NCBI GenBank assembly: GCA_965203905.1
Contig: CBDBDQ010000005.1
Span: 2,304,001-2,368,000 of the forward strand
Length of the DNA: 64,000 bases
Reading direction: 5' to 3'
Source: Spirochaetia bacterium
Lineage (GTDB): Bacteria; Spirochaetota; Spirochaetia; SZUA-6; Bin103
Shown piece after piece: positions 1 to 64,000 of this stretch; the first letter of the stretch is position 1, and each line of letters starts with the position of its first letter. The notes beneath the pieces were generated by a model. That model had not been told where the DNA came from. It saw only the letters and a program-made list of their open reading frames with translations, and searched no databases. The position numbers were made by a program, and so were the translations under genes.

Positions 1-367
1 GAGCGACGTGGACCTGTTCGTGGTCCATCGCGGCCGGCGTGCTGCCGTGTTCGAGGTATTCCTGCACGTCGCGCTGCATCTGCGGGAGCATCCGCTCGTA
101 TGTGAGTTGCAGGCGCGCAAGGTCCCGACCGAGCCGTATCCGGTGTTCCGTACCGAGACGGAGCTGGCCGATACCCCCTGGCTCCTGCTGGACATCTGCG
201 ACCACGGCATCATTCTGTTCGATCCGCGCCAGGTGCTGGCTCGCAAGCTGGCGAGTCTGCGGCTGCGGCTGCGCGAACTTGGCTCGCGCCGCGTGGAATT
301 GGCCGACGGTTCGTGGTATTGGGACCTGAAGCCCGATATGCGCCCCGGCGAGGTCATTGCTCTGTAG
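1..367 (+). CDS. Minimal nucleotidyltransferase (MNT) antitoxin, 5' partial
   Basis: Frame 2 reads SDVDLFVV (MNT DxD motif) from the window edge; lies directly upstream of a HEPN gene. Confidence 0.8.
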   Translation, partial: SDVDLFVVHRGRRAAVFEVFLHVALHLREHPLVCELQARKVPTEPYPVFRTETELADTPWLLLDICDHGIILFDPRQVLARKLASLRLRLRELGSRRVELADGSWYWDLKPDMRPGEVIAL

Positions 368-384
368 CGACGCAGCAGTTGCCA

Positions 385-864
385 ATGGACAACGGAGAGC
401 GCGGCCGCAGACTGATGGCTATGGCCGCCGAGTATCTGCAGGATATGGACGCAGCCACCGGCCGCAAGTCGTGGAACGCGGTAGTTCGCCGGGCGCAGGA
501 AGTGGTCGAGCTGGCATTGAAGGGCGTGCTCAGCTACCTGGGGGTGGACTTTCCGAAAGTGCACGACCCGGCCGCCGTGTTCATCGCTACCTTGTCCGCC
601 CGGGGCATGGCGTTGAGCGCGACGGAGGCGGAGGACGTCACCAACGTCTCGGCCACCCTGGCGCGCAAGCGGTCGCCAGCGTTCTATTTCGAGCAGATCG
701 AAGACGAGTCGACGGCCCAGGAGGCGGCGGCCGATGCGCATCGCATCCACCGGATCTGCATGCGCCTTGTCGCCGCCATCGAGTCGGAACTCCCGGAACC
801 GAATGAGCGCTCCCCCGAGGGAACGCAAGCCGACGGAGAGCCCGGAGAGTCCTCCGATGGTTGA
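385..864 (+). CDS. HEPN domain protein (MNT-HEPN TA pair)
   Basis: AQEVVELALKG...FPKVHD...RSPAFY HEPN pattern; ATG at 385. Confidence 0.85.
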   Translation: MDNGERGRRLMAMAAEYLQDMDAATGRKSWNAVVRRAQEVVELALKGVLSYLGVDFPKVHDPAAVFIATLSARGMALSATEAEDVTNVSATLARKRSPAFYFEQIEDESTAQEAAADAHRIHRICMRLVAAIESELPEPNERSPEGTQADGEPGESSDG

Positions 865-943
865 TAGCGCGCATCATCGATGGTAGCGGCGGCAAACAGT
901 CTCCTGGCAAGCTGGTGCGCAATCCGCAGGCCGAGGCAGCACG

Positions 944-1726
944 ATGAGTTCGATGAGATTTGAGGGCAAGGTCGCGCTGATAACCGGCGGCGGGTCCGGT
1001 ATCGGCCGCGCCACGGCGGTGGCGTTTGCCCGCGACGGCGCGCGCGTGGCCCTGGCCGACGCCAACCTGGCGGGGGCCGAAGAGACGGCGCACCTGGTTG
1101 CGGCTGCCGGCGGGCAGGCCATGGCACTGCACACCGACGTCGCCGACCCGGCCGCGGTCGAGGCGATGGCGCAGGCAGTGGTCGACCGGTACGGCCGCAT
1201 CGATTGTGCCTTCAACGCCGCCGGTGTGGGTGGCGAGGGCAAGACAGTCACCGAGCTGTCGTGGGAGCGCTGGCAGCGAACCATCGGCATCAATCTGAGC
1301 GGCGTGTTCCTTTGTATGCAGCAGGAGCTGCGCCACATGGTGGCCGCCGGGGGCGGTGCCATCTGCAACGTGGCCTCGATCTATGGCCTGACCGGCGGCG
1401 GCGCCGGCGGTGTCACGGGCGAACGGCAGCCGGCCTACAACGCCAGCAAGCATGGGGTGGTCGGCCTGACCAAATCAGCCGCCCTCGACTACGCCCAGGC
1501 CGGCGTCCGGATCAACGCCGTGTGCCCCGGCCACATCGAGACGCCGATGACGCACTACTACGCCGAGCACCCCGAGGCAAAGCGGCGCCTGCTGCGCAGG
1601 TATGCGGGCGGTCGCATGGGCCAACCCGATGAGGTCGCCGCCGCGGCGCTGTGGCTGTGTTCGGACGCCGCCTCGTTCGTTACGGGCACCACGATGGCGG
1701 TTGACGGCGGCTTTCTGGCTCAGTAG
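944..1726 (+). CDS. SDR family oxidoreductase
   Basis: TGGGSGIG, NAAG and YNASK motifs. Confidence 0.95.
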   Translation: MSSMRFEGKVALITGGGSGIGRATAVAFARDGARVALADANLAGAEETAHLVAAAGGQAMALHTDVADPAAVEAMAQAVVDRYGRIDCAFNAAGVGGEGKTVTELSWERWQRTIGINLSGVFLCMQQELRHMVAAGGGAICNVASIYGLTGGGAGGVTGERQPAYNASKHGVVGLTKSAALDYAQAGVRINAVCPGHIETPMTHYYAEHPEAKRRLLRRYAGGRMGQPDEVAAAALWLCSDAASFVTGTTMAVDGGFLAQ

Positions 1727-1749
1727 CAGGCGCAATCGGGCATTTCAGC

Positions 1750-1835
1750 GCTGCCTGGATATGTGGTTTCATCCGGGCGACATCCACCGGCCCCTCGGCG
1801 CGGGTGTGACTGCGTTGCCGTTCGCCGACCTGTAG
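1750..1835 (+). pseudogene. C-terminal scrap of a DUF4143/AAA ATPase
   Basis: LPGYVV / HPGDIHRPLGAGVTALPFADL* across a frameshift, resembling DUF4143 ATPase C-termini. Confidence 0.5.
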
Positions 1836-1913
1836 TCCGGGCGGGCCGTAGCCCCTCAGTGATCACTTGAGATTCTGCACCTGCATGCCGTTGTGCACGT
1901 GGATACCCGACTT

Positions 1914-1949
1914 TTACTCGATCCAGGCGGAGCCATCGACCAGGATCAC
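1914..1949 (-). pseudogene. vapC (PIN toxin) stub, 11 codons
   Basis: GTG overlaps the antitoxin stop (GTGA); reads MILVDGSAWIE*, the typical VapC N-terminus. Confidence 0.75.
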
Positions 1950-2152
1950 GGTTGGCGACGCAACTGCGCAAGCGCCTCCTGGTCCAGCTCAAGGTCCAAC
2001 CGCCCCGCGCGGCTCAGCGCCGCGTTGCGCCTCCAGGCCTTGACCGCCTCCCGAAGAGCCAACTCGATCGTTTCTCGCTTCGTGGACGTACGCAGCGCTT
2101 GCCGGGCCTCTTCGATCAGGTGGTTGTCAATCGTAACAGTTATGCGCCCCAT
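1946..2152 (-). CDS. VapB-family antitoxin
   Basis: MGRITVTIDNHLIEEARQALRTSTKRETIELALRE RHH-type antitoxin pattern. Confidence 0.8.
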   Translation of the reverse strand: MGRITVTIDNHLIEEARQALRTSTKRETIELALREAVKAWRRNAALSRAGRLDLELDQEALAQLRRQP

Positions 2153-2259
2153 CGGCATCATCAAGACATACACCAGCGATCTACGCCAACACAGACCCCT
2201 GCTGCGCTCCCGTACGCGGCGGATCTCGGCCGCGATCGCGTCGTTGTTCTTCCGGCGCG

Positions 2260-2334
2260 TCAGAGGCGGCCGACGCTGCCGCACAGCCGGGGGTCGAGCA
2301 GGTCGCGCAGCGCGTCGCCGAACATGTTGATGCT
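2260..2334 (-). repeat. Isolated 75 bp copy of the ABC permease C 3' end
   Basis: Matches 3184-3258 (3 mismatches) and 13278-13352; encodes SINMFGDALRDLLDPRLCGSVGRL*. Confidence 0.95.
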
Positions 2335-2434
2335 TGTGCGGCCTTGAACGCTTCGCCGTTAGCCATCATATTGGAAAGAGGGATGCCGAACGTTCCGGCC
2401 AGCCACCCAGGAACCGGCAACCCATAGCGGAGCA

Positions 2435-2686
2435 ATGGCTCAAGTAAGATTGGAACTACCGGACGCGGTTTGTGCCCTGCTGCAGTGTGCGCCCGGAACC
2501 CTTGACAAGGAGCTGCGACTGGCTGCTGCCGTCCAGTGGTATCAGCAGGGGCGCATATCGCAAGAGTGGGCGGCCCGGATCGCGGGAATGGATCGCACGG
2601 ATTTCATCCTGACACTTTCGCAAATGGGAGAGGACTCATTTCAGGTAGATTTCGACGACTTGGACCGCGAACTCACCCGTGGCTGA
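2435..2686 (+). CDS. UPF0175 family antitoxin
   Basis: ELRLAAAVQWYQQGRISQEWAARIAGMDRTDF motif; overlaps the PIN gene. Confidence 0.85.
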   Translation: MAQVRLELPDAVCALLQCAPGTLDKELRLAAAVQWYQQGRISQEWAARIAGMDRTDFILTLSQMGEDSFQVDFDDLDRELTRG

Positions 2687-3164
2687 TCGGGCAATAATCA
2701 GCGCGTCACCCCTGATCTTTTTTTCGCGCAGCAATCATTTGCAACTGCTTCGGACGTTCGCCGACGAGTTCTGGGTACCTGAACCGGTCGCGAACGAGGT
2801 TCTCCGCCGGGGCACGCGGGATGTCAGTGCTCGTGCCATCCATGACTCAGAGTGGCTGACCGTCCATCCGGCGGCCACGATTCCCGCGGCCATCGCTGCG
2901 TGGCGGTTGGGAGCCGGCGAAGCGAGCGTTCTGGCGCTGGCCGTCGAACATCCGGGAACCGAGGCGATAGTTGACGATCTGGCCGGCAGACGGTGTGCCG
3001 CCAGCCTGAATATCCCGGTTCGCGGAACCCTGGGAATCGTACTCGTCGCCAAGCGACGAGGGCTCATCCCGAAAGCTCGGCCCGTCATCGAGGAAATGGT
3101 GATCGCTGGTCTTCATCTCTCGCGACAGGTGATGGATGAAGCTCTACGGCGAGTGGACGAATAG
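2679..3164 (+). CDS. DUF3368 PIN-domain protein (toxin partner)
   Basis: ASPLIF...VPEPVANE...LGAGEASVLALA...DDLAGRRCA...GTLGIV. Confidence 0.85.
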   Translation: MADRAIISASPLIFFSRSNHLQLLRTFADEFWVPEPVANEVLRRGTRDVSARAIHDSEWLTVHPAATIPAAIAAWRLGAGEASVLALAVEHPGTEAIVDDLAGRRCAASLNIPVRGTLGIVLVAKRRGLIPKARPVIEEMVIAGLHLSRQVMDEALRRVDE

Positions 3165-3183
3165 GTATGGCTGCCGGCGGCGG

Positions 3184-4122
3184 TCAGAGGCGGCCGACGC
3201 TGCCGCGCAGCCTCGGGTCGAGCAGGTCGCGCAGCGCGTCGCCGAACATGTTGATGCTGTAGACCACGATGGTCAGGCACAGGCCCGGCCAGATCGCCAG
3301 CCGCGGCGCCATCTCCATGTACTGGCGCCCTTCCCGGCTCAGCATCCCGCCCCAGCTCGGCACCCCGGGCGGCAGACCGAACCCCAGAAAGCTCAAGGAC
3401 GCCTCTGCCACGATGATGCCACCGATGGTGATCGAGAAGATCACGATGATGGGCGCCATGATGTTGGGCAGCACGTGCCGCCGCAGGGTCCCGGAGATGC
3501 CCTCGCCAATCGCCTGCGCGGCCTGGAAGTAGTCGTTCTCCTTGATCCCGATCACCGCGCCGCGCACCACCCGCGAGTTGGTGATGCCGGACGATACCCC
3601 CAGAATCACGATTATCTGCAGCAGACCCTGTCCCGCGATGGACATGATCGTCAGCAACAGCAACAGACCCGGGAACGACATCCAGGCATCGACGAACCGC
3701 TGCACCAAGAGGTCCAGTTTGCCGCCGATGAACCCGGCGGTGCCGCCGATCAGCACCGCGACCACCACGTGCAGCGTGGTCGCCGCCAGGCCGACGAACA
3801 GCGAGATGCGCGCCCCGAAGATGAGCCGGCTCAGGAAGTCGCGTCCGAGCTGGTCGGTGCCCAGCGGATACTCGCCCGATGGCCCTTGCAGCCGGTCGGC
3901 CAGCGTCATCTGGTTGGGATCGTGCCCCGCCAGGGACGATGCGAAGATGCTGACCAGCACCAGCGCCAGCAACACCACCCCCCCGAACGCACCCAGGGGC
4001 TGCTCCTTGATGAACCGTCGCGGCCACCCGCCCAAAAAAAACCGGCGCTCCACGCGCTTGGTCGCGGCGGCTGTCCGTTCGGCTGCTCGCTCTTCCGTCA
4101 CTCGTTCACCCACCGGTGCCAT
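3184..4122 (-). CDS. Peptide/nickel ABC transporter permease (DppC/OppC-like), copy 1
   Basis: LGTDQLGRD, RHVLPN and EASLSFLGFG motifs; TGATG overlap with upstream permease. Confidence 0.95.
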   Translation of the reverse strand: MAPVGERVTEERAAERTAAATKRVERRFFLGGWPRRFIKEQPLGAFGGVVLLALVLVSIFASSLAGHDPNQMTLADRLQGPSGEYPLGTDQLGRDFLSRLIFGARISLFVGLAATTLHVVVAVLIGGTAGFIGGKLDLLVQRFVDAWMSFPGLLLLLTIMSIAGQGLLQIIVILGVSSGITNSRVVRGAVIGIKENDYFQAAQAIGEGISGTLRRHVLPNIMAPIIVIFSITIGGIIVAEASLSFLGFGLPPGVPSWGGMLSREGRQYMEMAPRLAIWPGLCLTIVVYSINMFGDALRDLLDPRLRGSVGRL

Positions 4123-5081
4123 CAGCGGTACCGGACCCGCGGATCCAGGACGGCGTAGATCAGGTCGACCACCAGGTTGATTGCCATCACCGCGGCCGCG
4201 AACGTCAGGTTTATGCCGGACACCACCGGGTAGTCGCGGTCGGTGAGGGCATCGAGCATGAGGCGACCGAGCCCCGGCAGGCCGAAGATGCTCTCCATGA
4301 TTACCGAGCCGCCGATCAGGATCGGCATCTGCAGGCCGATCAGCGTCACGACCGGGATCAGCGCATTCTTTATGGCGTGTCTGACGATCACGACCCGCTC
4401 CTTGAGCCCCTTCGACCAGGCGGTCCTGACGTAGTCCTGCCGGAGCACCTCCAGCATCATGGTGCGCGTCATCCGCATGGTGGCCGCGGCCAGGTAGGTC
4501 CCCAGAATCAGGCCGGGCACGATGAACACGCCGATGCTGCCCAGCGGGTCGTCGCGGAACCGCACGATGGTCAACGGCGGCGACCAGGCCCACCAGATGG
4601 CGGGAAAGGTCAGGACCAAGGTTGCCAGCCAGAAGTTGGGGGTCGCCAGGCCGATGATGGCGACCGATCGCCCGACGTAGTCGGCGGCCGTATTGCGGCG
4701 CATCGCCGAGTAGATGCCGACCGGCAGCCCGATCAGCAGCCCGATCACGATCGCCAACACTCCCAGCTCAAGAGTTGCCGGCAACCTGGCGAGTATCTTC
4801 TCCTCGACCCGCCAGGAGCCCAGGAGGGAGTTGCCCAACGTGCCGTGCAGGAAGATGTCCCCCAGCCAGCGTCCATACTGCACGTAGATCGGCCGGTCGA
4901 GCCCCAATATCCGCTGGAACGCGGCATGGTCGATATCACCACCACCCATCCATTGCATTTGAGCCATCAGCGCATCCACCGCATCGCCGGGTATGAAGCG
5001 CACCGACAGGAATACCAGCATCGACAGCAGCAGGAAGGTGGGTATCAGCAGCAGAATGCGGCGGATGACATACGCTCTCAT
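4122..5081 (-). CDS. Peptide/nickel ABC transporter permease (DppB/OppB-like), copy 1
   Basis: MRAYVIRR...PGD...LRQDYVRTAWSKGL...LDPRVRY. Confidence 0.95.
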   Translation of the reverse strand: MRAYVIRRILLLIPTFLLLSMLVFLSVRFIPGDAVDALMAQMQWMGGGDIDHAAFQRILGLDRPIYVQYGRWLGDIFLHGTLGNSLLGSWRVEEKILARLPATLELGVLAIVIGLLIGLPVGIYSAMRRNTAADYVGRSVAIIGLATPNFWLATLVLTFPAIWWAWSPPLTIVRFRDDPLGSIGVFIVPGLILGTYLAAATMRMTRTMMLEVLRQDYVRTAWSKGLKERVVIVRHAIKNALIPVVTLIGLQMPILIGGSVIMESIFGLPGLGRLMLDALTDRDYPVVSGINLTFAAAVMAINLVVDLIYAVLDPRVRYR

Positions 5082-5096
5082 ATCGTCGTGATAAAT

Positions 5097-5128
5097 GGGC
5101 GCCGGGAAGCTCGAGGCTCCCGGCGCCC
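5097..5128 (-). terminator. Intercistronic hairpin after the binding-protein gene
   Basis: gggcgccggga...tcccggcgccc; the paralog at 15184-15213 has a compensatory change (ggcaccggga...tcccggtgcc). Confidence 0.7.
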
Positions 5129-5159
5129 TTCTCTGCAGGCGGAACGAGCGATAAAACGC

Positions 5160-6944
5160 CTAGAAGCCCATCTCCCGCTTCAGATCCTGGTCGATCCAGA
5201 CCCGAGTCATAACGGTAGAATAGTGGCCATTCTTGGACAGACTGACCTCACCGTTGTAACCCTTGACCCACGGCTGCGCGACGTTGAACTGTGGGCTCAG
5301 TGGACCGGTAAGCGTCCACTGCAGTTCCAGCAGGCGCAGATTGACCGCCTTTGCCCACCGATTGGACTCCTCGAGCGTGGCAGCCGTGCTGGCGCGTTCC
5401 CAGGATTCATCAACCTCCGCGTCGCTCCCATTGGCCCCGTTCCAAATATGTCCCGTGGTGAATCTCGCAATGCCATTCCGCGGTTCATACGTGATAGCCG
5501 AGACCGACATGAGCATCCCGTCCGACGTATTGTCTCTCGTTAGCGCAGTGGATTGCGTAGCGTCCACCGTATGGATGGCGACTTCCACGCCAATCTCACG
5601 CCAGTAGTTGGCGATCAGTTCCGCGTAGCTCATATCGGCGCGAATATCGTAGTCCAAACGGGTCTCGAAGCCATCGGGATAGCCCGCCTCGGCCAGAAGC
5701 TGCTTCGCCCCTTCCGGGTCATACCGGTAGTATGGCTTGATCTCTTCGGGCCACTCTTCGAATGGCGTGCCGACGCCCATCTTGGAATTTGCCATCACTC
5801 CGTTCGGAGTCGGATTGCCGAAACCGCTGAAGAAAGTCTCGTTGATCGTCTCCAGATCCAGCGCCATCTGCATCGCCCGGCGCACGCGGACGTCGTTGAA
5901 GGGCGGGTTCTGCACGTTGTTGAAGATGAACCCGGTGCCGGCCCGAAACTCGAAGTTCCACATGTTGATCTCGGGATTCCTCTCCTGCAGGCTCTTCAAC
6001 TGATCGATCGACCTGATTTGAGAGTCGCCGGCAGTACCCAGCACATCGATCTTGCCCGAGCGCAGCGCCGCCAGCCGCGCCGCCATATTGGGCAGGATGA
6101 CGGCGTTGATCTCATCGACGTAGGGCAAGCGGTTCTGCGGAAACTTCTCATCGAACCCCCAGTAGTCGGAAACCCTGGTCCATTTCATGGAGGCGCCTTC
6201 GACCACGTCCGCGAGTTCCATCGGTCCCGTGCCAACCAGGTTCCGCCAATCCGTGATGTCGCCGTGTTCCCTGATCACCTCCGGCGGGTAGACCCAGGAA
6301 ACCCACTCGTCAAAAACCCTGGGCAGGGCTTCGACGTCCGGCCTCGACAGCTTGAAGACGACCGTGCGGTCGTCGGTGGCCGTGACCGATTCCAGGAATT
6401 CCTCTACCCCACCGGCCACGGTGCTGGCTTCGGTGAAGCCGCTGCCCAGCCCATAGAGCCGGTGGTAGTTGAATTCGACGTCGCTGGCGGTCAGCTCCCG
6501 ACCGTTCATCGGCGCCTTGTCGTGCCAGTGAACGCCGGAGCGGATGTGGGCGATGATCGTGGTCGCGTCGGGCGTCTCCCAGCGTTCCGCCAGCGCCCCG
6601 GTGAACACGGACCAGGGCAGGTCGTAGGTCCGCAGGTCGTTTACGCTCCGGTCGTACGCCCAATCCACGATGACCAGCTTCTCGACCACCTCGCTGACGT
6701 AGTGGGTGGCCCAGCCGCCGATGAACCAGGCATCCGTATGCTCGCCATAGTTGGGCCGGCCATAGGTGACGCTCCCGCCGTACTGCGGCGCCTCCACCAT
6801 CTCGCCGGTGGATGGGTCGAGCACCATCTCTTTTTCCATCGCCGCGGCCGGCTCCTCGTCTGCCGCAGCCGCCCAGAGGCCGGTTGCGGCCAAGCTGAGC
6901 ACGAGCACAAACACCAAGGTGTGTGCACCTCTTGAAAGAGTCAT
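5160..6944 (-). CDS. ABC transporter solute-binding protein, family 5, copy 1
   Basis: GGAGG RBS before ATG 6944; signal peptide; LAERWE, VGTGP, DVRVRRAMQMALD and AKQLLAEAGYPDG. Confidence 0.95.
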   Translation of the reverse strand: MTLSRGAHTLVFVLVLSLAATGLWAAAADEEPAAAMEKEMVLDPSTGEMVEAPQYGGSVTYGRPNYGEHTDAWFIGGWATHYVSEVVEKLVIVDWAYDRSVNDLRTYDLPWSVFTGALAERWETPDATTIIAHIRSGVHWHDKAPMNGRELTASDVEFNYHRLYGLGSGFTEASTVAGGVEEFLESVTATDDRTVVFKLSRPDVEALPRVFDEWVSWVYPPEVIREHGDITDWRNLVGTGPMELADVVEGASMKWTRVSDYWGFDEKFPQNRLPYVDEINAVILPNMAARLAALRSGKIDVLGTAGDSQIRSIDQLKSLQERNPEINMWNFEFRAGTGFIFNNVQNPPFNDVRVRRAMQMALDLETINETFFSGFGNPTPNGVMANSKMGVGTPFEEWPEEIKPYYRYDPEGAKQLLAEAGYPDGFETRLDYDIRADMSYAELIANYWREIGVEVAIHTVDATQSTALTRDNTSDGMLMSVSAITYEPRNGIARFTTGHIWNGANGSDAEVDESWERASTAATLEESNRWAKAVNLRLLELQWTLTGPLSPQFNVAQPWVKGYNGEVSLSKNGHYSTVMTRVWIDQDLKREMGF

Positions 6945-6984
6945 ATCGATCTCTCCTCCATAGTCCGATGTTGAGAGTTCTGCC

Positions 6985-7325
6985 GGCGAGTTGCCCTTCG
7001 CTGCCACTCTCGCGCCCGCAACGCAGGCGGCCAGACAGAGAGGGCAATCTCTGGTGGTCACGCGCGCGGCATGAGCGTCACGAACTCAGGCCGCGCGCGT
7101 GGTGCGGTTCTTTGAGTATCAGCTTGCAGCTCCCTGTTGCACGGATTTGCGGAGTTCGACGCCGAGCGCGAGGCCGCGAGGCCGCGCGCTCGGCGCGCGC
7201 AGTGTGGCGGTTGTCCCGGTAGTTCACGGAGTGGGCTGGTAAGTGACGGAGTGCTGCCGCAGGCGCAGGGCGGGCGTACACGGAGGTGCGGCGCACGCCG
7301 CCCGGTTGGCCGAAGCGGTTAGTTA
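6985..7325 (-). ncRNA. Candidate structured 5' leader RNA, copy 1 (interrupted upstream by IS110)
   Basis: Non-coding, highly similar to 17070-17375; perfect 12 bp stem 7059-7070/7090-7101 and stem 6988-6997/7041-7051. Confidence 0.5.
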
Positions 7326-7551
7326 TTTCTCGGGTGAATGGAGAGTCAGGTGTTGTGCCCGCCCCGGGGGGGACTCCTCACCATTTGTCAAGGCGAGTTT
7401 TCGGTCGCTGGAGCATGAGGGCAGGTACCTTGCGGCCACCCGGAGGGATTAGATAAAACGGCGGCGGTAAAGGGGGAGGGGTGCGGGGAGGGGGTGTCGT
7501 GGCGCTGTGGATATGTGGATAAGTCCGAGGCGTCGCCGAGTGGTCAGTGGC

Positions 7552-7596
7552 TGCGTATTCCGGTGACAAGCCACCCATTCCGGGAAAGAGCCACCG
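7552..7596. mobile_element. IS21-like terminal sequence
   Basis: TGCGTATTCC start followed by internal repeats ATTCCGGnnAnnAGCCACC x2, downstream of istB. Confidence 0.55.
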
Positions 7597-7922
7597 GGGA
7601 GTGGTCCGATCCTGTGACAGTGAGTACAGCGGGGTGGCCTTTTTGAATCAATCTGACGGTGCGTGCAAAGGGAGTTCGGAGCGGGTAACGGCGTTCCGGC
7701 CAGAGTGTCCCTGGGTGGCCTGTTCGGGGGTGCCTGGGTACACCAACTTGGCTGAGGAAACTGCATCGACGGTGCTCGGATCTGCGTAAGCGACGCCGTG
7801 ATGTGCCGGAGGGTGCCACGTCGTCGACGGAGCGCCGGTGTCGGATTGTTGTTCGAGGTTCCGGGAGCAGGCGTGGCGAATCGCGCGGGGCCAGCGGTGC
7901 GGGTATAGCGCTGGGAACGGCG

Positions 7923-8810
7923 TTGACGGGCACTATTCTGATTTTCGGGGGTACTTGAGGTACCCCCGCAGGTTTGGAAGGGCCTCTGAGGGCCGCTGAG
8001 CGGCCGACTCTGACGCCGAGCGGCCCGCTGACGGCCAGGCGGCGGTGCCTGACGACCGTGGAGCGGGCCGAATGCCGAGATCGTGGGCGCGATGGTGCGC
8101 ATGCCGCCGCCGCTGCCGCGACCTCGACCGGTGGTCCGGCGGCCGGCAGCGGCAGTCGGCTCGGAACAGCAACCCGACGACTGCACGCAGGTTGCCTCGA
8201 GTGCAGTCCATGCGGACGCCGGAGCGGCGGACCGCGCGCGGTCGGCGACGCTGAGAAAGGGCGTTTGACGGGCACTATTCTGATTTCCGGGGGTACCCTG
8301 GAGTACCCCCGCGGGTTCGGAAGGCCCTCTGAGGGCCGCTGAGCGGCCGACTCTGACGCCGAGCGGCCCGCTGGCGGTCAGGCGGCGTCGCCTGACGACC
8401 GTGGAGGAATACGAATGCCCGAGGTCGCGGGCGCGACGGTGCGCATGCCGCCGCCGCTGGCGCGAACTCGACCGGTGGTCCGGCGGCCGGCAGCGGCAGT
8501 CGGCTCGGAACAGCAACCCGACGACTGCACGCGGGTTGCCTCGAGTGCAGTCCATGCGGACGCCGGAGCGGCGGACCGCGCGCAGTCGGCGACGCTGAGA
8601 AAGGCGTTTGACGGGCACTATTCTGATTTCCGGGGGTACCCTGGAGTACCCCCGCGGGTTCGGAAGGCCCTCTGAGAGCCGCTGAGAGACCGACTCTGAC
8701 GCCGAGGGGTCTGCTGACGGCCAGGCAGCGGTGCCTGACGGCCATGGAGGGGTCCGAATGCCGAGATCGCCGGCGCGACGGTGCGCATGCCGCCGCCGCC
8801 GCGAACTCGT
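7923..8810. repeat. Tandem array of ~343 bp hairpin-rich units (about 2.6 copies)
   Basis: ttgacgggcactattctg recurs at 7923, 8265 and 8608. Confidence 0.95.
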
Positions 8811-8878
8811 GGTGGCAACCCCGGAGCGCCGCGCGTAGCAGTAACGCGCCCGCCGCGCTCGGGGCGCCGGGCGGGGCG

Positions 8879-9639
8879 CTAGCCCAGCCGCTCGGTTGTA
8901 TCCCGGTGGGCACGCTCGGCATACAGCTTGCGCACCGAATTTCCTTCCAGGTTGATGCGGTGGGCGCCGTGCACGATGCGATCACAGATCGCGTCGGCGA
9001 TGGTGGGCTCGCCGATCACCTCATGCCAGGACGACACCGGCAGCTGCCAGACCATCAGGGTCGAGGCTCGACCGTGGCGATCTTCGAGCATCTCCAGCCG
9101 CCACAGCCGCGCCAGTGCATCCAGCGGCTCCAGGGCAAAGTCGTCGATTAGATGATGATCAGTGCCTGCTTGCTGATCTTCTCCAGTTCGCGCACGTAGC
9201 TGCCGTCAGCCTTGGCCAGACGCAGTTGCCCGAACAGCCGCGAGGACGCATGGTAGCCGACCCGGAACCCGCGCAGACACGCCTGATGGCCCAGCGCGGA
9301 GGCGAGGAAGCTCTTCCCGGAACCGCATTTGCCGGTGATGATCAGGTCCTGGTGGTGCTGCACCCAGCGGCAGTCGGCCAGGCGCAGCAACTGGTTCTGG
9401 TCCAGGTTGCGGCGCAGCGAGAAGTCTACCTCCTCGATGGCGGCCGGGTAGCGAAAGCGGGCCGCCTTCAGCAGCCGCCGCAGCCGCCGCGCATGGCTCC
9501 CACTCGGCATCCACCAAGTGGGCCAGCAACTCGTCGGCGCTGCACTGGCCTGGGTCTCCAGGCTGGTGCGCAGCGCCCGCGCCATGCCGTGCAGGCGCAT
9601 CTGGTCGAGTTGGTCGAGGGTGGCCTGGTTATTGGTCAT
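8879..9639 (-). pseudogene. istB: IS21 helper ATPase istB, frameshifted; istA absent
   Basis: MRLHGMA, GKCGSGKS Walker A, DDFALE and TIADAICDRIVHGAHRINLEGNSVRK spread over several frames. Confidence 0.9.
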
Positions 9640-9748
9640 CGTCGCGATAGCCCTCCGAGGACCAAGTCTCGGCGTATCCGGTGGTGGCAGGCTACCGGAT
9701 CGAACCCGTTGTTCGCGCTATCACAGTCTCATCTGACCTGCCCCTCGA

Positions 9749-10978
9749 TCAGGCGGCTGTCGAGCGGCTAACCCGGTGCTCGGGATCATACGGCGTTCGA
9801 TTACGCAACATCGCGCAGGCCACCTTCAGCAGCCGGTCCGAGACGGTTCGCAGGGCGCGGGCATGGCGCTGGCCGCGCCCGCGCAGCTCGGCATACCGCT
9901 CCCGACTCGCCGCATCGTGCTGGATCGCCACCCGCGCCCAGTGATACATCGCTTCCCGCAGCCGCTTGTTGCACGCACGTCGCATCATCACCACGCAGCT
10001 CTTCCCCGACCGCCAAGTCACCGGCGCCACTCCGGTCAGGATGCGCAACGTGTGATAGTCTCGTGCTGCCAGGGCCTGCGTGGCCTCTGCGAGCAGCGTG
10101 GCGAGCACGATCCGACCGATTCCGGGCATGGAGCGTAGGATGGACACGTCACGCTGCTCTTCTGGTTCTGCCGAGTCGTCGTTGGCCACGATTTCGGCGA
10201 CTAATTCGTCCAGACGAGCGTGCGCCTGGTCGATCAGCTCGGTCACCGGTCGCAGCCGCACTATGACGCTCTCGATGTGCGCCTTCGCCGCCGCTGTCGT
10301 GCCGCGGCTTACCTGCAGCGGCTGCTGCCGCAGGATGTGCAGCACTCCGGCAGCATTGTGGCGTCGGATGCGGTTTCTCTTCAGGATCGCCGCGATCGAC
10401 GCCTTGCGGATCCGCGCTGCCTCCGCCGGCGTCGGTGCCTTCTCCCACAGCTCCAGGAACCAGGCGGCACCGAGATCACCGCCCAACTCCAGCATCTGCG
10501 GATAGTAGCGGCGCAGTTGCTCGCGCATGCGATTGATCAGCCGGTTGCGTTCCTGCTTCAACTCCTCCCTCATGCGCGACCATTCCCGCAACTCGATCAC
10601 CTCCGCTGCCTCCACCTGCAACTGGCGAAAACTACGCCGATCGGTGCGCAGCGAGTCTGCCAACACCCGCGCGTCGCGGCGGTCGTCCTTGGCCCCGGCC
10701 GCCGTAAACCGGTCGCGAAATCGATCCAGCTGCTTGGGATTGATCGCGTACACCTGCACCTCGCGCTGCAGCAGCATCTCCACCACCGCTCCATGCGGCA
10801 TTTCGATCGCCGCGTGCACGCTCGCCAAGTGCCCGCCGGACAGCTCTTCCAACCATGCGCACAGGTCGGCGATGCCGGCGCCGCTGTGCGCCACCTGGCG
10901 CTCCCCGATTACCTTGCCGTCTCCTTCGAGCACGCACACCTGATGCTGTTCGGTCGCCCAATCGACTCCCACGAACAC
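9749..10978 (-). CDS. IS110 family transposase/recombinase
   Basis: FVGVDWA DEDD N-terminus, GAKDDRRDA, SMPGIG and GVAPVTWRSG catalytic Ser region. Confidence 0.95.
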   Translation of the reverse strand: MFVGVDWATEQHQVCVLEGDGKVIGERQVAHSGAGIADLCAWLEELSGGHLASVHAAIEMPHGAVVEMLLQREVQVYAINPKQLDRFRDRFTAAGAKDDRRDARVLADSLRTDRRSFRQLQVEAAEVIELREWSRMREELKQERNRLINRMREQLRRYYPQMLELGGDLGAAWFLELWEKAPTPAEAARIRKASIAAILKRNRIRRHNAAGVLHILRQQPLQVSRGTTAAAKAHIESVIVRLRPVTELIDQAHARLDELVAEIVANDDSAEPEEQRDVSILRSMPGIGRIVLATLLAEATQALAARDYHTLRILTGVAPVTWRSGKSCVVMMRRACNKRLREAMYHWARVAIQHDAASRERYAELRGRGQRHARALRTVSDRLLKVACAMLRNRTPYDPEHRVSRSTAA

Positions 10979-10995
10979 TGTTCGTCGCCTGCCAT

Positions 10996-11225
10996 ACTAC
11001 CCCCGAGAATCGTCTGTAGCTCGGCTGCCACGATGTCGTTTCCGCCCCTGTACTGGTGCTCCCGGCCTCCGGTGCTCCTGCAACCTCACGCCTTGGCACT
11101 ACTCCTCACTGGGTATCCATCGCGGCTCTCCCACCGGGGCACACGTCCCCCCCCCAGGTGCTCGCTGGCGCTCGGGGGGCCAAGGTGCTCCCGGCAGGTT
11201 GCCTTGCCCGCCCGGGATTCTAGCA
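10996..11225 (-). ncRNA. Putative IS110 bridge RNA
   Basis: Non-coding left end with GAGCACC x4; contains C6 and G9 runs plus GTGAGGAGT and GTACAGGGG, which match the target and donor junctions. Confidence 0.7.
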
Positions 11226-11367
11226 GTCCCCGACGAACTATCGAACTATCTACTGTTTAAAAGGGTACAGGGGGGGTAGAACGCACCGGTTGCGCGGTCT
11301 TCAACCGGCAGCCGCGCTGACGGGATCCTCAATCGGTGCACATGCGCTCCCAATCCCACGTCGGCAA

Positions 11368-11396
11368 AGTGTCACACACGTACGGCCACCTGTCAA
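11368..11396 (-). promoter_or_regulatory. Sigma70-like promoter of ABC operon copy 1 (displaced)
   Basis: TTGACA-17-GACACT preceded by TG; same arrangement as 17455-17483. Confidence 0.65.
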
Positions 11397-11423
11397 ACCT
11401 GTCAATGAACAGTAGTCGGTGGT

Positions 11424-11555
11424 CTATTGCATTCGGAGCACCTTGATGACGCGGTCGCGTTCAAGGACTTGGTACACGAGGCGGTGCTGGATGTTGATCC
11501 GGCGCGAATTCGCTCCGGTCAGATCGCCAATCAGTTTCTCGAACGGTGGCGGGTT
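11424..11555 (-). pseudogene. C-terminal half of a YoeB/Txe toxin
   Basis: NPPPFEKLIGDLTGANSRRINIQHRLVYQVLERDRVIKVLRMQ*; no N-terminus and no antitoxin. Confidence 0.85.
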
Positions 11556-11599
11556 GCAGCCGGGAACGGTTCCCGACGGCCGCGGCGCTGGGCAGTCCC

Positions 11600-12448
11600 C
11601 TACCAGGTGACGTAGTGCGGCGACGGGCCGAGTCGCTGGAGGTGCAGGGGCAGCAGCTCGTTCGGCAGCCCGTGGATCCGGTCTGCGGCGGCGATCCTGG
11701 TGCAGATCACGCTGTTGCGGTACTTGCGCGCCTGCTTCAGATCAGTCGAGCGGACCTGGCTGGTCGGCAGAATGCGCCCATGGACCTCCATGTCGTTGAT
11801 CGCGGTGAGGTACCCCCCATGCACCAGGTAGCGGTCGAACGCTTCGATCAAGGCCGCGGCGTCGCCACGTGAGTCGGCGATGCCCTTGAGATCGAGGTAC
11901 TCCGCGAACGACAGCGGGTAGAGGTGAAAGTCGACGCGCGGTGCCCGATCTCGGCGTCCCGGGAGACGGGTGCGCGCTTCCCGGATAATGACGGAATCGG
12001 AGCCGGTCAGAACCAGAACCACGTCGTCGAGCAACCCCGCGTCCGCGAGGAACTTGACACCGCGGTCCCAGTCGCGGATGTAGGTGACCGCGTCCACGAT
12101 CAGGTAGGCCGGCAGCGCCGGTGACCGGTCCGGGGCAACCCGCGTGAGCAGCGAAACCAGCGCGTGGTGGTCGTCGATAAGCTCCCCGGTCAGATAGAGA
12201 ATGCGCTGTGGCTGCACGCCTGCGTGCAACAGGTCGGCCATCCACTGCTTGAGGACCGTCGACTTGCCCACCCGACGACCACCGGTGATCGAGTACACCC
12301 CCGGCTGATCAACGGGGAGGTGTGCCAGGATGGGGTAGCGGTAGGCGATGGGCAGCCGTTGCAGTTCCCGGAGTTGCGGATCCATGGTGCGGAACAACGC
12401 CGGATCGTCGAGATGCAGGTTGTGAGGGGCAAAGCGCGGGTCGACCAC
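11600..12448 (-). pseudogene. AAA_14/DUF4143 ATPase, apparently internally deleted
   Basis: GGRRVGKS Walker A, LTGS, YPLSFAEY and HGGY, then jumps to a C-terminal-like segment; Walker B reads DA rather than DE. Confidence 0.7.
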
Positions 12449-12496
12449 TGTGATTTCAGATAATTATCCTCCATGGGCAATCTACCCTACGGCAGC

Positions 12497-12632
12497 ATAC
12501 TTTACGTCGGCCGCCTTTTCTTGCGGCCACGGCAAGAACCCGCAGGTCAAGCCGGTGTACGTGGCGAGTATCCGCTCGTTGCTCGCGTCCCATGCGGATG
12601 ACTTGCAGAAACTGCCGGGAGGTCAGAAGTGA
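12497..12632 (+). pseudogene. C-terminal remnant of a HicA-like toxin
   Basis: FSCGHGKNPQVKPVYVASI; TGATG overlap with hicB; no convincing N-terminus. Confidence 0.55.
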
Positions 12633-13006
12633 TGAAGAGGCTCAACCCGTATGCGTACAACATCACGGTGCGGGAGTGCGTGTTCGAAGGCCAACCATTG
12701 TTCGAGGCTCGCGTCAAGGAGCTGCCGGACGTTCGGGAATATGCGGAGTCCGCACAGGAAGCCTACGATCTGACCATCGACACCATCGAGACGGCAGCCG
12801 GGATGTTTGCCGAGACCGGCCGGCCGTTCCCGCCCCCGACCAGCCCGCAGGATGAGTTCAGCGGCCGCGTTACGCTGCGCATTCCCAGAAGCCTGCATCG
12901 TGCGCTGGCGAGCGCGGCCGAAGACGAGGGTGTGAGCCTCAACCAACACCTCGTCACGGCCCTGACCCGCCTACACGCGAGTGCTGGCGCCAAGCGGCAC
13001 GGATAG
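12632..13006 (+). CDS. HicB family antitoxin
   Basis: ARVKELPD...FSGRVTLRIPRSLHRALASAAEDEGVSLNQ. Confidence 0.9.
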   Translation: MKRLNPYAYNITVRECVFEGQPLFEARVKELPDVREYAESAQEAYDLTIDTIETAAGMFAETGRPFPPPTSPQDEFSGRVTLRIPRSLHRALASAAEDEGVSLNQHLVTALTRLHASAGAKRHG

Positions 13007-13080
13007 GGAGCCGCCACGCCGGCGAAGATCGCCGTCGCTGGCCGATGCGGCGCAGGCCGATGCCGTGCGGAACGCCACAC

Positions 13081-13196
13081 CTCGCTACGGATCGCGAGCG
13101 CAGGTTGGTCTCGATACCGCTGGAGTGAAGCTGCTCTTGGATCAGAACCTGGCGCCTCGCCTGGTCGGCAAGCTCAAGCATCTCGCGCTTCGCTGA
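13081..13196 (+). pseudogene. Junction scrap of a DUF433-DUF5615 TA operon
   Basis: ATDRERRLVSIPLE* overlapping (GTGA) MKLLLDQNLAPRLV..., truncated after 23 codons. Confidence 0.7.
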
Positions 13197-13277
13197 GTGC
13201 CCGAGCCGGAATAGCGCCGGCAGCCGGCTCAGTTTCCTTGACAGCGCCCAGCCAGCCAGCCGCAATCCGGTCAGCGG

Positions 13278-14210
13278 TCAGAGGCGGCCGACGCTGCCGC
13301 GCAGGCGGGGGTCGAGCAGGTCGCGCAGCGCGTCGCCGAACATGTTGATGCTGTAGACCACGATGGTCAGGCACAGGCCCGGCCAGATCGCCAGTCGCGG
13401 CGCCATCTCCATGTACTGGCGGCCTTCCCGGCTCAGCATACCGCCCCAGCTCGGTACCCCGGGCGGGAGGCCGAACCCCAAGAAGCTCAAGGACGCCTCC
13501 GCCACGATGATGCTGCCGATGGTGATCGAGAAGATCACGATGATCGGCGCCATGATGTTGGGCAGCACGTGCCGCAGCAGGGTCCGTGTGGTGCGTTCGC
13601 CGATCGCCTCGGCCGCCCGAAAGTAGTCGTTCTCCTTGATGCCGATCACCGCGCCGCGCACCACCCGCGAATTGCTGATGCCGGACGATACCCCCAGAAT
13701 CACGATGATCTGCAGCAGCCCCTGCCCCGCGATCGACATGATGGTCAGCAACAGCAGCAGCCCCGGGAACGACATCCAGGCATCGACGAATCGCTGCACC
13801 AGCAGATCCAGCTTGCCGCCGATGAACCCCGCGCTGCCGCCGATCAGCACCGCAACCACCACGTGCAGCGTGGTCGCTGCCAGGCCGACGAACAGCGAGA
13901 TGCGCGCCCCGTAGATCAGCCGGCTCAGGAAGTCCCGCCCGAGTTGATCGGTGCCCAGCGGATACTCGCCCGACGGGCCCTGCAGCCGGTCGGCCAGCGT
14001 CATCTGGTTGGGATCGTGCCCCGCCAGGGACGATGCGAAGATGCTGACCAGGACCAGCACCAGCAGCACCACGCCACCGAACGCACCCAGGGGCTGCTCC
14101 TTGATGAATCGTCGCGGCAACCCGCCCAGGAACAACCGGCGCCCCGGTCGCTTCGGCGCCGCGGCGGCTGCCCGTTCCGCGGCTCGTTCGTCCGTCACCC
14201 GTTCGGCCAT
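13278..14210 (-). CDS. ABC permease (DppC-like), copy 2
   Basis: Near-identical paralog of 3184-4122. Confidence 0.95.
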   Translation of the reverse strand: MAERVTDERAAERAAAAAPKRPGRRLFLGGLPRRFIKEQPLGAFGGVVLLVLVLVSIFASSLAGHDPNQMTLADRLQGPSGEYPLGTDQLGRDFLSRLIYGARISLFVGLAATTLHVVVAVLIGGSAGFIGGKLDLLVQRFVDAWMSFPGLLLLLTIMSIAGQGLLQIIVILGVSSGISNSRVVRGAVIGIKENDYFRAAEAIGERTTRTLLRHVLPNIMAPIIVIFSITIGSIIVAEASLSFLGFGLPPGVPSWGGMLSREGRQYMEMAPRLAIWPGLCLTIVVYSINMFGDALRDLLDPRLRGSVGRL

Positions 14211-15166
14211 CAGCGATACCTGACCCGCGGATCCAGAACGGCATAGAACAGGTCGACAATCAGGTTGATTGCCATCACCGAGGCCGCGAACGTCAGGTTT
14301 ACGCCGGAGACCACTGGGTAGTCCCGGTCGGTGAGCGCGTCCAGCATGAGGCGACCGAGCCCCGGCAGGCTGAAGATGCTCTCCATGATCACCGAGCCGC
14401 CGATCAGCATCGGCATCTGCAGGCCGATCAGGGTGACCACCGGGATCAGGGCGTTCTTGATCGCGTGCCTGACGATTACGACCCGCTCTTGCAGGCCCTT
14501 GGACCAGGCGGTCCTGACGTAGTCCTGCCTGAGCACCTCCAGCATCATGGTGCGCGTCATCCGCATTGTGGCTGCCGCCAGGTAGGTGCCGAGAATCAGG
14601 CCGGGCACGATGAACACGCCGACACTGCCCAGCGGGTCGTCACGGAATCGCACGATCGTCAACGGCGGCGACCAGGCCCACCAGATGGCGGGAAAGGTCA
14701 GGATCAACGTCGCCAGCCAGAAGTTGGGGGTCGCCAGGCCGATGATGGCGACCGATCGCCCGACGTAGTCGGCGGCCGTATTGCGACGCATCGCCGAGTA
14801 GATGCCGACCGGCAGCCCGATCAGCAGCCCGATCACGATCGCCATCACTCCCAGCTCGAGGGTTGCCGGCAACCTGCCTAGTATCTTCTCCTCGACCCGC
14901 CAGTCGCCCAGGAGGGAATTGCCCAGTGTGCCGCGCAGGAAGATATCCCCCAGCCAGCGTCCATACTGCACGTACACCGGCTGGTCCAATCCCAACATCC
15001 GCTCGACCGCTTCACGGTCTATGTCGCCGGTCACGTACTGCATCTTCCCCGCCAGCGCATCTACGGCATCGCCCGGCAGGAAACGCACCGACAGGAATAC
15101 CAGCATCGACAACAGCAGGAAGGTGGGTATCAGCAGCAGAACGCGGCGGATGACATACGCTCTCAT
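14210..15166 (-). CDS. ABC permease (DppB-like), copy 2
   Basis: Paralog of 4122-5081. Confidence 0.95.
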   Translation of the reverse strand: MRAYVIRRVLLLIPTFLLLSMLVFLSVRFLPGDAVDALAGKMQYVTGDIDREAVERMLGLDQPVYVQYGRWLGDIFLRGTLGNSLLGDWRVEEKILGRLPATLELGVMAIVIGLLIGLPVGIYSAMRRNTAADYVGRSVAIIGLATPNFWLATLILTFPAIWWAWSPPLTIVRFRDDPLGSVGVFIVPGLILGTYLAAATMRMTRTMMLEVLRQDYVRTAWSKGLQERVVIVRHAIKNALIPVVTLIGLQMPMLIGGSVIMESIFSLPGLGRLMLDALTDRDYPVVSGVNLTFAASVMAINLIVDLFYAVLDPRVRYR

Positions 15167-15244
15167 ATCGTCGTGGAAAATGGGGCACCGGGAACCGCGA
15201 GGCTCCCGGTGCCTTCTCTGCAGGCAGAACGAGCGCGGAAGAGC

Positions 15245-17029
15245 TTAGAAGCCCATCTCCCGCTTCAGATCCTGGTCGACCCAGACGCGGGTCAAGAGCG
15301 TAGAGAAATTGCCTTCTCCGATTCGGATCTCGCCGTTATAGCCCTTGATCCAAGGCTGGGCGACGTTGAACTGCGCGCCTACCGGACCGGTGATAATCCA
15401 GTGCTGTTCTGCGATGCGCATATTCGCCGCCTTGAGCAACCGATTCTGCTCTTCAATAGTGGGAGCCGCGTTGGCGGCATTCCAGAGAGCGTCATATTCC
15501 GAATCGTCATGTGCGACCGGGTTCCAGATGGACTCGGTGGTGAAGGAACGCGATTGACCGATCGCGTCATACGTGAGACCTGATGTCCAGGCGACCAATC
15601 CGTCTGAACTATTCTCATGCAAGAACACCGTGTGTTGCGTACCGTCGATAGGCTGGATCTCGACTTCCACGCCAATCTCACGCCAGTAGTTCGCAGCCAG
15701 CTCCGCGTAGTTGAGATCGAACCGATTCAGGTAGTCCAGACGGGTCGTGAAGCCATCGGGATAGCCTGCTTCAGCCAGCAGTTGCTTCGCCCCTTCCGGG
15801 TCATACCGGTAGTATGGCTTGATCTCTTCAGGCCACTCTTCGAATGGCGTGCCAATCCCCAGCTTGGCATTGTTCAAGAACGCCTGCGGCGTCGGATCGG
15901 CCATACCGCTGAAGAAGGTCGCACTGATCGTCTCCAGATCCAGCGCCATCTGCATGGCCCGTCGCACGCGGATGTCATTGAATGGCGGTTTGTTAATATT
16001 GTTGGGCGCAAATGCGTGTTCGCTGCGGAACTCGTAGGTCCACGTATTGATCTCGGGATTGGTCTGGTGCAGGCTCTTTACCTGATCGATAGACCTCAAT
16101 TGAGAGTCGCCGACGGTCCCCAGCACATCCACCTTCCCCGACCGCAGCGCGGCCAGACGCGCCGCAGGATCCGTCATGATGAGGGCGTTTATCTCGTCGA
16201 CGTAGGGCAAGCGGTTGTGCGGGAACTTCTCATCGAACCCCCAGTAGTCGGGAGCCCGGGTCCACTTCAGAGAGGCGCCTTCGACCACGTCCGTCAGCTC
16301 CATCGGCCCCGTGCCGACCAGGTTCCTCCAGTCCTTGATGTCGCCGTGTTCCTGGATGACCTCCGGAGGGTAGATCACGGATGTCCACCAGTCGAAGATT
16401 TTCTGCAGGGCGTTAACGTCCGGGTTCGTCAGCTTGAAGACAACCGTGCTAGCGTCGGTCGCCGTCACGGACTCAACGATTTTTTCGATCCCAGCGGCGC
16501 CGGTGCCGGCTTCGGTGAAGCCGCTGCCCAGCCCATAGATACGATGAAAGTTGAACTCGACATCGCTGGCGGTCAGCTCCCGGCCGTTCATCGGTGCCTT
16601 GTCGTGCCAGTGAACGCCCTGGCGGATGTGGACGACGATCGTGGTCGCGTCGGGTGTGTCCCAGCTTTCCGCCAACGCCCCTCGGAGGACAGAAAAGGGC
16701 TGATCCCAGCTCCGCCAGTCATATTCGTTCCTGTCTATCGCCCAGTCCCCGATGACGAGCTTCTCGATCACCTCGCTGATCCAGTGGTGGGCGAAGCCGC
16801 CAATGTACCAGACGTCCGTATGCTCACCCAGGTTGGCCCGGGCATAGGTGATGGTTCCGCCATAGCGCGGGGCCTCCACCATCTCGCCGGTGGATGGGTC
16901 GAGCACCATCTCCTTCTCCATCGCCGCGGCCGGCTCCTCTTCCCCGGCCGGACTGGCCCAGATGCCGGTCGCGACCAGGGCAAACACGAGCACAGCCACG
17001 AAGGGGTGTGCAATTCTTGGAAGATTCAT
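15245..17029 (-). CDS. ABC solute-binding protein, family 5, copy 2
   Basis: Paralog of 5160-6944; GGAGAG RBS; signal peptide. Confidence 0.95.
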   Translation of the reverse strand: MNLPRIAHPFVAVLVFALVATGIWASPAGEEEPAAAMEKEMVLDPSTGEMVEAPRYGGTITYARANLGEHTDVWYIGGFAHHWISEVIEKLVIGDWAIDRNEYDWRSWDQPFSVLRGALAESWDTPDATTIVVHIRQGVHWHDKAPMNGRELTASDVEFNFHRIYGLGSGFTEAGTGAAGIEKIVESVTATDASTVVFKLTNPDVNALQKIFDWWTSVIYPPEVIQEHGDIKDWRNLVGTGPMELTDVVEGASLKWTRAPDYWGFDEKFPHNRLPYVDEINALIMTDPAARLAALRSGKVDVLGTVGDSQLRSIDQVKSLHQTNPEINTWTYEFRSEHAFAPNNINKPPFNDIRVRRAMQMALDLETISATFFSGMADPTPQAFLNNAKLGIGTPFEEWPEEIKPYYRYDPEGAKQLLAEAGYPDGFTTRLDYLNRFDLNYAELAANYWREIGVEVEIQPIDGTQHTVFLHENSSDGLVAWTSGLTYDAIGQSRSFTTESIWNPVAHDDSEYDALWNAANAAPTIEEQNRLLKAANMRIAEQHWIITGPVGAQFNVAQPWIKGYNGEIRIGEGNFSTLLTRVWVDQDLKREMGF

Positions 17030-17069
17030 GCTGATCTCTCCAGACTCTTGATTGTGAGAGCGCTGTCGG

Positions 17070-17450
17070 GGCGAGTTGCCTTTCGCTGCCACTCTCGCGC
17101 CCGCAACGCAGGCGGCCAGACAGCGACGGCAATCTCTGGTGGTCACGCGCGCGGCATGACCGTCATGAACTCAGGCCGCGCGCGTGGTGCGGTTCTTTGA
17201 GTATCAGCTTGCACCTCCGTGTTGCCCGGATTTCCGGAGTTCGACGCCGAGCGCGCGGCCGCGAAGCACGCGCAGGTCGGCGGCGGTCCCGGTAGTTGAC
17301 GGAGTGGTCTGGTATGTGACGGAGTGATGCCGAAGGCGCGACGCACGCCGCCCGGTCAGTTGAGCGTTAGTTGCCAATTGCACCATCTTCAGCCGCAAGC
17401 CGCGCTGAAGGGGTTGGTTACCGGTGCACATGCGCTCGCATCCCCCTTCG
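17070..17450 (-). ncRNA. Candidate structured 5' leader RNA, copy 2 (intact)
   Basis: About 420 nt between promoter and ATG; stems conserved with copy 1. Confidence 0.5.
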
Positions 17451-17454
17451 GCAG

Positions 17455-17483
17455 AGTGTCACACCCGTGTGGCCACCTGTCAA
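17455..17483 (-). promoter_or_regulatory. Sigma70-like promoter of ABC operon copy 2
   Basis: TTGACA-17-GACACT preceded by TG. Confidence 0.65.
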
Positions 17484-17616
17484 ATGACACGGAATCCCGT
17501 CCCGTCCTGCAGAGCCATCTCGATAAGATGTCCTGCTGCGGGTCGGCGCGGCGGCAGCGACTACGGCTGTAATGCGGAACCCGAGATAACGCGGAGTCAC
17601 ACGACTGGGAGGGACC

Positions 17617-18567
17617 ATGACGCCGGAACAGATAGAGCGACGCTCGATCATCATCACCATCGTCGCAAGTGTTTCGTTCGGGCTGATCGGGGTGGTGATC
17701 TCGCTCGCCAGCCAGTCTGGGGCGGTGTTCCTGGACGGCGTCTTCTCGCTCATCTTCGCCGTCGTGGGGCTGCTCACCCTGTACGTCTCCGGGCTGGTGC
17801 AGCGCCCGAGCGACGAGCAGTATCCGTTCGGCTACGCCACCTTCGAGCCGATGCTGAACCTGTTCAAGGGTATCCTCATCACCCTGGCGCTGCTGTACGC
17901 GCTGTGGAGCGCGGTCACGGCGCTGATGACCGGCGGGCAGGAGGTGGCAGCGGTCGGCGGCATCGTCTACGCCGCGATTGCCGTCTCCGGAGGCGCCGCG
18001 CTGGCCGTGGTGCTGCGCAAGCTGGCGCAGCGGTCGGGATCGCCCATCGTGCAGGTGGATGCGCAGAACGCGGTGATCGACACCCTGATCAGCGGCTCCG
18101 TGGGGGTCGCGTTCGTGGCCACGCTGCTGCTGCAGAACTCCCGCTGGTCGTCGTTGGCGCGCTACGCCGATCCGGTGATCATGCTCGCCATCGCGGCAAT
18201 TGCGGCACCGCAGCCGATCCGCGTGATCCGCAGCAACTGGCGGCAGATCCTGGGGCGGGCACCGGAGCGCGCAATACAGGAACGGGTCGCCACGCTGGTC
18301 GACGAAGTGCTGCTGAGCGTGCCGCACTCGGAGACCCACCTGCGGCTTACCGAGATGGGGCGGTACCTGTACATCCATCTGTACGTGATCGTGCCGGAGA
18401 ACGCGCCGAAGCCGATCGACACCCGCCTGCACGACCGCATCAGGCAGCAGATCTACGATTCGATCGTGGCGGAGTACCCCTATCTGGCGCTGGACATCGG
18501 CTTCACCATGGACCGGCGCTGGGCGTTGAGCAGCGCGCCGACCGAGGGTCGCGCCGGCACCTCTTAG
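17617..18567 (+). CDS. Cation diffusion facilitator family transporter
   Basis: SGAVFLDGVFS and YPFGY motifs; about six TM segments plus cytosolic C-terminus. Confidence 0.85.
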   Translation: MTPEQIERRSIIITIVASVSFGLIGVVISLASQSGAVFLDGVFSLIFAVVGLLTLYVSGLVQRPSDEQYPFGYATFEPMLNLFKGILITLALLYALWSAVTALMTGGQEVAAVGGIVYAAIAVSGGAALAVVLRKLAQRSGSPIVQVDAQNAVIDTLISGSVGVAFVATLLLQNSRWSSLARYADPVIMLAIAAIAAPQPIRVIRSNWRQILGRAPERAIQERVATLVDEVLLSVPHSETHLRLTEMGRYLYIHLYVIVPENAPKPIDTRLHDRIRQQIYDSIVAEYPYLALDIGFTMDRRWALSSAPTEGRAGTS

Positions 18568-18663
18568 CCCGCCGGCGAAACCGCGACGGATAACCCGTAG
18601 GCTGCGGCCCGGCAGTGCGCCATCGCGGCGCGGCCACTCCCGTCACTCCGCTTTGGGTCCGCG

Positions 18664-20184
18664 TCAGCGGGCTCCGGCCACCTCCGTCAGGCGGAATCGG
18701 CGGCGCAGCTCCTCCGGCGCGCCGCAACGGTCGAAGGCGGTCCCGAGTGCGGCTTGCAGCTCCGCCGCCCGTTCGGGATGCTCGGCGGCCACGTTGCGGC
18801 GCTCGCTCGGATCGGCCTCCAGGTCGCTGAGCCAGGTGCCCAGGTAGTCCTCGGGCAGCGGGTCGCGCTGCACCGGGCGGCGACCGTCGGCGTAGGGGCC
18901 GAGCACCTGCCGGCCGCCGTAGAAGCGCTGCTGGTGGTAGCCGTACCAGTACAGCGGCTGCTCGGGATCGGGCCCCTGGTGCAGCGTCCAGCGGCCGTCG
19001 GTAACGGTCGCCGAGCGCGCGAACTGGCCGGCGATGGCGTAGTCGCGGGTCGGCGCCGCGGGGTCGGCCAGCACCGGCAGCAGGTTCACGCCGTGGCGCC
19101 CTTGCGGCAGCTCGCGCCCGAAGGCGGCCAGTACGGTGGCGTAGATGTCCACGTTCTGCACCAGTTGCCGGCGCCGCTCGCCGTGCCCCAGCTCCGGGTG
19201 GTAGACGATGAACGGGATCATGTTCTTGGCCGCGAACTCATGGGTCTGCAGCTTGCCGATGCGGCCGTGGTCGCCGTTGAAGGTGCCGTGGTCGGTGTGC
19301 ACGATCACCATGGTGTTGCGCCAAAGGTCCAGCTCGTCCATGGCGTCCAGCACCTGTCCCAGCCAGCGGTCGGCCAGCACGACCTTGCCGGCGTAGCGCG
19401 CCTGGAAGCTCCGCAGCTCCTCCTCTTCCATGTGGTCGCCCCACTTGGCGTAGGGTGGATGGCTGGACCAGTCGGCGGTGTAGTAGCCGCGCGGGTCGAA
19501 CTTGCGCAGAATCTCCTCCGGCGGATCCCACGGTTCGTGGGGGTCGAACTCGTCGATGTGGAGATAGAAACTGCGGTGGCCGGCGTTGCGGCGCAGCCAC
19601 TCGGCCGCGGTGCGGAAGGTGCGCGCCACCGGCATGTCCTGCTCGCGATCGCCGAAGCGGTGCTTGTTGCGCCAGTAGCGCTCCAGCTTGGTCGGAAGGT
19701 CGGGCGGCGGACAGTGGAACCGGTCGCTGGTGGTGGCCCACGGGTCCTCCTGCTGGCCGCGGATGAACTCGAAGCCGCTGAAGCCGAAGTGGTAGTTGCC
19801 CGAACCCGCGCACCACATGTTCTTGTGGTCGGAGATGAAGTAGCTCACCACGTCGTCCGGGCCGTAGGCGCTGATCGGATGGATGTGGGGCGGCGACAGC
19901 AGGCTCGGCAGATCGAGGTCGCCTTCCTCCAGCGGGCCCCAGCCGCGCTCCAGGAACTCGTAGCGGCCGGTGTAGACGTCGCGCCGCGCCGGCATGCACG
20001 GGGTGCTGCCGGCGTAGGCGCGTTCGAACACCGTGCCGCGCGCCGCCAGCCGGTCGAGGTTGGGCGTGGGCACCACCCAGTCCGGCTGCTCGGGTGAGTC
20101 CACCTCGTTGAGCGGCCGGCCCTGATGGTAGGGGCCGCAGTGATCGCGCCGCAGCGTGTCGCAGAGAATGTGGATGACGTTCAT
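18664..20184 (-). CDS. Sulfatase
   Basis: MNVIHILCDTLRRD, CMPAR (CxPxR), FDPHEPW and TDHG. Confidence 0.9.
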   Translation of the reverse strand: MNVIHILCDTLRRDHCGPYHQGRPLNEVDSPEQPDWVVPTPNLDRLAARGTVFERAYAGSTPCMPARRDVYTGRYEFLERGWGPLEEGDLDLPSLLSPPHIHPISAYGPDDVVSYFISDHKNMWCAGSGNYHFGFSGFEFIRGQQEDPWATTSDRFHCPPPDLPTKLERYWRNKHRFGDREQDMPVARTFRTAAEWLRRNAGHRSFYLHIDEFDPHEPWDPPEEILRKFDPRGYYTADWSSHPPYAKWGDHMEEEELRSFQARYAGKVVLADRWLGQVLDAMDELDLWRNTMVIVHTDHGTFNGDHGRIGKLQTHEFAAKNMIPFIVYHPELGHGERRRQLVQNVDIYATVLAAFGRELPQGRHGVNLLPVLADPAAPTRDYAIAGQFARSATVTDGRWTLHQGPDPEQPLYWYGYHQQRFYGGRQVLGPYADGRRPVQRDPLPEDYLGTWLSDLEADPSERRNVAAEHPERAAELQAALGTAFDRCGAPEELRRRFRLTEVAGAR

Positions 20185-20254
20185 CGAGCGCCAGTATAAC
20201 GCCCCGTTGCGGACAGTTTGACCACGCAATGAGGCGCCCGCTAAGCTGGATCGC

Positions 20255-21190
20255 ATGGAACAACCGGAGCCGGCGTCAGTGACGATCGGCCGCCAACTGC
20301 CGCTGCCGCGCATCGGCCTGGGCACCGGCCTGCACGGCGAGGTGTCGGAGCGACAGTCGGTGGCCACCATCGAGCACGCCATGGATCGCGGGGTGCGTTT
20401 CTTCGACACCGCGCCGCTGTACGGCAACGGACTCGCCGAGGAGCGCCTCGGCATCGCCCTGAACGGCGTTCCCCGCGACAGCTACGTGCTCAACACCAAG
20501 GTCGGCATCCTCTCCGGCGGCGTGACCGGCGGCTTCGACTACGACTTCAGCGCTGACGGGGTGGAACGCTGCTTCGCGCGCAGCCTGCGCCGCCTGCGAG
20601 TGGAGCGCATCGACATCCTGCACCTGCACGAGCCGGAAGGGTTCGCCGAGCAGGTGTTGGCGGAGGCCCTGCCCCTGGTGCTGCGCTGGCGCGAGCAGGG
20701 ACTGGTGCGCGCGGTCAGCGCCGGGGTGAACCACTGGAGCATGGCCGAGCCGTTCGTGGAGCACCTGGACTGCGTGCTGCTGGCGGGACGCTACACCCTG
20801 CTGGAGCAGGGTGCGCTGGCCTTCCTGGAGCGCCAGCGGCAGGCGCGGCGGCAGGTGCTCGGGGCCGGCATCTTCAACAGCGGCATCCTGGCCACCGGCC
20901 CGAACGGCGACGCACGCTACAACTACCTGCCGGCACCGGAGCCGGTGCAGGATCGGGTGCGGAAGCTGCAGCAGGTGTGCGCGCGCCACGGGGTGGAGCT
21001 GTCCCACGCCGCGGTGCAGTTCGTCGCCGCGCAGCCGGCCATCGGCTCGCTGATCTTCGGCGCCTGCAGCGGCGCAGAGCTGGACCAGGCGCTGCGCGGC
21101 ACCCGGCCGGGGACCCCGCCCGCGCTGTGGCAGGAGCTGCGCACGGAAGGACTGCTCGATCCGGCCGCACCGGTGCCCGAACCCGAGTAG
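20255..21190 (+). CDS. Aldo/keto reductase
   Basis: FFDTAPLYG, TKVG, SLRRL...IDILHLHEP and LLAGRYTLLEQ. Confidence 0.95.
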   Translation: MEQPEPASVTIGRQLPLPRIGLGTGLHGEVSERQSVATIEHAMDRGVRFFDTAPLYGNGLAEERLGIALNGVPRDSYVLNTKVGILSGGVTGGFDYDFSADGVERCFARSLRRLRVERIDILHLHEPEGFAEQVLAEALPLVLRWREQGLVRAVSAGVNHWSMAEPFVEHLDCVLLAGRYTLLEQGALAFLERQRQARRQVLGAGIFNSGILATGPNGDARYNYLPAPEPVQDRVRKLQQVCARHGVELSHAAVQFVAAQPAIGSLIFGACSGAELDQALRGTRPGTPPALWQELRTEGLLDPAAPVPEPE

Positions 21191-21235
21191 ACGCGCACGC
21201 ACCACGCGCACGCCGGGGCGGGCCCGACGGCGCGA

Positions 21236-22108
21236 TCAGGTCACCGGCAGGCGGTAGACGCGCACGGCGTTGTCGCGCAGCACGCGGGCACGCTCGGCCG
21301 CGGTCAGGGTGGGAGCGGAGTCCAGCATCGTGGCGAACGCCTCGCCGTAGCTGCCGCCCACGAGCTCCGGCGGCCAGTTGCTGCCCCACAGCAGCCGCTC
21401 GCTGCCGAATGCCTCGAACAGCACCCCGGCGGCGCGGCGCAGTTGCTCCGAGTCGCAGCGTGGATGGCAGTGCAGGAAGAACGAGGAGTACTTCACCACC
21501 ACGTTGGGAACCTCGGCCAGGGCGCGCACGTGGCGCTCCCACAGGGTCAGATCGCCGTCACGAAACGGCGGCAGTCCGCAGTGGTTGAGCACCAGGGTCA
21601 GCTCCTCGTGGCGGCGCGCGAACCCACCCACCGCCGGGATCAGCGTGTGCTCCACCAGGATGTCCAGCACCAGGCCGCGCCGCAGCAGCTCGCGCGCACC
21701 GCGGTCCGCGGCCGCATCTTCCCCCCATCGGTCGGGTGGAAGCTGCGGCTGGCTGCGAATGCCCAGGAACCACGGCTTGCCGGCATATGCGTCCAGCCAC
21801 TCCCCGAGGCGCGGCGACGTCATGCCGTAGCTGCCCACCAGGCCCAGCACGTCGGGGTGCTGCTCGCACATGGCGCCCCACTCCAGGTTGTGCCGGTGCG
21901 AGTCCGGCGCCGCGCCCACGATGATGGCGCCCTCGGCGCCGATGGCCGCCAGCTCAGGCCGCAGGTGGTGCGGCAGGTAGTCGCGTCTGAGGTAGTCGCG
22001 CCCGCGAAACCAGCCGTCGTAGCCGCCGTACCCGGCCAGCTTCCAAAAATGGACGTGAGTATCGATGGGCCGTACGCCGCCCCCAGCCGCACCCTCAGCT
22101 TCGGTCAT
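21236..22108 (-). CDS. Amidohydrolase family protein (sugar-lactonase-like)
   Basis: IDTHVHFW, VLNHCGLP and RLLWGSNWP. Confidence 0.9.
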   Translation of the reverse strand: MTEAEGAAGGGVRPIDTHVHFWKLAGYGGYDGWFRGRDYLRRDYLPHHLRPELAAIGAEGAIIVGAAPDSHRHNLEWGAMCEQHPDVLGLVGSYGMTSPRLGEWLDAYAGKPWFLGIRSQPQLPPDRWGEDAAADRGARELLRRGLVLDILVEHTLIPAVGGFARRHEELTLVLNHCGLPPFRDGDLTLWERHVRALAEVPNVVVKYSSFFLHCHPRCDSEQLRRAAGVLFEAFGSERLLWGSNWPPELVGGSYGEAFATMLDSAPTLTAAERARVLRDNAVRVYRLPVT

Positions 22109-22165
22109 GGCGGCGAGTGTGGTGGATGGCAGGGCGCCCTGTCACTCACTACTGGTCGCCGGCGA

Positions 22166-23176
22166 CTATCGCCAGGGAGCCACGACCACTTTGCCGTGGG
22201 CGTCAGGGCGACCGAGGTCGGTGAATGCCTGCGCCACGCCGTCCAGGCCCACCGTGTGGGTGATCACGGGTTCGACATTCAGGGTTCCGTCGGCGATGTG
22301 CCGTAACGCGTCGCGGAACTCCGCTGCCGAGTAGCCGAGCACGTACTGCACGTTCAACTCCTTGTTGACCGCGATCAGCGGGCGCGCGTGGTCCATCTGC
22401 AGACAGACGCCGACTACCACGATCCGCGCGCCATGCGGCGCATGCAGGAAGATCTCATCGATCATCCCGGGTACCCCGACACACTCGAACACCACCACGT
22501 TGTCCCGGCGGCGCACGTCGGTTACCTCGTACGGACTCGACTCGCGCGGATCCACCACGATATCCGCGCCGACCGCCAGGCTCAGGGCACGGCGTTTCGG
22601 CGACAGCTCCGACACCACCACGGGGCCGACGCCGCGTGCCTTCAGGTTGGCCGTAATCGCCAGGCCCACCGGCCCTCCGCCGATGACGACCAACGCCTCG
22701 TCGCCCTCGAGACGAGCCATGTTGATCGCGTGCAGGCCCACGGCCATCGGCTCGGTCAACGCCGCGTGCTCCTTGGCCGTTCCCCGCGGCACCGGCACGA
22801 GCAGCCGTTCCGACAGCAACAGGTATTCGGCGAAGCCGCCGGGGATATCGCTGGACCAGCCCACCGGCAGCGACGGTTCGCGGGCCAGCATCGGCCTGGA
22901 GCAAACCAGGTCCCCGGCTTTCAGATCGCCGCGAGACTCGATCACCTCCGCGCAGAACTCGTGACCGAGCACCACGGGATCGAGGGTCGTCAGCTTGAAC
23001 GCGCCGCCGGCTTCGAGGCTGGTCGCCACGAACTCCTGCGTGTGCTTCGCCGCGTGCAGATCCGATCCGCAGATCCCGCACGCAACCGACTTCAGAACCG
23101 CCTCACCCTTTGCCGGCGTCGGATCGGGTAACTCGTCGACCCAGATCCTCCCTCGTTCCATCAATGCTGCACGCAT
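22166..23176 (-). CDS. Zinc-binding dehydrogenase (MDR)
   Basis: CGICGSDLH, LGHEF and GGGPVG. Confidence 0.95.
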   Translation of the reverse strand: MRAALMERGRIWVDELPDPTPAKGEAVLKSVACGICGSDLHAAKHTQEFVATSLEAGGAFKLTTLDPVVLGHEFCAEVIESRGDLKAGDLVCSRPMLAREPSLPVGWSSDIPGGFAEYLLLSERLLVPVPRGTAKEHAALTEPMAVGLHAINMARLEGDEALVVIGGGPVGLAITANLKARGVGPVVVSELSPKRRALSLAVGADIVVDPRESSPYEVTDVRRRDNVVVFECVGVPGMIDEIFLHAPHGARIVVVGVCLQMDHARPLIAVNKELNVQYVLGYSAAEFRDALRHIADGTLNVEPVITHTVGLDGVAQAFTDLGRPDAHGKVVVAPWR

Positions 23177-23178
23177 AA

Positions 23179-23448
23179 CTACCTCCCAGACCGGGGTTGC
23201 CGGGGTTGACGCTCCGGCATAGCTCGCCGCTGGTTCATTTCGTCGCGGCTGAAGGTGCGGCCGCCGGTGCGCACGTAGCTGCTGAGCTCATCGATCAGCG
23301 CCAACGCATCGGCAGCCTGTCGATCCCGCCGTGCATAGCTGGCCAACCACCGGCGAAATGCGTCGTTCAACGTCGTGTTCTCGGCGCGGGCCCGTGCGCG
23401 TGCGGCCTGGATGAGCCCCTCGTCCGCGCTCAGGATGATGTTGCGCAT
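23179..23448 (-). CDS. Orphan RHH-type antitoxin
   Basis: MRNIILSADEGLIQAARARARAENTTLNDAFRRWL...FSRDEMN; palindrome GTACAC..GTGTAC upstream; no toxin follows. Confidence 0.7.
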   Translation of the reverse strand: MRNIILSADEGLIQAARARARAENTTLNDAFRRWLASYARRDRQAADALALIDELSSYVRTGGRTFSRDEMNQRRAMPERQPRQPRSGR

Positions 23449-23553
23449 ACCATCCAAGAGTACACGACATGTAGTGTACACAACGAGCGTAGAGACTTGG
23501 CGCAGCGCACGCGGGCGCTGGCCAGAGCGGTCTCGATGGCCGATGATGACGGC

Positions 23554-24942
23554 ATGTCGAGGCCCAACATCCTGTTCGTCATTGCCGACGATCACGCGCC
23601 GGCGGCGATCTCCAGCTACGGTGCCAGCCTGGTGGCCACGCCAAACCTGGATCGCCTGGCCAGCGAAGGGGCGCGCTTCAACCGCTGCTTCTGCACCAAC
23701 TCGATCTGTACGCCGGCGCGGGCCACGGTGCTCACCGGCAAGTACAGCCACACCACCGGCATCCGCACCCTGAACGACGTCATCGACCATACCCGCGAGC
23801 GCACGCTAGGGATGATGCTGCACGACGCCGGCTACCAGACCGCGGCGCTCGGCAAGTGGCACCTGGGCCACGGCGGCAACAGCGATCCGGTCGGCTTCGA
23901 CCACTGGAGCGTGCTGCCGGTACAGGGCAAGTACGTCGACCCGGAGTTCCACGAGGCCGGCGGCACGGTGACCCGCCGCGGCTATGTGACCGACATTCTC
24001 GCCGACCTGGCGCTCGACTGGCTGCGTGGGCGCGATCCCGACCGGCCCTTCTTTCTCTACCTCGGCAACAAGGCGCCGCACGACCCGTTCACCTATGACG
24101 CCGCCCACGCCGAGCTGTTCGCCGACCGTGACCTGCCGGAGCCGCCCACCTTGCGCGACGACTACCGCAACCGTGCCGCTGCAGCGGCGCGCAGCACGCA
24201 GAGGGTGGCCACGGCGCACCAGCGCCGCCACGTGCCCGATCCGCCGCCGCCCGACGTGAGCGGCGACGACCTGCTGCGCTGGAACTACCAGTCGTTCATG
24301 AAGGGCTACCTGCGCTGCGTGGCCTCGGTGGACGACAACCTGGGCCGCCTGCTGGCCTACCTCGACGAAGCCGGCCTGGCCGCCGACACGCTGGTGGTCT
24401 ACACTTCCGACCACGGCTTCTTCCTCGGCGACCACGGTTTCTACGACAAGCGCTTCATGTACGAGGAGTCGATCCGCATCCCGCTGCTGATGCGCGGACC
24501 GGGCGTCACGCAGCCGGGCCTGGCCGACGACCACATGGTGCTCAACCTCGACTTCGCACCTACGCTGCTCGACCTGGCCGGGATGGCGATCCCGGAAGAG
24601 CTGCCGGGGCGCAGTCTGCGGCCGCTGTTGCAGGGGGAGGCGGTGAGCGACTGGCGCACCTCGATGTACTACCGCTACTGGATGCACGGCGCGCACTTCG
24701 ACGTCGCCGCCCACTACGGGGTGCGCACCGAGACCCACAAGCTGATCTACTACTACGGCGAGCCGCTGGACGCCGCCGGGGCGGTGGGCGATCCCACCCC
24801 GCCGGAGTGGGAGCTGTTCGACCTGACGCGCGACCCGCAGGAACTGGTGAACGTCTACGACGATGGCGCCTATGCCCGGGTGCGCGAGGAATTGACGACG
24901 GAACTGGAACGTCTGCGGACGGAAGTCGGCGACACCCGGTAG
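23554..24942 (+). CDS. Sulfatase
   Basis: RPNILFVIADDH, CTPAR, GKWHLG and SDHG. Confidence 0.95.
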   Translation: MSRPNILFVIADDHAPAAISSYGASLVATPNLDRLASEGARFNRCFCTNSICTPARATVLTGKYSHTTGIRTLNDVIDHTRERTLGMMLHDAGYQTAALGKWHLGHGGNSDPVGFDHWSVLPVQGKYVDPEFHEAGGTVTRRGYVTDILADLALDWLRGRDPDRPFFLYLGNKAPHDPFTYDAAHAELFADRDLPEPPTLRDDYRNRAAAAARSTQRVATAHQRRHVPDPPPPDVSGDDLLRWNYQSFMKGYLRCVASVDDNLGRLLAYLDEAGLAADTLVVYTSDHGFFLGDHGFYDKRFMYEESIRIPLLMRGPGVTQPGLADDHMVLNLDFAPTLLDLAGMAIPEELPGRSLRPLLQGEAVSDWRTSMYYRYWMHGAHFDVAAHYGVRTETHKLIYYYGEPLDAAGAVGDPTPPEWELFDLTRDPQELVNVYDDGAYARVREELTTELERLRTEVGDTR

Positions 24943-24959
24943 CGGCGCAGGAGGCAGAC

Positions 24960-26402
24960 ATGATACCCGATCCAGACTTTCCGTTGATTCAGCTCCCGGC
25001 CGAGTTCAAGGCTCGCAAGCATGCCGGTCGTGCGTCCTTCAAGCAGCCGGGAAGCTATGAGCTCTTCAACGCCGACGGACCCGGCTGCATTCGCCACATG
25101 ACCGTGATCTACAAACCGTTCGGCGACCACGCTCGCATAGAAATCTTTTGCGATGATGACGCCAGGCCGCAGGTGGACATGGATCTGAACGCCTTCTTCG
25201 GCGTGCTGCTCGGGGTCGATCCCCGGACGACGAACTACCGCGCGGACGGTGCCGGGATCAAGGTGCTTCCCGAGGGTGGGTACAACTGCTACCTGCCGAT
25301 CCCTTTTCAGAGGTCGTGTCGGATCGTGCTGACAACCGCGTCGCCGGTTCCGGTACAGGTCTACTCCCAAATCGACTGGCAACAATACCAGGCCGGTACC
25401 GAGCTGACACCGTACCGATTGCATGCGCTGCACCGCAAGGAGACCCCTGCAGCGGCGTCTTCCGGCGGCACTTTCCAGATCGCCGAGATCGGTGGTCGTG
25501 GTTTCGTGGCGGGGCTGTTCAAGGCCATCCGGCAGCGCGATACGAGCGATCTGCTCTATCACACCGGTGGCTCGGTGTGGTTGATCGACGGCGAGAACGA
25601 CCCCCATGCCATTCGCGGCTACAACGAGGAGGACGACTTTGGCTTCGGCTGGTCCTACCACCAGTTTCTGAGCCGCTGGACCGGTTGTGCCCACGTGGTG
25701 AATCCTGGCATTCATGCCACCGAATTCTCGGCATACCGGTTTTATGGCCCCGATCCGATTCCATTCAGATCTTCGCTCATCGCCTATTGCGGCTCAAGGG
25801 CGGACGATACCGAGTCGGTGCTGTATTTCTACCGGTCGCTGGGATCCGTGGCAGCGCCCCTGGAGACGCCATCGCAGTGGCAGGTCACCGGGCCCTACCG
25901 GTGCTTTACCTTCGAGGAGTTCCTGATGGCCGGAGCCCCTGAAACCGCGGCGGTGTGGCCGGCGAGCTGGCGCGATGACGGACGTACTCTGCCGACGCTC
26001 ACGGTTCCCTCCAGAAGGGGTTGGGTCGACCTGACCTGGGAATACCGCGGACGCAGGCACCTGTGGAACGACTATGCCAAGGCGCAATCAGAGGCTGCGG
26101 GGACGGTTACGCTTCTCAGTGACAAGCCGGTGGCGGTCTCGGCGTATGCACGTGCCACGATCGATGCGAAAACGAGTCGCAGGGTCAACCTTCGCCTGGC
26201 TTTCGACGATTGGCTGACGCTTTGGGTCAATGCCAAGAAGATAGCCACCAAGCGCCACGATCGTGGATTCGAGATCGCCAGTTTTCCGGTGAATCTGCGT
26301 GCGGGGGAGAACACGGTTCAGATCAAGCTGAGCAACTTCGACAATCAGGAGCATCGGCTGTGGGCGTTCAGTCTTGCGGTCGAAGAGAGAGAACCCGGGT
26401 AG
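24960..26402 (+). CDS. DUF2961 (GH172-like) domain protein
   Basis: DGPGCIRH, YNCYLPIPF, EDDFGFGW and YRFYGPDPIPF; extra beta-sandwich-like C-terminus. Confidence 0.8.
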   Translation: MIPDPDFPLIQLPAEFKARKHAGRASFKQPGSYELFNADGPGCIRHMTVIYKPFGDHARIEIFCDDDARPQVDMDLNAFFGVLLGVDPRTTNYRADGAGIKVLPEGGYNCYLPIPFQRSCRIVLTTASPVPVQVYSQIDWQQYQAGTELTPYRLHALHRKETPAAASSGGTFQIAEIGGRGFVAGLFKAIRQRDTSDLLYHTGGSVWLIDGENDPHAIRGYNEEDDFGFGWSYHQFLSRWTGCAHVVNPGIHATEFSAYRFYGPDPIPFRSSLIAYCGSRADDTESVLYFYRSLGSVAAPLETPSQWQVTGPYRCFTFEEFLMAGAPETAAVWPASWRDDGRTLPTLTVPSRRGWVDLTWEYRGRRHLWNDYAKAQSEAAGTVTLLSDKPVAVSAYARATIDAKTSRRVNLRLAFDDWLTLWVNAKKIATKRHDRGFEIASFPVNLRAGENTVQIKLSNFDNQEHRLWAFSLAVEEREPG

Positions 26403-26418
26403 CCGAACCCCGACCGAA

Positions 26419-26820
26419 TCAGCCCGCGTCCGAGCCGAACGCGATCAGGTAGCCGTCGCGGTCGCGCACTGCGAACTCCCAGTTGCCGTACTCCCGTTGC
26501 AGTGACGGGCCGTACGCCACGTCGGCCCCGGCGGCCGCCATCTCGGCGTGCAGCGCGCGCGCATCGTCAACCCACACGTAGGCGTCCCACGGCCCGCCGC
26601 GGGCGCCCGGGTCGGGATTGTTGCTGCGTATCGGATCGCCGCTCCGCGCCCGCTTGAGCATGATGGTGACGCCGTCGCGCGCCGGCATGGCGAACTCCGG
26701 CGGGTCGCCCCAGTAGGGAGGCTGCGTAAACCCCAGGGCGCTCACGTAGTACTCGGTTGCGGCTACCACGTCGCGCACGTAGAACAGCGGCGCGACGTGG
26801 CGCAGGCGGACCCGGTCCAT
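26419..26820 (-). CDS. VOC/glyoxalase family protein
   Basis: VRDVVAATEYY...LGF...YGNWEFAVRDRDGYLIAF. Confidence 0.9.
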   Translation of the reverse strand: MDRVRLRHVAPLFYVRDVVAATEYYVSALGFTQPPYWGDPPEFAMPARDGVTIMLKRARSGDPIRSNNPDPGARGGPWDAYVWVDDARALHAEMAAAGADVAYGPSLQREYGNWEFAVRDRDGYLIAFGSDAG

Positions 26821-26841
26821 GGTAGTGCGTCCGGCGGCCAG

Positions 26842-27678
26842 CTAACGGAGCGGCTCGCCGGTGAGCTGCTCCCAGATCTCGCGGCGGATGGCGCGCTCCT
26901 TGTAGGAGTCGCTCTGCGACACGTTCAGCGGGTTGGCGAAGGAGAGCTGGTTGAACGGGTCCGCCGCCTGGTCGCGCAGGTTCCAGTCGCGCAGCCGGTT
27001 CATGCACTGCGGGTCGTGCTTCCAGGTGGCGCCCTCGTTGTCTCCGGTGCGGGCGAACAGGAACTTGATCATGTGGCGGCGCTTGCCGGAGCGGTTGGCG
27101 GCGGTGCCGTGCCACAGGTCGTAGTGGGTGATGGCGAAGGTGCCCGCCTGCACTACCAGCGGCACCTGGCCGCGGATGTTGCCGTAGCTGCGCATGCGGT
27201 CGGTGGGCGCGTTGCGGTACTGGGTGGCCGGGACGATCATGGTGGGCCCCATGTCGGCGCTGACGTCGGTGGGGTAGAAGAGACCGAGGAACCGGTCGAG
27301 GGCGACGGAGCGCCGGTTCTTGCCGTCCTGGTGCCAGTGCATGTAGGGGGTGCCCGGCTCCTTGCAGTGCCAGTGACGGTGGAACATCGTCTCGTAGTGC
27401 TTGCCGGCCAGGCTCACCAGGGCGCCGCGCACCGCCGGATGGTCGAGCACCTCGTTCAGCTCCGGCACCTCGTCGCAGATCGCATCGCCGGGGTTGCGCT
27501 GCATCACGTCCAGCTTGGCGGCGATGGCCTCGTTCAGGCCGGGGCGCAGATCAGGCTGCACGATGTGATAGCCCTTGACGATGAAGTCGACCACCTCCAG
27601 GTCGTCGAGCAGGTAATCGGCCAGCGTGCACCGCCTGGCCTCCGTGGCGGCCGGTGCCGCCGCAACTGCCGTACTCAC
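26842..27678 (-). CDS. Phytanoyl-CoA dioxygenase family protein
   Basis: WHQD...GPTMIVP...LWHG HxD..H triad. Confidence 0.85.
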   Translation of the reverse strand: MSTAVAAAPAATEARRCTLADYLLDDLEVVDFIVKGYHIVQPDLRPGLNEAIAAKLDVMQRNPGDAICDEVPELNEVLDHPAVRGALVSLAGKHYETMFHRHWHCKEPGTPYMHWHQDGKNRRSVALDRFLGLFYPTDVSADMGPTMIVPATQYRNAPTDRMRSYGNIRGQVPLVVQAGTFAITHYDLWHGTAANRSGKRRHMIKFLFARTGDNEGATWKHDPQCMNRLRDWNLRDQAADPFNQLSFANPLNVSQSDSYKERAIRREIWEQLTGEPLR

Positions 27679-27968
27679 GTTTCCACTACCTCCATCTTCT
27701 GCAGGATGAACTGGTATCCCACCATGTCGATCTCGTTGTCGTCGTACTCCGCCTGGTGCAGGGGGAACTGCACGACCTGCCAGCCGTCCACCACCGCCTC
27801 GTGGACCGTCGCGTACGGGTACTCCGGATCCTCCGCCGTCAGTTCCATCTTGAAGCCGGGTACCGGCTCGTAGATCGTCATCTCCAGCACCGGAGACAGG
27901 ATGTTGGGGGTCTGCGCGTGCATGTACAGCAACCGCTGCCGGGGCTGGGAGCCGTTATCGTCTGCCAT
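27675..27968 (-). CDS. Small hypothetical protein coupled to the dioxygenase
   Basis: High-GC3 codon use; GTGA overlap; PYATVHEAVVDGWQVVQFP. Confidence 0.75.
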   Translation of the reverse strand: MADDNGSQPRQRLLYMHAQTPNILSPVLEMTIYEPVPGFKMELTAEDPEYPYATVHEAVVDGWQVVQFPLHQAEYDDNEIDMVGYQFILQKMEVVET

Positions 27969-28233
27969 GGTGATCTGCGTACCTGCCGCATGGTAGTGCC
28001 GCCGGTCGTTGCAAGACAAGGCTGTACTGACGGACAGCGACCGACAGTCGGCCCCGGCCCGGTTCCGCTCCCGGTCGCGGGCGCCGTTCGACTTTGCCGG
28101 CCGGCGTTCGCGAACCACTTTGGCGGTGAAACCTTGATTAAGGACCTTGTTTGTTGCATTGATACCTTGATTTTGATACGTGCAATGGGTATAAAACACT
28201 TGTTCTTGGTGCAAGAAGGACTCTCGCGCGCGG

Positions 28234-29574
28234 ATGAAGCGGCTGATTGACTACCATTTGCAGGAATGGAAGCAGCACCCGGACCGCAAGGCGTTGCTGC
28301 TGCGCGGCGCCCGGCAGGTGGGCAAGACCTACTCGGTGCGCTCGTTCGGTCAGTCCTTCGACGAGCTGGTAGAGATAAATCTGGAGCGGAACCCCGAGTT
28401 TGCCGAGGTGTTCCGTGCCAATCTCGATCCGCGGCGGATACTGAGGGACCTCCGTCTCCTGACCGGCAAGCGTCTGCTTCCCGGCACCTCCCTGCTGTTC
28501 ATCGACGAGATTCAACAGCATCCCGCCGCGATCGTTGCCCTGCGCTACCTCTACGAAGAGACGCCGGACCTGCACGTGGTCGCTGCCGGCTCACTGCTGG
28601 AGTTCGCGCTCGACCAGGTCGGCATCCCCGCGGGGCGCGTCGCCTCCCTGCAGATGTACCCACTGTCGTTCCTGGAGTTCCTGGTTGCCCGCGAGGATCG
28701 CTCATTGGCCGAGTATCTGCTTGACCCCGCTCCGAGGCCGGCCGCCAGCGGCGCGGTCCACGACCGGTTGTTGGGTCTCGTCGGAGAGTTCCTCGTCGTC
28801 GGGGGCCTGCCGGAAGTGGCAAGTACCTGGATCGAGCATGAGGCACCCGACCGCTGCAGCGACATCCTCGACGATATCGCAACCGCGTATCGCCAGGACT
28901 TCGCCAAGTACGCAAGGCGATTCCAGATCAAGTATGTCGACCTGGTCTTCGGCGAAGTCCCGGCTCTGATGGGCAGGAAGTTCACCTACAGTTCGCTGCC
29001 GGGGAGCTGGAAGGCCCGTGAACTCGCCCCGGCGCTTGATCTGCTGTGCCAGGCCGCCGTGGTGCACAAGGTTACTCACTCGTCCGGGAACGGAGTGCCG
29101 CTCAGGGCGGAGTGCGACCCGCGGCGCTTCAAGACGCTGTTGCTCGATGTGGGGCTGGCACAGCGCATCATGGGCGCCGACGTGAGACCCTGGATACTGA
29201 ACCCCGAGGCGGCCATTCGCAACGCCGGCGGAGTGGCGGAGGCGTTCGTGGGCCAGGAGCTGTTGGCCTACAGTCGACCGCGGGCAAAGGCAGAACTGTT
29301 CTACTGGCATCGAGAGGCGCGCTCCAGCAACGCGGAGGTGGACTACCTCCTGGTAGAGGAGAACCGGGTGATCCCCGTCGAAGTAAAGAGCGGCACGACC
29401 GGTCGGCTGCGAAGTCTGCGACTGTTCCTTGACGAAAAGAGCGGCAACGCTCCGTACGGCATCCGTTTCTCAGGCCTGCCGGAGTCGACCCACGCCGATC
29501 TGCGTTCCTATCCCCTGTATGCCGTGCCCCGCGTCTTGCGCCACCAGATCCCAACCGGATGGTGGCTCGCCTGA
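28234..29574 (+). CDS. AAA ATPase with DUF4143 (PD-(D/E)xK-like C-terminus)
   Basis: GARQVGKT, IDEIQ, YPLSFLEF and EVDYL...PVEVKSG. Confidence 0.92.
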   Translation: MKRLIDYHLQEWKQHPDRKALLLRGARQVGKTYSVRSFGQSFDELVEINLERNPEFAEVFRANLDPRRILRDLRLLTGKRLLPGTSLLFIDEIQQHPAAIVALRYLYEETPDLHVVAAGSLLEFALDQVGIPAGRVASLQMYPLSFLEFLVAREDRSLAEYLLDPAPRPAASGAVHDRLLGLVGEFLVVGGLPEVASTWIEHEAPDRCSDILDDIATAYRQDFAKYARRFQIKYVDLVFGEVPALMGRKFTYSSLPGSWKARELAPALDLLCQAAVVHKVTHSSGNGVPLRAECDPRRFKTLLLDVGLAQRIMGADVRPWILNPEAAIRNAGGVAEAFVGQELLAYSRPRAKAELFYWHREARSSNAEVDYLLVEENRVIPVEVKSGTTGRLRSLRLFLDEKSGNAPYGIRFSGLPESTHADLRSYPLYAVPRVLRHQIPTGWWLA

Positions 29575-29655
29575 CGGCCGTGGAGTGACCGTGCCCAGCG
29601 GGCCTGCTTCCATACCGGGGGAGGCGCCGCTAAGGTGAAGGAGGACGATACAAAA

Positions 29656-31197
29656 ATGAGTAGCTGCCCGAACATCCTGTTGCTGTTCTCCGATCAGCAT
29701 CACGCCAAGGTACTGGGGCACAAGGGTCACCCCGACGTCAGCACTCCGCACCTGGACCGCCTCGCCGCCGAGGGGGTGCGCTTCGACAACGCCATCACCC
29801 AGAATCCGATCTGCACCCCGAGCCGCACCTGCTGGCTGTCGGGCCAGTACTGCCACAACCACGGCTACTACGGCCTGAGCGGTCCCAACCCGGGCGGCCT
29901 GCCAACGCTGTTCGGACACCTGCGCCGCCACGGCTACCGCACCGGCGCCGTCGGCAAGATCCACTGCCCGGAGTACTGGGTGGAGGATGACGTCGACTTC
30001 TTCCTGGACACCTGCGGCACCAGCATCGGTGGCCGCTCGGCGGCCTACGCCGACTACCTCGCCGAGCGGGGACTTACGGAATCGGAGGACCACGGCGCGA
30101 TGCAGGAATTCGGCGCCGCCGGCCGGCAGACCTGCGACGCCCGCCCGAGCAAGGTGAGCTACGAGGATGGCCAGGAGGGCTACCTGACGCGCGCCGGCAT
30201 CGACTTCATGCGCCGCTGCGCGGACGACGGCCGTCCCTTCTTCCTGCAGGCCAACTTCCCCAAGCCGCACCAGTGCTACACGCCCGCGCAGCCGTTCTGG
30301 GACCGGTACGACGAGGCCGCCCTCACCCTGCCGCCCAACGCCGACCACGACCTGCACGGCAAGGCACCGCACCTGCAGGCCACGGTGCAGCGCTGGCGCA
30401 CCACCGACTGGCAGTTGTTCGAGCCCAAGACCTTCGCCGCCGGGCGCCTGCGCAAGCTGCACGGCTACCTGGGCAACGTCAGCCACGTCGACCACGCGGT
30501 GGGCGAGTTTCTCCAGTTCCTGGACGAAGCGGGGCTGGCGGAGGACACCATCGTGGTCTACTCCTCCGACCACGGCGACTACGCCGCCGAGTTCGGGATC
30601 ATGGAGAAGGCGCCGGGGATCTGCTCCGACGCCATCACCCGGGTGCCGTTCATCTGGCGCTGGCCGGGCCGCTTTCCCGCCGGCCGCGTCGCCGAAGAGC
30701 TGGTGGAGAGCGTCGACTTCGCCACCACGGCGTGCGCGCTGGCCGGCGCGCACGCGATGGAAGCCGGCGACGGTCACGACATCTCCCACCTGCTGCGCGG
30801 CGAGAGCGGCGCCGTGCGCCGCGTCGCGGTAACCGAGTTCGCGTTCAGCAAGAGCGTGCGCAAGGGCCGCTTCCGCTACGTCCACTACCCGGTCGGGATG
30901 TTCTCCCGCTTCGGCGCCGAATGGGAGGAGCGCGGCTTCGCCGAGCTCTACGACCTGGAGGCCGACCCCTGGGAACAGGAAAACCTGGCCCTGCTGCCGC
31001 GCCACCGCGCCACCGTGGAGGAGTTGCGCGCCGACCTGATCGACTGGCTGGTCACCACTACCCGCCCGACCACCGTGCTGCGGCTGCCCGATGCCCCCAC
31101 CGAGCAGCGCACCTGGCGCTACGGCAACCCGGTCAACCGCGACGGCAAGTTCAACCCGCGCCGCGTCACCGAGCTGGCCACCCTCAACTACCTCTGA
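29656..31197 (+). CDS. Sulfatase
   Basis: PNILLLFSDQH, CTPSR, GKIH and SDHG. Confidence 0.95.
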   Translation: MSSCPNILLLFSDQHHAKVLGHKGHPDVSTPHLDRLAAEGVRFDNAITQNPICTPSRTCWLSGQYCHNHGYYGLSGPNPGGLPTLFGHLRRHGYRTGAVGKIHCPEYWVEDDVDFFLDTCGTSIGGRSAAYADYLAERGLTESEDHGAMQEFGAAGRQTCDARPSKVSYEDGQEGYLTRAGIDFMRRCADDGRPFFLQANFPKPHQCYTPAQPFWDRYDEAALTLPPNADHDLHGKAPHLQATVQRWRTTDWQLFEPKTFAAGRLRKLHGYLGNVSHVDHAVGEFLQFLDEAGLAEDTIVVYSSDHGDYAAEFGIMEKAPGICSDAITRVPFIWRWPGRFPAGRVAEELVESVDFATTACALAGAHAMEAGDGHDISHLLRGESGAVRRVAVTEFAFSKSVRKGRFRYVHYPVGMFSRFGAEWEERGFAELYDLEADPWEQENLALLPRHRATVEELRADLIDWLVTTTRPTTVLRLPDAPTEQRTWRYGNPVNRDGKFNPRRVTELATLNYL

Positions 31198-31287
31198 ACG
31201 GGCCCGGGTGCATTCTTTCTCTGTGGCACCTGCGGCATCTGTGGTACGGGAACAGAGACCCCTCCCGGAGATTCGATGATGTGGTAA

Positions 31288-32596
31288 GGACTCTCGCCAA
31301 AATAAAGTGATCGAACGGAGTAGCCGATAATCTACTCAGACGTAGTGGACCCAATTCTCACCCAAGCGGTCAAGACCAAGTTCGCAGCCCTGAATCCATT
31401 GTTTGACGAGCGCCTCCGGCGCCGCTGGGCTGCGGTGGAGGCGCGCCTGCTGGGCCGTGGCGGCATCGCCTGTGTGGCGGCCGCCACCGGGATCTCGCGG
31501 ACCACCATTCACGCCGGGCTGAAGGAACTGGATGCCGGCGCAGCAGCAGGGGCACAAGCCAACAGCGGACGCCAGCGACGACCCGGCGCAGGCCGTAAGC
31601 CGTTGACCGCCCGCGACCCGAAGTTGACACAGGCGCTGGAGCGGTTGGTCGACCCGGTCACCCGCGGCGACCCGATGGGGCCGTTGCTGTGGACCTGCAG
31701 TAGCGCGGCGCGGTTGGCCGAGGAACTGCAGGCGGCCGGTCACCCGGTGAGCGAGCGGACCGTGAACCGGCTGTTGCATGAGTTGGGCTACAGCCTGCAG
31801 GCCAACCGCAAGACGCTGGAAGGCACGCAGCATGTCGACCGCGATGCGCAGTTCAAGCACATCAACCGGAGGGTGCGCGCGTTTCAGGCTCTGCGGCAGC
31901 CGGTAGTTTCTGTTGACACCAAGAAAAAGGAGTTGGTGGGCGAGTACCGCAACGGGGGTCGAGAGTGGCGCCCGAAGGGCCAACCGGAGCGCGTCAAGGT
32001 GCACGATTTCGTGGATAAGACGCTCGGCAAGGCGATTCCGTACGGGATCTACGACGTGACCGGTGACACCGGCTGGGTGAGCGTGGGGGAGGATCACGAC
32101 ACCGCGGTATTCGCCGTGGAGACACTGCGGAGGTGGTGGCAGAGGATGGGCCATATGGCGTATCCACAGGCGCGGCGGTTGCTGATCACGGCCGACGGGG
32201 GCGGTTCAAACAGCAGTCGCAGTCGGCTGTGGAAGGTGGAGTTGCAGCAGTTCGCCGATGCCACGGGGCTGCGCATCTCGGTGTGTCACTTTCCGCCGGG
32301 GACCAGCAAGTGGAACAAGATCGAGCATCGGATGTTCTGTCACATCACCGAGAACTGGCGCGGGCGACCGCTGGTGAGCCGGCAGGTGGTGGTGAACCTG
32401 ATCGGCCACACGAGGACCAGGAGCGGCTTGACGATCCGCTCGGAGTTGGACCACAACAGCTACCCGACGGGGCAGACGGTGAGCGACGAACAGATGCAGG
32501 CACTGAATCTGAAGCGCGATCGGTTTCACGGCGAATGGAACTACATGCTGACTCCCCGACAGTGACTAAAAGACCAACTTATTTTGGCGAGACTCC
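31288..32596 (+). mobile_element. ISAzo13-family insertion sequence, complete
   Basis: 18 bp IRs GGACTCTCGCCAAAATAA / TTATTTTGGCGAGACTCC (1 mismatch) flanked by TAA direct repeats. Confidence 0.9.
31345..32565 (+). CDS. ISAzo13 family transposase
   Basis: SVDTKKKELVG, ITADGGGSN and PPGTSKWNKIEHR. Confidence 0.95.
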   Translation: MDPILTQAVKTKFAALNPLFDERLRRRWAAVEARLLGRGGIACVAAATGISRTTIHAGLKELDAGAAAGAQANSGRQRRPGAGRKPLTARDPKLTQALERLVDPVTRGDPMGPLLWTCSSAARLAEELQAAGHPVSERTVNRLLHELGYSLQANRKTLEGTQHVDRDAQFKHINRRVRAFQALRQPVVSVDTKKKELVGEYRNGGREWRPKGQPERVKVHDFVDKTLGKAIPYGIYDVTGDTGWVSVGEDHDTAVFAVETLRRWWQRMGHMAYPQARRLLITADGGGSNSSRSRLWKVELQQFADATGLRISVCHFPPGTSKWNKIEHRMFCHITENWRGRPLVSRQVVVNLIGHTRTRSGLTIRSELDHNSYPTGQTVSDEQMQALNLKRDRFHGEWNYMLTPRQ

Positions 32597-32611
32597 TAAG
32601 CATCTACCCCC

Positions 32612-32751
32612 GTGATGAGTCGTCGCTTCTGGGACGACTACGAAAGCCTGCTTCCCTCATCGCCCACCCCAGAATCCACCCAGACCCAGCCAGACCCAGC
32701 TCGACCCAGCTCGAGGCGGCCTGACCGCTACCACACTGACGGAATGCACCC
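32612..32751 (+). mobile_element. ISKra4-like right-end remnant
   Basis: Shares aatccacccagacccag...cctgaccgct.ccaca.tgacggaatgcaccc with 34934-34993. Confidence 0.55.
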
Positions 32752-32766
32752 CAGCGGCACCTTGCC

Positions 32767-34065
32767 TCACGTCACCGAGTCTCGCGGTGCGGAGCGCTGC
32801 CGGCGCTGGTGGCGGTAACGGTGGTGAGCCGCGCAGCGCAAGACGAGGTTCCCCGGCTCCGCGCCGCCGCCAACCGCGACCGGAACGATGTGGTCCATCT
32901 CGAGGAAGAAGCGTGAGCCGCAGCGCCGCCCGCTGTCCCAGTCGACGAAGGTGCAGCAGCCCTGGTCGCGCCGCCAAACCTCTCGTTTCACCGCAGCCGG
33001 AATCGATCTGCCCGACGATCTGGCGGACTTCTCCACCGAAGTCGGCTCCCCTGCGCCGCCGGTCCTCCGTTCCGGTGTCGAACTACCGGTTGCCACGCGG
33101 GACTTCGCCGCCGAAGTCGGCTCCGCCGATCCTGCGCCCCCCGTGCTCCGCTCCGAAGTCGAATCGCTAGCTGCCACGCGCGGCTTCGCCGCCGAAGGGG
33201 ACACCGCCGCCGCCGCGACGCGATCTGCCGTCTCCCGCCCCGCTGTCCCGGACGGACGCTCGCCACCCGCAGAGTCTGACTTCCGCTTCCGGCGGCGCGG
33301 CCGGCTCGGATCGTAGCGCTCCAGGCCCTCCCGCACCAGCCGCCCGACGAGTTGCCCAACCGTCAGGTGCGGATCCACGTGCGACAGCAGCTCCCGCAGC
33401 TGCTGCAGTCCACGCTGGCACTCGGCGTCGATCACCGCCTTCAGCTCCCAGCGCCCGTCCCCCAGCGCGCGCAGCCGCTCGGCCGGCGCCGCCGCCTCGG
33501 GATCCACCTCCGCCAGCATCTGCTGCACCTGCCGCGTGCTCTTGCCCACCGCCTGCTCCACCAGCTGCTGCCGGGCGTGCGCATCCAGCACCGGCGATGG
33601 CGCACCCTCCGCCTCGCCCGGCGTCGCGGATGGAGCCGAGCCGGCACGCGGCGCGGCGTTGGTGCCGGCTCCCGGCGATCCGGTGGCGGTCCGTCCGCCT
33701 GCGCTGCGGTCCCAGCGCTCGAACGAGTTCTGCAACAGGGCGGCGTTGCTCAGGTTCAGCGAGCCGTCCTGCAGCCACGCGCGCACCCCGCGGGTCTCGC
33801 GGCACAGGCGCATGGCCTTGATACGGCGCCACGCGGCTGCCTCGGTATAGTGCAGCTCGCGCACGGTGTAGTCGAACAAGCTGGAGTAGCCGAGGCGCAG
33901 GTACAGGCGCCGGGCCTCGATTTCGCGCAGGTGGTCGAGGACGCTGAGCTGCAGCGCCTGCTCGTGGCGGGCGAGCATTCTGGTCCGCTCCAGCAGCACC
34001 TGGTCGGGGAGCACGGCGACCGTGGAGAGGAGCTCTTCGGAGGCTGACTCGGTCACGTTCGTCAT
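32767..34065 (-). CDS. HNH endonuclease with DUF222-like helical N-terminus
   Basis: RRLYLRLGYSSLFDY N-domain; C-terminal RDQGCC...C...LEMDHIVPVAVGG...NLVLRCAAHH; repetitive linker. Confidence 0.85.
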   Translation of the reverse strand: MTNVTESASEELLSTVAVLPDQVLLERTRMLARHEQALQLSVLDHLREIEARRLYLRLGYSSLFDYTVRELHYTEAAAWRRIKAMRLCRETRGVRAWLQDGSLNLSNAALLQNSFERWDRSAGGRTATGSPGAGTNAAPRAGSAPSATPGEAEGAPSPVLDAHARQQLVEQAVGKSTRQVQQMLAEVDPEAAAPAERLRALGDGRWELKAVIDAECQRGLQQLRELLSHVDPHLTVGQLVGRLVREGLERYDPSRPRRRKRKSDSAGGERPSGTAGRETADRVAAAAVSPSAAKPRVAASDSTSERSTGGAGSAEPTSAAKSRVATGSSTPERRTGGAGEPTSVEKSARSSGRSIPAAVKREVWRRDQGCCTFVDWDSGRRCGSRFFLEMDHIVPVAVGGGAEPGNLVLRCAAHHRYRHQRRQRSAPRDSVT

Positions 34066-34299
34066 GGCGTAAATATACCACTGGATTGAAAATGCCACGA
34101 ACTTCCAGGTCTCGGACAGGCGTCGGAGATGGCTCAGGACGGGCGTAGCAAGGGCGCTATCGATCCAGCGGGCGCGAAGTGTTCTCTGGAAAGTCGGAAG
34201 CGCCGCTACGGCCCGTAGAGGGCCGTCATGAGCGCGTCAGAATGCGTCAAGTGTTTTCTTGCAAATTTTGGGGATTTTTTGGATCGTCAGCCGGCCGCA

Positions 34300-34705
34300 C
34301 CGGCCGGGACATCTGCCGCACCGCCGCCTGCTGCGATGCCGTCAGAGCCGCCTCGACGTTCACGGCAAAGACCTCCCGCCCCGTCTTCAACGAGACGGCC
34401 GACACCCACACCTCCGGCGCCAGGTCCACGACGTCGCCCATGTTGTCGGCGACGCCCACGGTGTTGACGAACTGATTGACCACGTCGAGAGCGCCAGCGG
34501 CGGACCGGCAGAACGCCTGCACCGCCGCGTCCTCGGTCACGTCGACCACTTCGTGGTACACCGTCGCACCCTGCCCGGTGAGCACCGTGGCCAGGTGTGC
34601 CAGCTCCGCGGCGCGGATGTCGCCGCGCCGGCGCCGGCGAAGGCGCGCGCGATCGCCTCACCGATACCGCCGCAGGCGCCGGTGACGATGACTTTCGATG
34701 CGCTG
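34300..34705 (-). pseudogene. Truncated, frameshifted SDR oxidoreductase
   Basis: KVIVTGACGGIGEAIARAF / DVTEDAAV...VNTVGV; catalytic half missing. Confidence 0.7.
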
Positions 34706-34729
34706 TGAAGGCGCAGCCTGCTGCACCAG

Positions 34730-34993
34730 GGGTGCGTGGGCCGCCGTAAATCAAGGAACTGCAGGAATCGCACGCCAGTGGGCGCTACAGCAAGCAGCAG
34801 TGCTACGACCTCCAGGGCGAGATCAACTACTTCACGGCCAACCAGAAGCGCATGGACTACCCGCTGTATCGGTCGTGCGGTCTGCCGATCGGCAGCGGGG
34901 TCAGTCGAGGGGGCCTGCAAGAAACGTGGTCGCCAATCCACCCAGACCCAGATCTAGGCTGCCTGACCGCTGCCACAGTGACGGAATGCACCC
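34730..34993 (+). mobile_element. Internally deleted ISKra4-like miniature element
   Basis: Ends GGGTGC...GCACCC; encloses YFTANQKRMDYPLYRSCGLPIGSG/VEGACK transposase fragment. Confidence 0.65.
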
Positions 34994-35064
34994 ACGGGCC
35001 CACGGGCCCAATCGGCTCGACTGTCTGGCAACCAGGCGTTAGACTGTGAAGATCGAGCTTCCCC

Positions 35065-35802
35065 ATGGCTGACCACGACGGACACCGTGAACCGGCGACT
35101 CCTGAAGAGGTCTGGAGTATTCTGCGCGAGGTCGCGGAGAGCCAGAAGGAGACCGACCGGCGCATGCAGGAGACCCGCCAACAACTGGAGCGGCAGGGGC
35201 AGGAGACCGACCGGCGCTGGCAGGAGACCCGCCAACGAATGGAGCGGCAGGGACAGGAGACCGACCGGCGCTGGCAGGAGACCCGCCAACGAATGGAGCG
35301 GCAGGGGCAGGAAACCGACCTGCGCCTGCGCAAGCTCGACGAACTGTTCAACGGACAGTGTGGGAAGCTGATGGAGTCCCTCGTCGAGGGCGGCCTCGTC
35401 AAGCTGCTGACAGAGCGCGGCATAGCGGTCGATCACACCATGAACAGTCCGAAGAGGAACTACGGGCCGCAGCGTTGGGAGTTCGACATTCTGGCCGTCA
35501 ACGGCCGGGAAGTCGTGGTGGTGGAGGTGAAGACCACCCTCAAGGTCGACGACGTCGACTACTTCGTGGAACGGCTGCAGGACTTTCCCGAACTGATGCC
35601 CGAGTACGCCGACCGGCGAGTGTACGGCGCGGTGGCGTACCTCAAGTCACACGAGTCGGTGAACGTGCACGCCGGACGGCAGGGCCTGTTCGTGATCCGC
35701 GCTACCGGCAGCAGCGCGAGCATTGCCAACGCCCCGGGATTCACGCCGCGTGCCTTCGGTCGCCGGCGCCAAAGCCGCAACGGCGCCCCCGCTTTACCCT
35801 GA
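35065..35802 (+). CDS. Coiled-coil repeat + PD-(D/E)xK nuclease-like protein (DUF3782-like)
   Basis: QETDRR repeats; GKLMESLVE...EFDILAVNG...VVEVK. Confidence 0.8.
   Translation: MADHDGHREPATPEEVWSILREVAESQKETDRRMQETRQQLERQGQETDRRWQETRQRMERQGQETDRRWQETRQRMERQGQETDLRLRKLDELFNGQCGKLMESLVEGGLVKLLTERGIAVDHTMNSPKRNYGPQRWEFDILAVNGREVVVVEVKTTLKVDDVDYFVERLQDFPELMPEYADRRVYGAVAYLKSHESVNVHAGRQGLFVIRATGSSASIANAPGFTPRAFGRRRQSRNGAPALP
35147..35320 (+). repeat. 54 bp in-frame tandem repeat (about 3.2 copies)
   Basis: aggagaccgacc (last copy aggaaaccgacc) at 35147, 35201, 35255 and 35309. Confidence 0.9.
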
Positions 35803-35923
35803 CGCGAGAATCGGGGCGGCGGGGCCGAGGTCCACGTCTTCCTTGGTACGCCCACGATCAGGGACGGCGCCCTTCCCCGCGGAGCGTTTGCGATACGCCG
35901 CAACCCCGGAGTATCGTGTGACA

Positions 35924-36754
35924 ATGCCTATTGCGGCAGTCCTCCGGTTCGACCGCCGCCGGGATGCGCCGGAGCGTCGCGGGAATCTGCGCGGCGCGCT
36001 CCTTTGCATGCTCGCCGGGCTGCTGGTGAGCGGGTGTTCGGGGGCGCTCGAGATCGTCGTGGTCGAAGAAGACCGGCATGGTGACTCTCCGTCCACAGCC
36101 ACGCCGCTCCCCACCCCTGCTCCCCCGCCCGATCCCCCGATCCGCGATGATCCGCCCGCCGGATACCTGGCCGCCGGCGACGTCGATTACTTCGGAGTAA
36201 CCGTGGCGGAGCTGAGCTCTCTGTACGTGGAGAGCGGCGGCACCACCGACACGTTCGGGGAATTGCTCGACAGCCGGGGCCGGTTGTTCGCCGCCGACGA
36301 CAACTCCGGGCCGGGCCGCAACTTCGCCGTCGCACACCGGCTCAGTCCAGGCACCTACTTTCTGCGGGTCACCGGTACCGGAGTGCGGCCGGTCGGACCC
36401 TACACGCTCAGGGCCGCCCGGACGCCGATCACCGAGCATGGCGACACGCGCGCAACCGCCACCTACGTGTCCCTTGGCACCTCGAGTTACGGCTTCATGC
36501 GCCGCGGCGACGTCGACTACTTCAAGTTCGTGGTCGCCCGGCAGGTAGCGCATATCAGAGTGTACTCGACCGGAATCACCGACACCGTGGCGGCCCTGGA
36601 AGACCGCTTCGGCAGGAGGCTGGACATCGACGACGACTCCGGGCCGGGCCGCAACTTCGGCTTCTCGGCGCTGGTCGGCGCCGGCATCTACTACGTCCGC
36701 GTCGAAGGATTCCGCCTGACCACGGCCGGCGACTATCGCCTGTTCATCGAGTAG
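35924..36754 (+). CDS. Lipoprotein with two PPC-like beta-sandwich domains
   Basis: Lipobox LVSGC; two repeats of GDVDYF...TDT...DD.SGPGRNF...G.YY/F.RV; start uncertain. Confidence 0.75.
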   Translation: MPIAAVLRFDRRRDAPERRGNLRGALLCMLAGLLVSGCSGALEIVVVEEDRHGDSPSTATPLPTPAPPPDPPIRDDPPAGYLAAGDVDYFGVTVAELSSLYVESGGTTDTFGELLDSRGRLFAADDNSGPGRNFAVAHRLSPGTYFLRVTGTGVRPVGPYTLRAARTPITEHGDTRATATYVSLGTSSYGFMRRGDVDYFKFVVARQVAHIRVYSTGITDTVAALEDRFGRRLDIDDDSGPGRNFGFSALVGAGIYYVRVEGFRLTTAGDYRLFIE

Positions 36755-37205
36755 CACCGACACCGGCGATCACCGTTGCAGACTGGTGCATCAGACGTGG
36801 CGGTCCCGAACTGCGCTGGCGGCTGGTGATCCCGGACGAAATAATGGTATATGAGCTATAAAGTATTTCATTGAAAACAAATAGATCATATTCGTATGCA
36901 CTGTTGGAGATGGTGTAGAGCGCCAGTTCGGTCACATTCACGAATTGACGTATTAGTCCCGTAACCCACAAAAAATTCGCCACTTGTCGATCTGACCGTA
37001 GAGGATCTCCCAAGTCTTTGGGATCCTCGGGGACGCAAGTCCATGCTTATCGGCGTAGCGCGCCGCCGCAGACCAGCGCGAGTTCTGCAGCAGCAGAGAA
37101 TCACGAACGCGACCGCCACCGCGGCCACCTCGGTGCCGTCCCTCGCTCTGCCAACTGTCTTGCCGGTAACTGGCGGCGGGTCACCGGGCGGCTGTCCGGT
37201 GCGGG

Positions 37206-39446
37206 TTACTCGCCGTTGGTGGCCTGGTGGGCGAGGATGCCCTCCAGCACGCGGGACGGGGACATCGGCACCTGGCGCAGGCGCACGCCGGTGGCGTCGT
37301 GGATGGCGTTGGCCACGGTCGCCAGCGGCGCCACGATGGCGTTCTCGCCCACGCCGCGCACGCCGTACGGGTGCTTGGGGTTGGGCACCTCGACCACCAC
37401 CGGGTCGATCATCGGCAGATCGAGCGCCACCGGCATGCGGTAGTCCAGGAAGCCGGCGTTCTCCATCACGCCCTGCTCGTTATAGTAGTAGCCCTCGTTG
37501 AGCGCCCAGCCGATGCCCTGCGCGGCGCCGCCCTGGAACTGGCCTTCCACGTAGTCCCGATGCAGCGCGCGGCCGGCGTCCTGGCACACGGTGTAGCGCA
37601 CCACGTCCACCTTGCCGGTCTCCCGGTCCACCTCCACGTCGCAGATGTGGGTGCCGAACGCCGGCGCCGCGAAGCGCGCATTGATCGACGCCTCGGCACC
37701 CAGCGGACCGCCGGTCTGCGACGAGCTCCCGGCCAGCTCGCGCAGCGACAGCGGCTCCTCGGAGCCGTTGCTGCCGCCGTTCAGGTGCGCGGCGCCGTCC
37801 TTCCAGGTAACCTGCTCCTTGTCCACCTCCCACACCTGGGCGGCGCGGTCGCGCAGCTCCTCGATCAGCTTCTGGGAGGCCTCGTGGATCGCCATGCTGC
37901 TGGCGTAGGCGGTGCTGCTGCCCTCGGAGATGCCGTTCATGCCGACCGTGTCGGAGTCGCCGATGGAGGGGTTGACCTCGTCCACCGGGATGCCCAGCTC
38001 CTCGGCCAGCACCATCGCCTGGGCGGCGCGCGAGCCGCCGATGTCGGGGCGCCCGGTGATCAGCGACACGCGCCCGTCGGGCAGCACCGAGATGTTGGCG
38101 GTGGCGTCGCCGCCGATGTTCATCCAGAACCCCGAGGCCACGCCGCGGCCCTGGTTGGGACCGAGCGGCGCGCTGTAGTGCGGGTGCGCCTTGGCGGCTT
38201 CCAGCGTCTCGATCATGCCGATCTCGGGGTAGACCGGGCCGTAGGCCGCCTTGGTGCCCTTCCTGGCGGCGTTCTTGAGGCGGAACTCGATCGGGTCCAT
38301 GCCGATCTCGTCGCAGATCTCGTCGATGATCGTCTCGGTGGCGTGCGCGGCGTTGGGCGCCAGCGGCGCGCGGTAGGGGCGCATGAACGGCTTGTTGACC
38401 AGCACGTTGTAGCCCTTGATGTGGTAGTTCTCGACTTCGTAGGGGGCGGTGAGGCACATCATCCCCAGTCCCATCAGCGGCCCTGGGAAGCTCCCCGACT
38501 CGTACCACAGGTCGGCGTCCACCGCGGTGATGCGGCCGTCCCTGGTGGCGCCCATCTTGAGGCGGATGTGGCTGCCGGGAGCGGGGCCGCTGGAGGTGAA
38601 CACCTCGGCGCGGGTCATCACCATCTTCACCGGGCGGCCCGTCTTCTCGGCCAGGCGGATCGCCACCGGCTCCAGGAACACGGTGGTCTTGCCGCCGAAG
38701 CCGCCGCCGATCTCGGCCGGAATGGTCTTGATTCGTGACGGCGAGACACCGAGCTGCCCGGCGGTCAGGTCGCGGATGGCGAAGTGGCCCTGGCTGGACA
38801 CCCACAGCAGGATGTTGCCGTCCTCGCCGTAGCGGGCGACGCAGGCGTGCGGCTCGATGTAGCCCTGGTGGATGGTGGCGCTGTCGAACTCGTGCTCGTA
38901 GATCACGTCGGCGGCGGCGAAGCCGGCCTCCACGTCGCCGGCGTCGAACACGTCGGTGTTGGAGATGTTGGAGGGCGGCGCGGACTCGTCGCCGTCGGTG
39001 CGCAATTCGGGATCGATGATCACCTTGCCCTGCGCCGCTTCCCACACGTCGGTGACGTGCGGCAGCACCTCGTAGTCCACCTCGATCAGAGCGAGCGCCT
39101 GTTCGGCGATGGTGGGCGTGGCGGCCGCCACCGCGGCGATCGCATGGCCCTCGTAGCGCACGTGGCCGCGGCACATCACCACCTGCGCGCTCACCTGGTC
39201 CGGGGTCTCGGCCGGGAAATCGTCGCCGGTCACCACCGCGAACACGCCGTCGAGCGCTTCCGCGGCGCTGGTGTCGATGGAGCGGATGCGGGCGTGGGCG
39301 TGGGGACTGCGCAGCACCTTGCCGTGCAGCATGCCGGGCAGGTGGAAGTCGGCGCCGTAGTTGGCGCGGCCGGTCACCTTGTCGACGCCATCGTGGCGCA
39401 CCGGGCGGGTGCCCAGTACCCGATAGGCGGTGTTCGTGTCGCTCAT
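37206..39446 (-). CDS. Xanthine dehydrogenase/CoxL-like molybdopterin-binding subunit
   Basis: KVTGRANY, LRSPHAHARI, IGGGFGGK, EGQFQGG and GVRGVGE; GGAGG RBS. Confidence 0.93.
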   Translation of the reverse strand: MSDTNTAYRVLGTRPVRHDGVDKVTGRANYGADFHLPGMLHGKVLRSPHAHARIRSIDTSAAEALDGVFAVVTGDDFPAETPDQVSAQVVMCRGHVRYEGHAIAAVAAATPTIAEQALALIEVDYEVLPHVTDVWEAAQGKVIIDPELRTDGDESAPPSNISNTDVFDAGDVEAGFAAADVIYEHEFDSATIHQGYIEPHACVARYGEDGNILLWVSSQGHFAIRDLTAGQLGVSPSRIKTIPAEIGGGFGGKTTVFLEPVAIRLAEKTGRPVKMVMTRAEVFTSSGPAPGSHIRLKMGATRDGRITAVDADLWYESGSFPGPLMGLGMMCLTAPYEVENYHIKGYNVLVNKPFMRPYRAPLAPNAAHATETIIDEICDEIGMDPIEFRLKNAARKGTKAAYGPVYPEIGMIETLEAAKAHPHYSAPLGPNQGRGVASGFWMNIGGDATANISVLPDGRVSLITGRPDIGGSRAAQAMVLAEELGIPVDEVNPSIGDSDTVGMNGISEGSSTAYASSMAIHEASQKLIEELRDRAAQVWEVDKEQVTWKDGAAHLNGGSNGSEEPLSLRELAGSSSQTGGPLGAEASINARFAAPAFGTHICDVEVDRETGKVDVVRYTVCQDAGRALHRDYVEGQFQGGAAQGIGWALNEGYYYNEQGVMENAGFLDYRMPVALDLPMIDPVVVEVPNPKHPYGVRGVGENAIVAPLATVANAIHDATGVRLRQVPMSPSRVLEGILAHQATNGE

Positions 39447-39669
39447 ACTCCCTCCAGAGACGGTCCGCCGTTGCGGCGATGCTGGTTCCGATCGTAAATC
39501 AAAGCAGTCATGTACGGCAACCGCGCCCGCGGGGCATCGATCGCTGGTCCGGGCATCCTCGGCACCTGCCGCCGAGAGAGCTGTGAGGCCCCGCTCAGGT
39601 GATCTCGACATGAGTGCTTGTTCGGAGTATATTCCGATTTAGTAGAACTATTTCGGATCAGATTTCCAA

Positions 39670-40294
39670 TTGTCGGATTACGCCCGCATCCTCGACATCG
39701 ACCTTCCGCATGGCCAGTCGGCGTTCCTCTGGGGTCCGCGCAAGACCGGAAAGTCGACTGGGCGTCGATTCGAAGACGGTGCGGGAGTACTTTCAGATTC
39801 TCGTGGACACCCTGCTCGGTGTCTTCGTGGAGCCATTCACCGGCCGCTCCCGTTCACGCGCCGTCATCGTGCGGGCGCCGAAGTTCTATCTGTTCGACGT
39901 CGGCGTCGCCGGATACCTGAGCGGACGCCGTATCGGGCGCGCGGCCGGCCCCGACTTCGGACGCGCTCTCGAACACTTCGTGCTGATGGAGCTGCTCGCC
40001 TACCGAAGCTATCATGAGTGCGACTTCGCGGTGCGCTTCTGGCGCACCAGGTCGGGCCTGGAATGCGACTTCGTGCTTGGGCGGGAGGGGGAAGTGGCGC
40101 TCGAGGTCAAGGGCGGCGCCAGCCCCGGGCCGCGGGACCTCAGGGCCATGCGCGCCTACGTGGAGGAACATCGTCCTCGCCTCGCCGCCGTGGTCTGCAC
40201 CGCGAGCGCTCCTCGCCGGACGCCCGACGGGATCCTCGTCTTGCCCTGGGAGGAATTCCTGGAGCGCCTGTGGACCGGCGCCATCATCACGTGA
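39670..40294 (+). pseudogene. DUF4143 AAA ATPase with a large internal deletion
   Basis: FLWGPRKTGKST joins, out of frame, directly to GVDSKTVREYF...KFYLFDVG...ECDFV...EVK. Confidence 0.85.
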
Positions 40295-40331
40295 CGAGCG
40301 GCCGGAGAGATTCGCCAAGAGGTAAATCGCG

Positions 40332-40847
40332 ATGAGACGAGTCCGCTACCGTTGCGCCATCAGCCTGGACGGCTACATCGCCGGCCCCGGCGGCGAGTTC
40401 GACTGGATCGTCATGGATCCCGAGATCGACTTCCGCGAGATGATCGGGGAGTTCGACACGCTGCTGGCCGGCCGGCGCTCCTTCGAAGTCGCCGCAGACG
40501 GCGACCAGCGGTTGATGGGCCTGCCCACCTACGTGTTCTCGCGCACGCTGCGCCAGGGCGACTACCGGAACGTCACCGTCGTGGGCGAGGACTGGAAAGC
40601 AACGGTGCAGTCGCTGCGGAAGCGGCCGGGCAAGGACATCTGGCTGTTCGGCGGCGGAGTCCTGTTTCGGAGCCTCGCCAAGGCCGGCCTGGTCGACACC
40701 GTGGAGGTCGCGGTGATCCCGACGATACTCGGCGGCGGCATTCCGCTGGTCGCCGAACCGGCCGCGCGCATCCCGCTGACGCTCACGGACCAGAGAACCT
40801 ACGACAAGACCGGCACCGTCATCCTGGTGTACGCCGTCAACCGGTGA
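40332..40847 (+). CDS. Dihydrofolate reductase/RibD C-terminal family protein
   Basis: AISLDGYIA, GRRSF, DIWLFGGG and LVD...PTILGGG. Confidence 0.9.
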   Translation: MRRVRYRCAISLDGYIAGPGGEFDWIVMDPEIDFREMIGEFDTLLAGRRSFEVAADGDQRLMGLPTYVFSRTLRQGDYRNVTVVGEDWKATVQSLRKRPGKDIWLFGGGVLFRSLAKAGLVDTVEVAVIPTILGGGIPLVAEPAARIPLTLTDQRTYDKTGTVILVYAVNR

Positions 40848-40853
40848 GTTGCA

Positions 40854-41240
40854 CTACCAGAGGATTGGAACTGGATAGCGCGCGATCAGCGGATCCGGGG
40901 TCACAAGTGTCAACCCGTTGACGATCGCCTGGGCGATGAGCCCGCGATCGAAGGGGTCACGGTGATGCGGCGGCAGCAGCCCTTCGTGGACGGCGCTGGA
41001 TTCGTCGAAACTCAGCGGCTCGATCCGGAGCGCCTCGCGCCGACTCACCACGTAACGCACGGGCGGCTCGGGCAGAGGCAAGCGCCCAAGCCGATGCTTG
41101 ATTGAGATCTCCCATGCGCAGACCGCGCTGAGAAACACGGCGTTGTCGGGACTGCGGCAGGTGCTGCGGGCACGCGGCGTCAGCCGGGCGTCGTCAGCCG
41201 CCAGCCAGAGAAACGTGCAGGTATCGAGCAGGAGTCTCAC
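40854..41240 (-). CDS. VapC PIN toxin
   Basis: LLLDTCTFLW, WEISIK and HRDPFDR. Confidence 0.93.
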   Translation of the reverse strand: MRLLLDTCTFLWLAADDARLTPRARSTCRSPDNAVFLSAVCAWEISIKHRLGRLPLPEPPVRYVVSRREALRIEPLSFDESSAVHEGLLPPHHRDPFDRGLIAQAIVNGLTLVTPDPLIARYPVPILW

Positions 41241-41485
41241 CCGGATCCACTCCTTCCCTCGAAGGCATCGAGCAGGTCGTCAGGCAACGGGTCGAAGAAG
41301 CTGTCAGGGATCGTCATGCCCCGATCGATCCCCACGGGACGCGGCTGTCGCAGTGGGGCCGGAATCGGCCGCAACTCGGCTATCGGGACGTTTCGGCGAC
41401 AGATGATCACCGTTTCACCCTTGCCAACCTTGTCGAGGTAATGCGACAGACGAGCCTTCGCCTCGGCGACATTGATCTGATTCAT
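41237..41485 (-). CDS. Phd/YefM antitoxin
   Basis: NVAEAKARLS...GETVIICRRNVPIAEL; operator-like AGTAGAT..ATCTACT upstream. Confidence 0.92.
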   Translation of the reverse strand: MNQINVAEAKARLSHYLDKVGKGETVIICRRNVPIAELRPIPAPLRQPRPVGIDRGMTIPDSFFDPLPDDLLDAFEGRSGSG

Positions 41486-41596
41486 AGTCACATAGTAGAT
41501 CAATTAGTTGACTATATCTACTGTCGATACTCTATGCGACGTGGATCCCCTGCGGGCCAGGGGGGATTGAAGTACGCTTCTGTTACACTGGCCGCG

Positions 41597-42352
41597 ATGA
41601 GCGAGTGGACCATCGCGCAGGAGGATCCCGAGCATTTCCAGCAGCATCGCGCGCAGGGATGTATCATCCCGTACTGGAAGTTTCCCCATCCGGCGTTCGC
41701 CGAGTTGCTCGCCGACCCGCGCGCGCTGGCCGTGTTCGCGGCCATGGGGTTCGAGCGGCCGCGGGCGTGGAGCGGGTTCGTGATCAGCAAGCCGCCGCAC
41801 GCTCCGCCGCTCTACTGGCACCAGGACGGGGTGCTGTGGGACCACCCGATCAGCTACACCGACCGGCCGCAGCAGTACTTCCTGATGTACTACCTGGTGG
41901 ACACCACCCGCGACAACGGCTGTCTGCGGGTGATCCCGGGCTCGCACCTGAAGCGCCATCCGCTGCACGACCTGCCGCGCCAGGCACACGAGACGGACCA
42001 GGTGGGAACCGCCGCCAACCTGGAGCACCCGGCCTTGCAGCCGGCCGCGGGCGAGGTGGACGTGCCGGTGCGCGCAGGCGACGTGGTGGTGGGCGACGCA
42101 CGCCTGCTCCACTCCGCCCACGCCAACCGCTCCGACCGGCGCCGCACGGTGCTCACCATCTGGTACTGGCCCGCCTACGACGAACTGCCCGAGGAGGTGC
42201 AGGCCCTGATCGCCGGACACGTCACCGAGCGGCCCGACTGGTGTGAGTGGGTCGAGCAGACCTGCTCCGTTATCGGCGACCTGATGCCGGTCTACCACGG
42301 CGCGACGGAGCCGGCCACGTGGAACAACCTCGCCGGCCCCGGGTTGAAGTGA
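41597..42352 (+). CDS. Phytanoyl-CoA dioxygenase family protein
   Basis: YWHQD, NGCLRVIPGSH and LLHSAHAN; N-terminus may be truncated. Confidence 0.88.
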   Translation: MSEWTIAQEDPEHFQQHRAQGCIIPYWKFPHPAFAELLADPRALAVFAAMGFERPRAWSGFVISKPPHAPPLYWHQDGVLWDHPISYTDRPQQYFLMYYLVDTTRDNGCLRVIPGSHLKRHPLHDLPRQAHETDQVGTAANLEHPALQPAAGEVDVPVRAGDVVVGDARLLHSAHANRSDRRRTVLTIWYWPAYDELPEEVQALIAGHVTERPDWCEWVEQTCSVIGDLMPVYHGATEPATWNNLAGPGLK

Positions 42353-42354
42353 CC

Positions 42355-43062
42355 ATGGACACCCTCGCACTGCTGCGCGCGGCGAGCACCGCCACCCTGA
42401 CCACCGTGCTCAAGGAACACGGGCTGCGCAACACCTTCATGCACGGGGTGGCGCCGCTGCGGCCCGACTGCCGCGTGGCCGGCCCGGCCTTCACCCTGCG
42501 CTACATACCGGCGCGCGAGGACCTGGACGACCGCCCGGTCGACAACCTCACTGATGCCCAGCGTGTCGCGATCGAGCGCGTGCAGCCGGGGAGCGTGTTC
42601 GTGATCGACGCCCGCGGCGACACCCGCGCCGGCACCCTCGGCTCCATCCTGGCCACCCGGCTGCAGCACCGCGGCGCCGCCGGCATCGTCACCGACGGCG
42701 CCTACCGCGACACCCCGGCCATCCGCGACCTCGCCATGGGCTGCTACGCGGCGGCGATGAACGCCCACACCAACAAGACCATCCACCACCCCAGCGAGTA
42801 CCAGGTACCGATCGCCTGCGGCGGCGTGGCCGTGTTCCCGGGCGACATCATTGCCGGCGACGGCGAGGGAGTGGTCGTGGTCCCGGCTCACCTCGCCGCC
42901 GAAGTGGCGGCCGCCGCCGCCGAGCAGGAACGCCTTGAAGAATTCCTCCTGCGCCGGGTCCAGGGCGGCGCCAGCATCGTCGGCACCTACCCCCCGGACG
43001 AGGACGTGCTCCGCGCCTACCGCGAATCGCAGCGTCCCGAAACCGGCGAGGGATCGCGTTGA
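42355..43062 (+). CDS. RraA-like / HMG aldolase family protein
   Basis: GPAFTLRYIPARED, VTDGAYRD and VFPGDIIAGDGEGVVVVP. Confidence 0.88.
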   Translation: MDTLALLRAASTATLTTVLKEHGLRNTFMHGVAPLRPDCRVAGPAFTLRYIPAREDLDDRPVDNLTDAQRVAIERVQPGSVFVIDARGDTRAGTLGSILATRLQHRGAAGIVTDGAYRDTPAIRDLAMGCYAAAMNAHTNKTIHHPSEYQVPIACGGVAVFPGDIIAGDGEGVVVVPAHLAAEVAAAAAEQERLEEFLLRRVQGGASIVGTYPPDEDVLRAYRESQRPETGEGSR

Positions 43063-44150
43063 GCGCAGACCACCGCGACCATCCCGAGATCACGTCGATC
43101 AGCATTGAGGGATTCAAGAGCATCGAACGTATCAAGGATCTGCCTCTGCGCCCGATCAACGTCCTCATCGGCGCGAACGGCTCGGGCAAGTCCAACTTCA
43201 TCGGGGTGTTCTCGTTGCTGCAAGCTAAGCGTGACAACACGGTCGACGAGTATGTCGAGCGATCAGGGGGCGCCGACCGGATACTGCACTTCGGGTCGAA
43301 GATCACGGACAAGCTGAAAGTTGTAGTCAACTTCAGCGGCAATGCGTGGTTCGAGTTGGCCCTGGTGGTAGCCGAAGACGATCGCGTGGTGGTCACGAGC
43401 CGCGTGCCATTCGGTGGCAGAATGTTGATAAGAGAGGGCAGCACCGGTGTGACCCAACTCATGCGGGATCAACTCCAGCGGTTCCGTGTTTACCACTTCC
43501 ACGACACCGGTCCGACCGCGCCGATGAAGCGGACTGCAGATATTCACGACAACCGGTATTTGCGGGAAGACGGATCCAATCTTGCCGCATTGCTCTACCG
43601 TCTGCTGCACAAGGAGCAGACGCCGTACGAGATGATCGTGCGTACCGTACGGCTGGTAGCTCCCTTCTTTGACGATTTCGTGCTCAAGCCGCTGGCGCTG
43701 AACGAGGACAAGATCCGCCTGCAGTGGCGCCACCGCGGCTCGGACGCCTATTTCGACGCCTCATCGCTGTCGGATGGTTCGCTGCGCTTCATGGCTTTGG
43801 CGACCCTGCTGCTGCAGCCGGCCAACCTCCAGCCCTCCATCATTCTGCTGGACGAGCCCGAACTGGGCCTGCATCCATACGCGATCACCATCTTCTGTTC
43901 GCTCGTAAAGCAGTGCTCCGCCGACAGGCAGATCGTGCTCGCTACCCAGTCGCCGCTGGTTGTGGACCATTTCGAGCCGGAGGACGTGCTCGTGGCCGAT
44001 CGCGTCGATGGCCGAACCGAGCTCACACGTCTTGAGCGGGACAGGTTGGCCAAGTGGCTGCAGGACTACAGCCTCGGGGAGCTCTGGCAGAAAAACGAAC
44101 TCGGCGGCCGTCCCGCCCCTGAGGCACCCGGGAAGGATCGCACCGGGTGA
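43059..44150 (+). CDS. AAA_21/ABC-type ATPase (usually paired with DUF4276)
   Basis: GFKSI, GANGSGKSN, LSDGS, DEPELGLHP and TQSP. Confidence 0.9.
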   Translation: MSADHRDHPEITSISIEGFKSIERIKDLPLRPINVLIGANGSGKSNFIGVFSLLQAKRDNTVDEYVERSGGADRILHFGSKITDKLKVVVNFSGNAWFELALVVAEDDRVVVTSRVPFGGRMLIREGSTGVTQLMRDQLQRFRVYHFHDTGPTAPMKRTADIHDNRYLREDGSNLAALLYRLLHKEQTPYEMIVRTVRLVAPFFDDFVLKPLALNEDKIRLQWRHRGSDAYFDASSLSDGSLRFMALATLLLQPANLQPSIILLDEPELGLHPYAITIFCSLVKQCSADRQIVLATQSPLVVDHFEPEDVLVADRVDGRTELTRLERDRLAKWLQDYSLGELWQKNELGGRPAPEAPGKDRTG

Positions 44151-44265
44151 GCAGATCGGCCTGCCCGCCATGCGCGCCGCATGCCCCGGATTCCGGCGTT
44201 GGCTGGAACGCCTGGAGAGGCTGGGACCTGACCACCGATCGGCCTCCAGCGCCACAAGCTGCTGA
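44151..44265 (+). pseudogene. C-terminal remnant of a DUF4276 partner
   Basis: QIGLPAMRAACPGFRRWLERLE resembles the DUF4276 C-terminus. Confidence 0.6.
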
Positions 44266-44534
44266 CGGGTGCGAAGTTGCTCGGAGCCATCCTCCCGATG
44301 CTCCGAATTGAACCCTACTGGCGTCACATCCCTGGTTCCCGGCAGTGACTCTCGCCACGCCTCGTAGAGCACCACGGGGACCAAGACTCATTCGTATCGC
44401 TCGGCCCGACCCTCAAGTCTCTGCAAACGACGATCGGCCTTGGTTTCCGGGTCGGCGAGGATCAGCCGATCTAAGATCTCCGCCATCCCAGAGAAGATTC
44501 CGCTGCTGTCTGCACTGCAGACCATCGACAGTAA

Positions 44535-44586
44535 TGTATGATTTTATATCAGTCAACGTATGATACGTTTATATCCTGTATGATTT
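44535..44586 (+). promoter_or_regulatory. AT-rich operator/promoter of the XRE gene
   Basis: GTATGAT x3 and TTTATATC x2 just upstream of an HTH gene. Confidence 0.5.
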
Positions 44587-44624
44587 TCCGTCGTGGGAAC
44601 GCCGCACGACTGGTAGGGAGAGGG

Positions 44625-45866
44625 ATGATGGAGGCATGGGAGCTTGGGAGCAGGTTGCGTTTGGCGCGTGAGGCAAGGGGCCTCAGTCAGCAAGCAGTGG
44701 CTTCCGAGCTTGGGGTGCCGCGGACTGCCATCGGGGGACTGGAGGCCGGTAGTCGTTCGGTGTCGACGCTGGAGTTGACCAGACTCTCGGAACTCTACCT
44801 TCGACCTGTCGCTGATCTCCTACAGGGAGGAGCGCGGGACGAGGATGAGGACGTCGTGGTGGCCCTGCTTCGCGCGGCACCCGGGCTGGAACAGGATACG
44901 GCGATGGGCGACCAAGTGGCCCGGTGTGTCAGCCTGTGCCGTGAGGGGGTCAGGCTGGAGCGCCTGCTCGGCGCCGAAGTTCGCTCCGGTCCGCCGAGCT
45001 ACCAGGCTCGGGTACCTCGTTACTCGGGAGAAGCCGTGGCGCAAGGCGAACAGACCGCGGAACAGGAGCGAAGGCGCCTTGGCCTCGGCGACGGGCCCAT
45101 CTCCGACATCGCCGATCTGATTGCCTCGCAGGGGATCTGGGCGTCGGGAGTTGAGCTCCCCGACAAGATGTCCGGCCTGTTTCTACGGCACCCGAGCGTC
45201 GGGGTAGCGATTCTCGTGAATACAACGCATGCGCGCGGCCGAAAACGTTTCTCGTATGCACATGAGTACGCCCATGCCTTGCTTGACCGCGACCGGGACA
45301 TGGCGATTTCCAGCACGGACAACGCGTCCGAATTGGTGGAGACGCGCGCGAACGCATTAGCTGCGGCGTTCCTCATGCCGGGAACCGGGATCTACGGTGC
45401 GCTGCGAAGCCTGGACAAGGGCCTGCCGAGTCGGCAGCAGCAGACTGTCTTCGATGTTGCCACCGCGGGACGAATCGACGCCGAGTTGCGCTCGCCGGCC
45501 GGTTCCCAGCGCATCACGTACAAGGACGTCGCCATGGTGGCACACCACTTCGGGGTGAGCTACCAGGCGGCCGCCTATCGGTTGAAGAGCCTCCGCCACG
45601 TCTCCCATCCCGAGTCCCATGGCCTTCTCGGACAGGCGGACTTCGGGCGGGAGTATCTGAAAGCCCTCCGCATGTTCAGCGATGTTGGCGAACCCGAGCC
45701 CCATGACTACCGAGATCGAGAGCTCCGCAGCGAGATCACCCATCTTGCAATAGAGGCGTATCGCCGCGCGGAGATTTCTCGCGGTCGCATTCTGGAGCTC
45801 AGCAGGGCGCTGAGGATCCCCGGCGATACTCTGCTTCGTCTGGCTCAGGTGGCACGTGGGGACTGA
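44625..45866 (+). CDS. XRE-HTH + ImmA/IrrE metallopeptidase
   Basis: RLRLAREARGLSQ HTH; RFSYAHEYAH (HExxH); ETRANALAAAFLMP. Confidence 0.92.
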   Translation: MMEAWELGSRLRLAREARGLSQQAVASELGVPRTAIGGLEAGSRSVSTLELTRLSELYLRPVADLLQGGARDEDEDVVVALLRAAPGLEQDTAMGDQVARCVSLCREGVRLERLLGAEVRSGPPSYQARVPRYSGEAVAQGEQTAEQERRRLGLGDGPISDIADLIASQGIWASGVELPDKMSGLFLRHPSVGVAILVNTTHARGRKRFSYAHEYAHALLDRDRDMAISSTDNASELVETRANALAAAFLMPGTGIYGALRSLDKGLPSRQQQTVFDVATAGRIDAELRSPAGSQRITYKDVAMVAHHFGVSYQAAAYRLKSLRHVSHPESHGLLGQADFGREYLKALRMFSDVGEPEPHDYRDRELRSEITHLAIEAYRRAEISRGRILELSRALRIPGDTLLRLAQVARGD

Positions 45867-45874
45867 TCCTGCTC

Positions 45875-46390
45875 GTGGGCAAAGGGCCACCCACCGTCGT
45901 AACCGATGCGTCGGTGTTGTTGAACTTTCTCAGTATCGACCGGATGGATCTTCTTGCCCGTCATTCCCACCGATTCGTGATCACGGATCATGTCGCTGCG
46001 GAGGTTGCCGATCGATATCCCCACCAGCAGCAGCGGTTGGCCGCCGCGGTGAGCGCGGGCGTCGTTCTGCAGACGAGCGTCCGCAGCCCCGCGGAGATGT
46101 CTTTCTTCGGCGAGTTGTCGGCGTCCGGGCGGTTGGGGGCAGGTGAGTGCTCCGCCATCGCCGTTGCGGTGTACCGGCACCTCACCTTGGCGATCGATGA
46201 TCGCCAAGCTGTGAAGCAAGCGCGGCGCACGGACCCGGTACTCCGTATTCTCACCACCCAGGATCTGGTTGTCTCCATGATCGGCGAGGGCATTCTCGAC
46301 ATAGCAGACGCGGACCGTATCAAGGATGAGTGGGCTGTCCGGCACCGATTCCGCCTCAAGCTACGGAGCTTCCGGGAGATCTGTCGGTAG
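45875..46390 (+). CDS. PIN-domain protein (DUF3368-like)
   Basis: VVTDASVLLNF, LGAGECSAIAVA and LAIDDRQA. Confidence 0.85.
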   Translation: MGKGPPTVVTDASVLLNFLSIDRMDLLARHSHRFVITDHVAAEVADRYPHQQQRLAAAVSAGVVLQTSVRSPAEMSFFGELSASGRLGAGECSAIAVAVYRHLTLAIDDRQAVKQARRTDPVLRILTTQDLVVSMIGEGILDIADADRIKDEWAVRHRFRLKLRSFREICR

Positions 46391-46608
46391 CCGAGACGTG
46401 GTCCGCAGCGAGTTCGACCGGGTGGACGGCGTGCGCAGCGCACGAGATGCCGGACTTGAGGTAGGCGGATCTCCGATATACTGCCGGGGCCAGCAGATTC
46501 GCGCATCGACTTCGAGAGAGTCAGCACGGTCACTCCGTGACACGGAAGACCATGAAAACGGCGCATGGAGCAGTACACGGTGGCAGCCATTTTCGGACCA
46601 GTCAGGCA

Positions 46609-47760
46609 ATGAGAGCCGAGCCGAGTACCGGGATCCCGCAGCCGAGCCACGCCGAAGCCGAGGCGGTGGTTCCCGAGGCGCGTTCGCAGGGGGCGCTGAT
46701 CTGGCTGCGCTTCAAGAAGCACCGGGTTGCGACGGTGTCCCTGGGGGTGCTCGCGGTGCTTGCGGTGCTGGGCCTGTTCGCCGAGTTCTTCATCCCCAAC
46801 TCGCCGTTCGAGCAGTTCAAGGGGTACAACTACGCACCGCCCCGTCCGTTGCGCTTCGTCGCGGCGGACGGCTCCTTTCACCTGGTACCCTTCATCTACG
46901 ACTACGAGAAGAAGCTCGATCCCGAGACCTTCCTGCAGGCGTGGTCCGAGATCGAGGAGCGCCGCTACCACCTGCGGCTCTTCGTGCGCGGTTTCGAGTA
47001 CCGGCTGCTGGGGTTGATCCCCGCCGACCTGCACCTGTTCGGGCTGGAGGAGGGGGCGCCGCCGCTGCTGCTGTTCGGCTCGGACCGCATCAGCCGCGAC
47101 CTCTTCAGCCGCACCATCTTCGCCACCCGCGTATCGATCAGCGTGGCGCTGTTCGGGGTGTTCATCGTGATCGTGATCGGGGTCAGCCTGGGTGCGATCT
47201 CCGGCTACTTCGGCGGCCTGGTGGACGACGCCATTCAGCGCGTCAGCGAGCTGCTGCTGGCGGTCCCCAAGCTGCCGCTGTGGCTGGCGCTGGCCGCCGC
47301 GGTGCCGCGCGACATGCCGACCATGGAACGCTACGTGCTGATCGTTATCATCGCCTCGCTGACCTCCTGGCCCGGCGTCGCCCGCGGGGTGAGGAGCAAG
47401 CTGATCTCGCTGCGCAGCGAGGACTTCGTGCTGGCGGCGCGCAGCTACGGCTCCAGCGACCGGCGCATCATCTTCCGCTACCTGGTGCCCAACTTCACCA
47501 GCTACATCATCGTCGCCATCTCGCTCGGCATTCCGGCGATGATCCTGTTCGAGACTTCGCTCAGCTTCCTCGGCATCGGGCTGCAGTCCCCGGCCATCAG
47601 TTGGGGCGTGCTGCTGGAGCAGGCGCAGAGCTACACCAACGTGATCTTCAACCCGTGGCTGATGATTCCGGGAATCTTCGTCGTGGTCGCCATCCTGGCG
47701 TTCAACTTCGTCGGCGACGGCATTCGCGACGCGGCCGACCCGTACGAGAAGCTGACGTGA
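46609..47760 (+). CDS. ABC permease (OppC-like)
   Basis: FGSDRISRD, EDFVLAARSYG and ETSLSFLGIG. Confidence 0.93.
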   Translation: MRAEPSTGIPQPSHAEAEAVVPEARSQGALIWLRFKKHRVATVSLGVLAVLAVLGLFAEFFIPNSPFEQFKGYNYAPPRPLRFVAADGSFHLVPFIYDYEKKLDPETFLQAWSEIEERRYHLRLFVRGFEYRLLGLIPADLHLFGLEEGAPPLLLFGSDRISRDLFSRTIFATRVSISVALFGVFIVIVIGVSLGAISGYFGGLVDDAIQRVSELLLAVPKLPLWLALAAAVPRDMPTMERYVLIVIIASLTSWPGVARGVRSKLISLRSEDFVLAARSYGSSDRRIIFRYLVPNFTSYIIVAISLGIPAMILFETSLSFLGIGLQSPAISWGVLLEQAQSYTNVIFNPWLMIPGIFVVVAILAFNFVGDGIRDAADPYEKLT

Positions 47761-48791
47761 GCCGGCAGCGCGAGGTGCAGGCGGCGCCCGCCGGCCGCGA
47801 CTCGCGGGCCGACCTGCCGCTGCTCGAAGTGGAGGACCTGAGGACCTGGTTCGATACCCCGGACGGCGTGGTCAAGGCGGTGGACGGGGTGAGCTTCAGC
47901 GTCGCGCAGGGCGAGGTGCTGGGCATCGTCGGCGAGAGCGGCTGCGGCAAGAGCGTGACCGCGGCGTCGATCCTGCAGATCGTGACTCCGCCCGGGCGGC
48001 TGGCCGGCGGCCACATCTTCTACCATCACGCCGGTGCGCGCACCGACATCGCCGCGCTTTCGCCCAGGGACCCTCGCATCAGGGCGATCCGGGGCAACGA
48101 GATCGCGATGATCTTCCAGGAGCCGATGGCCGCTTTCAGCCCGGTGTTCACCATCGGCAACCAGCTCTCCGAGGCGATCCTGCTGCACTCCGAAGTGGGC
48201 AAGGCGCAGGCGCGCGAGCGGGCGGTCGGCCTGCTGGAGCGGGTCGGCATCGCGGCGCCGGCGCAGCGCTTCGACCAGTACCCGCACGAGCTGAGCGGCG
48301 GCATGCGGCAGCGGGCGATGATCGCCATGGCCCTGTCCTGCAACCCCAGCCTGCTGATCGCCGACGAGCCCACCACCGCGCTGGACGTCACCATCGAAGC
48401 GCAGATCCTGACGCTGCTGCGTGATCTGCAGCGCGAGTACCGGATGGCGATCATGCTCATCACCCACGACCTGGGGGTGGTCGCGGAGCTGGCCCACCGG
48501 GTGGCGGTGATGTACCTGGGCCGGATCGTGGAGCTCACCGACGTGCGCACCATCTACTACGAGCCCAAGCATCCCTACACGTTGGGGCTGCTCAACTCGA
48601 TCCCGCTCATCGGCCCGCGCGAGCGGCGCCGGCTGGACCTGATCAGCGGGGCGGTGCCGAGTCCCCTGGCGACGCCAGCCGGCTGCCGGTTCGCACCGCG
48701 CTGCCCCTACCGCTTCGAGGAGTGCGACCGCGATCCGCCCATGACGCCGGTCGCCGAGCGCCACGCGGTGCGCTGCTGGCTGTATGGCTGA
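47757..48791 (+). CDS. ABC ATP-binding protein (OppD-like)
   Basis: [16 protein letters not shown] and DEPTTALD; GTGA overlap. Confidence 0.95.
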
Positions 48792-48796
48792 GCGGC

Positions 48797-49888
48797 ATGG
48801 CTGACAACGGCGTGCTGCTGGAGGTGCGCGGGTTGAAGGTGCACTTCCCGATCAAGACCGGCCTGCTGCGGCGCGTCACCGGCTCGGTGAAGGCGGTGGA
48901 CGGGGTGGACTTCTTCGTGCGCGAGGGCGAGACCCTGGGCCTGGTGGGCGAGAGCGGCTGCGGCAAGACCTCGACCGGCCGCGCCGTCGCCCGCCTGATC
49001 CCGGCCAGCGCCGGCCGGGTCGAGTACCGGGGGCGCGACGGCACCGTGCACAGCCTGCTGGAGCTGGAGCGGGAGCAGCTCAAGGAGCTGCGCAGGGAGA
49101 TCCAGATCGTGTTTCAGGATCCCTACGCATCGCTCAACCCGCGCATGACGGTGGGCACCATCGTCGGCGCCCCGCTGGTGGTGTACGGCATCGGCGACCG
49201 CGAGGCTCGCCGCGAGCGGGTGCGCGAGCTGCTGGCGCTGGTGGGGCTGTCGCCCGAGCACGTGAACCGCTTCCCGCACGAGTTCAGCGGCGGCCAGCGG
49301 CAGCGCATTGGCATCGCCCGCGCCATGGCGCTCGATCCGCGGCTGATCATCTGCGACGAGCCGGTATCGGCCCTGGACGTCTCGGTACAGGCGCAGATCC
49401 TGAATCTGCTGGAGGAGCTGAAGGAGCAGCTCCAGCTCAGCTACCTGTTCATCGCCCACGACCTGAGCGTGATCCACCACGTCAGCGACCGGGTGGCGGT
49501 GATGTACCTGGGCAAGATCGTCGAGCAGGCCGACAGCGAGGCGCTGTACCAGGCCCCCAAACACCCCTATACGGAAGCGCTGATGTCCGCCATTCCGGCG
49601 CCGGACCCGGAGATCGAGCCCGATCACATCCTGCTCGCCGGCGAGGTGGCGGATCCCTCCGACCCGCCGCCCGGCTGCGCCTTCCATCCCCGCTGCCGCT
49701 ACGCGGCGGAGCAGTGCCGTACCCGGCAGCCGGCGCTCGGCCCGGTGGACGGCGCCGCCGGGCGGCTCGTCTCCTGCCACCTCGCGGCCGAGCTGGCGCT
49801 GCAGGCCGCGCCCCACCAGCACCTGGCCAGCCGCCACCTGACCCTCGACGCCGAAGCGCTGAGACGTTTGCGGCGCAATCCGCGCTGA
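48797..49888 (+). CDS. ABC ATP-binding protein (OppF-like)
   Basis: [16 protein letters not shown] and DEPVSALD. Confidence 0.95.
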
Positions 49889-49975
49889 CGCCGGCTCCGC
49901 GGCAGGGCAGTCGGCAGCAGTCGGCACCGAAATCCTCGCCCAAGCACCGAATTCTCCATTCGCGAAGTCGCGAAG

Positions 49976-50196
49976 TCGCGAATTGGCGGAGTATTCCCGA
50001 ATCTACTCTGAAATGCGCCATTTCGCGATGGGTCGGATTCCTCGGCATGATCTCGAACCAGCGCAAGTAAGTCGTCTCGTTAAAATGAATTGATGAACAG
50101 TCAGCGGTGTAGAGCACCGAGATGGAAAGCGATCTGTCAAATTCACGAATTGGCGAACAGTCGCGAAACCCTCACAAACAATTCGCCATTTCGCGA
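49976..50196. repeat. Two spaced 13 bp inverted-repeat sites
   Basis: TCRCGAATTGGCG-N27/28-CGCCATTTCGCGA at 49976-50028 and 50143-50196; degenerate third copy at 36938-36990. Confidence 0.75.
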
Positions 50197-50388
50197 GTGT
50201 ACCCGATCGAGTGGCAGCTTTAGTCAGGACCACCCTTGGGAGCACAAATCCATGCGTTTCAATAGTTTATGCAAAGATTCACCAGGTAGGCCGCGGATCA
50301 GGGTCGGCACGGCCGGGGTTGATTATCCATGGCACCGGGTACGATCCTGGTCATCAATCACATCTTAAACGAGACAAGGAGTCCCACG

Positions 50389-51240
50389 ATGATGAGTTTT
50401 CTCCGTACTGCACCAGCCATCCTCATGCTCGGTGCGCTGGTGCTGGCCGGCTGCAGAAGCTCGGTCGATATGCCGGATCCGGTGGATCCGGTACCTGACG
50501 TGGCGTATGCGATGCGCTGGTGGAATGTGCTGACCGCGCCGCAGATGGTGGCCGCGCTGTACGGCGACACCGCGACCGCGGCGCAGGAGGCGGCGGCGGC
50601 GAAGATGTACGCCGACCTGGACCCCGAGACCAAGAAGAAGGTGAACGCCGCGGCGGCCGAGATCTACGGCGAGGGCGGACACGCCAGCGTCGGGGCTTGG
50701 TGGGAGACGCTGGACTGCCGGCTGATGCGGGTGGCGGCCGGGGACGGCAACACCCACGACCCGATGAGTCCGTACTGCGCGCACTATCCGGGATCGGGTC
50801 ACGCGACGATCCTGGGCGCCGACGAGAAGGCGTTCGTCGACGTGGTTGGAATGGCCCTGCTAGGGCGCATGGATCCCGGTGTCTACCCGCCTCTGAACCC
50901 TCCGCAGTGGCTTCACGGAACCTGGTTGGTCGGCTGTGCTCCTGAGAACCCTGTCCCCATTACCTGGCAGTTCTCGGAGCACCAGATTGTGTTCGCATCC
51001 GGGGAGGACAGCTTGGACTTCCGCATGGTGGTGGAGAATACGCCGCAGGCGACGCTCTCGGAAGAGCACGGAGCTACCTGGTATCGCTTCGACTCTCAAC
51101 TCCCGGTCCCGGACGGCGAAGGCGTGACCTTGGCTCACGCCTGGAACCGGTTTGACATGACGGAGGATCCCTCGCGTGTCGCCTGGACCGGCAACCTGAG
51201 CACCACGCCCATTCCGATGTGCCTCCTCGAGAGCCAGTAG
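50389..51240 (+). CDS. Lipoprotein of unknown function
   Basis: AAGGAG RBS; lipobox LAGC. Confidence 0.85.
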   Translation: MMSFLRTAPAILMLGALVLAGCRSSVDMPDPVDPVPDVAYAMRWWNVLTAPQMVAALYGDTATAAQEAAAAKMYADLDPETKKKVNAAAAEIYGEGGHASVGAWWETLDCRLMRVAAGDGNTHDPMSPYCAHYPGSGHATILGADEKAFVDVVGMALLGRMDPGVYPPLNPPQWLHGTWLVGCAPENPVPITWQFSEHQIVFASGEDSLDFRMVVENTPQATLSEEHGATWYRFDSQLPVPDGEGVTLAHAWNRFDMTEDPSRVAWTGNLSTTPIPMCLLESQ

Positions 51241-51253
51241 CCGCATCAACACC

Positions 51254-51288
51254 GAGATCAGGCGGGGCGACTACCCTCGCCTGATCTC
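51254..51288. terminator. Hairpin between convergent genes
   Basis: gagatcaggcg...cgcctgatctc. Confidence 0.7.
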
Positions 51289-51415
51289 CCGCTCTGGTTC
51301 ACGTTGCACCGTTCTGCAGGACCGCGGTGGCCCCGCGGCAGGCAGCAACGCTATACAGCAGCAACTCTATACAGTACGGCCGTTGTAACCGGCCGCGAGA
51401 CGCTCGGAGCCGTCA

Positions 51416-52429
51416 TCAGTAGCGTTGCGCCCTCGAGTAGTCGATGCGGGGATCGGATATGGCCAGCAGAATGTCGGATATCAGCGTGCCGACGATGGTC
51501 AGCGTGCTCAGCATGAAGACGATGGCACCGGCCAGAAAGCTGTCCTGGCTCAGCAGGGCGGTGAACAGCACCGGCCCGATGTCCGGAATGTCCAGCACGA
51601 TCGAGATGATCACGCCGCCGGACACGATGATCGGCAGGCTCCACCCCACCGACGCCAGGATCGGGTTGACGGCGATGCGCAACGGGTACTTGAAGATCAG
51701 CCGGCGTTCGGTCATCCCCTTGGCACGGGCCACCCGCATGTACTCCTTGCCCAGCTCGTCGAGCATCGCCGCGCGCAGGACGCGGATGGTGCCCGCCGTG
51801 CTGGCCGCGCCGATCACGATCACCGGGACCACCAGGTGCTTGAGCAGGTCGACCACCTTTTCTCCCGACCAGCCGGGATCGTTCTGGAACTCCGGCGACA
51901 GCAGGCCTCCCAGCGGCCAGTCGGGGATGGTGTGGAAGAACAGCACCATCAGCACCAGGGCGAGCAGAAACTCGGGGATCGACATGCCCACGAACGAGGC
52001 GAAGGTGAGCCCGTAGTCGGCAACGCTGTTCTGTTTCACCGCGGTGACCACGGCGATGGGAACCGCCACCACGTATTGAAAGAACAGCACCAGGAGGCCG
52101 ATCCCCACCGTGATGGGAAGCCGCTCGCGCAGGATCCGCCGTACCGGCTGATCGTAGTTGAAGGAGAGGCCGAAATCGCCCCGGGTGACGATCTTGCCGA
52201 TCCACAGCAGGTACTGCTCGTGAATCGGACGGTCCAGCCCATAGCGGCGCACCGTGATCTCCAGCAGTTCCCTGCGCCGCTCTTCGCTCATCAGCTCCGC
52301 CTGCAGCCGCGCCACGTAGTGCGTGGCGTAGTCGCCGGGCGGGGCCTGGATCACGTAGAAGGTGAGGATGGAGAGCAGGAAGATGAGGATCAGCGAAGCC
52401 AGCAGCCGCCGGAGGATGTAGCGAATCAC
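51416..52429 (-). CDS. ABC permease (OppB-like)
   Basis: YILRRL, PPGDY, GDFGLSF, ARAKGM and DPRI. Confidence 0.93.
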   Translation of the reverse strand: MIRYILRRLLASLILIFLLSILTFYVIQAPPGDYATHYVARLQAELMSEERRRELLEITVRRYGLDRPIHEQYLLWIGKIVTRGDFGLSFNYDQPVRRILRERLPITVGIGLLVLFFQYVVAVPIAVVTAVKQNSVADYGLTFASFVGMSIPEFLLALVLMVLFFHTIPDWPLGGLLSPEFQNDPGWSGEKVVDLLKHLVVPVIVIGAASTAGTIRVLRAAMLDELGKEYMRVARAKGMTERRLIFKYPLRIAVNPILASVGWSLPIIVSGGVIISIVLDIPDIGPVLFTALLSQDSFLAGAIVFMLSTLTIVGTLISDILLAISDPRIDYSRAQRY

Positions 52430-52501
52430 CGTGCCACCTGGCCCGCGGAGCAGGGCGGAGAATCCCGCCCTGCTCCTGGTCCGTTGCGCCGGAACCTGCG
52501 G

Positions 52502-54628
52502 TTACTCGGCGCCGAGCCAGCCGTGGTCGACGGCCCGGTCGATAGGGTTCTTGGCCCGTTCCGCGAGGTCGTACATCTGCGGCAGCAACGAGTCCTCGGC
52601 GGTAATCCGGGGCCGGTCCTCGAAGAAGAACTGTGCGGGTGTATAGGCATTCGCCCACCACACGTCCCACGACCAATAGAGCGGTCCGTGGTCTCTGGTG
52701 GGGATGTTCTTCATGTCCTCGGCCGTGACCACCGGGTAGGGGAAGTCGGCCACCGTGTCGATGAACCAGAAGTTCTCCACCTGGCTGCGCCAGACCTTGA
52801 GGCCGGCCTCACGCATCTCCTCCTCGTTGCCGGAGGTCAGGTACTCCTGGTAGAACCAGTCGTAGAACTCCACCACCTCGGGAGGCGGCTCCACGCCGGA
52901 GGCGCCGCGGGAGATATACCAGGTCCGCCAGCAGACGCCGTTGTGTCCGGGAGCGCCGTGGAAGTCGCGTGACTGGCTCAGCGGGATGTTGGACTGCGAG
53001 TGCCACAGCAGCATGGGCAGCTCGTTGGCGCCGAACATCTGCCAGTGCAGGCTGCCCTCGACGATCTGCGCGTCGACGTTGAGCCCCAGCTCGTTCCAGT
53101 CCTCCAGGATGATCTCGATGATCGGTACGCGCGGCGTTTCCACGTCCATGTAGGGGATGGTCCACTTGAGCGGCGCACCGCCCGGCGCGTCGCGCCAGCC
53201 GTCGCCGTCGGCGTCCACGTAGCCCAGCTCGTCCAGGATCGCAGCCGAGCGCTCCGGCTCGAATTCGATGTACCTGGTCTCCAGCTCCTTCTCGAAGAGC
53301 ACGTTGGTCTCCGGCTTGGGAACGTGGCGCACCACCCGTGCCTGCCCGAACATGACCTCATCGTTGATGCGGTTCCGGTCCACCGCCAACTGCAGTGCCA
53401 TGCGGAAATCGCGCTCCCGGAACGCGGTCGCCAGCGCCTCGTCGGCGTAGCAGTAGTTGGGCCACAGCACCAGGGCGGTGAAGGTGTTCTGCCAGATGGT
53501 GGTGCGATAGCCGCCCTGCTCCTCGTACTGCCGGTAGAGCGGAATCGAGGTGGTATTGGTGTTGAAGCCGGCAAAGTCGGCGTCGCCGGCGATGATCCGT
53601 GCATCCACCGCTTCGCGGTCGGTCACCTGGTTGGTGACGATGCGATCGATGTAGGGCAGCTGCTGGCCCGCCGTGTCCACTTTCCAGTAGTAGGGGTTGC
53701 GTTCGTAGACGCGGCGCGCGGCGCCCACGTCGACCATCACGTACGGCGCCAGGGTCGGCGGCAGGTTGCCGATGAACTGGCCGGAGCTCTGCCGCTGGGC
53801 CTGGCCGACGTGCAGGTAGAGCTGATACCAGTGCTCGAAGCCCGCCTTCTGCGCCAGCGTCTGCGCCGTGTCCATGCCGATGAACGCAGGATCGAGCTGG
53901 TTCAGGAAGTGCATCGGGCGAATCACGCTCTCCATCATCGAATAGCTGTGGCTCGCGGAGTTGATCAGGAACGGATACGGCTTGTTGGAGGTGTACTTGA
54001 TGGTGTAGTCGTCGACGACCTCCTTGCGCACCGTGCGGCCGACGGCCTCCAGCGGCTCGTCGGTAAAGGTGATCGCATCGTCCTCGATCACCACCTTGTC
54101 GGGGTCGATCCGCGGGTTGATGTCGGGATTGGCCCGGTAGTAGCGCCAGTAGTCGTACATGGTCCTGGCGGTGAACAGCTCGCCGTCGGACCACCTGACG
54201 CCCGGCCGCAGGTGGAAGGTCCACTCGGTGAAGTCGTCGTTCACCTCGTACCCGAGGTAGAGCTGCGGCAGGCCGGGGGTGCCGTTCACGTCCTGCACGA
54301 ATGGCGTGGCGACGCCCATGAGCTGCATCAGCTCGAACGTGTAGGCGGGCTCGTAGATGTTGGCGGTGCCGCCGTAGCGTCCCACCTCGTCGAGCGGGGT
54401 CACCACCTTGGGCTCGTCCGGCAACCGTTCCGCCACCGGCGGTATCAGCCCCTGCCGCACCATCTCGGCCAGCAGCGGGTGTTCCCGGTACTCTCCGGGA
54501 GCCGCGGCTTCCATCTCCGCGGCGGGTGCGGCGCCGCTCTCGTCGGATTCGCCGCCGGCAAAGGCGCCGGCCGCTGCCACCAGCAGCGCGGTCACGGCGA
54601 GCGCCAGACAGCATCGATAGCTCTGCAT
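52502..54628 (-). CDS. ABC solute-binding protein, family 5 (oligosaccharide-type)
   Basis: GAGGAGG RBS; signal peptide; PPVAERLP, WSDG and RNPYYWKVDTAGQQLPYID. Confidence 0.93.
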   Translation of the reverse strand: MQSYRCCLALAVTALLVAAAGAFAGGESDESGAAPAAEMEAAAPGEYREHPLLAEMVRQGLIPPVAERLPDEPKVVTPLDEVGRYGGTANIYEPAYTFELMQLMGVATPFVQDVNGTPGLPQLYLGYEVNDDFTEWTFHLRPGVRWSDGELFTARTMYDYWRYYRANPDINPRIDPDKVVIEDDAITFTDEPLEAVGRTVRKEVVDDYTIKYTSNKPYPFLINSASHSYSMMESVIRPMHFLNQLDPAFIGMDTAQTLAQKAGFEHWYQLYLHVGQAQRQSSGQFIGNLPPTLAPYVMVDVGAARRVYERNPYYWKVDTAGQQLPYIDRIVTNQVTDREAVDARIIAGDADFAGFNTNTTSIPLYRQYEEQGGYRTTIWQNTFTALVLWPNYCYADEALATAFRERDFRMALQLAVDRNRINDEVMFGQARVVRHVPKPETNVLFEKELETRYIEFEPERSAAILDELGYVDADGDGWRDAPGGAPLKWTIPYMDVETPRVPIIEIILEDWNELGLNVDAQIVEGSLHWQMFGANELPMLLWHSQSNIPLSQSRDFHGAPGHNGVCWRTWYISRGASGVEPPPEVVEFYDWFYQEYLTSGNEEEMREAGLKVWRSQVENFWFIDTVADFPYPVVTAEDMKNIPTRDHGPLYWSWDVWWANAYTPAQFFFEDRPRITAEDSLLPQMYDLAERAKNPIDRAVDHGWLGAE

Positions 54629-54786
54629 GACAACCTCCTCGCACACAACGTGTGCGCGTATCAGGCAACTGTACGCCGTCCCGACTGCGGCCGCAAGGAA
54701 GCGTCCCCGGTGCCACGGTGCCGCGGTGCGGCTGAGGAGCTTGACGCAGCTACTAGGTAAGATTATCATATGTAAGAGTATTACTT

Positions 54787-55017
54787 ATGAAGATTACCTC
54801 CAAGGGACAGGTAACCATCCCCCAACGGTTCCGTCTGAAGTTCGGCTTGCTGCCCCATTGCGAGGTGACGTTCGGCGAAACCGAAGGCGGCGTCGTGATT
54901 CGGCCCGCGCTGAGCAAGGGGCAGATGATTGCGCAGCGTCTTCGCCGAGCGCGGGGGCGGGCGTCCGGGCGTGTCACGACCGCCGAGGTGATGCGGCTCA
55001 CGCGTGGGGACGATTGA
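54787..55017 (+). CDS. AbrB/MazE-type antitoxin
   Basis: MKITSKGQVTIP. Confidence 0.92.
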   Translation: MKITSKGQVTIPQRFRLKFGLLPHCEVTFGETEGGVVIRPALSKGQMIAQRLRRARGRASGRVTTAEVMRLTRGDD

Positions 55018-55018
55018 G

Positions 55019-55417
55019 GTGGTGCTGGTCGATACCAACGTCCTGCTCGACCTGTTTACCGATGATCCGCAGTGGCGCTCCTGGTCCGAACGTGCCCTGG
55101 CCGACGCACTCATGACCGATGGCGTGGGCATCAACCAGATCGTGTACGCGGAAGTCTCGCTGGCCTTCGACGACGCGGGGAGTCTGGACCGAGAGTTGGG
55201 CGAACTCCTGGTCACCCGACTCCAACTTCCCTACGGTGCCGCATTCGGAGCGGCCCGTGCCTTCCTGCGCTACCGTCGCGCGGGCGGCGCTCGGGAAGCA
55301 CCCCTCCCGGACTTCTATGTCGGCGCTCATGCGGAGAGCGAGGGGCTCAAGCTCCTGACTCGCGACGCCAGCCGCTATCGAACCTACTTCCCCGCGGTGC
55401 ATCTGATCGCGCCCTGA
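55019..55417 (+). CDS. VapC PIN toxin
   Basis: LVDTNVLLD, YAEVS, PLPDFYVGAHA and LLTRD..RYRTYFP. Confidence 0.92.
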   Translation: MVLVDTNVLLDLFTDDPQWRSWSERALADALMTDGVGINQIVYAEVSLAFDDAGSLDRELGELLVTRLQLPYGAAFGAARAFLRYRRAGGAREAPLPDFYVGAHAESEGLKLLTRDASRYRTYFPAVHLIAP

Positions 55418-55466
55418 GTCATTCCTGAAGCGGGTGCCAGGGAGCACCACGCCTTCGCAGCGGCGG

Positions 55467-57263
55467 CTACCTGGCGAGCGGGTGTGGGAGGCCGGAGGCG
55501 CGGTAGAGGGCGTCTTCCACGGCGCGGCTCCACTGGTCGCGGGTGCCGGCGAGCACGTCGGCGGCGGCGGCCAGGGCGGCGGCGGTGCGGGTGCGGCCGG
55601 CCCGGCGCTCGGCGGTGGCGGCGGCGCGGAACGGCTCGGCGCCTACCTCCACGTAGGGCAACTCCTCCAGTTGGGTGAGGACGAAGTGGGAGCCGAAGGG
55701 GGAGCGGCGGCCGACGTCGCGGATCAGCTCCGGCGCGGCGGCGAGGCCGGCGACGCGCTGCACCATCCAGTCGAAGTCGATCGGATCGCGGGCGTGCTCG
55801 GCGAGGTCGGCGGAGGAGGGCTCCGAGGTGTTGGTGAGGTAGTAGGGCACCGTGGGACCGCAGACCTGGTGACGCGACAGGTAGTGAACGTGGCGCGAGC
55901 GGATGCCGATCTCGGTGCCGCCGTCGACGAAGTTGACCGCGGCGTCGCGCGCCAGATTCTGCTCGTGCTCGCGGTAGGTGCGCGCTGCCGCTGCCCCGCT
56001 GTCGGCAATGAAAAGGTCGGTGTAGGGCGGAGCGGCGCCGAACATCAGCGTGGGAAAGCGCTCCGCCGGGCCGGGACCGGCGACCTCGGTACCCTCCGGC
56101 AGAGAGTTCAGCAGAGCCTCGACGCGAGCGTCGTCGGCGGAGAACCCCGCCAGCGCGACGCGTGGCGCGGAAGCCAGCCCGCGTATTCGCCGCTCGGCGC
56201 CGAGAGCCTCCGGATGAATCATCTCGCCGACGGCGGCGCTCGCCTCGTCGGCGGCCCCCGACGGCGCTGGGGGAATTCTCATCGGCAGATAGATGTCCGG
56301 GTCGCTGGCGCCGGCGAAGTTGTTGAGGTTGCCGCCGGGTCGCACCAGTTCAGTGGCCAGATCGTAGCTTTGCTGGTTGGCGTAGAAGGTGATGACCACG
56401 TCGAAGCGGCGGCCGGCGCGCAGCTCCGCCAGGGCCGCCTGGTCGGTGCGATCTACCAGTTGCACGGTCACGCCCCGCTCGCGCAGTGTTGCCACTACGG
56501 CGGTAGCGCCGAGCTGCCGCAGGCGGCCGGCACTGCCAGTGACGGCGATCCGGCGCGGCCGTTGCGGCCCGCGGGCGAATATGGCCAGCGTGATCATCGC
56601 CATTCGCCCGGTGCCGCTGAGCATGGCCACGTCGGCGTCCGGCGGCACCCCGGCCACCAGTTCGCCGTCCGGCCCACGGGTGAACATCTGGCGCAGTGCG
56701 CCGCGGCAGCAAGCGAAAGGCTCGGCGTGCGCCAGGGTCGCCAGGCTGGTGCCCGGGTCCGTGCTGATCGCGTCGGGAATCGGAATGAACAGCTTGCCCA
56801 TGCCCTGCTCGGCGACCACCTCGCCGACCCGTTCCGGCAGGCCGCTGTAGCGGCGCAGGCCGGCGGCGTAACGGAACGAGTAGCCGAGGGCCGCCAGCAC
56901 TCCGCCTTCCGGGTCGGGCGCGAACGAGTCGGGGTCCACCGGCGTGCTCGACAGGCCGGGGGTGATCAGCACCACCTGGCCGGGGCGGACCGGCGTCGCC
57001 GGCGGCGCCGCCACCACCCGGTGCACGGTTTCGTGGCCGAGCGCCACCTGGGTGGCGTCGCCCGGGATCCGCGCGTGCTCGGTAAACTGCCTGACCGCCT
57101 TCTGGTCCGACGAGCACACCGAGTTGCCGAGCGACTCGGTGATCACGTAGTCGCCTTCGAACCAGCTCTCCGGCAGGCGGTCGCGGCGCAGCTCCACCCG
57201 TCCCGGAGCGGTGATGAACACTCCGTGATGGGGCTGACGGGCCGCCTCGACGGCGCCACTCAT
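55467..57263 (-). CDS. Zn-dependent MDR dehydrogenase, L-sorbose-1-phosphate reductase-like, extended
   Basis: NSVCSSDQKA...HARIP...LGHE and AEPFACC; ATGA overlap with the SDR gene. Confidence 0.7.
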   Translation of the reverse strand: MSGAVEAARQPHHGVFITAPGRVELRRDRLPESWFEGDYVITESLGNSVCSSDQKAVRQFTEHARIPGDATQVALGHETVHRVVAAPPATPVRPGQVVLITPGLSSTPVDPDSFAPDPEGGVLAALGYSFRYAAGLRRYSGLPERVGEVVAEQGMGKLFIPIPDAISTDPGTSLATLAHAEPFACCRGALRQMFTRGPDGELVAGVPPDADVAMLSGTGRMAMITLAIFARGPQRPRRIAVTGSAGRLRQLGATAVVATLRERGVTVQLVDRTDQAALAELRAGRRFDVVITFYANQQSYDLATELVRPGGNLNNFAGASDPDIYLPMRIPPAPSGAADEASAAVGEMIHPEALGAERRIRGLASAPRVALAGFSADDARVEALLNSLPEGTEVAGPGPAERFPTLMFGAAPPYTDLFIADSGAAAARTYREHEQNLARDAAVNFVDGGTEIGIRSRHVHYLSRHQVCGPTVPYYLTNTSEPSSADLAEHARDPIDFDWMVQRVAGLAAAPELIRDVGRRSPFGSHFVLTQLEELPYVEVGAEPFRAAATAERRAGRTRTAAALAAAADVLAGTRDQWSRAVEDALYRASGLPHPLAR

Positions 57264-58051
57264 GCGCGCGACTTCCCGCCGCTGACGTTGATCACGGTGC
57301 CGGTGACGTAGGAGGCGCGCGGCGAGGCCAGGAACAGCACCACGTTGGCAACCTCCGCCAGCGCACCCGCGCGGCCCAGCGGAATCGCCGACGCGTAGCC
57401 GCGGTCGATTGCCTCGGGGGTGGTGTCGCGCGCCTTCGCCAGGGCCGCCATGTAGGTGCTGCCGGTCATGCCGGTGGGTTCCAGCGGCCCCGGCGCCACG
57501 CCCACGACGCGCACCCCCCGCGGCCCCAGCTCCTTGGCCCACGAGCGGGTCAGCGAGTAGACCGCCGCCTTGCTCGCGGCGTACACGCTCTGGCCCGCCG
57601 ATCCTTCCAGGCCTGACTCCGAGGCCATGTTGATGATCACGCCGCCGCCGGCCGCCGTCATGCCGGCCGCCGCCGCCTGGGCGCACAGGATCAGACCGGT
57701 CTGGTTCACCGCCAGGGTTCGCGCGATGCTGTCCGGGTCGACGCCGAGCAGGGTTGAGGGCAGGTTGATGCCGGCATTGTTGACCAGAATGTCCAGCGTC
57801 GCCGGCGCCGCTGCGGCGAACAGCTCGCGCACGCTGTCCGGATCGGTCACGTCCACCGCCGCGAAGCGATGTCCGGCCTCCGCGCCGCCGGTCAGTTCCT
57901 CGGCCACGCGCGCGCCCGCCCCGGCCTCGCGGTCCGCCACCACGACCCGTGCCCCGACCTCGGCGAACGCGCGCGCCACCGCGCGGCCGATCCCCGAGGC
58001 GGCGCCGGTCACCAGCGCGGTCTTCCCTGCAAGCTGCAGCCAACCATCCAT
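57260..58051 (-). CDS. Sorbitol-6-phosphate dehydrogenase-like SDR (SorD-like)
   Basis: WLQLAGK..TGAASGIG, SESGLEGSAGQSVYAASK and RVVGVAPG. Confidence 0.85.
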   Translation of the reverse strand: MDGWLQLAGKTALVTGAASGIGRAVARAFAEVGARVVVADREAGAGARVAEELTGGAEAGHRFAAVDVTDPDSVRELFAAAAPATLDILVNNAGINLPSTLLGVDPDSIARTLAVNQTGLILCAQAAAAGMTAAGGGVIINMASESGLEGSAGQSVYAASKAAVYSLTRSWAKELGPRGVRVVGVAPGPLEPTGMTGSTYMAALAKARDTTPEAIDRGYASAIPLGRAGALAEVANVVLFLASPRASYVTGTVINVSGGKSRA

Positions 58052-58139
58052 GGTCGATTCCGCGTTCAATATATCGCCGCGGGCTCGGTAACGGGCACTG
58101 GCACCGGCCACGATCCCGCCGCAAGTAGCGCTCACCGGC

Positions 58140-59048
58140 TCAGGACCGGTCACTGGCGTTGACGAAGATCGCCACCGCCACCAGGAGCGCGCCCAGCAGC
58201 AGGCTCGGCCCCAGCGGATCGCCTACGATCCACCAACTCAGGACGGTGCCGGACAGCGGCGTGGCGAAGAACATCACGGTGAGCCGGCTGGCGCGGAAGC
58301 GCGCCAGAATCGTGGTCCAGGCGAGAAAGCAGAACCCGGCGACCACCACCCCCACGTAGCCGATGGCGAGGATGCCGCCGAGGTCGAAGGCGAAGCGCGC
58401 CTCCCGTTCCAGCAGCGGGCTCAGCGCCGCCGCCGCCGGCAGGCTGAGCAGCAACATCCAGAACAGCAGCTTCTCGGCGCTGACGGCGTGCAGCATCCGC
58501 TTCGAGACCGCGGTGCGCAGCCCCAGCAGGGCCGCGCTGGCCAGCACCGTGGCGCTGCCGAGCGCGGATCCCGACAGACCACCGGCCATCAGCTCGGGCG
58601 CGAAGGTCGCCACCACGCCCGCGAATCCCAGCAGCAGGCCGGCGGTGGTTCGCGCCGTGAGGCGGTCACCGGCGATCAGCAGGTGCGCGAACAGCGAGGT
58701 GAACAGGGGGTAGGTGCTCATCATCACGGTGGAGTGGGCCGCCAGCGTGAAGTGGGTGCCGACGTGCAGCGCGAGCACCTGCACCAGGAACAGGCCCGCC
58801 AGGGCCGCGAGGGGCAACAGCTCACCGCGCTGCAGACGCAGCGGGATGCGTCGCAGGGCGGCCCAGCCTCCGATCACCGCGACACCCAGCGCCAGCCGCA
58901 CCGCGGTGAGAGCGAACGGCGGCAGGGCGCGCAGGCCCACCTTGATGAAGACGGAGTTTCCTCCCCACAGCAGCGCCAGCAGCGTGACCAGCGCTACCAC
59001 GGCGGGGGTCGGCGCGAGGACATTGCGCGTTGGAGCAGAGAGGCTCAT
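58140..59048 (-). CDS. DMT/EamA family transporter
   Basis: LLWGGN...PPF; about ten TM helices in two repeats. Confidence 0.9.
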   Translation of the reverse strand: MSLSAPTRNVLAPTPAVVALVTLLALLWGGNSVFIKVGLRALPPFALTAVRLALGVAVIGGWAALRRIPLRLQRGELLPLAALAGLFLVQVLALHVGTHFTLAAHSTVMMSTYPLFTSLFAHLLIAGDRLTARTTAGLLLGFAGVVATFAPELMAGGLSGSALGSATVLASAALLGLRTAVSKRMLHAVSAEKLLFWMLLLSLPAAAALSPLLEREARFAFDLGGILAIGYVGVVVAGFCFLAWTTILARFRASRLTVMFFATPLSGTVLSWWIVGDPLGPSLLLGALLVAVAIFVNASDRS

Positions 59049-59091
59049 GCGAGGTCGCTACCGGATTGTGCTTGTGGAGAAGGCTGACGCA

Positions 59092-60024
59092 TCAGCCGAG
59101 GTGTTCGCAACTCGTGATCAGATAGCGGGGCCGTCCGAGCCCTACGCGCCGCGCGTGGGCGTAAATTCTGACCGACACTCCCAGGATTCGATTGATATCA
59201 TTCTCACTTTCAAATGGAGCTACTTGACACGTGATTATCTTTCCGATTTCGTCTCTAAGAAACTCCGCATCGGTTTGGTCAACCAGGAATTCGGCGCGTC
59301 GGCTGTTGGGTAGAAATCCTTCGAACCGACCATCAATCACTACTTGATTTTCGCGAATGTTATCTACACTAAGGCGTTGTTCGCTACGTCTGACCTGGGC
59401 CGAATCGGAGAATCGAAACACGTTTCCTCTAAATTCCATTGCACATACAGCGTTCTGATCGGCTACGGTCTTGAGGAAGTTACGCATCGCACTCAATGCG
59501 CGCTGGTCAGACTCGGTGATCGCCTCCGAGAGGTCATCATCAGTCCTTATCGATGCTTCCAGGATAGCCTTGACTCTTTCCAAAGCTCGTTCTACGGGAC
59601 TCGGTTCCAGGGGGAGCATCGGCTGTTGTGACGCATCCTCAATCCGGAACCCGAATGATCCTCGTACTGTGTCGGTGATCAGGAGGCGATAGTTGTCGCT
59701 CTGAGGTACCACTCCACGAGAACCAAGGGTAGAGTGTTGGCTGGCTCCTACCGCATTTACAGTACTGGCAAACGCTTTCAGCGCATCGGCCACGAAGTCC
59801 GCATGGATCCCGCGATTACCCGATACAGGACTGCCCTGGAATGTCAGGCATGCGTCGATCTGCCGCGGAAGTCTTCCTGCGTAAGCAGCAAGTTCTGCTT
59901 CAACCTTGTTCCTGCGCCGCTGCAGGCTCATGCGGCTGATGACTTTATCGGAAGGTGTCTCGGCTATCAGCCTATCCAGAGCTCCCCGTTCCGAGAGGAG
60001 GTGTCGATATTCGTGAATGGTCAC
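59092..60024 (-). CDS. Hypothetical protein, partner of a nucleotidyltransferase-like gene
   Basis: 310 aa ORF, visibly lower GC than flanks; LTFQGSPV and GSFGF motifs; 3 bp from upstream gene. Confidence 0.8.
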   Translation of the reverse strand: MTIHEYRHLLSERGALDRLIAETPSDKVISRMSLQRRRNKVEAELAAYAGRLPRQIDACLTFQGSPVSGNRGIHADFVADALKAFASTVNAVGASQHSTLGSRGVVPQSDNYRLLITDTVRGSFGFRIEDASQQPMLPLEPSPVERALERVKAILEASIRTDDDLSEAITESDQRALSAMRNFLKTVADQNAVCAMEFRGNVFRFSDSAQVRRSEQRLSVDNIRENQVVIDGRFEGFLPNSRRAEFLVDQTDAEFLRDEIGKIITCQVAPFESENDINRILGVSVRIYAHARRVGLGRPRYLITSCEHLG

Positions 60025-60027
60025 CGG

Positions 60028-60594
60028 CTACGCTCCTTCGTCCGAACTGACCTCAATCTCGTTTTTGGCAACCGCATCACCATCGCCCGCTAGGGTAACC
60101 TGCACGTAACCCTTCCAGTCGCCAGTCCGAGTGTGAGACCAGACACTATACCAGTACACGCACTGGTCTACCACGATTCGCAGGCTACCAGGATCCAGAA
60201 ACACGAAGTAAGAATCGACATTGAATTGTTCTGCTGTGCTATCTCCGTCGAATAAGTGTGGATAATCACGAAGCAGTCTGCGTTCGTCATAGCCTTCCGG
60301 AAAATGAGCGAAAGTCACAACATCGACATCTTTCGGAGGGCGGTTCCGCAATGTTTCTACGTCTTCTACGAAGCTACCGTCAATCCATTGGAAACCATCG
60401 ACGAGACCAGCTTCATGTAGCTTCCTGCGAAAATCCAGAAAGCCTCGTATGATATGACGCCGGTCTCCCGTGTTGGCAAATCTCGTGACAAAATCAACCA
60501 GCGAAACTACATACGGGGACCGGTAGTGAGACGTAGGTTCGTCCGCGTCGTTGGCCGGAAGAACACCCTCGTGAGTCCAGTTTGGAAGTGGCAT
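60028..60594 (-). CDS. DUF6932-like Pol-beta nucleotidyltransferase fold protein
   Basis: GVLP...RSPY, QWIDGSFVE...PKDVDVVTF and WKGYVQ. Confidence 0.75.
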   Translation of the reverse strand: MPLPNWTHEGVLPANDADEPTSHYRSPYVVSLVDFVTRFANTGDRRHIIRGFLDFRRKLHEAGLVDGFQWIDGSFVEDVETLRNRPPKDVDVVTFAHFPEGYDERRLLRDYPHLFDGDSTAEQFNVDSYFVFLDPGSLRIVVDQCVYWYSVWSHTRTGDWKGYVQVTLAGDGDAVAKNEIEVSSDEGA

Positions 60595-60900
60595 GTCGAC
60601 CATCACAGGTGCGGGAGACGGTCCTTCCGGTTGCCTGAGACCGGACGCGGACCGTCTCACCGTTAACTACAGCATACCAACGAACAACGGAATGGCAACT
60701 GGCTGGATCCAAGAAGATCCACCATCCATTGGCTCTCCGGCGGAAGGAGGAGGCAAGCGCGCTCGACGGGATCCGGGGATCTCGCGGCGTGCAGATCCAC
60801 TGGTGCTCCTGACGGCGGCGGCGGATCTCGATAGCGGCATTCAAGGTGGTAGCCTACGCTAACGCCCACGAGGCCGCCGATCAACGCCCGCGTCGCGGGT

Positions 60901-60944
60901 AGCGTTGACGCAGCGTTGACGCAGCGTTCACGCAGTGTTTATGA
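60901..60944 (+). promoter_or_regulatory. 11 bp direct repeats upstream of the RND pump
   Basis: agcgttgacgc x2, agcgttcacgc, agtgtttatga. Confidence 0.6.
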
Positions 60945-61043
60945 CTACGGCTCACCGCGTGAGGTATCCTGTACCGTGATGCAGCGCGCGGTTCGGCATC
61001 ACCCTGTCCTTACGCACTGCTCCGGCACCGAGGAGCGCCGGGC

Positions 61044-64000
61044 GTGAAGATCGTCTCGCTGGCGACGCGCCGCCCCGTTTCGGTGGTGGTGTTCTTCGTC
61101 GCCCTGGTGATCTTCGGGCTGATCTCGTTCCGGGAGCTGCCGGTCGACCTGCTCCCCGACCTGTCGTTCCCTACCCTGACCATCCGTACCGAATACCCGG
61201 GTGTCGCCCCCGCCGACGTCGAGACCTTCGTCACGACCCCGATCGAGGATGCCGTAGGAATCGTCTCTGGCCTGGTGGATATCTCCAGCATCTCCCGTGC
61301 CGGCCTCTCCGACGTGATCATGGAGTTCGCCTGGGGCACCGACATGGACTTTGCCGCCATCGACGTGCGCGAGCAGCTCGCCCAGCTGGCGCTGCCGGCA
61401 GGCGCCGAAGATCCGATCCTGCTGCGCTTCGATCCCGCCCTCGACCCGATCATGCGCATCAGCGTCGGCAGTGCGGTTCCCGGCACCGTGGGGATTGCCG
61501 ATCAGGCGGGGCTGCGACTCCTGGCCGACCAGTCGATCAAGCAGCGCCTGGAGAGCATCGACGGCGTGGCGGCGGCCATCGTCGCCGGCGGCGTGGAAGA
61601 GGAGATTCAGATCAACGTCGACCAGAGCCGCGCGGCGCTGCTCGCCATCTCCCTGTCCCAGATCGCCAGCCGGCTGCAGCGTGAGAACGTGGACGTCACC
61701 GGCGGCAGCATCGCCGACGGCGCCGCGGAGTACGTGGTGCGCGTGCTGGCTCGGTTCGCCGACCTCGACGAAATCGGCCGCATCGTGGTGGGCGAGGTAG
61801 GCGACGTCCAGGTGCGGCTGCAGGATCTGGCCGAGGTGCGCAGCGGCTACCAGGAGCAGTCCACCATCACCCGCACCAACCGCATTCCGAGCGTCGAGAT
61901 CGCCATCCACAAAGAGGCCGCCGCCAATACTGTCGCCGTGGCGCAAGCGGTACGGGGACGCCTGGGGGAGGTCGAACAGGAGCTTGAGGGGGTGGTCGAG
62001 GTGGAGCTGCGGGTGGTGTCCGACCAGTCGCGCTTCATCGAGCAGTCGATCCGTGACGTGATCCAGGCCGCCGTGCTCGGCGGGGTGCTGGCGATTGCGG
62101 TGCTCTACCTGTTCCTGCGCCGGCTGCGCAGCACGCTGGTGGTGGGGCTGGCGATACCCATATCGGTGATCGCCAGCTTCTTTCTCATGTTCCTGGGGGG
62201 TGTTTCCCTCAACATCATGTCGCTCGGCGGGCTGGCGCTCGGCATCGGCATGCTGGTGGACAGTTCCATCGTGGTGCTGGAGAGCATCGACCGCCACCGG
62301 GTTGCCGGCGCCGATCGCGTCACCGCGGCCCGTACCGGCGGCGCCGAGGTGGGCAGCGCGGTGGTGGCCGCGACCCTGACCACCCTGTGCGTGTTCATCC
62401 CGGTGGTGTTCGTCAGCGGCATCGCCGGGCAGCTGTTCGTGGACCCGGCACTCACCGTCACCTTCTCGCTGCTGGTCAGCCTGGCGGTTGCGCTGACGCT
62501 GATCCCGATGGCCAGCGCCGCAGGGTCGCGCATGGATCAGCCCGCGGCGCCGCCCGAGCCGCCGCCGGCGCCCGAGCCACACCCCGAGTCGGATGACGGC
62601 GAGGAGGCACCGCCGCGCGCCGTGCCGGCCGAGGATGTCGCCCGCGAGCTGCTCTCGGTGCGCGTGGCCGCGGCGCCGGGACGTGGCATCGTGGCGCTCA
62701 TCCAGGGGCTTGGGATCGTGCTGCGGGTGCTCATCACTCCGCTGATCTGGCTGTTCGAGCGCTCTTTCGGCGTTGTGACCGTGGTCTACCCGCGGGTGCT
62801 CGGGTGGGCACTCCGCCATCGTCTCGCGGTCATACTCCTTGCGCTCGTGCTGCTTGGCGGATCCCTGAGCCTGGTGCCGCTGCTCGGCACCGAGCTGATC
62901 CCCGAGATTCGCCAGGGCACCATCGTCGCCGACGTGGAGCTGGCGCCCGGCACGCCGGTGGCACGCACCGACGCCACCCTGGCGGAGATGCAGCGCCGTG
63001 CCGCCGAGCTTCCGGCCGTGGCGCAGACCTACGCCGTGGCCGGCTCATCGAGCACCGGCGAAGAGGTGCGCGAGAACAGCGGCCAGATCCTGATCGATCT
63101 GCACCCCGAGTACCGGCGCGCTGCCGAAGATCGCGCCCTGGCCCAGCTCCGCGGCGCACTGGCGGGGGTTCCCGGCGCCAGCGTCACGTTCGGGCGGCCG
63201 CCGCTGCTTACCTTCGATGCCGCCGTGGAAGCGCGCATCAGCGGCGCCGCGCCGACGGTGCTGGAACGTGCCGCGCAGGCGGTGGCAGAGCGCCTGGCAC
63301 GGGTTACGGGACTGGCCGACGTGAGCGCCCGTCTCGCCGGCACCAGTCCGGAGGTGGTGATCGACCTCAACCGCGCCCAACTGGCCGAGCTGGACCTGGA
63401 CGCCGAGGCGGTGGGGCAGATCGTGGCCTCCAAGCTGCAGGGCGAAGTGCCGACCGAGCTGGAACGTGGCAGGCAGGACGTGGCGCTCCGGGTGCGCACG
63501 CGCCCGGAGGATCGCGCCACCATCGAAGACCTGGCCGGCCTGATCGTCACCACCGTCGGCGACGTCCCGGTGCCGCTGTCGGCGGTGGCGGCGGTCAACG
63601 TGGCCGAGGGCGCCAACGAGATCCGGCGCGTCGATCAGCGTCGGGTGGTGCTGGTGACCGCCAACCTGGACGGGCGTGACCTGGGCAGCGTTACCGAGGA
63701 AGTGCAGGCGGTGCTCGATTCCGTGGCCGCGGAGTACGACGTCGGCGCCGAGCTCGCCGGCCAATGGCAGGACATGGTCGAGTCCTTCGCCAGCATGCAG
63801 CTCGCCCTGATCCTGGCGCTGGTGCTGACCTACCTGGTGATGGCGGCGCAGTTCGAGTCGCTGATACATCCCCTGATCATCCTGGCGGCAGTGCCGTTCG
63901 GACTGGTCGGCGTCGTGCTGACGCTGGCGATCTTCGCCGTTCCGGTGAGCGCCATCACACTGATCGGCGTGATCATGATGGCCGGCATCGTGGTCAACAA
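61044..64000 (+). CDS. RND efflux permease (AcrB family), 3' partial
   Basis: Absent from the ORF track because it has no stop; reads MKIVSLATRRPV...LPVDLLPDLSFP...GMLVDSSIVVLE...AAQFES...GIVVN. Confidence 0.95.
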   Translation, partial: MKIVSLATRRPVSVVVFFVALVIFGLISFRELPVDLLPDLSFPTLTIRTEYPGVAPADVETFVTTPIEDAVGIVSGLVDISSISRAGLSDVIMEFAWGTDMDFAAIDVREQLAQLALPAGAEDPILLRFDPALDPIMRISVGSAVPGTVGIADQAGLRLLADQSIKQRLESIDGVAAAIVAGGVEEEIQINVDQSRAALLAISLSQIASRLQRENVDVTGGSIADGAAEYVVRVLARFADLDEIGRIVVGEVGDVQVRLQDLAEVRSGYQEQSTITRTNRIPSVEIAIHKEAAANTVAVAQAVRGRLGEVEQELEGVVEVELRVVSDQSRFIEQSIRDVIQAAVLGGVLAIAVLYLFLRRLRSTLVVGLAIPISVIASFFLMFLGGVSLNIMSLGGLALGIGMLVDSSIVVLESIDRHRVAGADRVTAARTGGAEVGSAVVAATLTTLCVFIPVVFVSGIAGQLFVDPALTVTFSLLVSLAVALTLIPMASAAGSRMDQPAAPPEPPPAPEPHPESDDGEEAPPRAVPAEDVARELLSVRVAAAPGRGIVALIQGLGIVLRVLITPLIWLFERSFGVVTVVYPRVLGWALRHRLAVILLALVLLGGSLSLVPLLGTELIPEIRQGTIVADVELAPGTPVARTDATLAEMQRRAAELPAVAQTYAVAGSSSTGEEVRENSGQILIDLHPEYRRAAEDRALAQLRGALAGVPGASVTFGRPPLLTFDAAVEARISGAAPTVLERAAQAVAERLARVTGLADVSARLAGTSPEVVIDLNRAQLAELDLDAEAVGQIVASKLQGEVPTELERGRQDVALRVRTRPEDRATIEDLAGLIVTTVGDVPVPLSAVAAVNVAEGANEIRRVDQRRVVLVTANLDGRDLGSVTEEVQAVLDSVAAEYDVGAELAGQWQDMVESFASMQLALILALVLTYLVMAAQFESLIHPLIILAAVPFGLVGVVLTLAIFAVPVSAITLIGVIMMAGIVVN

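Follow-up and report, generated by a model that had tools for sequence, protein, structure and literature searches.

A C-homopolymer as the probable target of a bridge-RNA-guided IS110-family element in a Spirochaetia bacterium

The locus analyzed here lies in a 64,000-nucleotide stretch of a Spirochaetia bacterium genome (hereafter, the window) and raises the question of how an insertion sequence bordered on both sides by runs of C recognizes its target. A preliminary description, made from the letters of the window, had proposed a natural bridge recombinase that targets C-homopolymers, and this proposal is supported by an empty site, by C-run targets, and by the covariation of guides and flanks. 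We consider it highly probable that window 7373–11269 is an IS110-family insertion sequence working like IS621 and guided by its bridge RNA to a C-run. The direct observations behind this reading concern the protein domains, the ends, the empty site, the C-run targets of many independent copies, the RNA helices, and the guide/flank covariation.

Boundaries, empty site, and core of the element

The element lies on the minus strand, is 3897 bp long, and reads TGTACCC...GGTGAGGAGT (Table 1). The span first given to it, 7366–11276, covers the element but counts in both flanking C7 runs. All of the motifs named in the preliminary description were found in place on the minus strand, and the IS110 identity agrees with Pfam, in which DEDD_Tnp_IS110 (PF01548) matches residues 3–160 of the transposase with an E-value of 3.3e-38 over profile positions 1–155 of 155, and Transposase_20 (PF02371), the C-terminal Tnp domain, with an E-value of 8.6e-16. 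The left junction reads TCTA-C7-TGTACCCT, with TGTACCCT at 11269–11262, and the right junction reads TTGACA-AATG-GTGAGGAGT-C7-GGGG, with GTGAGGAGT at 7381–7373. The first ~1529 bp and the last ~63 bp share 91% identity with the element of a close relative, L033, and each of the 17 same-genus copies begins its left end with TGTACC(C/T)T. One copy of the element is present in its own genome; it lies in the leader that precedes an ABC substrate-binding-protein gene, and its two flanks are contiguous in paralogous copies. Runs of at least seven C/G are scarce in the window (six overlapping matches vs. 19.7 expected), and of the four distinct ones, three are accounted for by the element's flanks (two) and its internal G9.

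Table 1. Features of the element and its flanks, in window coordinates
Feature	Coordinates	Strand	Evidence or remark
Left flank C7	11270–11276	−	Half of the C-homopolymer target (left side); contains one CC(C) core copy
Left end encoding the bridge RNA (target-binding, then donor-binding module)	10979–11269	−	Relatives' alignments, consensus folds, pair counts
TACCCT, −10-like hexamer	11262–11267	−	Joining the ends over CC places it 17 nt downstream of the right-end TTGACA
Target-binding module, basal stem, 5′ strand	11186–11198	−	12-pair helix, covariation
Left target guide UGG-CCCCCC	11174–11182	−	Same sense as left target and core; C6 at 11174–11179
Right target guide G9 + AC	11145–11155	−	G9 at 11147–11155; complement of core and right-flank C's; AC, at the handshake position, complements the final GT of the right end
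Target-binding module, basal stem, 3′ strand	11130–11141	−	Same 12-pair helix, covariation
Donor-binding module, outer stem, 5′ strand CCGCGAT	11119–11125	−	7 pairs, 5 changed on both sides
Left donor guide GTGAGGAGT	11101–11109	−	Identical to the terminal 9 nt of the right end
Donor-binding module, inner stem, 5′ strand GUGC	11096–11099	−	Partner GCAC at 11056–11059; 4 pairs, 1 compensatory change
Right donor guide GTACAGG + GG	11045–11053	−	Reverse complement of CC + TGTAC; GG, at the handshake position, complements the final two C's of the target
Donor-binding module, outer stem, 3′ strand AUCGUGG	11028–11034	−	Partner of the CCGCGAT strand
Damaged transposase start	10975–10995	−	Alignment with relatives; contigs of X2, X3, X4
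Transposase/recombinase ORF	9749–10978	−	409 aa from GTG 10978; PF01548, PF02371; ISCro4 and IS621 matches
Cargo: IstB (IS21 helper ATPase) pseudogene, two pieces	8879–9639	−	PF01695, 2e-28 and 3.1e-12; in-frame stop
Cargo: ~2.6 tandem copies of a ~340-bp repeat with GGGTACCC palindromes	7909–8809	−	Self-match 90.8% over 566 bp
Conserved right end, including −35-like TTGACA (7386–7391)	7373–7435	−	91% identical to the final 65 bp of the element in L033
Right flank C7	7366–7372	−	Right half of the C-homopolymer target; then GGGG

An empty site was found in one contig of one DNA metagenome run (X4, record 24, 435 nt, depth 10.8). This contig joins 7369 to 11270 and reads TCTA-C11-GGGG, with no letters between and no TGT, homopolymer lengths in assemblies being unreliable. 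The skip of 3900, with three ambiguous letters, corresponds to the element together with 3 C. The CC core and the target of "about C12" in the preliminary description are thus borne out by an uninterrupted C11. With C7 + C7 in the occupied site vs. C11 in the empty one, the insertion brought no long target duplication; two or three C would be shared between target and donor, the exact number being uncertain in a homopolymer, and the core is read as CC(C) because the contig joins 7369 to 11270 without TGT.

The same element could alternatively have a GT core, the target being C-run-T-GT-C-run and the element running from ACCC... to ...GAGGA. GT is, besides CC, the sole dinucleotide at both junctions, GTGAGGA+GT would be a left donor guide with the 7+2 nt seen in IS621, GGGGGGG+AC is the exact complement of GT+C7, the RNA letters following GTGAGGAGT are not CC, and the matches reaching 2 nt past the CC core fit GT too. 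However, the spacing between the −35 and −10 hexamers would drop to 12 nt, whereas a CC core makes GTACAGG complementary to all of core+TGTAC and puts the AC and GG extensions exactly on the handshake positions given for IS621 in the parts of the source consulted (PMC11208158). The GT-core model, which came from guide matches alone, is refuted by the uninterrupted C11 of the X4 contig and its skip of 3900 rather than 3894, and we regard a GT core as very improbable.

TGTAC itself might instead belong to the target, with insertion after C-run-TGTAC-CC and with C-run-TGTAC-C-run sites as empty targets rather than scars. The paralogous site L003, C8-TGTAC-C4-GGG, and about nine more such sites in leader repeats of same-genus genomes fit this reading, but the chance of its being right appears minute. 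TGTACC opens the left end in all 10 relatives (TGTACCTC in L039), including those of 45–57% identity, with unrelated flanks and from other metagenomes, and everything upstream differs. Moreover, the left guides of the relatives stop 2 nt into TGTAC and would not reach such a core, the X4 empty site has no TGTAC, and in the L096/L128 pair the right flank beside the element is C8 while only CC follows TGTAC in the empty copy. The C-run-TGTA(C)-C-run "scars" seen at empty sites are an unexplained extra.

With the CC(C) core and the TGTACCC end retained, the flanks of other copies speak to the target. The preliminary proposal implied C-runs there, and in same-genus genomes all 17 left junctions have C5–C12 and 10 of 11 right junctions have C4–C20; a 54%-identical relative, L041, has C8 after its right end. 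These other copies have the same ends as the window element and support C-runs as its target.

Bridge RNA and its guides

In IS621, as far as the sources cover it, the 5′ guides read in the sense of the left target and left donor, the 3′ guides are complementary to the core plus the right target or donor (PMC11208160, PMC11208158), all four guides include the core dinucleotide (PMC11208160), and 2-nt handshake positions follow 3′ of both 3′ guides (PMC11208158). The rules for guide sense, order, and handshake guides applied here are taken from these two partly consulted papers. The segment order proposed earlier (C6, G9, GTGAGGAGT, end-complement) is that of IS621, with the target loop before the donor loop, and each guide segment lies on the module side predicted by the IS621 rules.

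The ~290 nt upstream of the transposase gene fold into two stem/internal-loop modules, with compensatory changes in the consensus folds. In the 12-pair basal helix of the target-binding module, six pairs are changed on both sides and 99.2% of the cells are paired, vs. 38–56% at offsets of 1–3 columns. The two tested helices of this stem comprise 14 pairs (98.6% of cells paired, six changed on both sides), and their covariation score was reached by none of 500 shuffles, the slid controls pairing at 38–56%. For the stems of the donor-binding module (11 pairs, 99.1% paired, six changed on both sides), the score was likewise reached by 0/500 shuffles, and the slid controls pair at 18–58%. The guide segments are located between the covarying stems of both modules. 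The minimum-energy fold of the window copy itself is weakly better than its shuffles (z = −1.91; 7 of 200 shuffles fold as well). In this fold C6 pairs with the G-run, because the target has C on both sides of the core, so the expectation that the matching segments lie in loops rather than stems formally fails for the window copy; it holds for relatives with other targets, in which the same positions are unpaired within the covarying basal stem. Rfam yielded no match to any family at E-values up to 1.

The match of the left target guide to the window flank is limited to the six C's, and the guide is followed by GAG, while seven of 10 copies have UG there. In seven of nine relatives, the left-guide position matches the cognate left flank by 7–10 nt, compared with 6 nt in the window copy; L033 matches its own flank at 9/9 (TGGCCCCCC), and L035 does not fit, with a best match of 5 nt that falls outside the guide position. 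Matches across different target groups are 3–7 nt in the cognate vs. non-cognate matrix. In relatives with other targets, the left guides equal their own flanks (TAACGCCTG, CTAACCCCTG, CGAACCC, ATCTTGTTC), and the right guides of relatives are the reverse complements of their own right flanks (TAAAGTGG, GGATTGG, GCAAGTGG). In the window copy, the right target guide segment GGGGGGGAC matches at 9/9, and other strains carry G7 at this position. In the 10 relatives, a change in flanks or ends is accompanied by a change in the loop segments, as with the IS621 bridge-RNA guides.

On the donor side, GTGAGGAGT occurs exactly twice in the window (7373–7381 and 11101–11109, both minus), vs. a mean of 0.44 in shuffles, 9 of 100 of which have at least two. 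CCCCTGTAC also occurs exactly twice, at the left junction (11265–11273, minus) and at 11045–11053 (plus; GTACAGGGG in the RNA sense), with a shuffle mean of 0.32 and at least two occurrences in 6/100. Taken by themselves, these window-wide counts are only mildly unusual; the placement exceeds chance, since one copy lies exactly at the element end, the other lies in the 290-nt leader, and the positions covary in relatives. The left donor guides GTAGGAAGT and GTGGGGAGT of relatives track their own right ends. No CC core follows the left donor guide, the next two RNA letters being AG in the window copy and variable in relatives. GTACAGGGG matches the left junction at 9/9, and GTACAG is invariant in 10/10 relatives; L039 has AA after GTACAG, and its left flank ends in TT before the core.

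The TTGACA-17-TACCCT sequence of the preliminary description follows from the CC-core joint of the two ends. A −35-like hexamer lies 13–14 nt from the right end in all seven relatives whose right ends were read, and the two hexamers may be used as a promoter across the circle junction. No circle junction and no transcript start of the element was seen in the data examined. A tandem of right end, C6, and left end was seen once.

Predicted mechanism and comparison with known systems

Under the IS621-like reading, a DEDD/serine recombinase would be guided by the bridge RNA from the 290-nt left end. In the target module, C6 on the 5′ side would read the left target and core, and G9+AC on the 3′ side would complement the core and right target and then the terminal GT, so that the element would be aimed at about 11–12 C with crossover at CC(C). 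In the donor module, GTGAGGAGT (5′ side) and GTACAGG+GG (3′ side) would recognize the joined ends GAGGAGT-CC-TGTACCC of the excised circle, whose joint would also assemble the promoter-like sequence in front of the RNA. The recombination chemistry, circle formation, and handshake pairing are presumed from sequence.

Compared with the reference bridge recombinase of the IS110 group, IS621 (Escherichia coli; PDB 8wt6), the window element shares the two-domain DEDD/Tnp recombinase and, according to the portions of the IS621 literature used, a bridge RNA encoded ahead of the gene in the left end, whose target loop precedes the donor loop, the guide sense rules, the 2-nt handshake positions, a 2-nt core, and the location of its −35-like hexamer in the right end and its −10-like hexamer in the left end. 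The core is CC(C) in the window element and CT in IS621, as far as the same sources describe it, and three guides can cover CC here, the left donor guide being without it, compared with all four in IS621; we regard this as a difference in detail, not in kind. Unlike IS621, the window element is 3.9 kb long with cargo, its left target guide extends by 2 nt (UG) into the left end in 7/10 copies, and its target is a homopolymer, which makes the target guides complementary to each other and the register ambiguous. ISPpu9/ISPpu10 of Pseudomonas putida are IS110-family elements described, in the parts of the reports consulted (PMC12288879; bioRxiv 10.64898/2026.03.19.712850), as using one many-copy repeated intergenic target. 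These elements insert into REP-type or conserved intergenic sequences, in contrast to the homopolymer inside a gene leader used by the window element. Within the literature library that was searched, IS110, bridge RNA, and homopolymer did not occur together in any report.

The known IS110 bridge-RNA mechanism is unchanged by this element, and the unusual part is the homopolymer target. The guides of a probable natural bridge recombinase could be read here from raw sequence, and they are confirmed both by the empty site and by independent insertions that number in the dozens. For the IS621 model, a target made of C alone lies at an extreme, and two new C-runs result from each insertion. Given its complementary guides, ambiguous register, and new C-runs, the lineage therefore lends itself to testing the amount of register and flank information required by a bridge RNA; whether recombination is slowed or gated by a target loop that closes on itself could be tested in it as well.

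On a homopolymer the crossover register may not be fixed. Because the left end itself reads TGTA-CCC, we tentatively suggest, as a reading that is rather unlikely, that the lineage sometimes recombines one register in, leaves footprints of 4–9 nt (TGTA, TGTAC, TGTACCCTG) on exit, and re-enters the flanking C-runs, generating tandem copies. If so, a bridge recombinase would be visibly remodeling C-tracts in the leaders of a transporter gene family, and the lineage would be a natural case of scarred, register-slipped excision with a target loop able to self-close (C6:G-run). The TGTA(C) remnants at empty C-run sites, if they are excision scars, would bear on how IS110 elements leave their sites.

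Transposase, cargo, and activity of the window copy

The DEDD acidic residues of the transposase, including the first Asp kept by the GTG start, are taken to be catalytic, and the Ser of the C-terminal Tnp domain is presumably the nucleophile. Among solved structures, the best match is the ISCro4 transposase (PDB 9t56; E-value 2.5e-11), with which the N-terminal DEDD and C-terminal Tnp regions align, including the acidic residues of the N-terminal domain and the SG motif (...WRSGKS... with ...YESGSS...); the relationship is distant. IS621 follows with a phmmer E-value of 4.5e-10, is also distant, and matches in the C-terminal part only.

The start of the gene is damaged. Relatives read ATG..CAG TGG TTC, while the window copy is one G short (CAGTG-TTC), and the family ATG (10995–10993) is out of frame because of this missing letter. 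Either a genuine frameshift or an error of the assembly may account for it, and the window copy may be impaired. The anatomy given above could accordingly be right while the window copy is an immobile relic and not an active bridge recombinase in its genome, a reading that we take seriously without preferring it. The transposase is frameshifted at codon 7 by the loss of one nucleotide that each of its four close relatives has, and the missing letter is present, as an extra letter behind 10975, in some of the contigs from three DNA runs (X2, X3, X4). The element is also present as a single copy, is bloated by the IstB pseudogene and repeats (element positions 1530–3717), and has a degenerate left target guide, with GAG in place of UG. 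On the other hand, the ORF is still open for 409 aa from GTG with the first catalytic Asp retained, and the deletion falls in a GG, where an assembly error may have occurred. The GAG variant is common to L033 and L074, both at other C-run sites, and is therefore compatible with past transposition. In addition, expanded IS110 elements carrying cargo are known and, according to the part of the report consulted, active (bioRxiv 10.64898/2026.08.14.744561). As described there, they have, like the window element, extra DNA past the transposase gene and ahead of the true right end; they carry adaptive or resistance genes, whereas the window cargo is a pseudogene with repeats and of modest size.

The cargo differs in size between close relatives, at 2.2 kb in the window copy and 1.3 kb in L033. 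No IstA was found beside the IstB pseudogene, and the transposase/IstB boundary is spanned by contigs in X2, X3, and X4. Units related to the ~340-bp repeat are present in L034 and L035 in the opposite orientation, and one metagenome contig is without one repeat unit (skip 343).

Insertion site and target of the element

The element (window 7373-11269, minus strand) lies within a repeated sequence, and its flanks are contiguous in the paralogous copies of that sequence. A 435-nt contig of the DNA metagenome run X4 joins positions 7153-7369 directly to 11270-11499 (3900 nt skipped, with three ambiguous letters) and presents the empty site TCTA-C11-GGGG. This empty site implies an element reading TGTACCC...GAGGAGT, 3897 bp in length, with a core of CC or CCC and a target C-run of about 11-12, and it bears out the CC core and the target of about C12 proposed in the preliminary description. 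The junction, repeat and run motifs reported there were all found in place by sequence check (see table). In the 64-kb window, GTGAGGAGT has just two sites, 7373-7381 and 11101-11109, while CCCCTGTAC is confined to the left junction, with its reverse complement GTACAGGGG at 11045-11053. The window has just four distinct C/G runs of at least 7, and three of them are the two flanks of the element and its internal G9.

A GT core, with a target of the form C-run-TGT-C-run, was favoured at first on account of L003, a paralogue in the own genome that reads C8-TGTA-C5-GGG, and of guide matches reaching 2 nt past the core, but it is ruled out by the X4 empty-site contig. Searching the own genome for the GT-core target CCCCCCTGTCCCC with at most one mismatch yielded eight matches, none exact, against five for the reversed control; one of them (G000:C5:1610897) is an unrelated C6-TGTA-C4 site without an element. 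A model in which TGTAC is part of the target was likewise rejected, in part because the X4 site lacks TGTAC. A clean orthologous empty site was not found among 30 related genomes with a left-flank query, which matched only the upstream gene and paralogous leader copies.

The CC or CCC core in a C-run was also followed through other copies. In the same-genus genomes, C5-C12 followed by TGTACC was present at all 17 left junctions (three of them loci L033, L034 and L035), and 10 of 11 right ends continued into C4-C20, as anticipated for C-run targets; the eleventh continued into CC-TGTAC and then unrelated DNA. The right end of L041, a relative with 54% identity, is followed by C8. Very long C-runs after right ends (C20, C18, C11) at L104, L106 (G005:C4) and L102 (G001) reflect either tract growth beside the element or assembly error.

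Features of the element and element-free scar-like sites in related leader repeats
Feature	Location	Strand	Basis
Left junction	TCTA-C7 (11276-11270)-TGTACCCT (11269-11262)	minus	sequence
C6 run	11174-11179	minus	sequence
G9 run	11147-11155	minus	sequence
Transposase ORF, 409 aa	9749-10978	minus	DEDD_Tnp_IS110 3.3e-38, Transposase_20 8.6e-16
IstB_IS21 pseudogene cargo, two pieces, no IstA	8879-9639	minus	in-frame stop in conserved LIIDD-type motif
~340-bp repeat cargo, about 2.6 copies	7909-8809	minus	sequence
Right junction	TTGACA (7391-7386)-AATG-GTGAGGAGT (7381-7373)-C7 (7372-7366)-GGGG	minus	sequence
Element-free scar-like sites	L003 (G000:C5 ~950035); L069/L123, L127, L131, L135 (G005)		sequence
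Element-free scar-like sites	L070, L128, L132 (G004); L118 (G006); L129 (G001)		sequence

Guides and structure of the bridge RNA

The guide segments vary together with the flanks and ends of their elements. Left target guides repeat the left flank of their own element (TAACGCCTG, CTAACCCCTG, CGAACCC, ATCTTGTTC, TGGCCCCCC), and right target guides are the reverse complement of their own right flank (TAAAGTGG, GGATTGG; for GCAAGTGG, the L039 RNA was compared with the L040 flank). Matches to the cognate left flank extend over 7-10 nt in seven of nine relatives and 6 nt in the window, and those across target groups over 3-7 nt; L035 has no left-flank match at the guide position. Only the six C's of the window's left target guide match the flank, and they are followed by GAG, versus UG in 7 of 10 copies. 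The left donor guide follows the right end of each element (GTGAGGAGT, GTAGGAAGT or GTGGGGAGT), whereas GTACAG is invariant in ten leaders and TGTACC likewise at the left end. GTACAGG is followed by GG in the window, where the target ends in CC, and by AA in L039, where it ends in TT.

Ten leaders were compared (the window, three close relatives and six metagenome relatives at 45-57% protein identity), with the target and donor modules aligned separately, as a full-leader MAFFT alignment misplaced the left-guide region between subfamilies. The target module has a basal stem of 12 pairs, six of them changed on both sides, and two outer pairs; 98.6% of cells are paired versus 38-56% in slid controls, and its covariation score was reached by none of 500 shuffles. 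The donor module has an outer stem of seven pairs (five compensatory) and an inner stem of four pairs (one compensatory), with 99.1% of cells paired and a score again reached by 0/500 shuffles. The four guide segments sit between the module stems in the same order and on the same sides as in IS621. Passages of the IS621 reports describe guides whose 5' sides read in the sense of the left target or donor and whose 3' sides, followed by 2-nt handshake guides, complement the core and the right target or donor (PMC11208160, PMC11208158). Unlike in IS621, the left donor guide of the window element does not reach over the core. The preliminary description read the element correctly: it is a predicted natural bridge-RNA element, IS621-like in kind, with an unusual homopolymer target.

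The expectation that the guide segments fall in loops rather than stems held for the ten-leader modules but not for the single-sequence fold of the window copy, in which C6 pairs with the G-run, a fold barely better than shuffles (z = -1.91). A target with C on both sides is expected to give such pairing, and relatives with other targets lack it. In contigs of other strains the G-run is G7 versus G9 in the window. A scan of 7000-11600 against Rfam gave no match at E up to 1. The literature searched contained no paper that brings IS110, bridge RNA and homopolymer together and none that connects IS110 to homopolymers, although ISfinder or the supplements of IS110 surveys may already list such targets. 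Two 95-nt contigs of the metatranscriptome X16 cover 11036-11130, the donor-binding part; they carry no level or strand, and DNA carry-over is possible, while stretches that X16 leaves uncovered are uninformative.

Transposase, cargo and state of the copy

The IS110 family assignment is confirmed by both domains found in the transposase ORF, whose nearest solved relatives are ISCro4 (E 2.5e-11) and IS621 (E 4.5e-10). In relatives the gene starts with ATG...CAG TGG TTC GTG GGA; the window copy is one G short, so that reading from the family ATG (10995-10993) soon meets a stop codon and only GTG 10978 opens the long ORF. The missing letter is present in contigs of the DNA runs X2, X3 and X4, and its absence stems either from a true frameshift or from an assembly error in the homopolymer. 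The element is single-copy: the own genome holds no further copies, only the element itself, flank paralogues and the fragment L002. The latter (1501-1565; G000:C5:6561674-6561738) is a lone 65-nt piece that shares 85% identity with the transposase gene at its 3' end.

The window element and its 90%-identical counterpart in L033 have only the first ~1529 bp, the last ~63 bp and a 64-bp island in common; the interior is variable cargo. Paired GGGTACCC palindromes occur in the ~340-bp unit of the window, as does a TTGACGGG motif, and the repeats of this unit are inverted relative to the units at L034 1900-2300 and L035 1770-2260; one RNA-library contig lacks one unit (343 nt skipped). Contigs of three DNA runs cross the transposase/IstB boundary and thereby exclude misassembly of this genome as the source of the arrangement. 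The cargo of the L033 element is different (5697-5900) and includes an open frame of only ~67 codons. In L044, a distant relative, an inverted copy of its own left junction (reverse complement of TAACGCC-TGTACCCTTCTAGCAGC) stands at 1600-1680 where the right end would lie, which suggests an inversion or head-to-head rearrangement.

Joined ends, possible scars and leader context

Joining the ends over CC produces TTGACA, 17 nt and TACCCT, the spacing claimed earlier, for which we infer a junction-promoter function. The distance from the -35-like hexamer to the terminus is 13-14 nt in 7/7 right ends of relatives, and left ends begin TGTACC(C/T)T in 17/17 same-genus copies. No circle-junction joint appeared among the contigs of the four runs.

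Element-free C-run-TGTA(C)-C-run sites occur in leader repeats, both in the own genome (L003) and in the same-genus genomes G001, G004, G005 and G006; their C-tracts enclose the initial 4-9 nt of the left end, and two of the sites read TGTACCCTG. Among 22 non-element matches of CCCCCTGTAC examined, five go on with CCC or more, where a rough composition estimate gives ~1. L096 (G006) has the element right end and C8, L128 (G004) reads C8-TGTACC, and both share the same downstream flank. These TGTA(C) remnants may be excision or deletion scars. At L083/L097 (G005:C4 ~277350), two copies lie head to tail as right end-C6-left end, an arrangement that insertion of a second copy into the C-run beside the first would produce. 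Together, the scar-like sites and the tandem could, purely as a hypothesis from sequence, be footprints of register-slipped loss and re-entry. Solo right-end remnants, L138 (G000:C5:6861142-6861160) and L105 (G001:C1:1593786-1593804), end in GAGC instead of GAGT and continue into CC-TG(TAC) and then unrelated DNA; both resemble what would remain of a joined or tandem junction.

The repeated sequence that contains the element precedes paralogous SBP_bac_5 genes (5160-7061 and 15245-17146) as their leader. This ~450-bp repeat upstream of SBP_bac_5 (ABC substrate-binding) genes occurs at window 7200-7372 with 11277-11420, at 17100-17520, and at L003, L007 and L064-L071. Across the genus, leader copies keep the hairpin CCGGTTG...CAACCGG, followed by a variable C-run (C5 to C9, C9A7, C9-T-C5).
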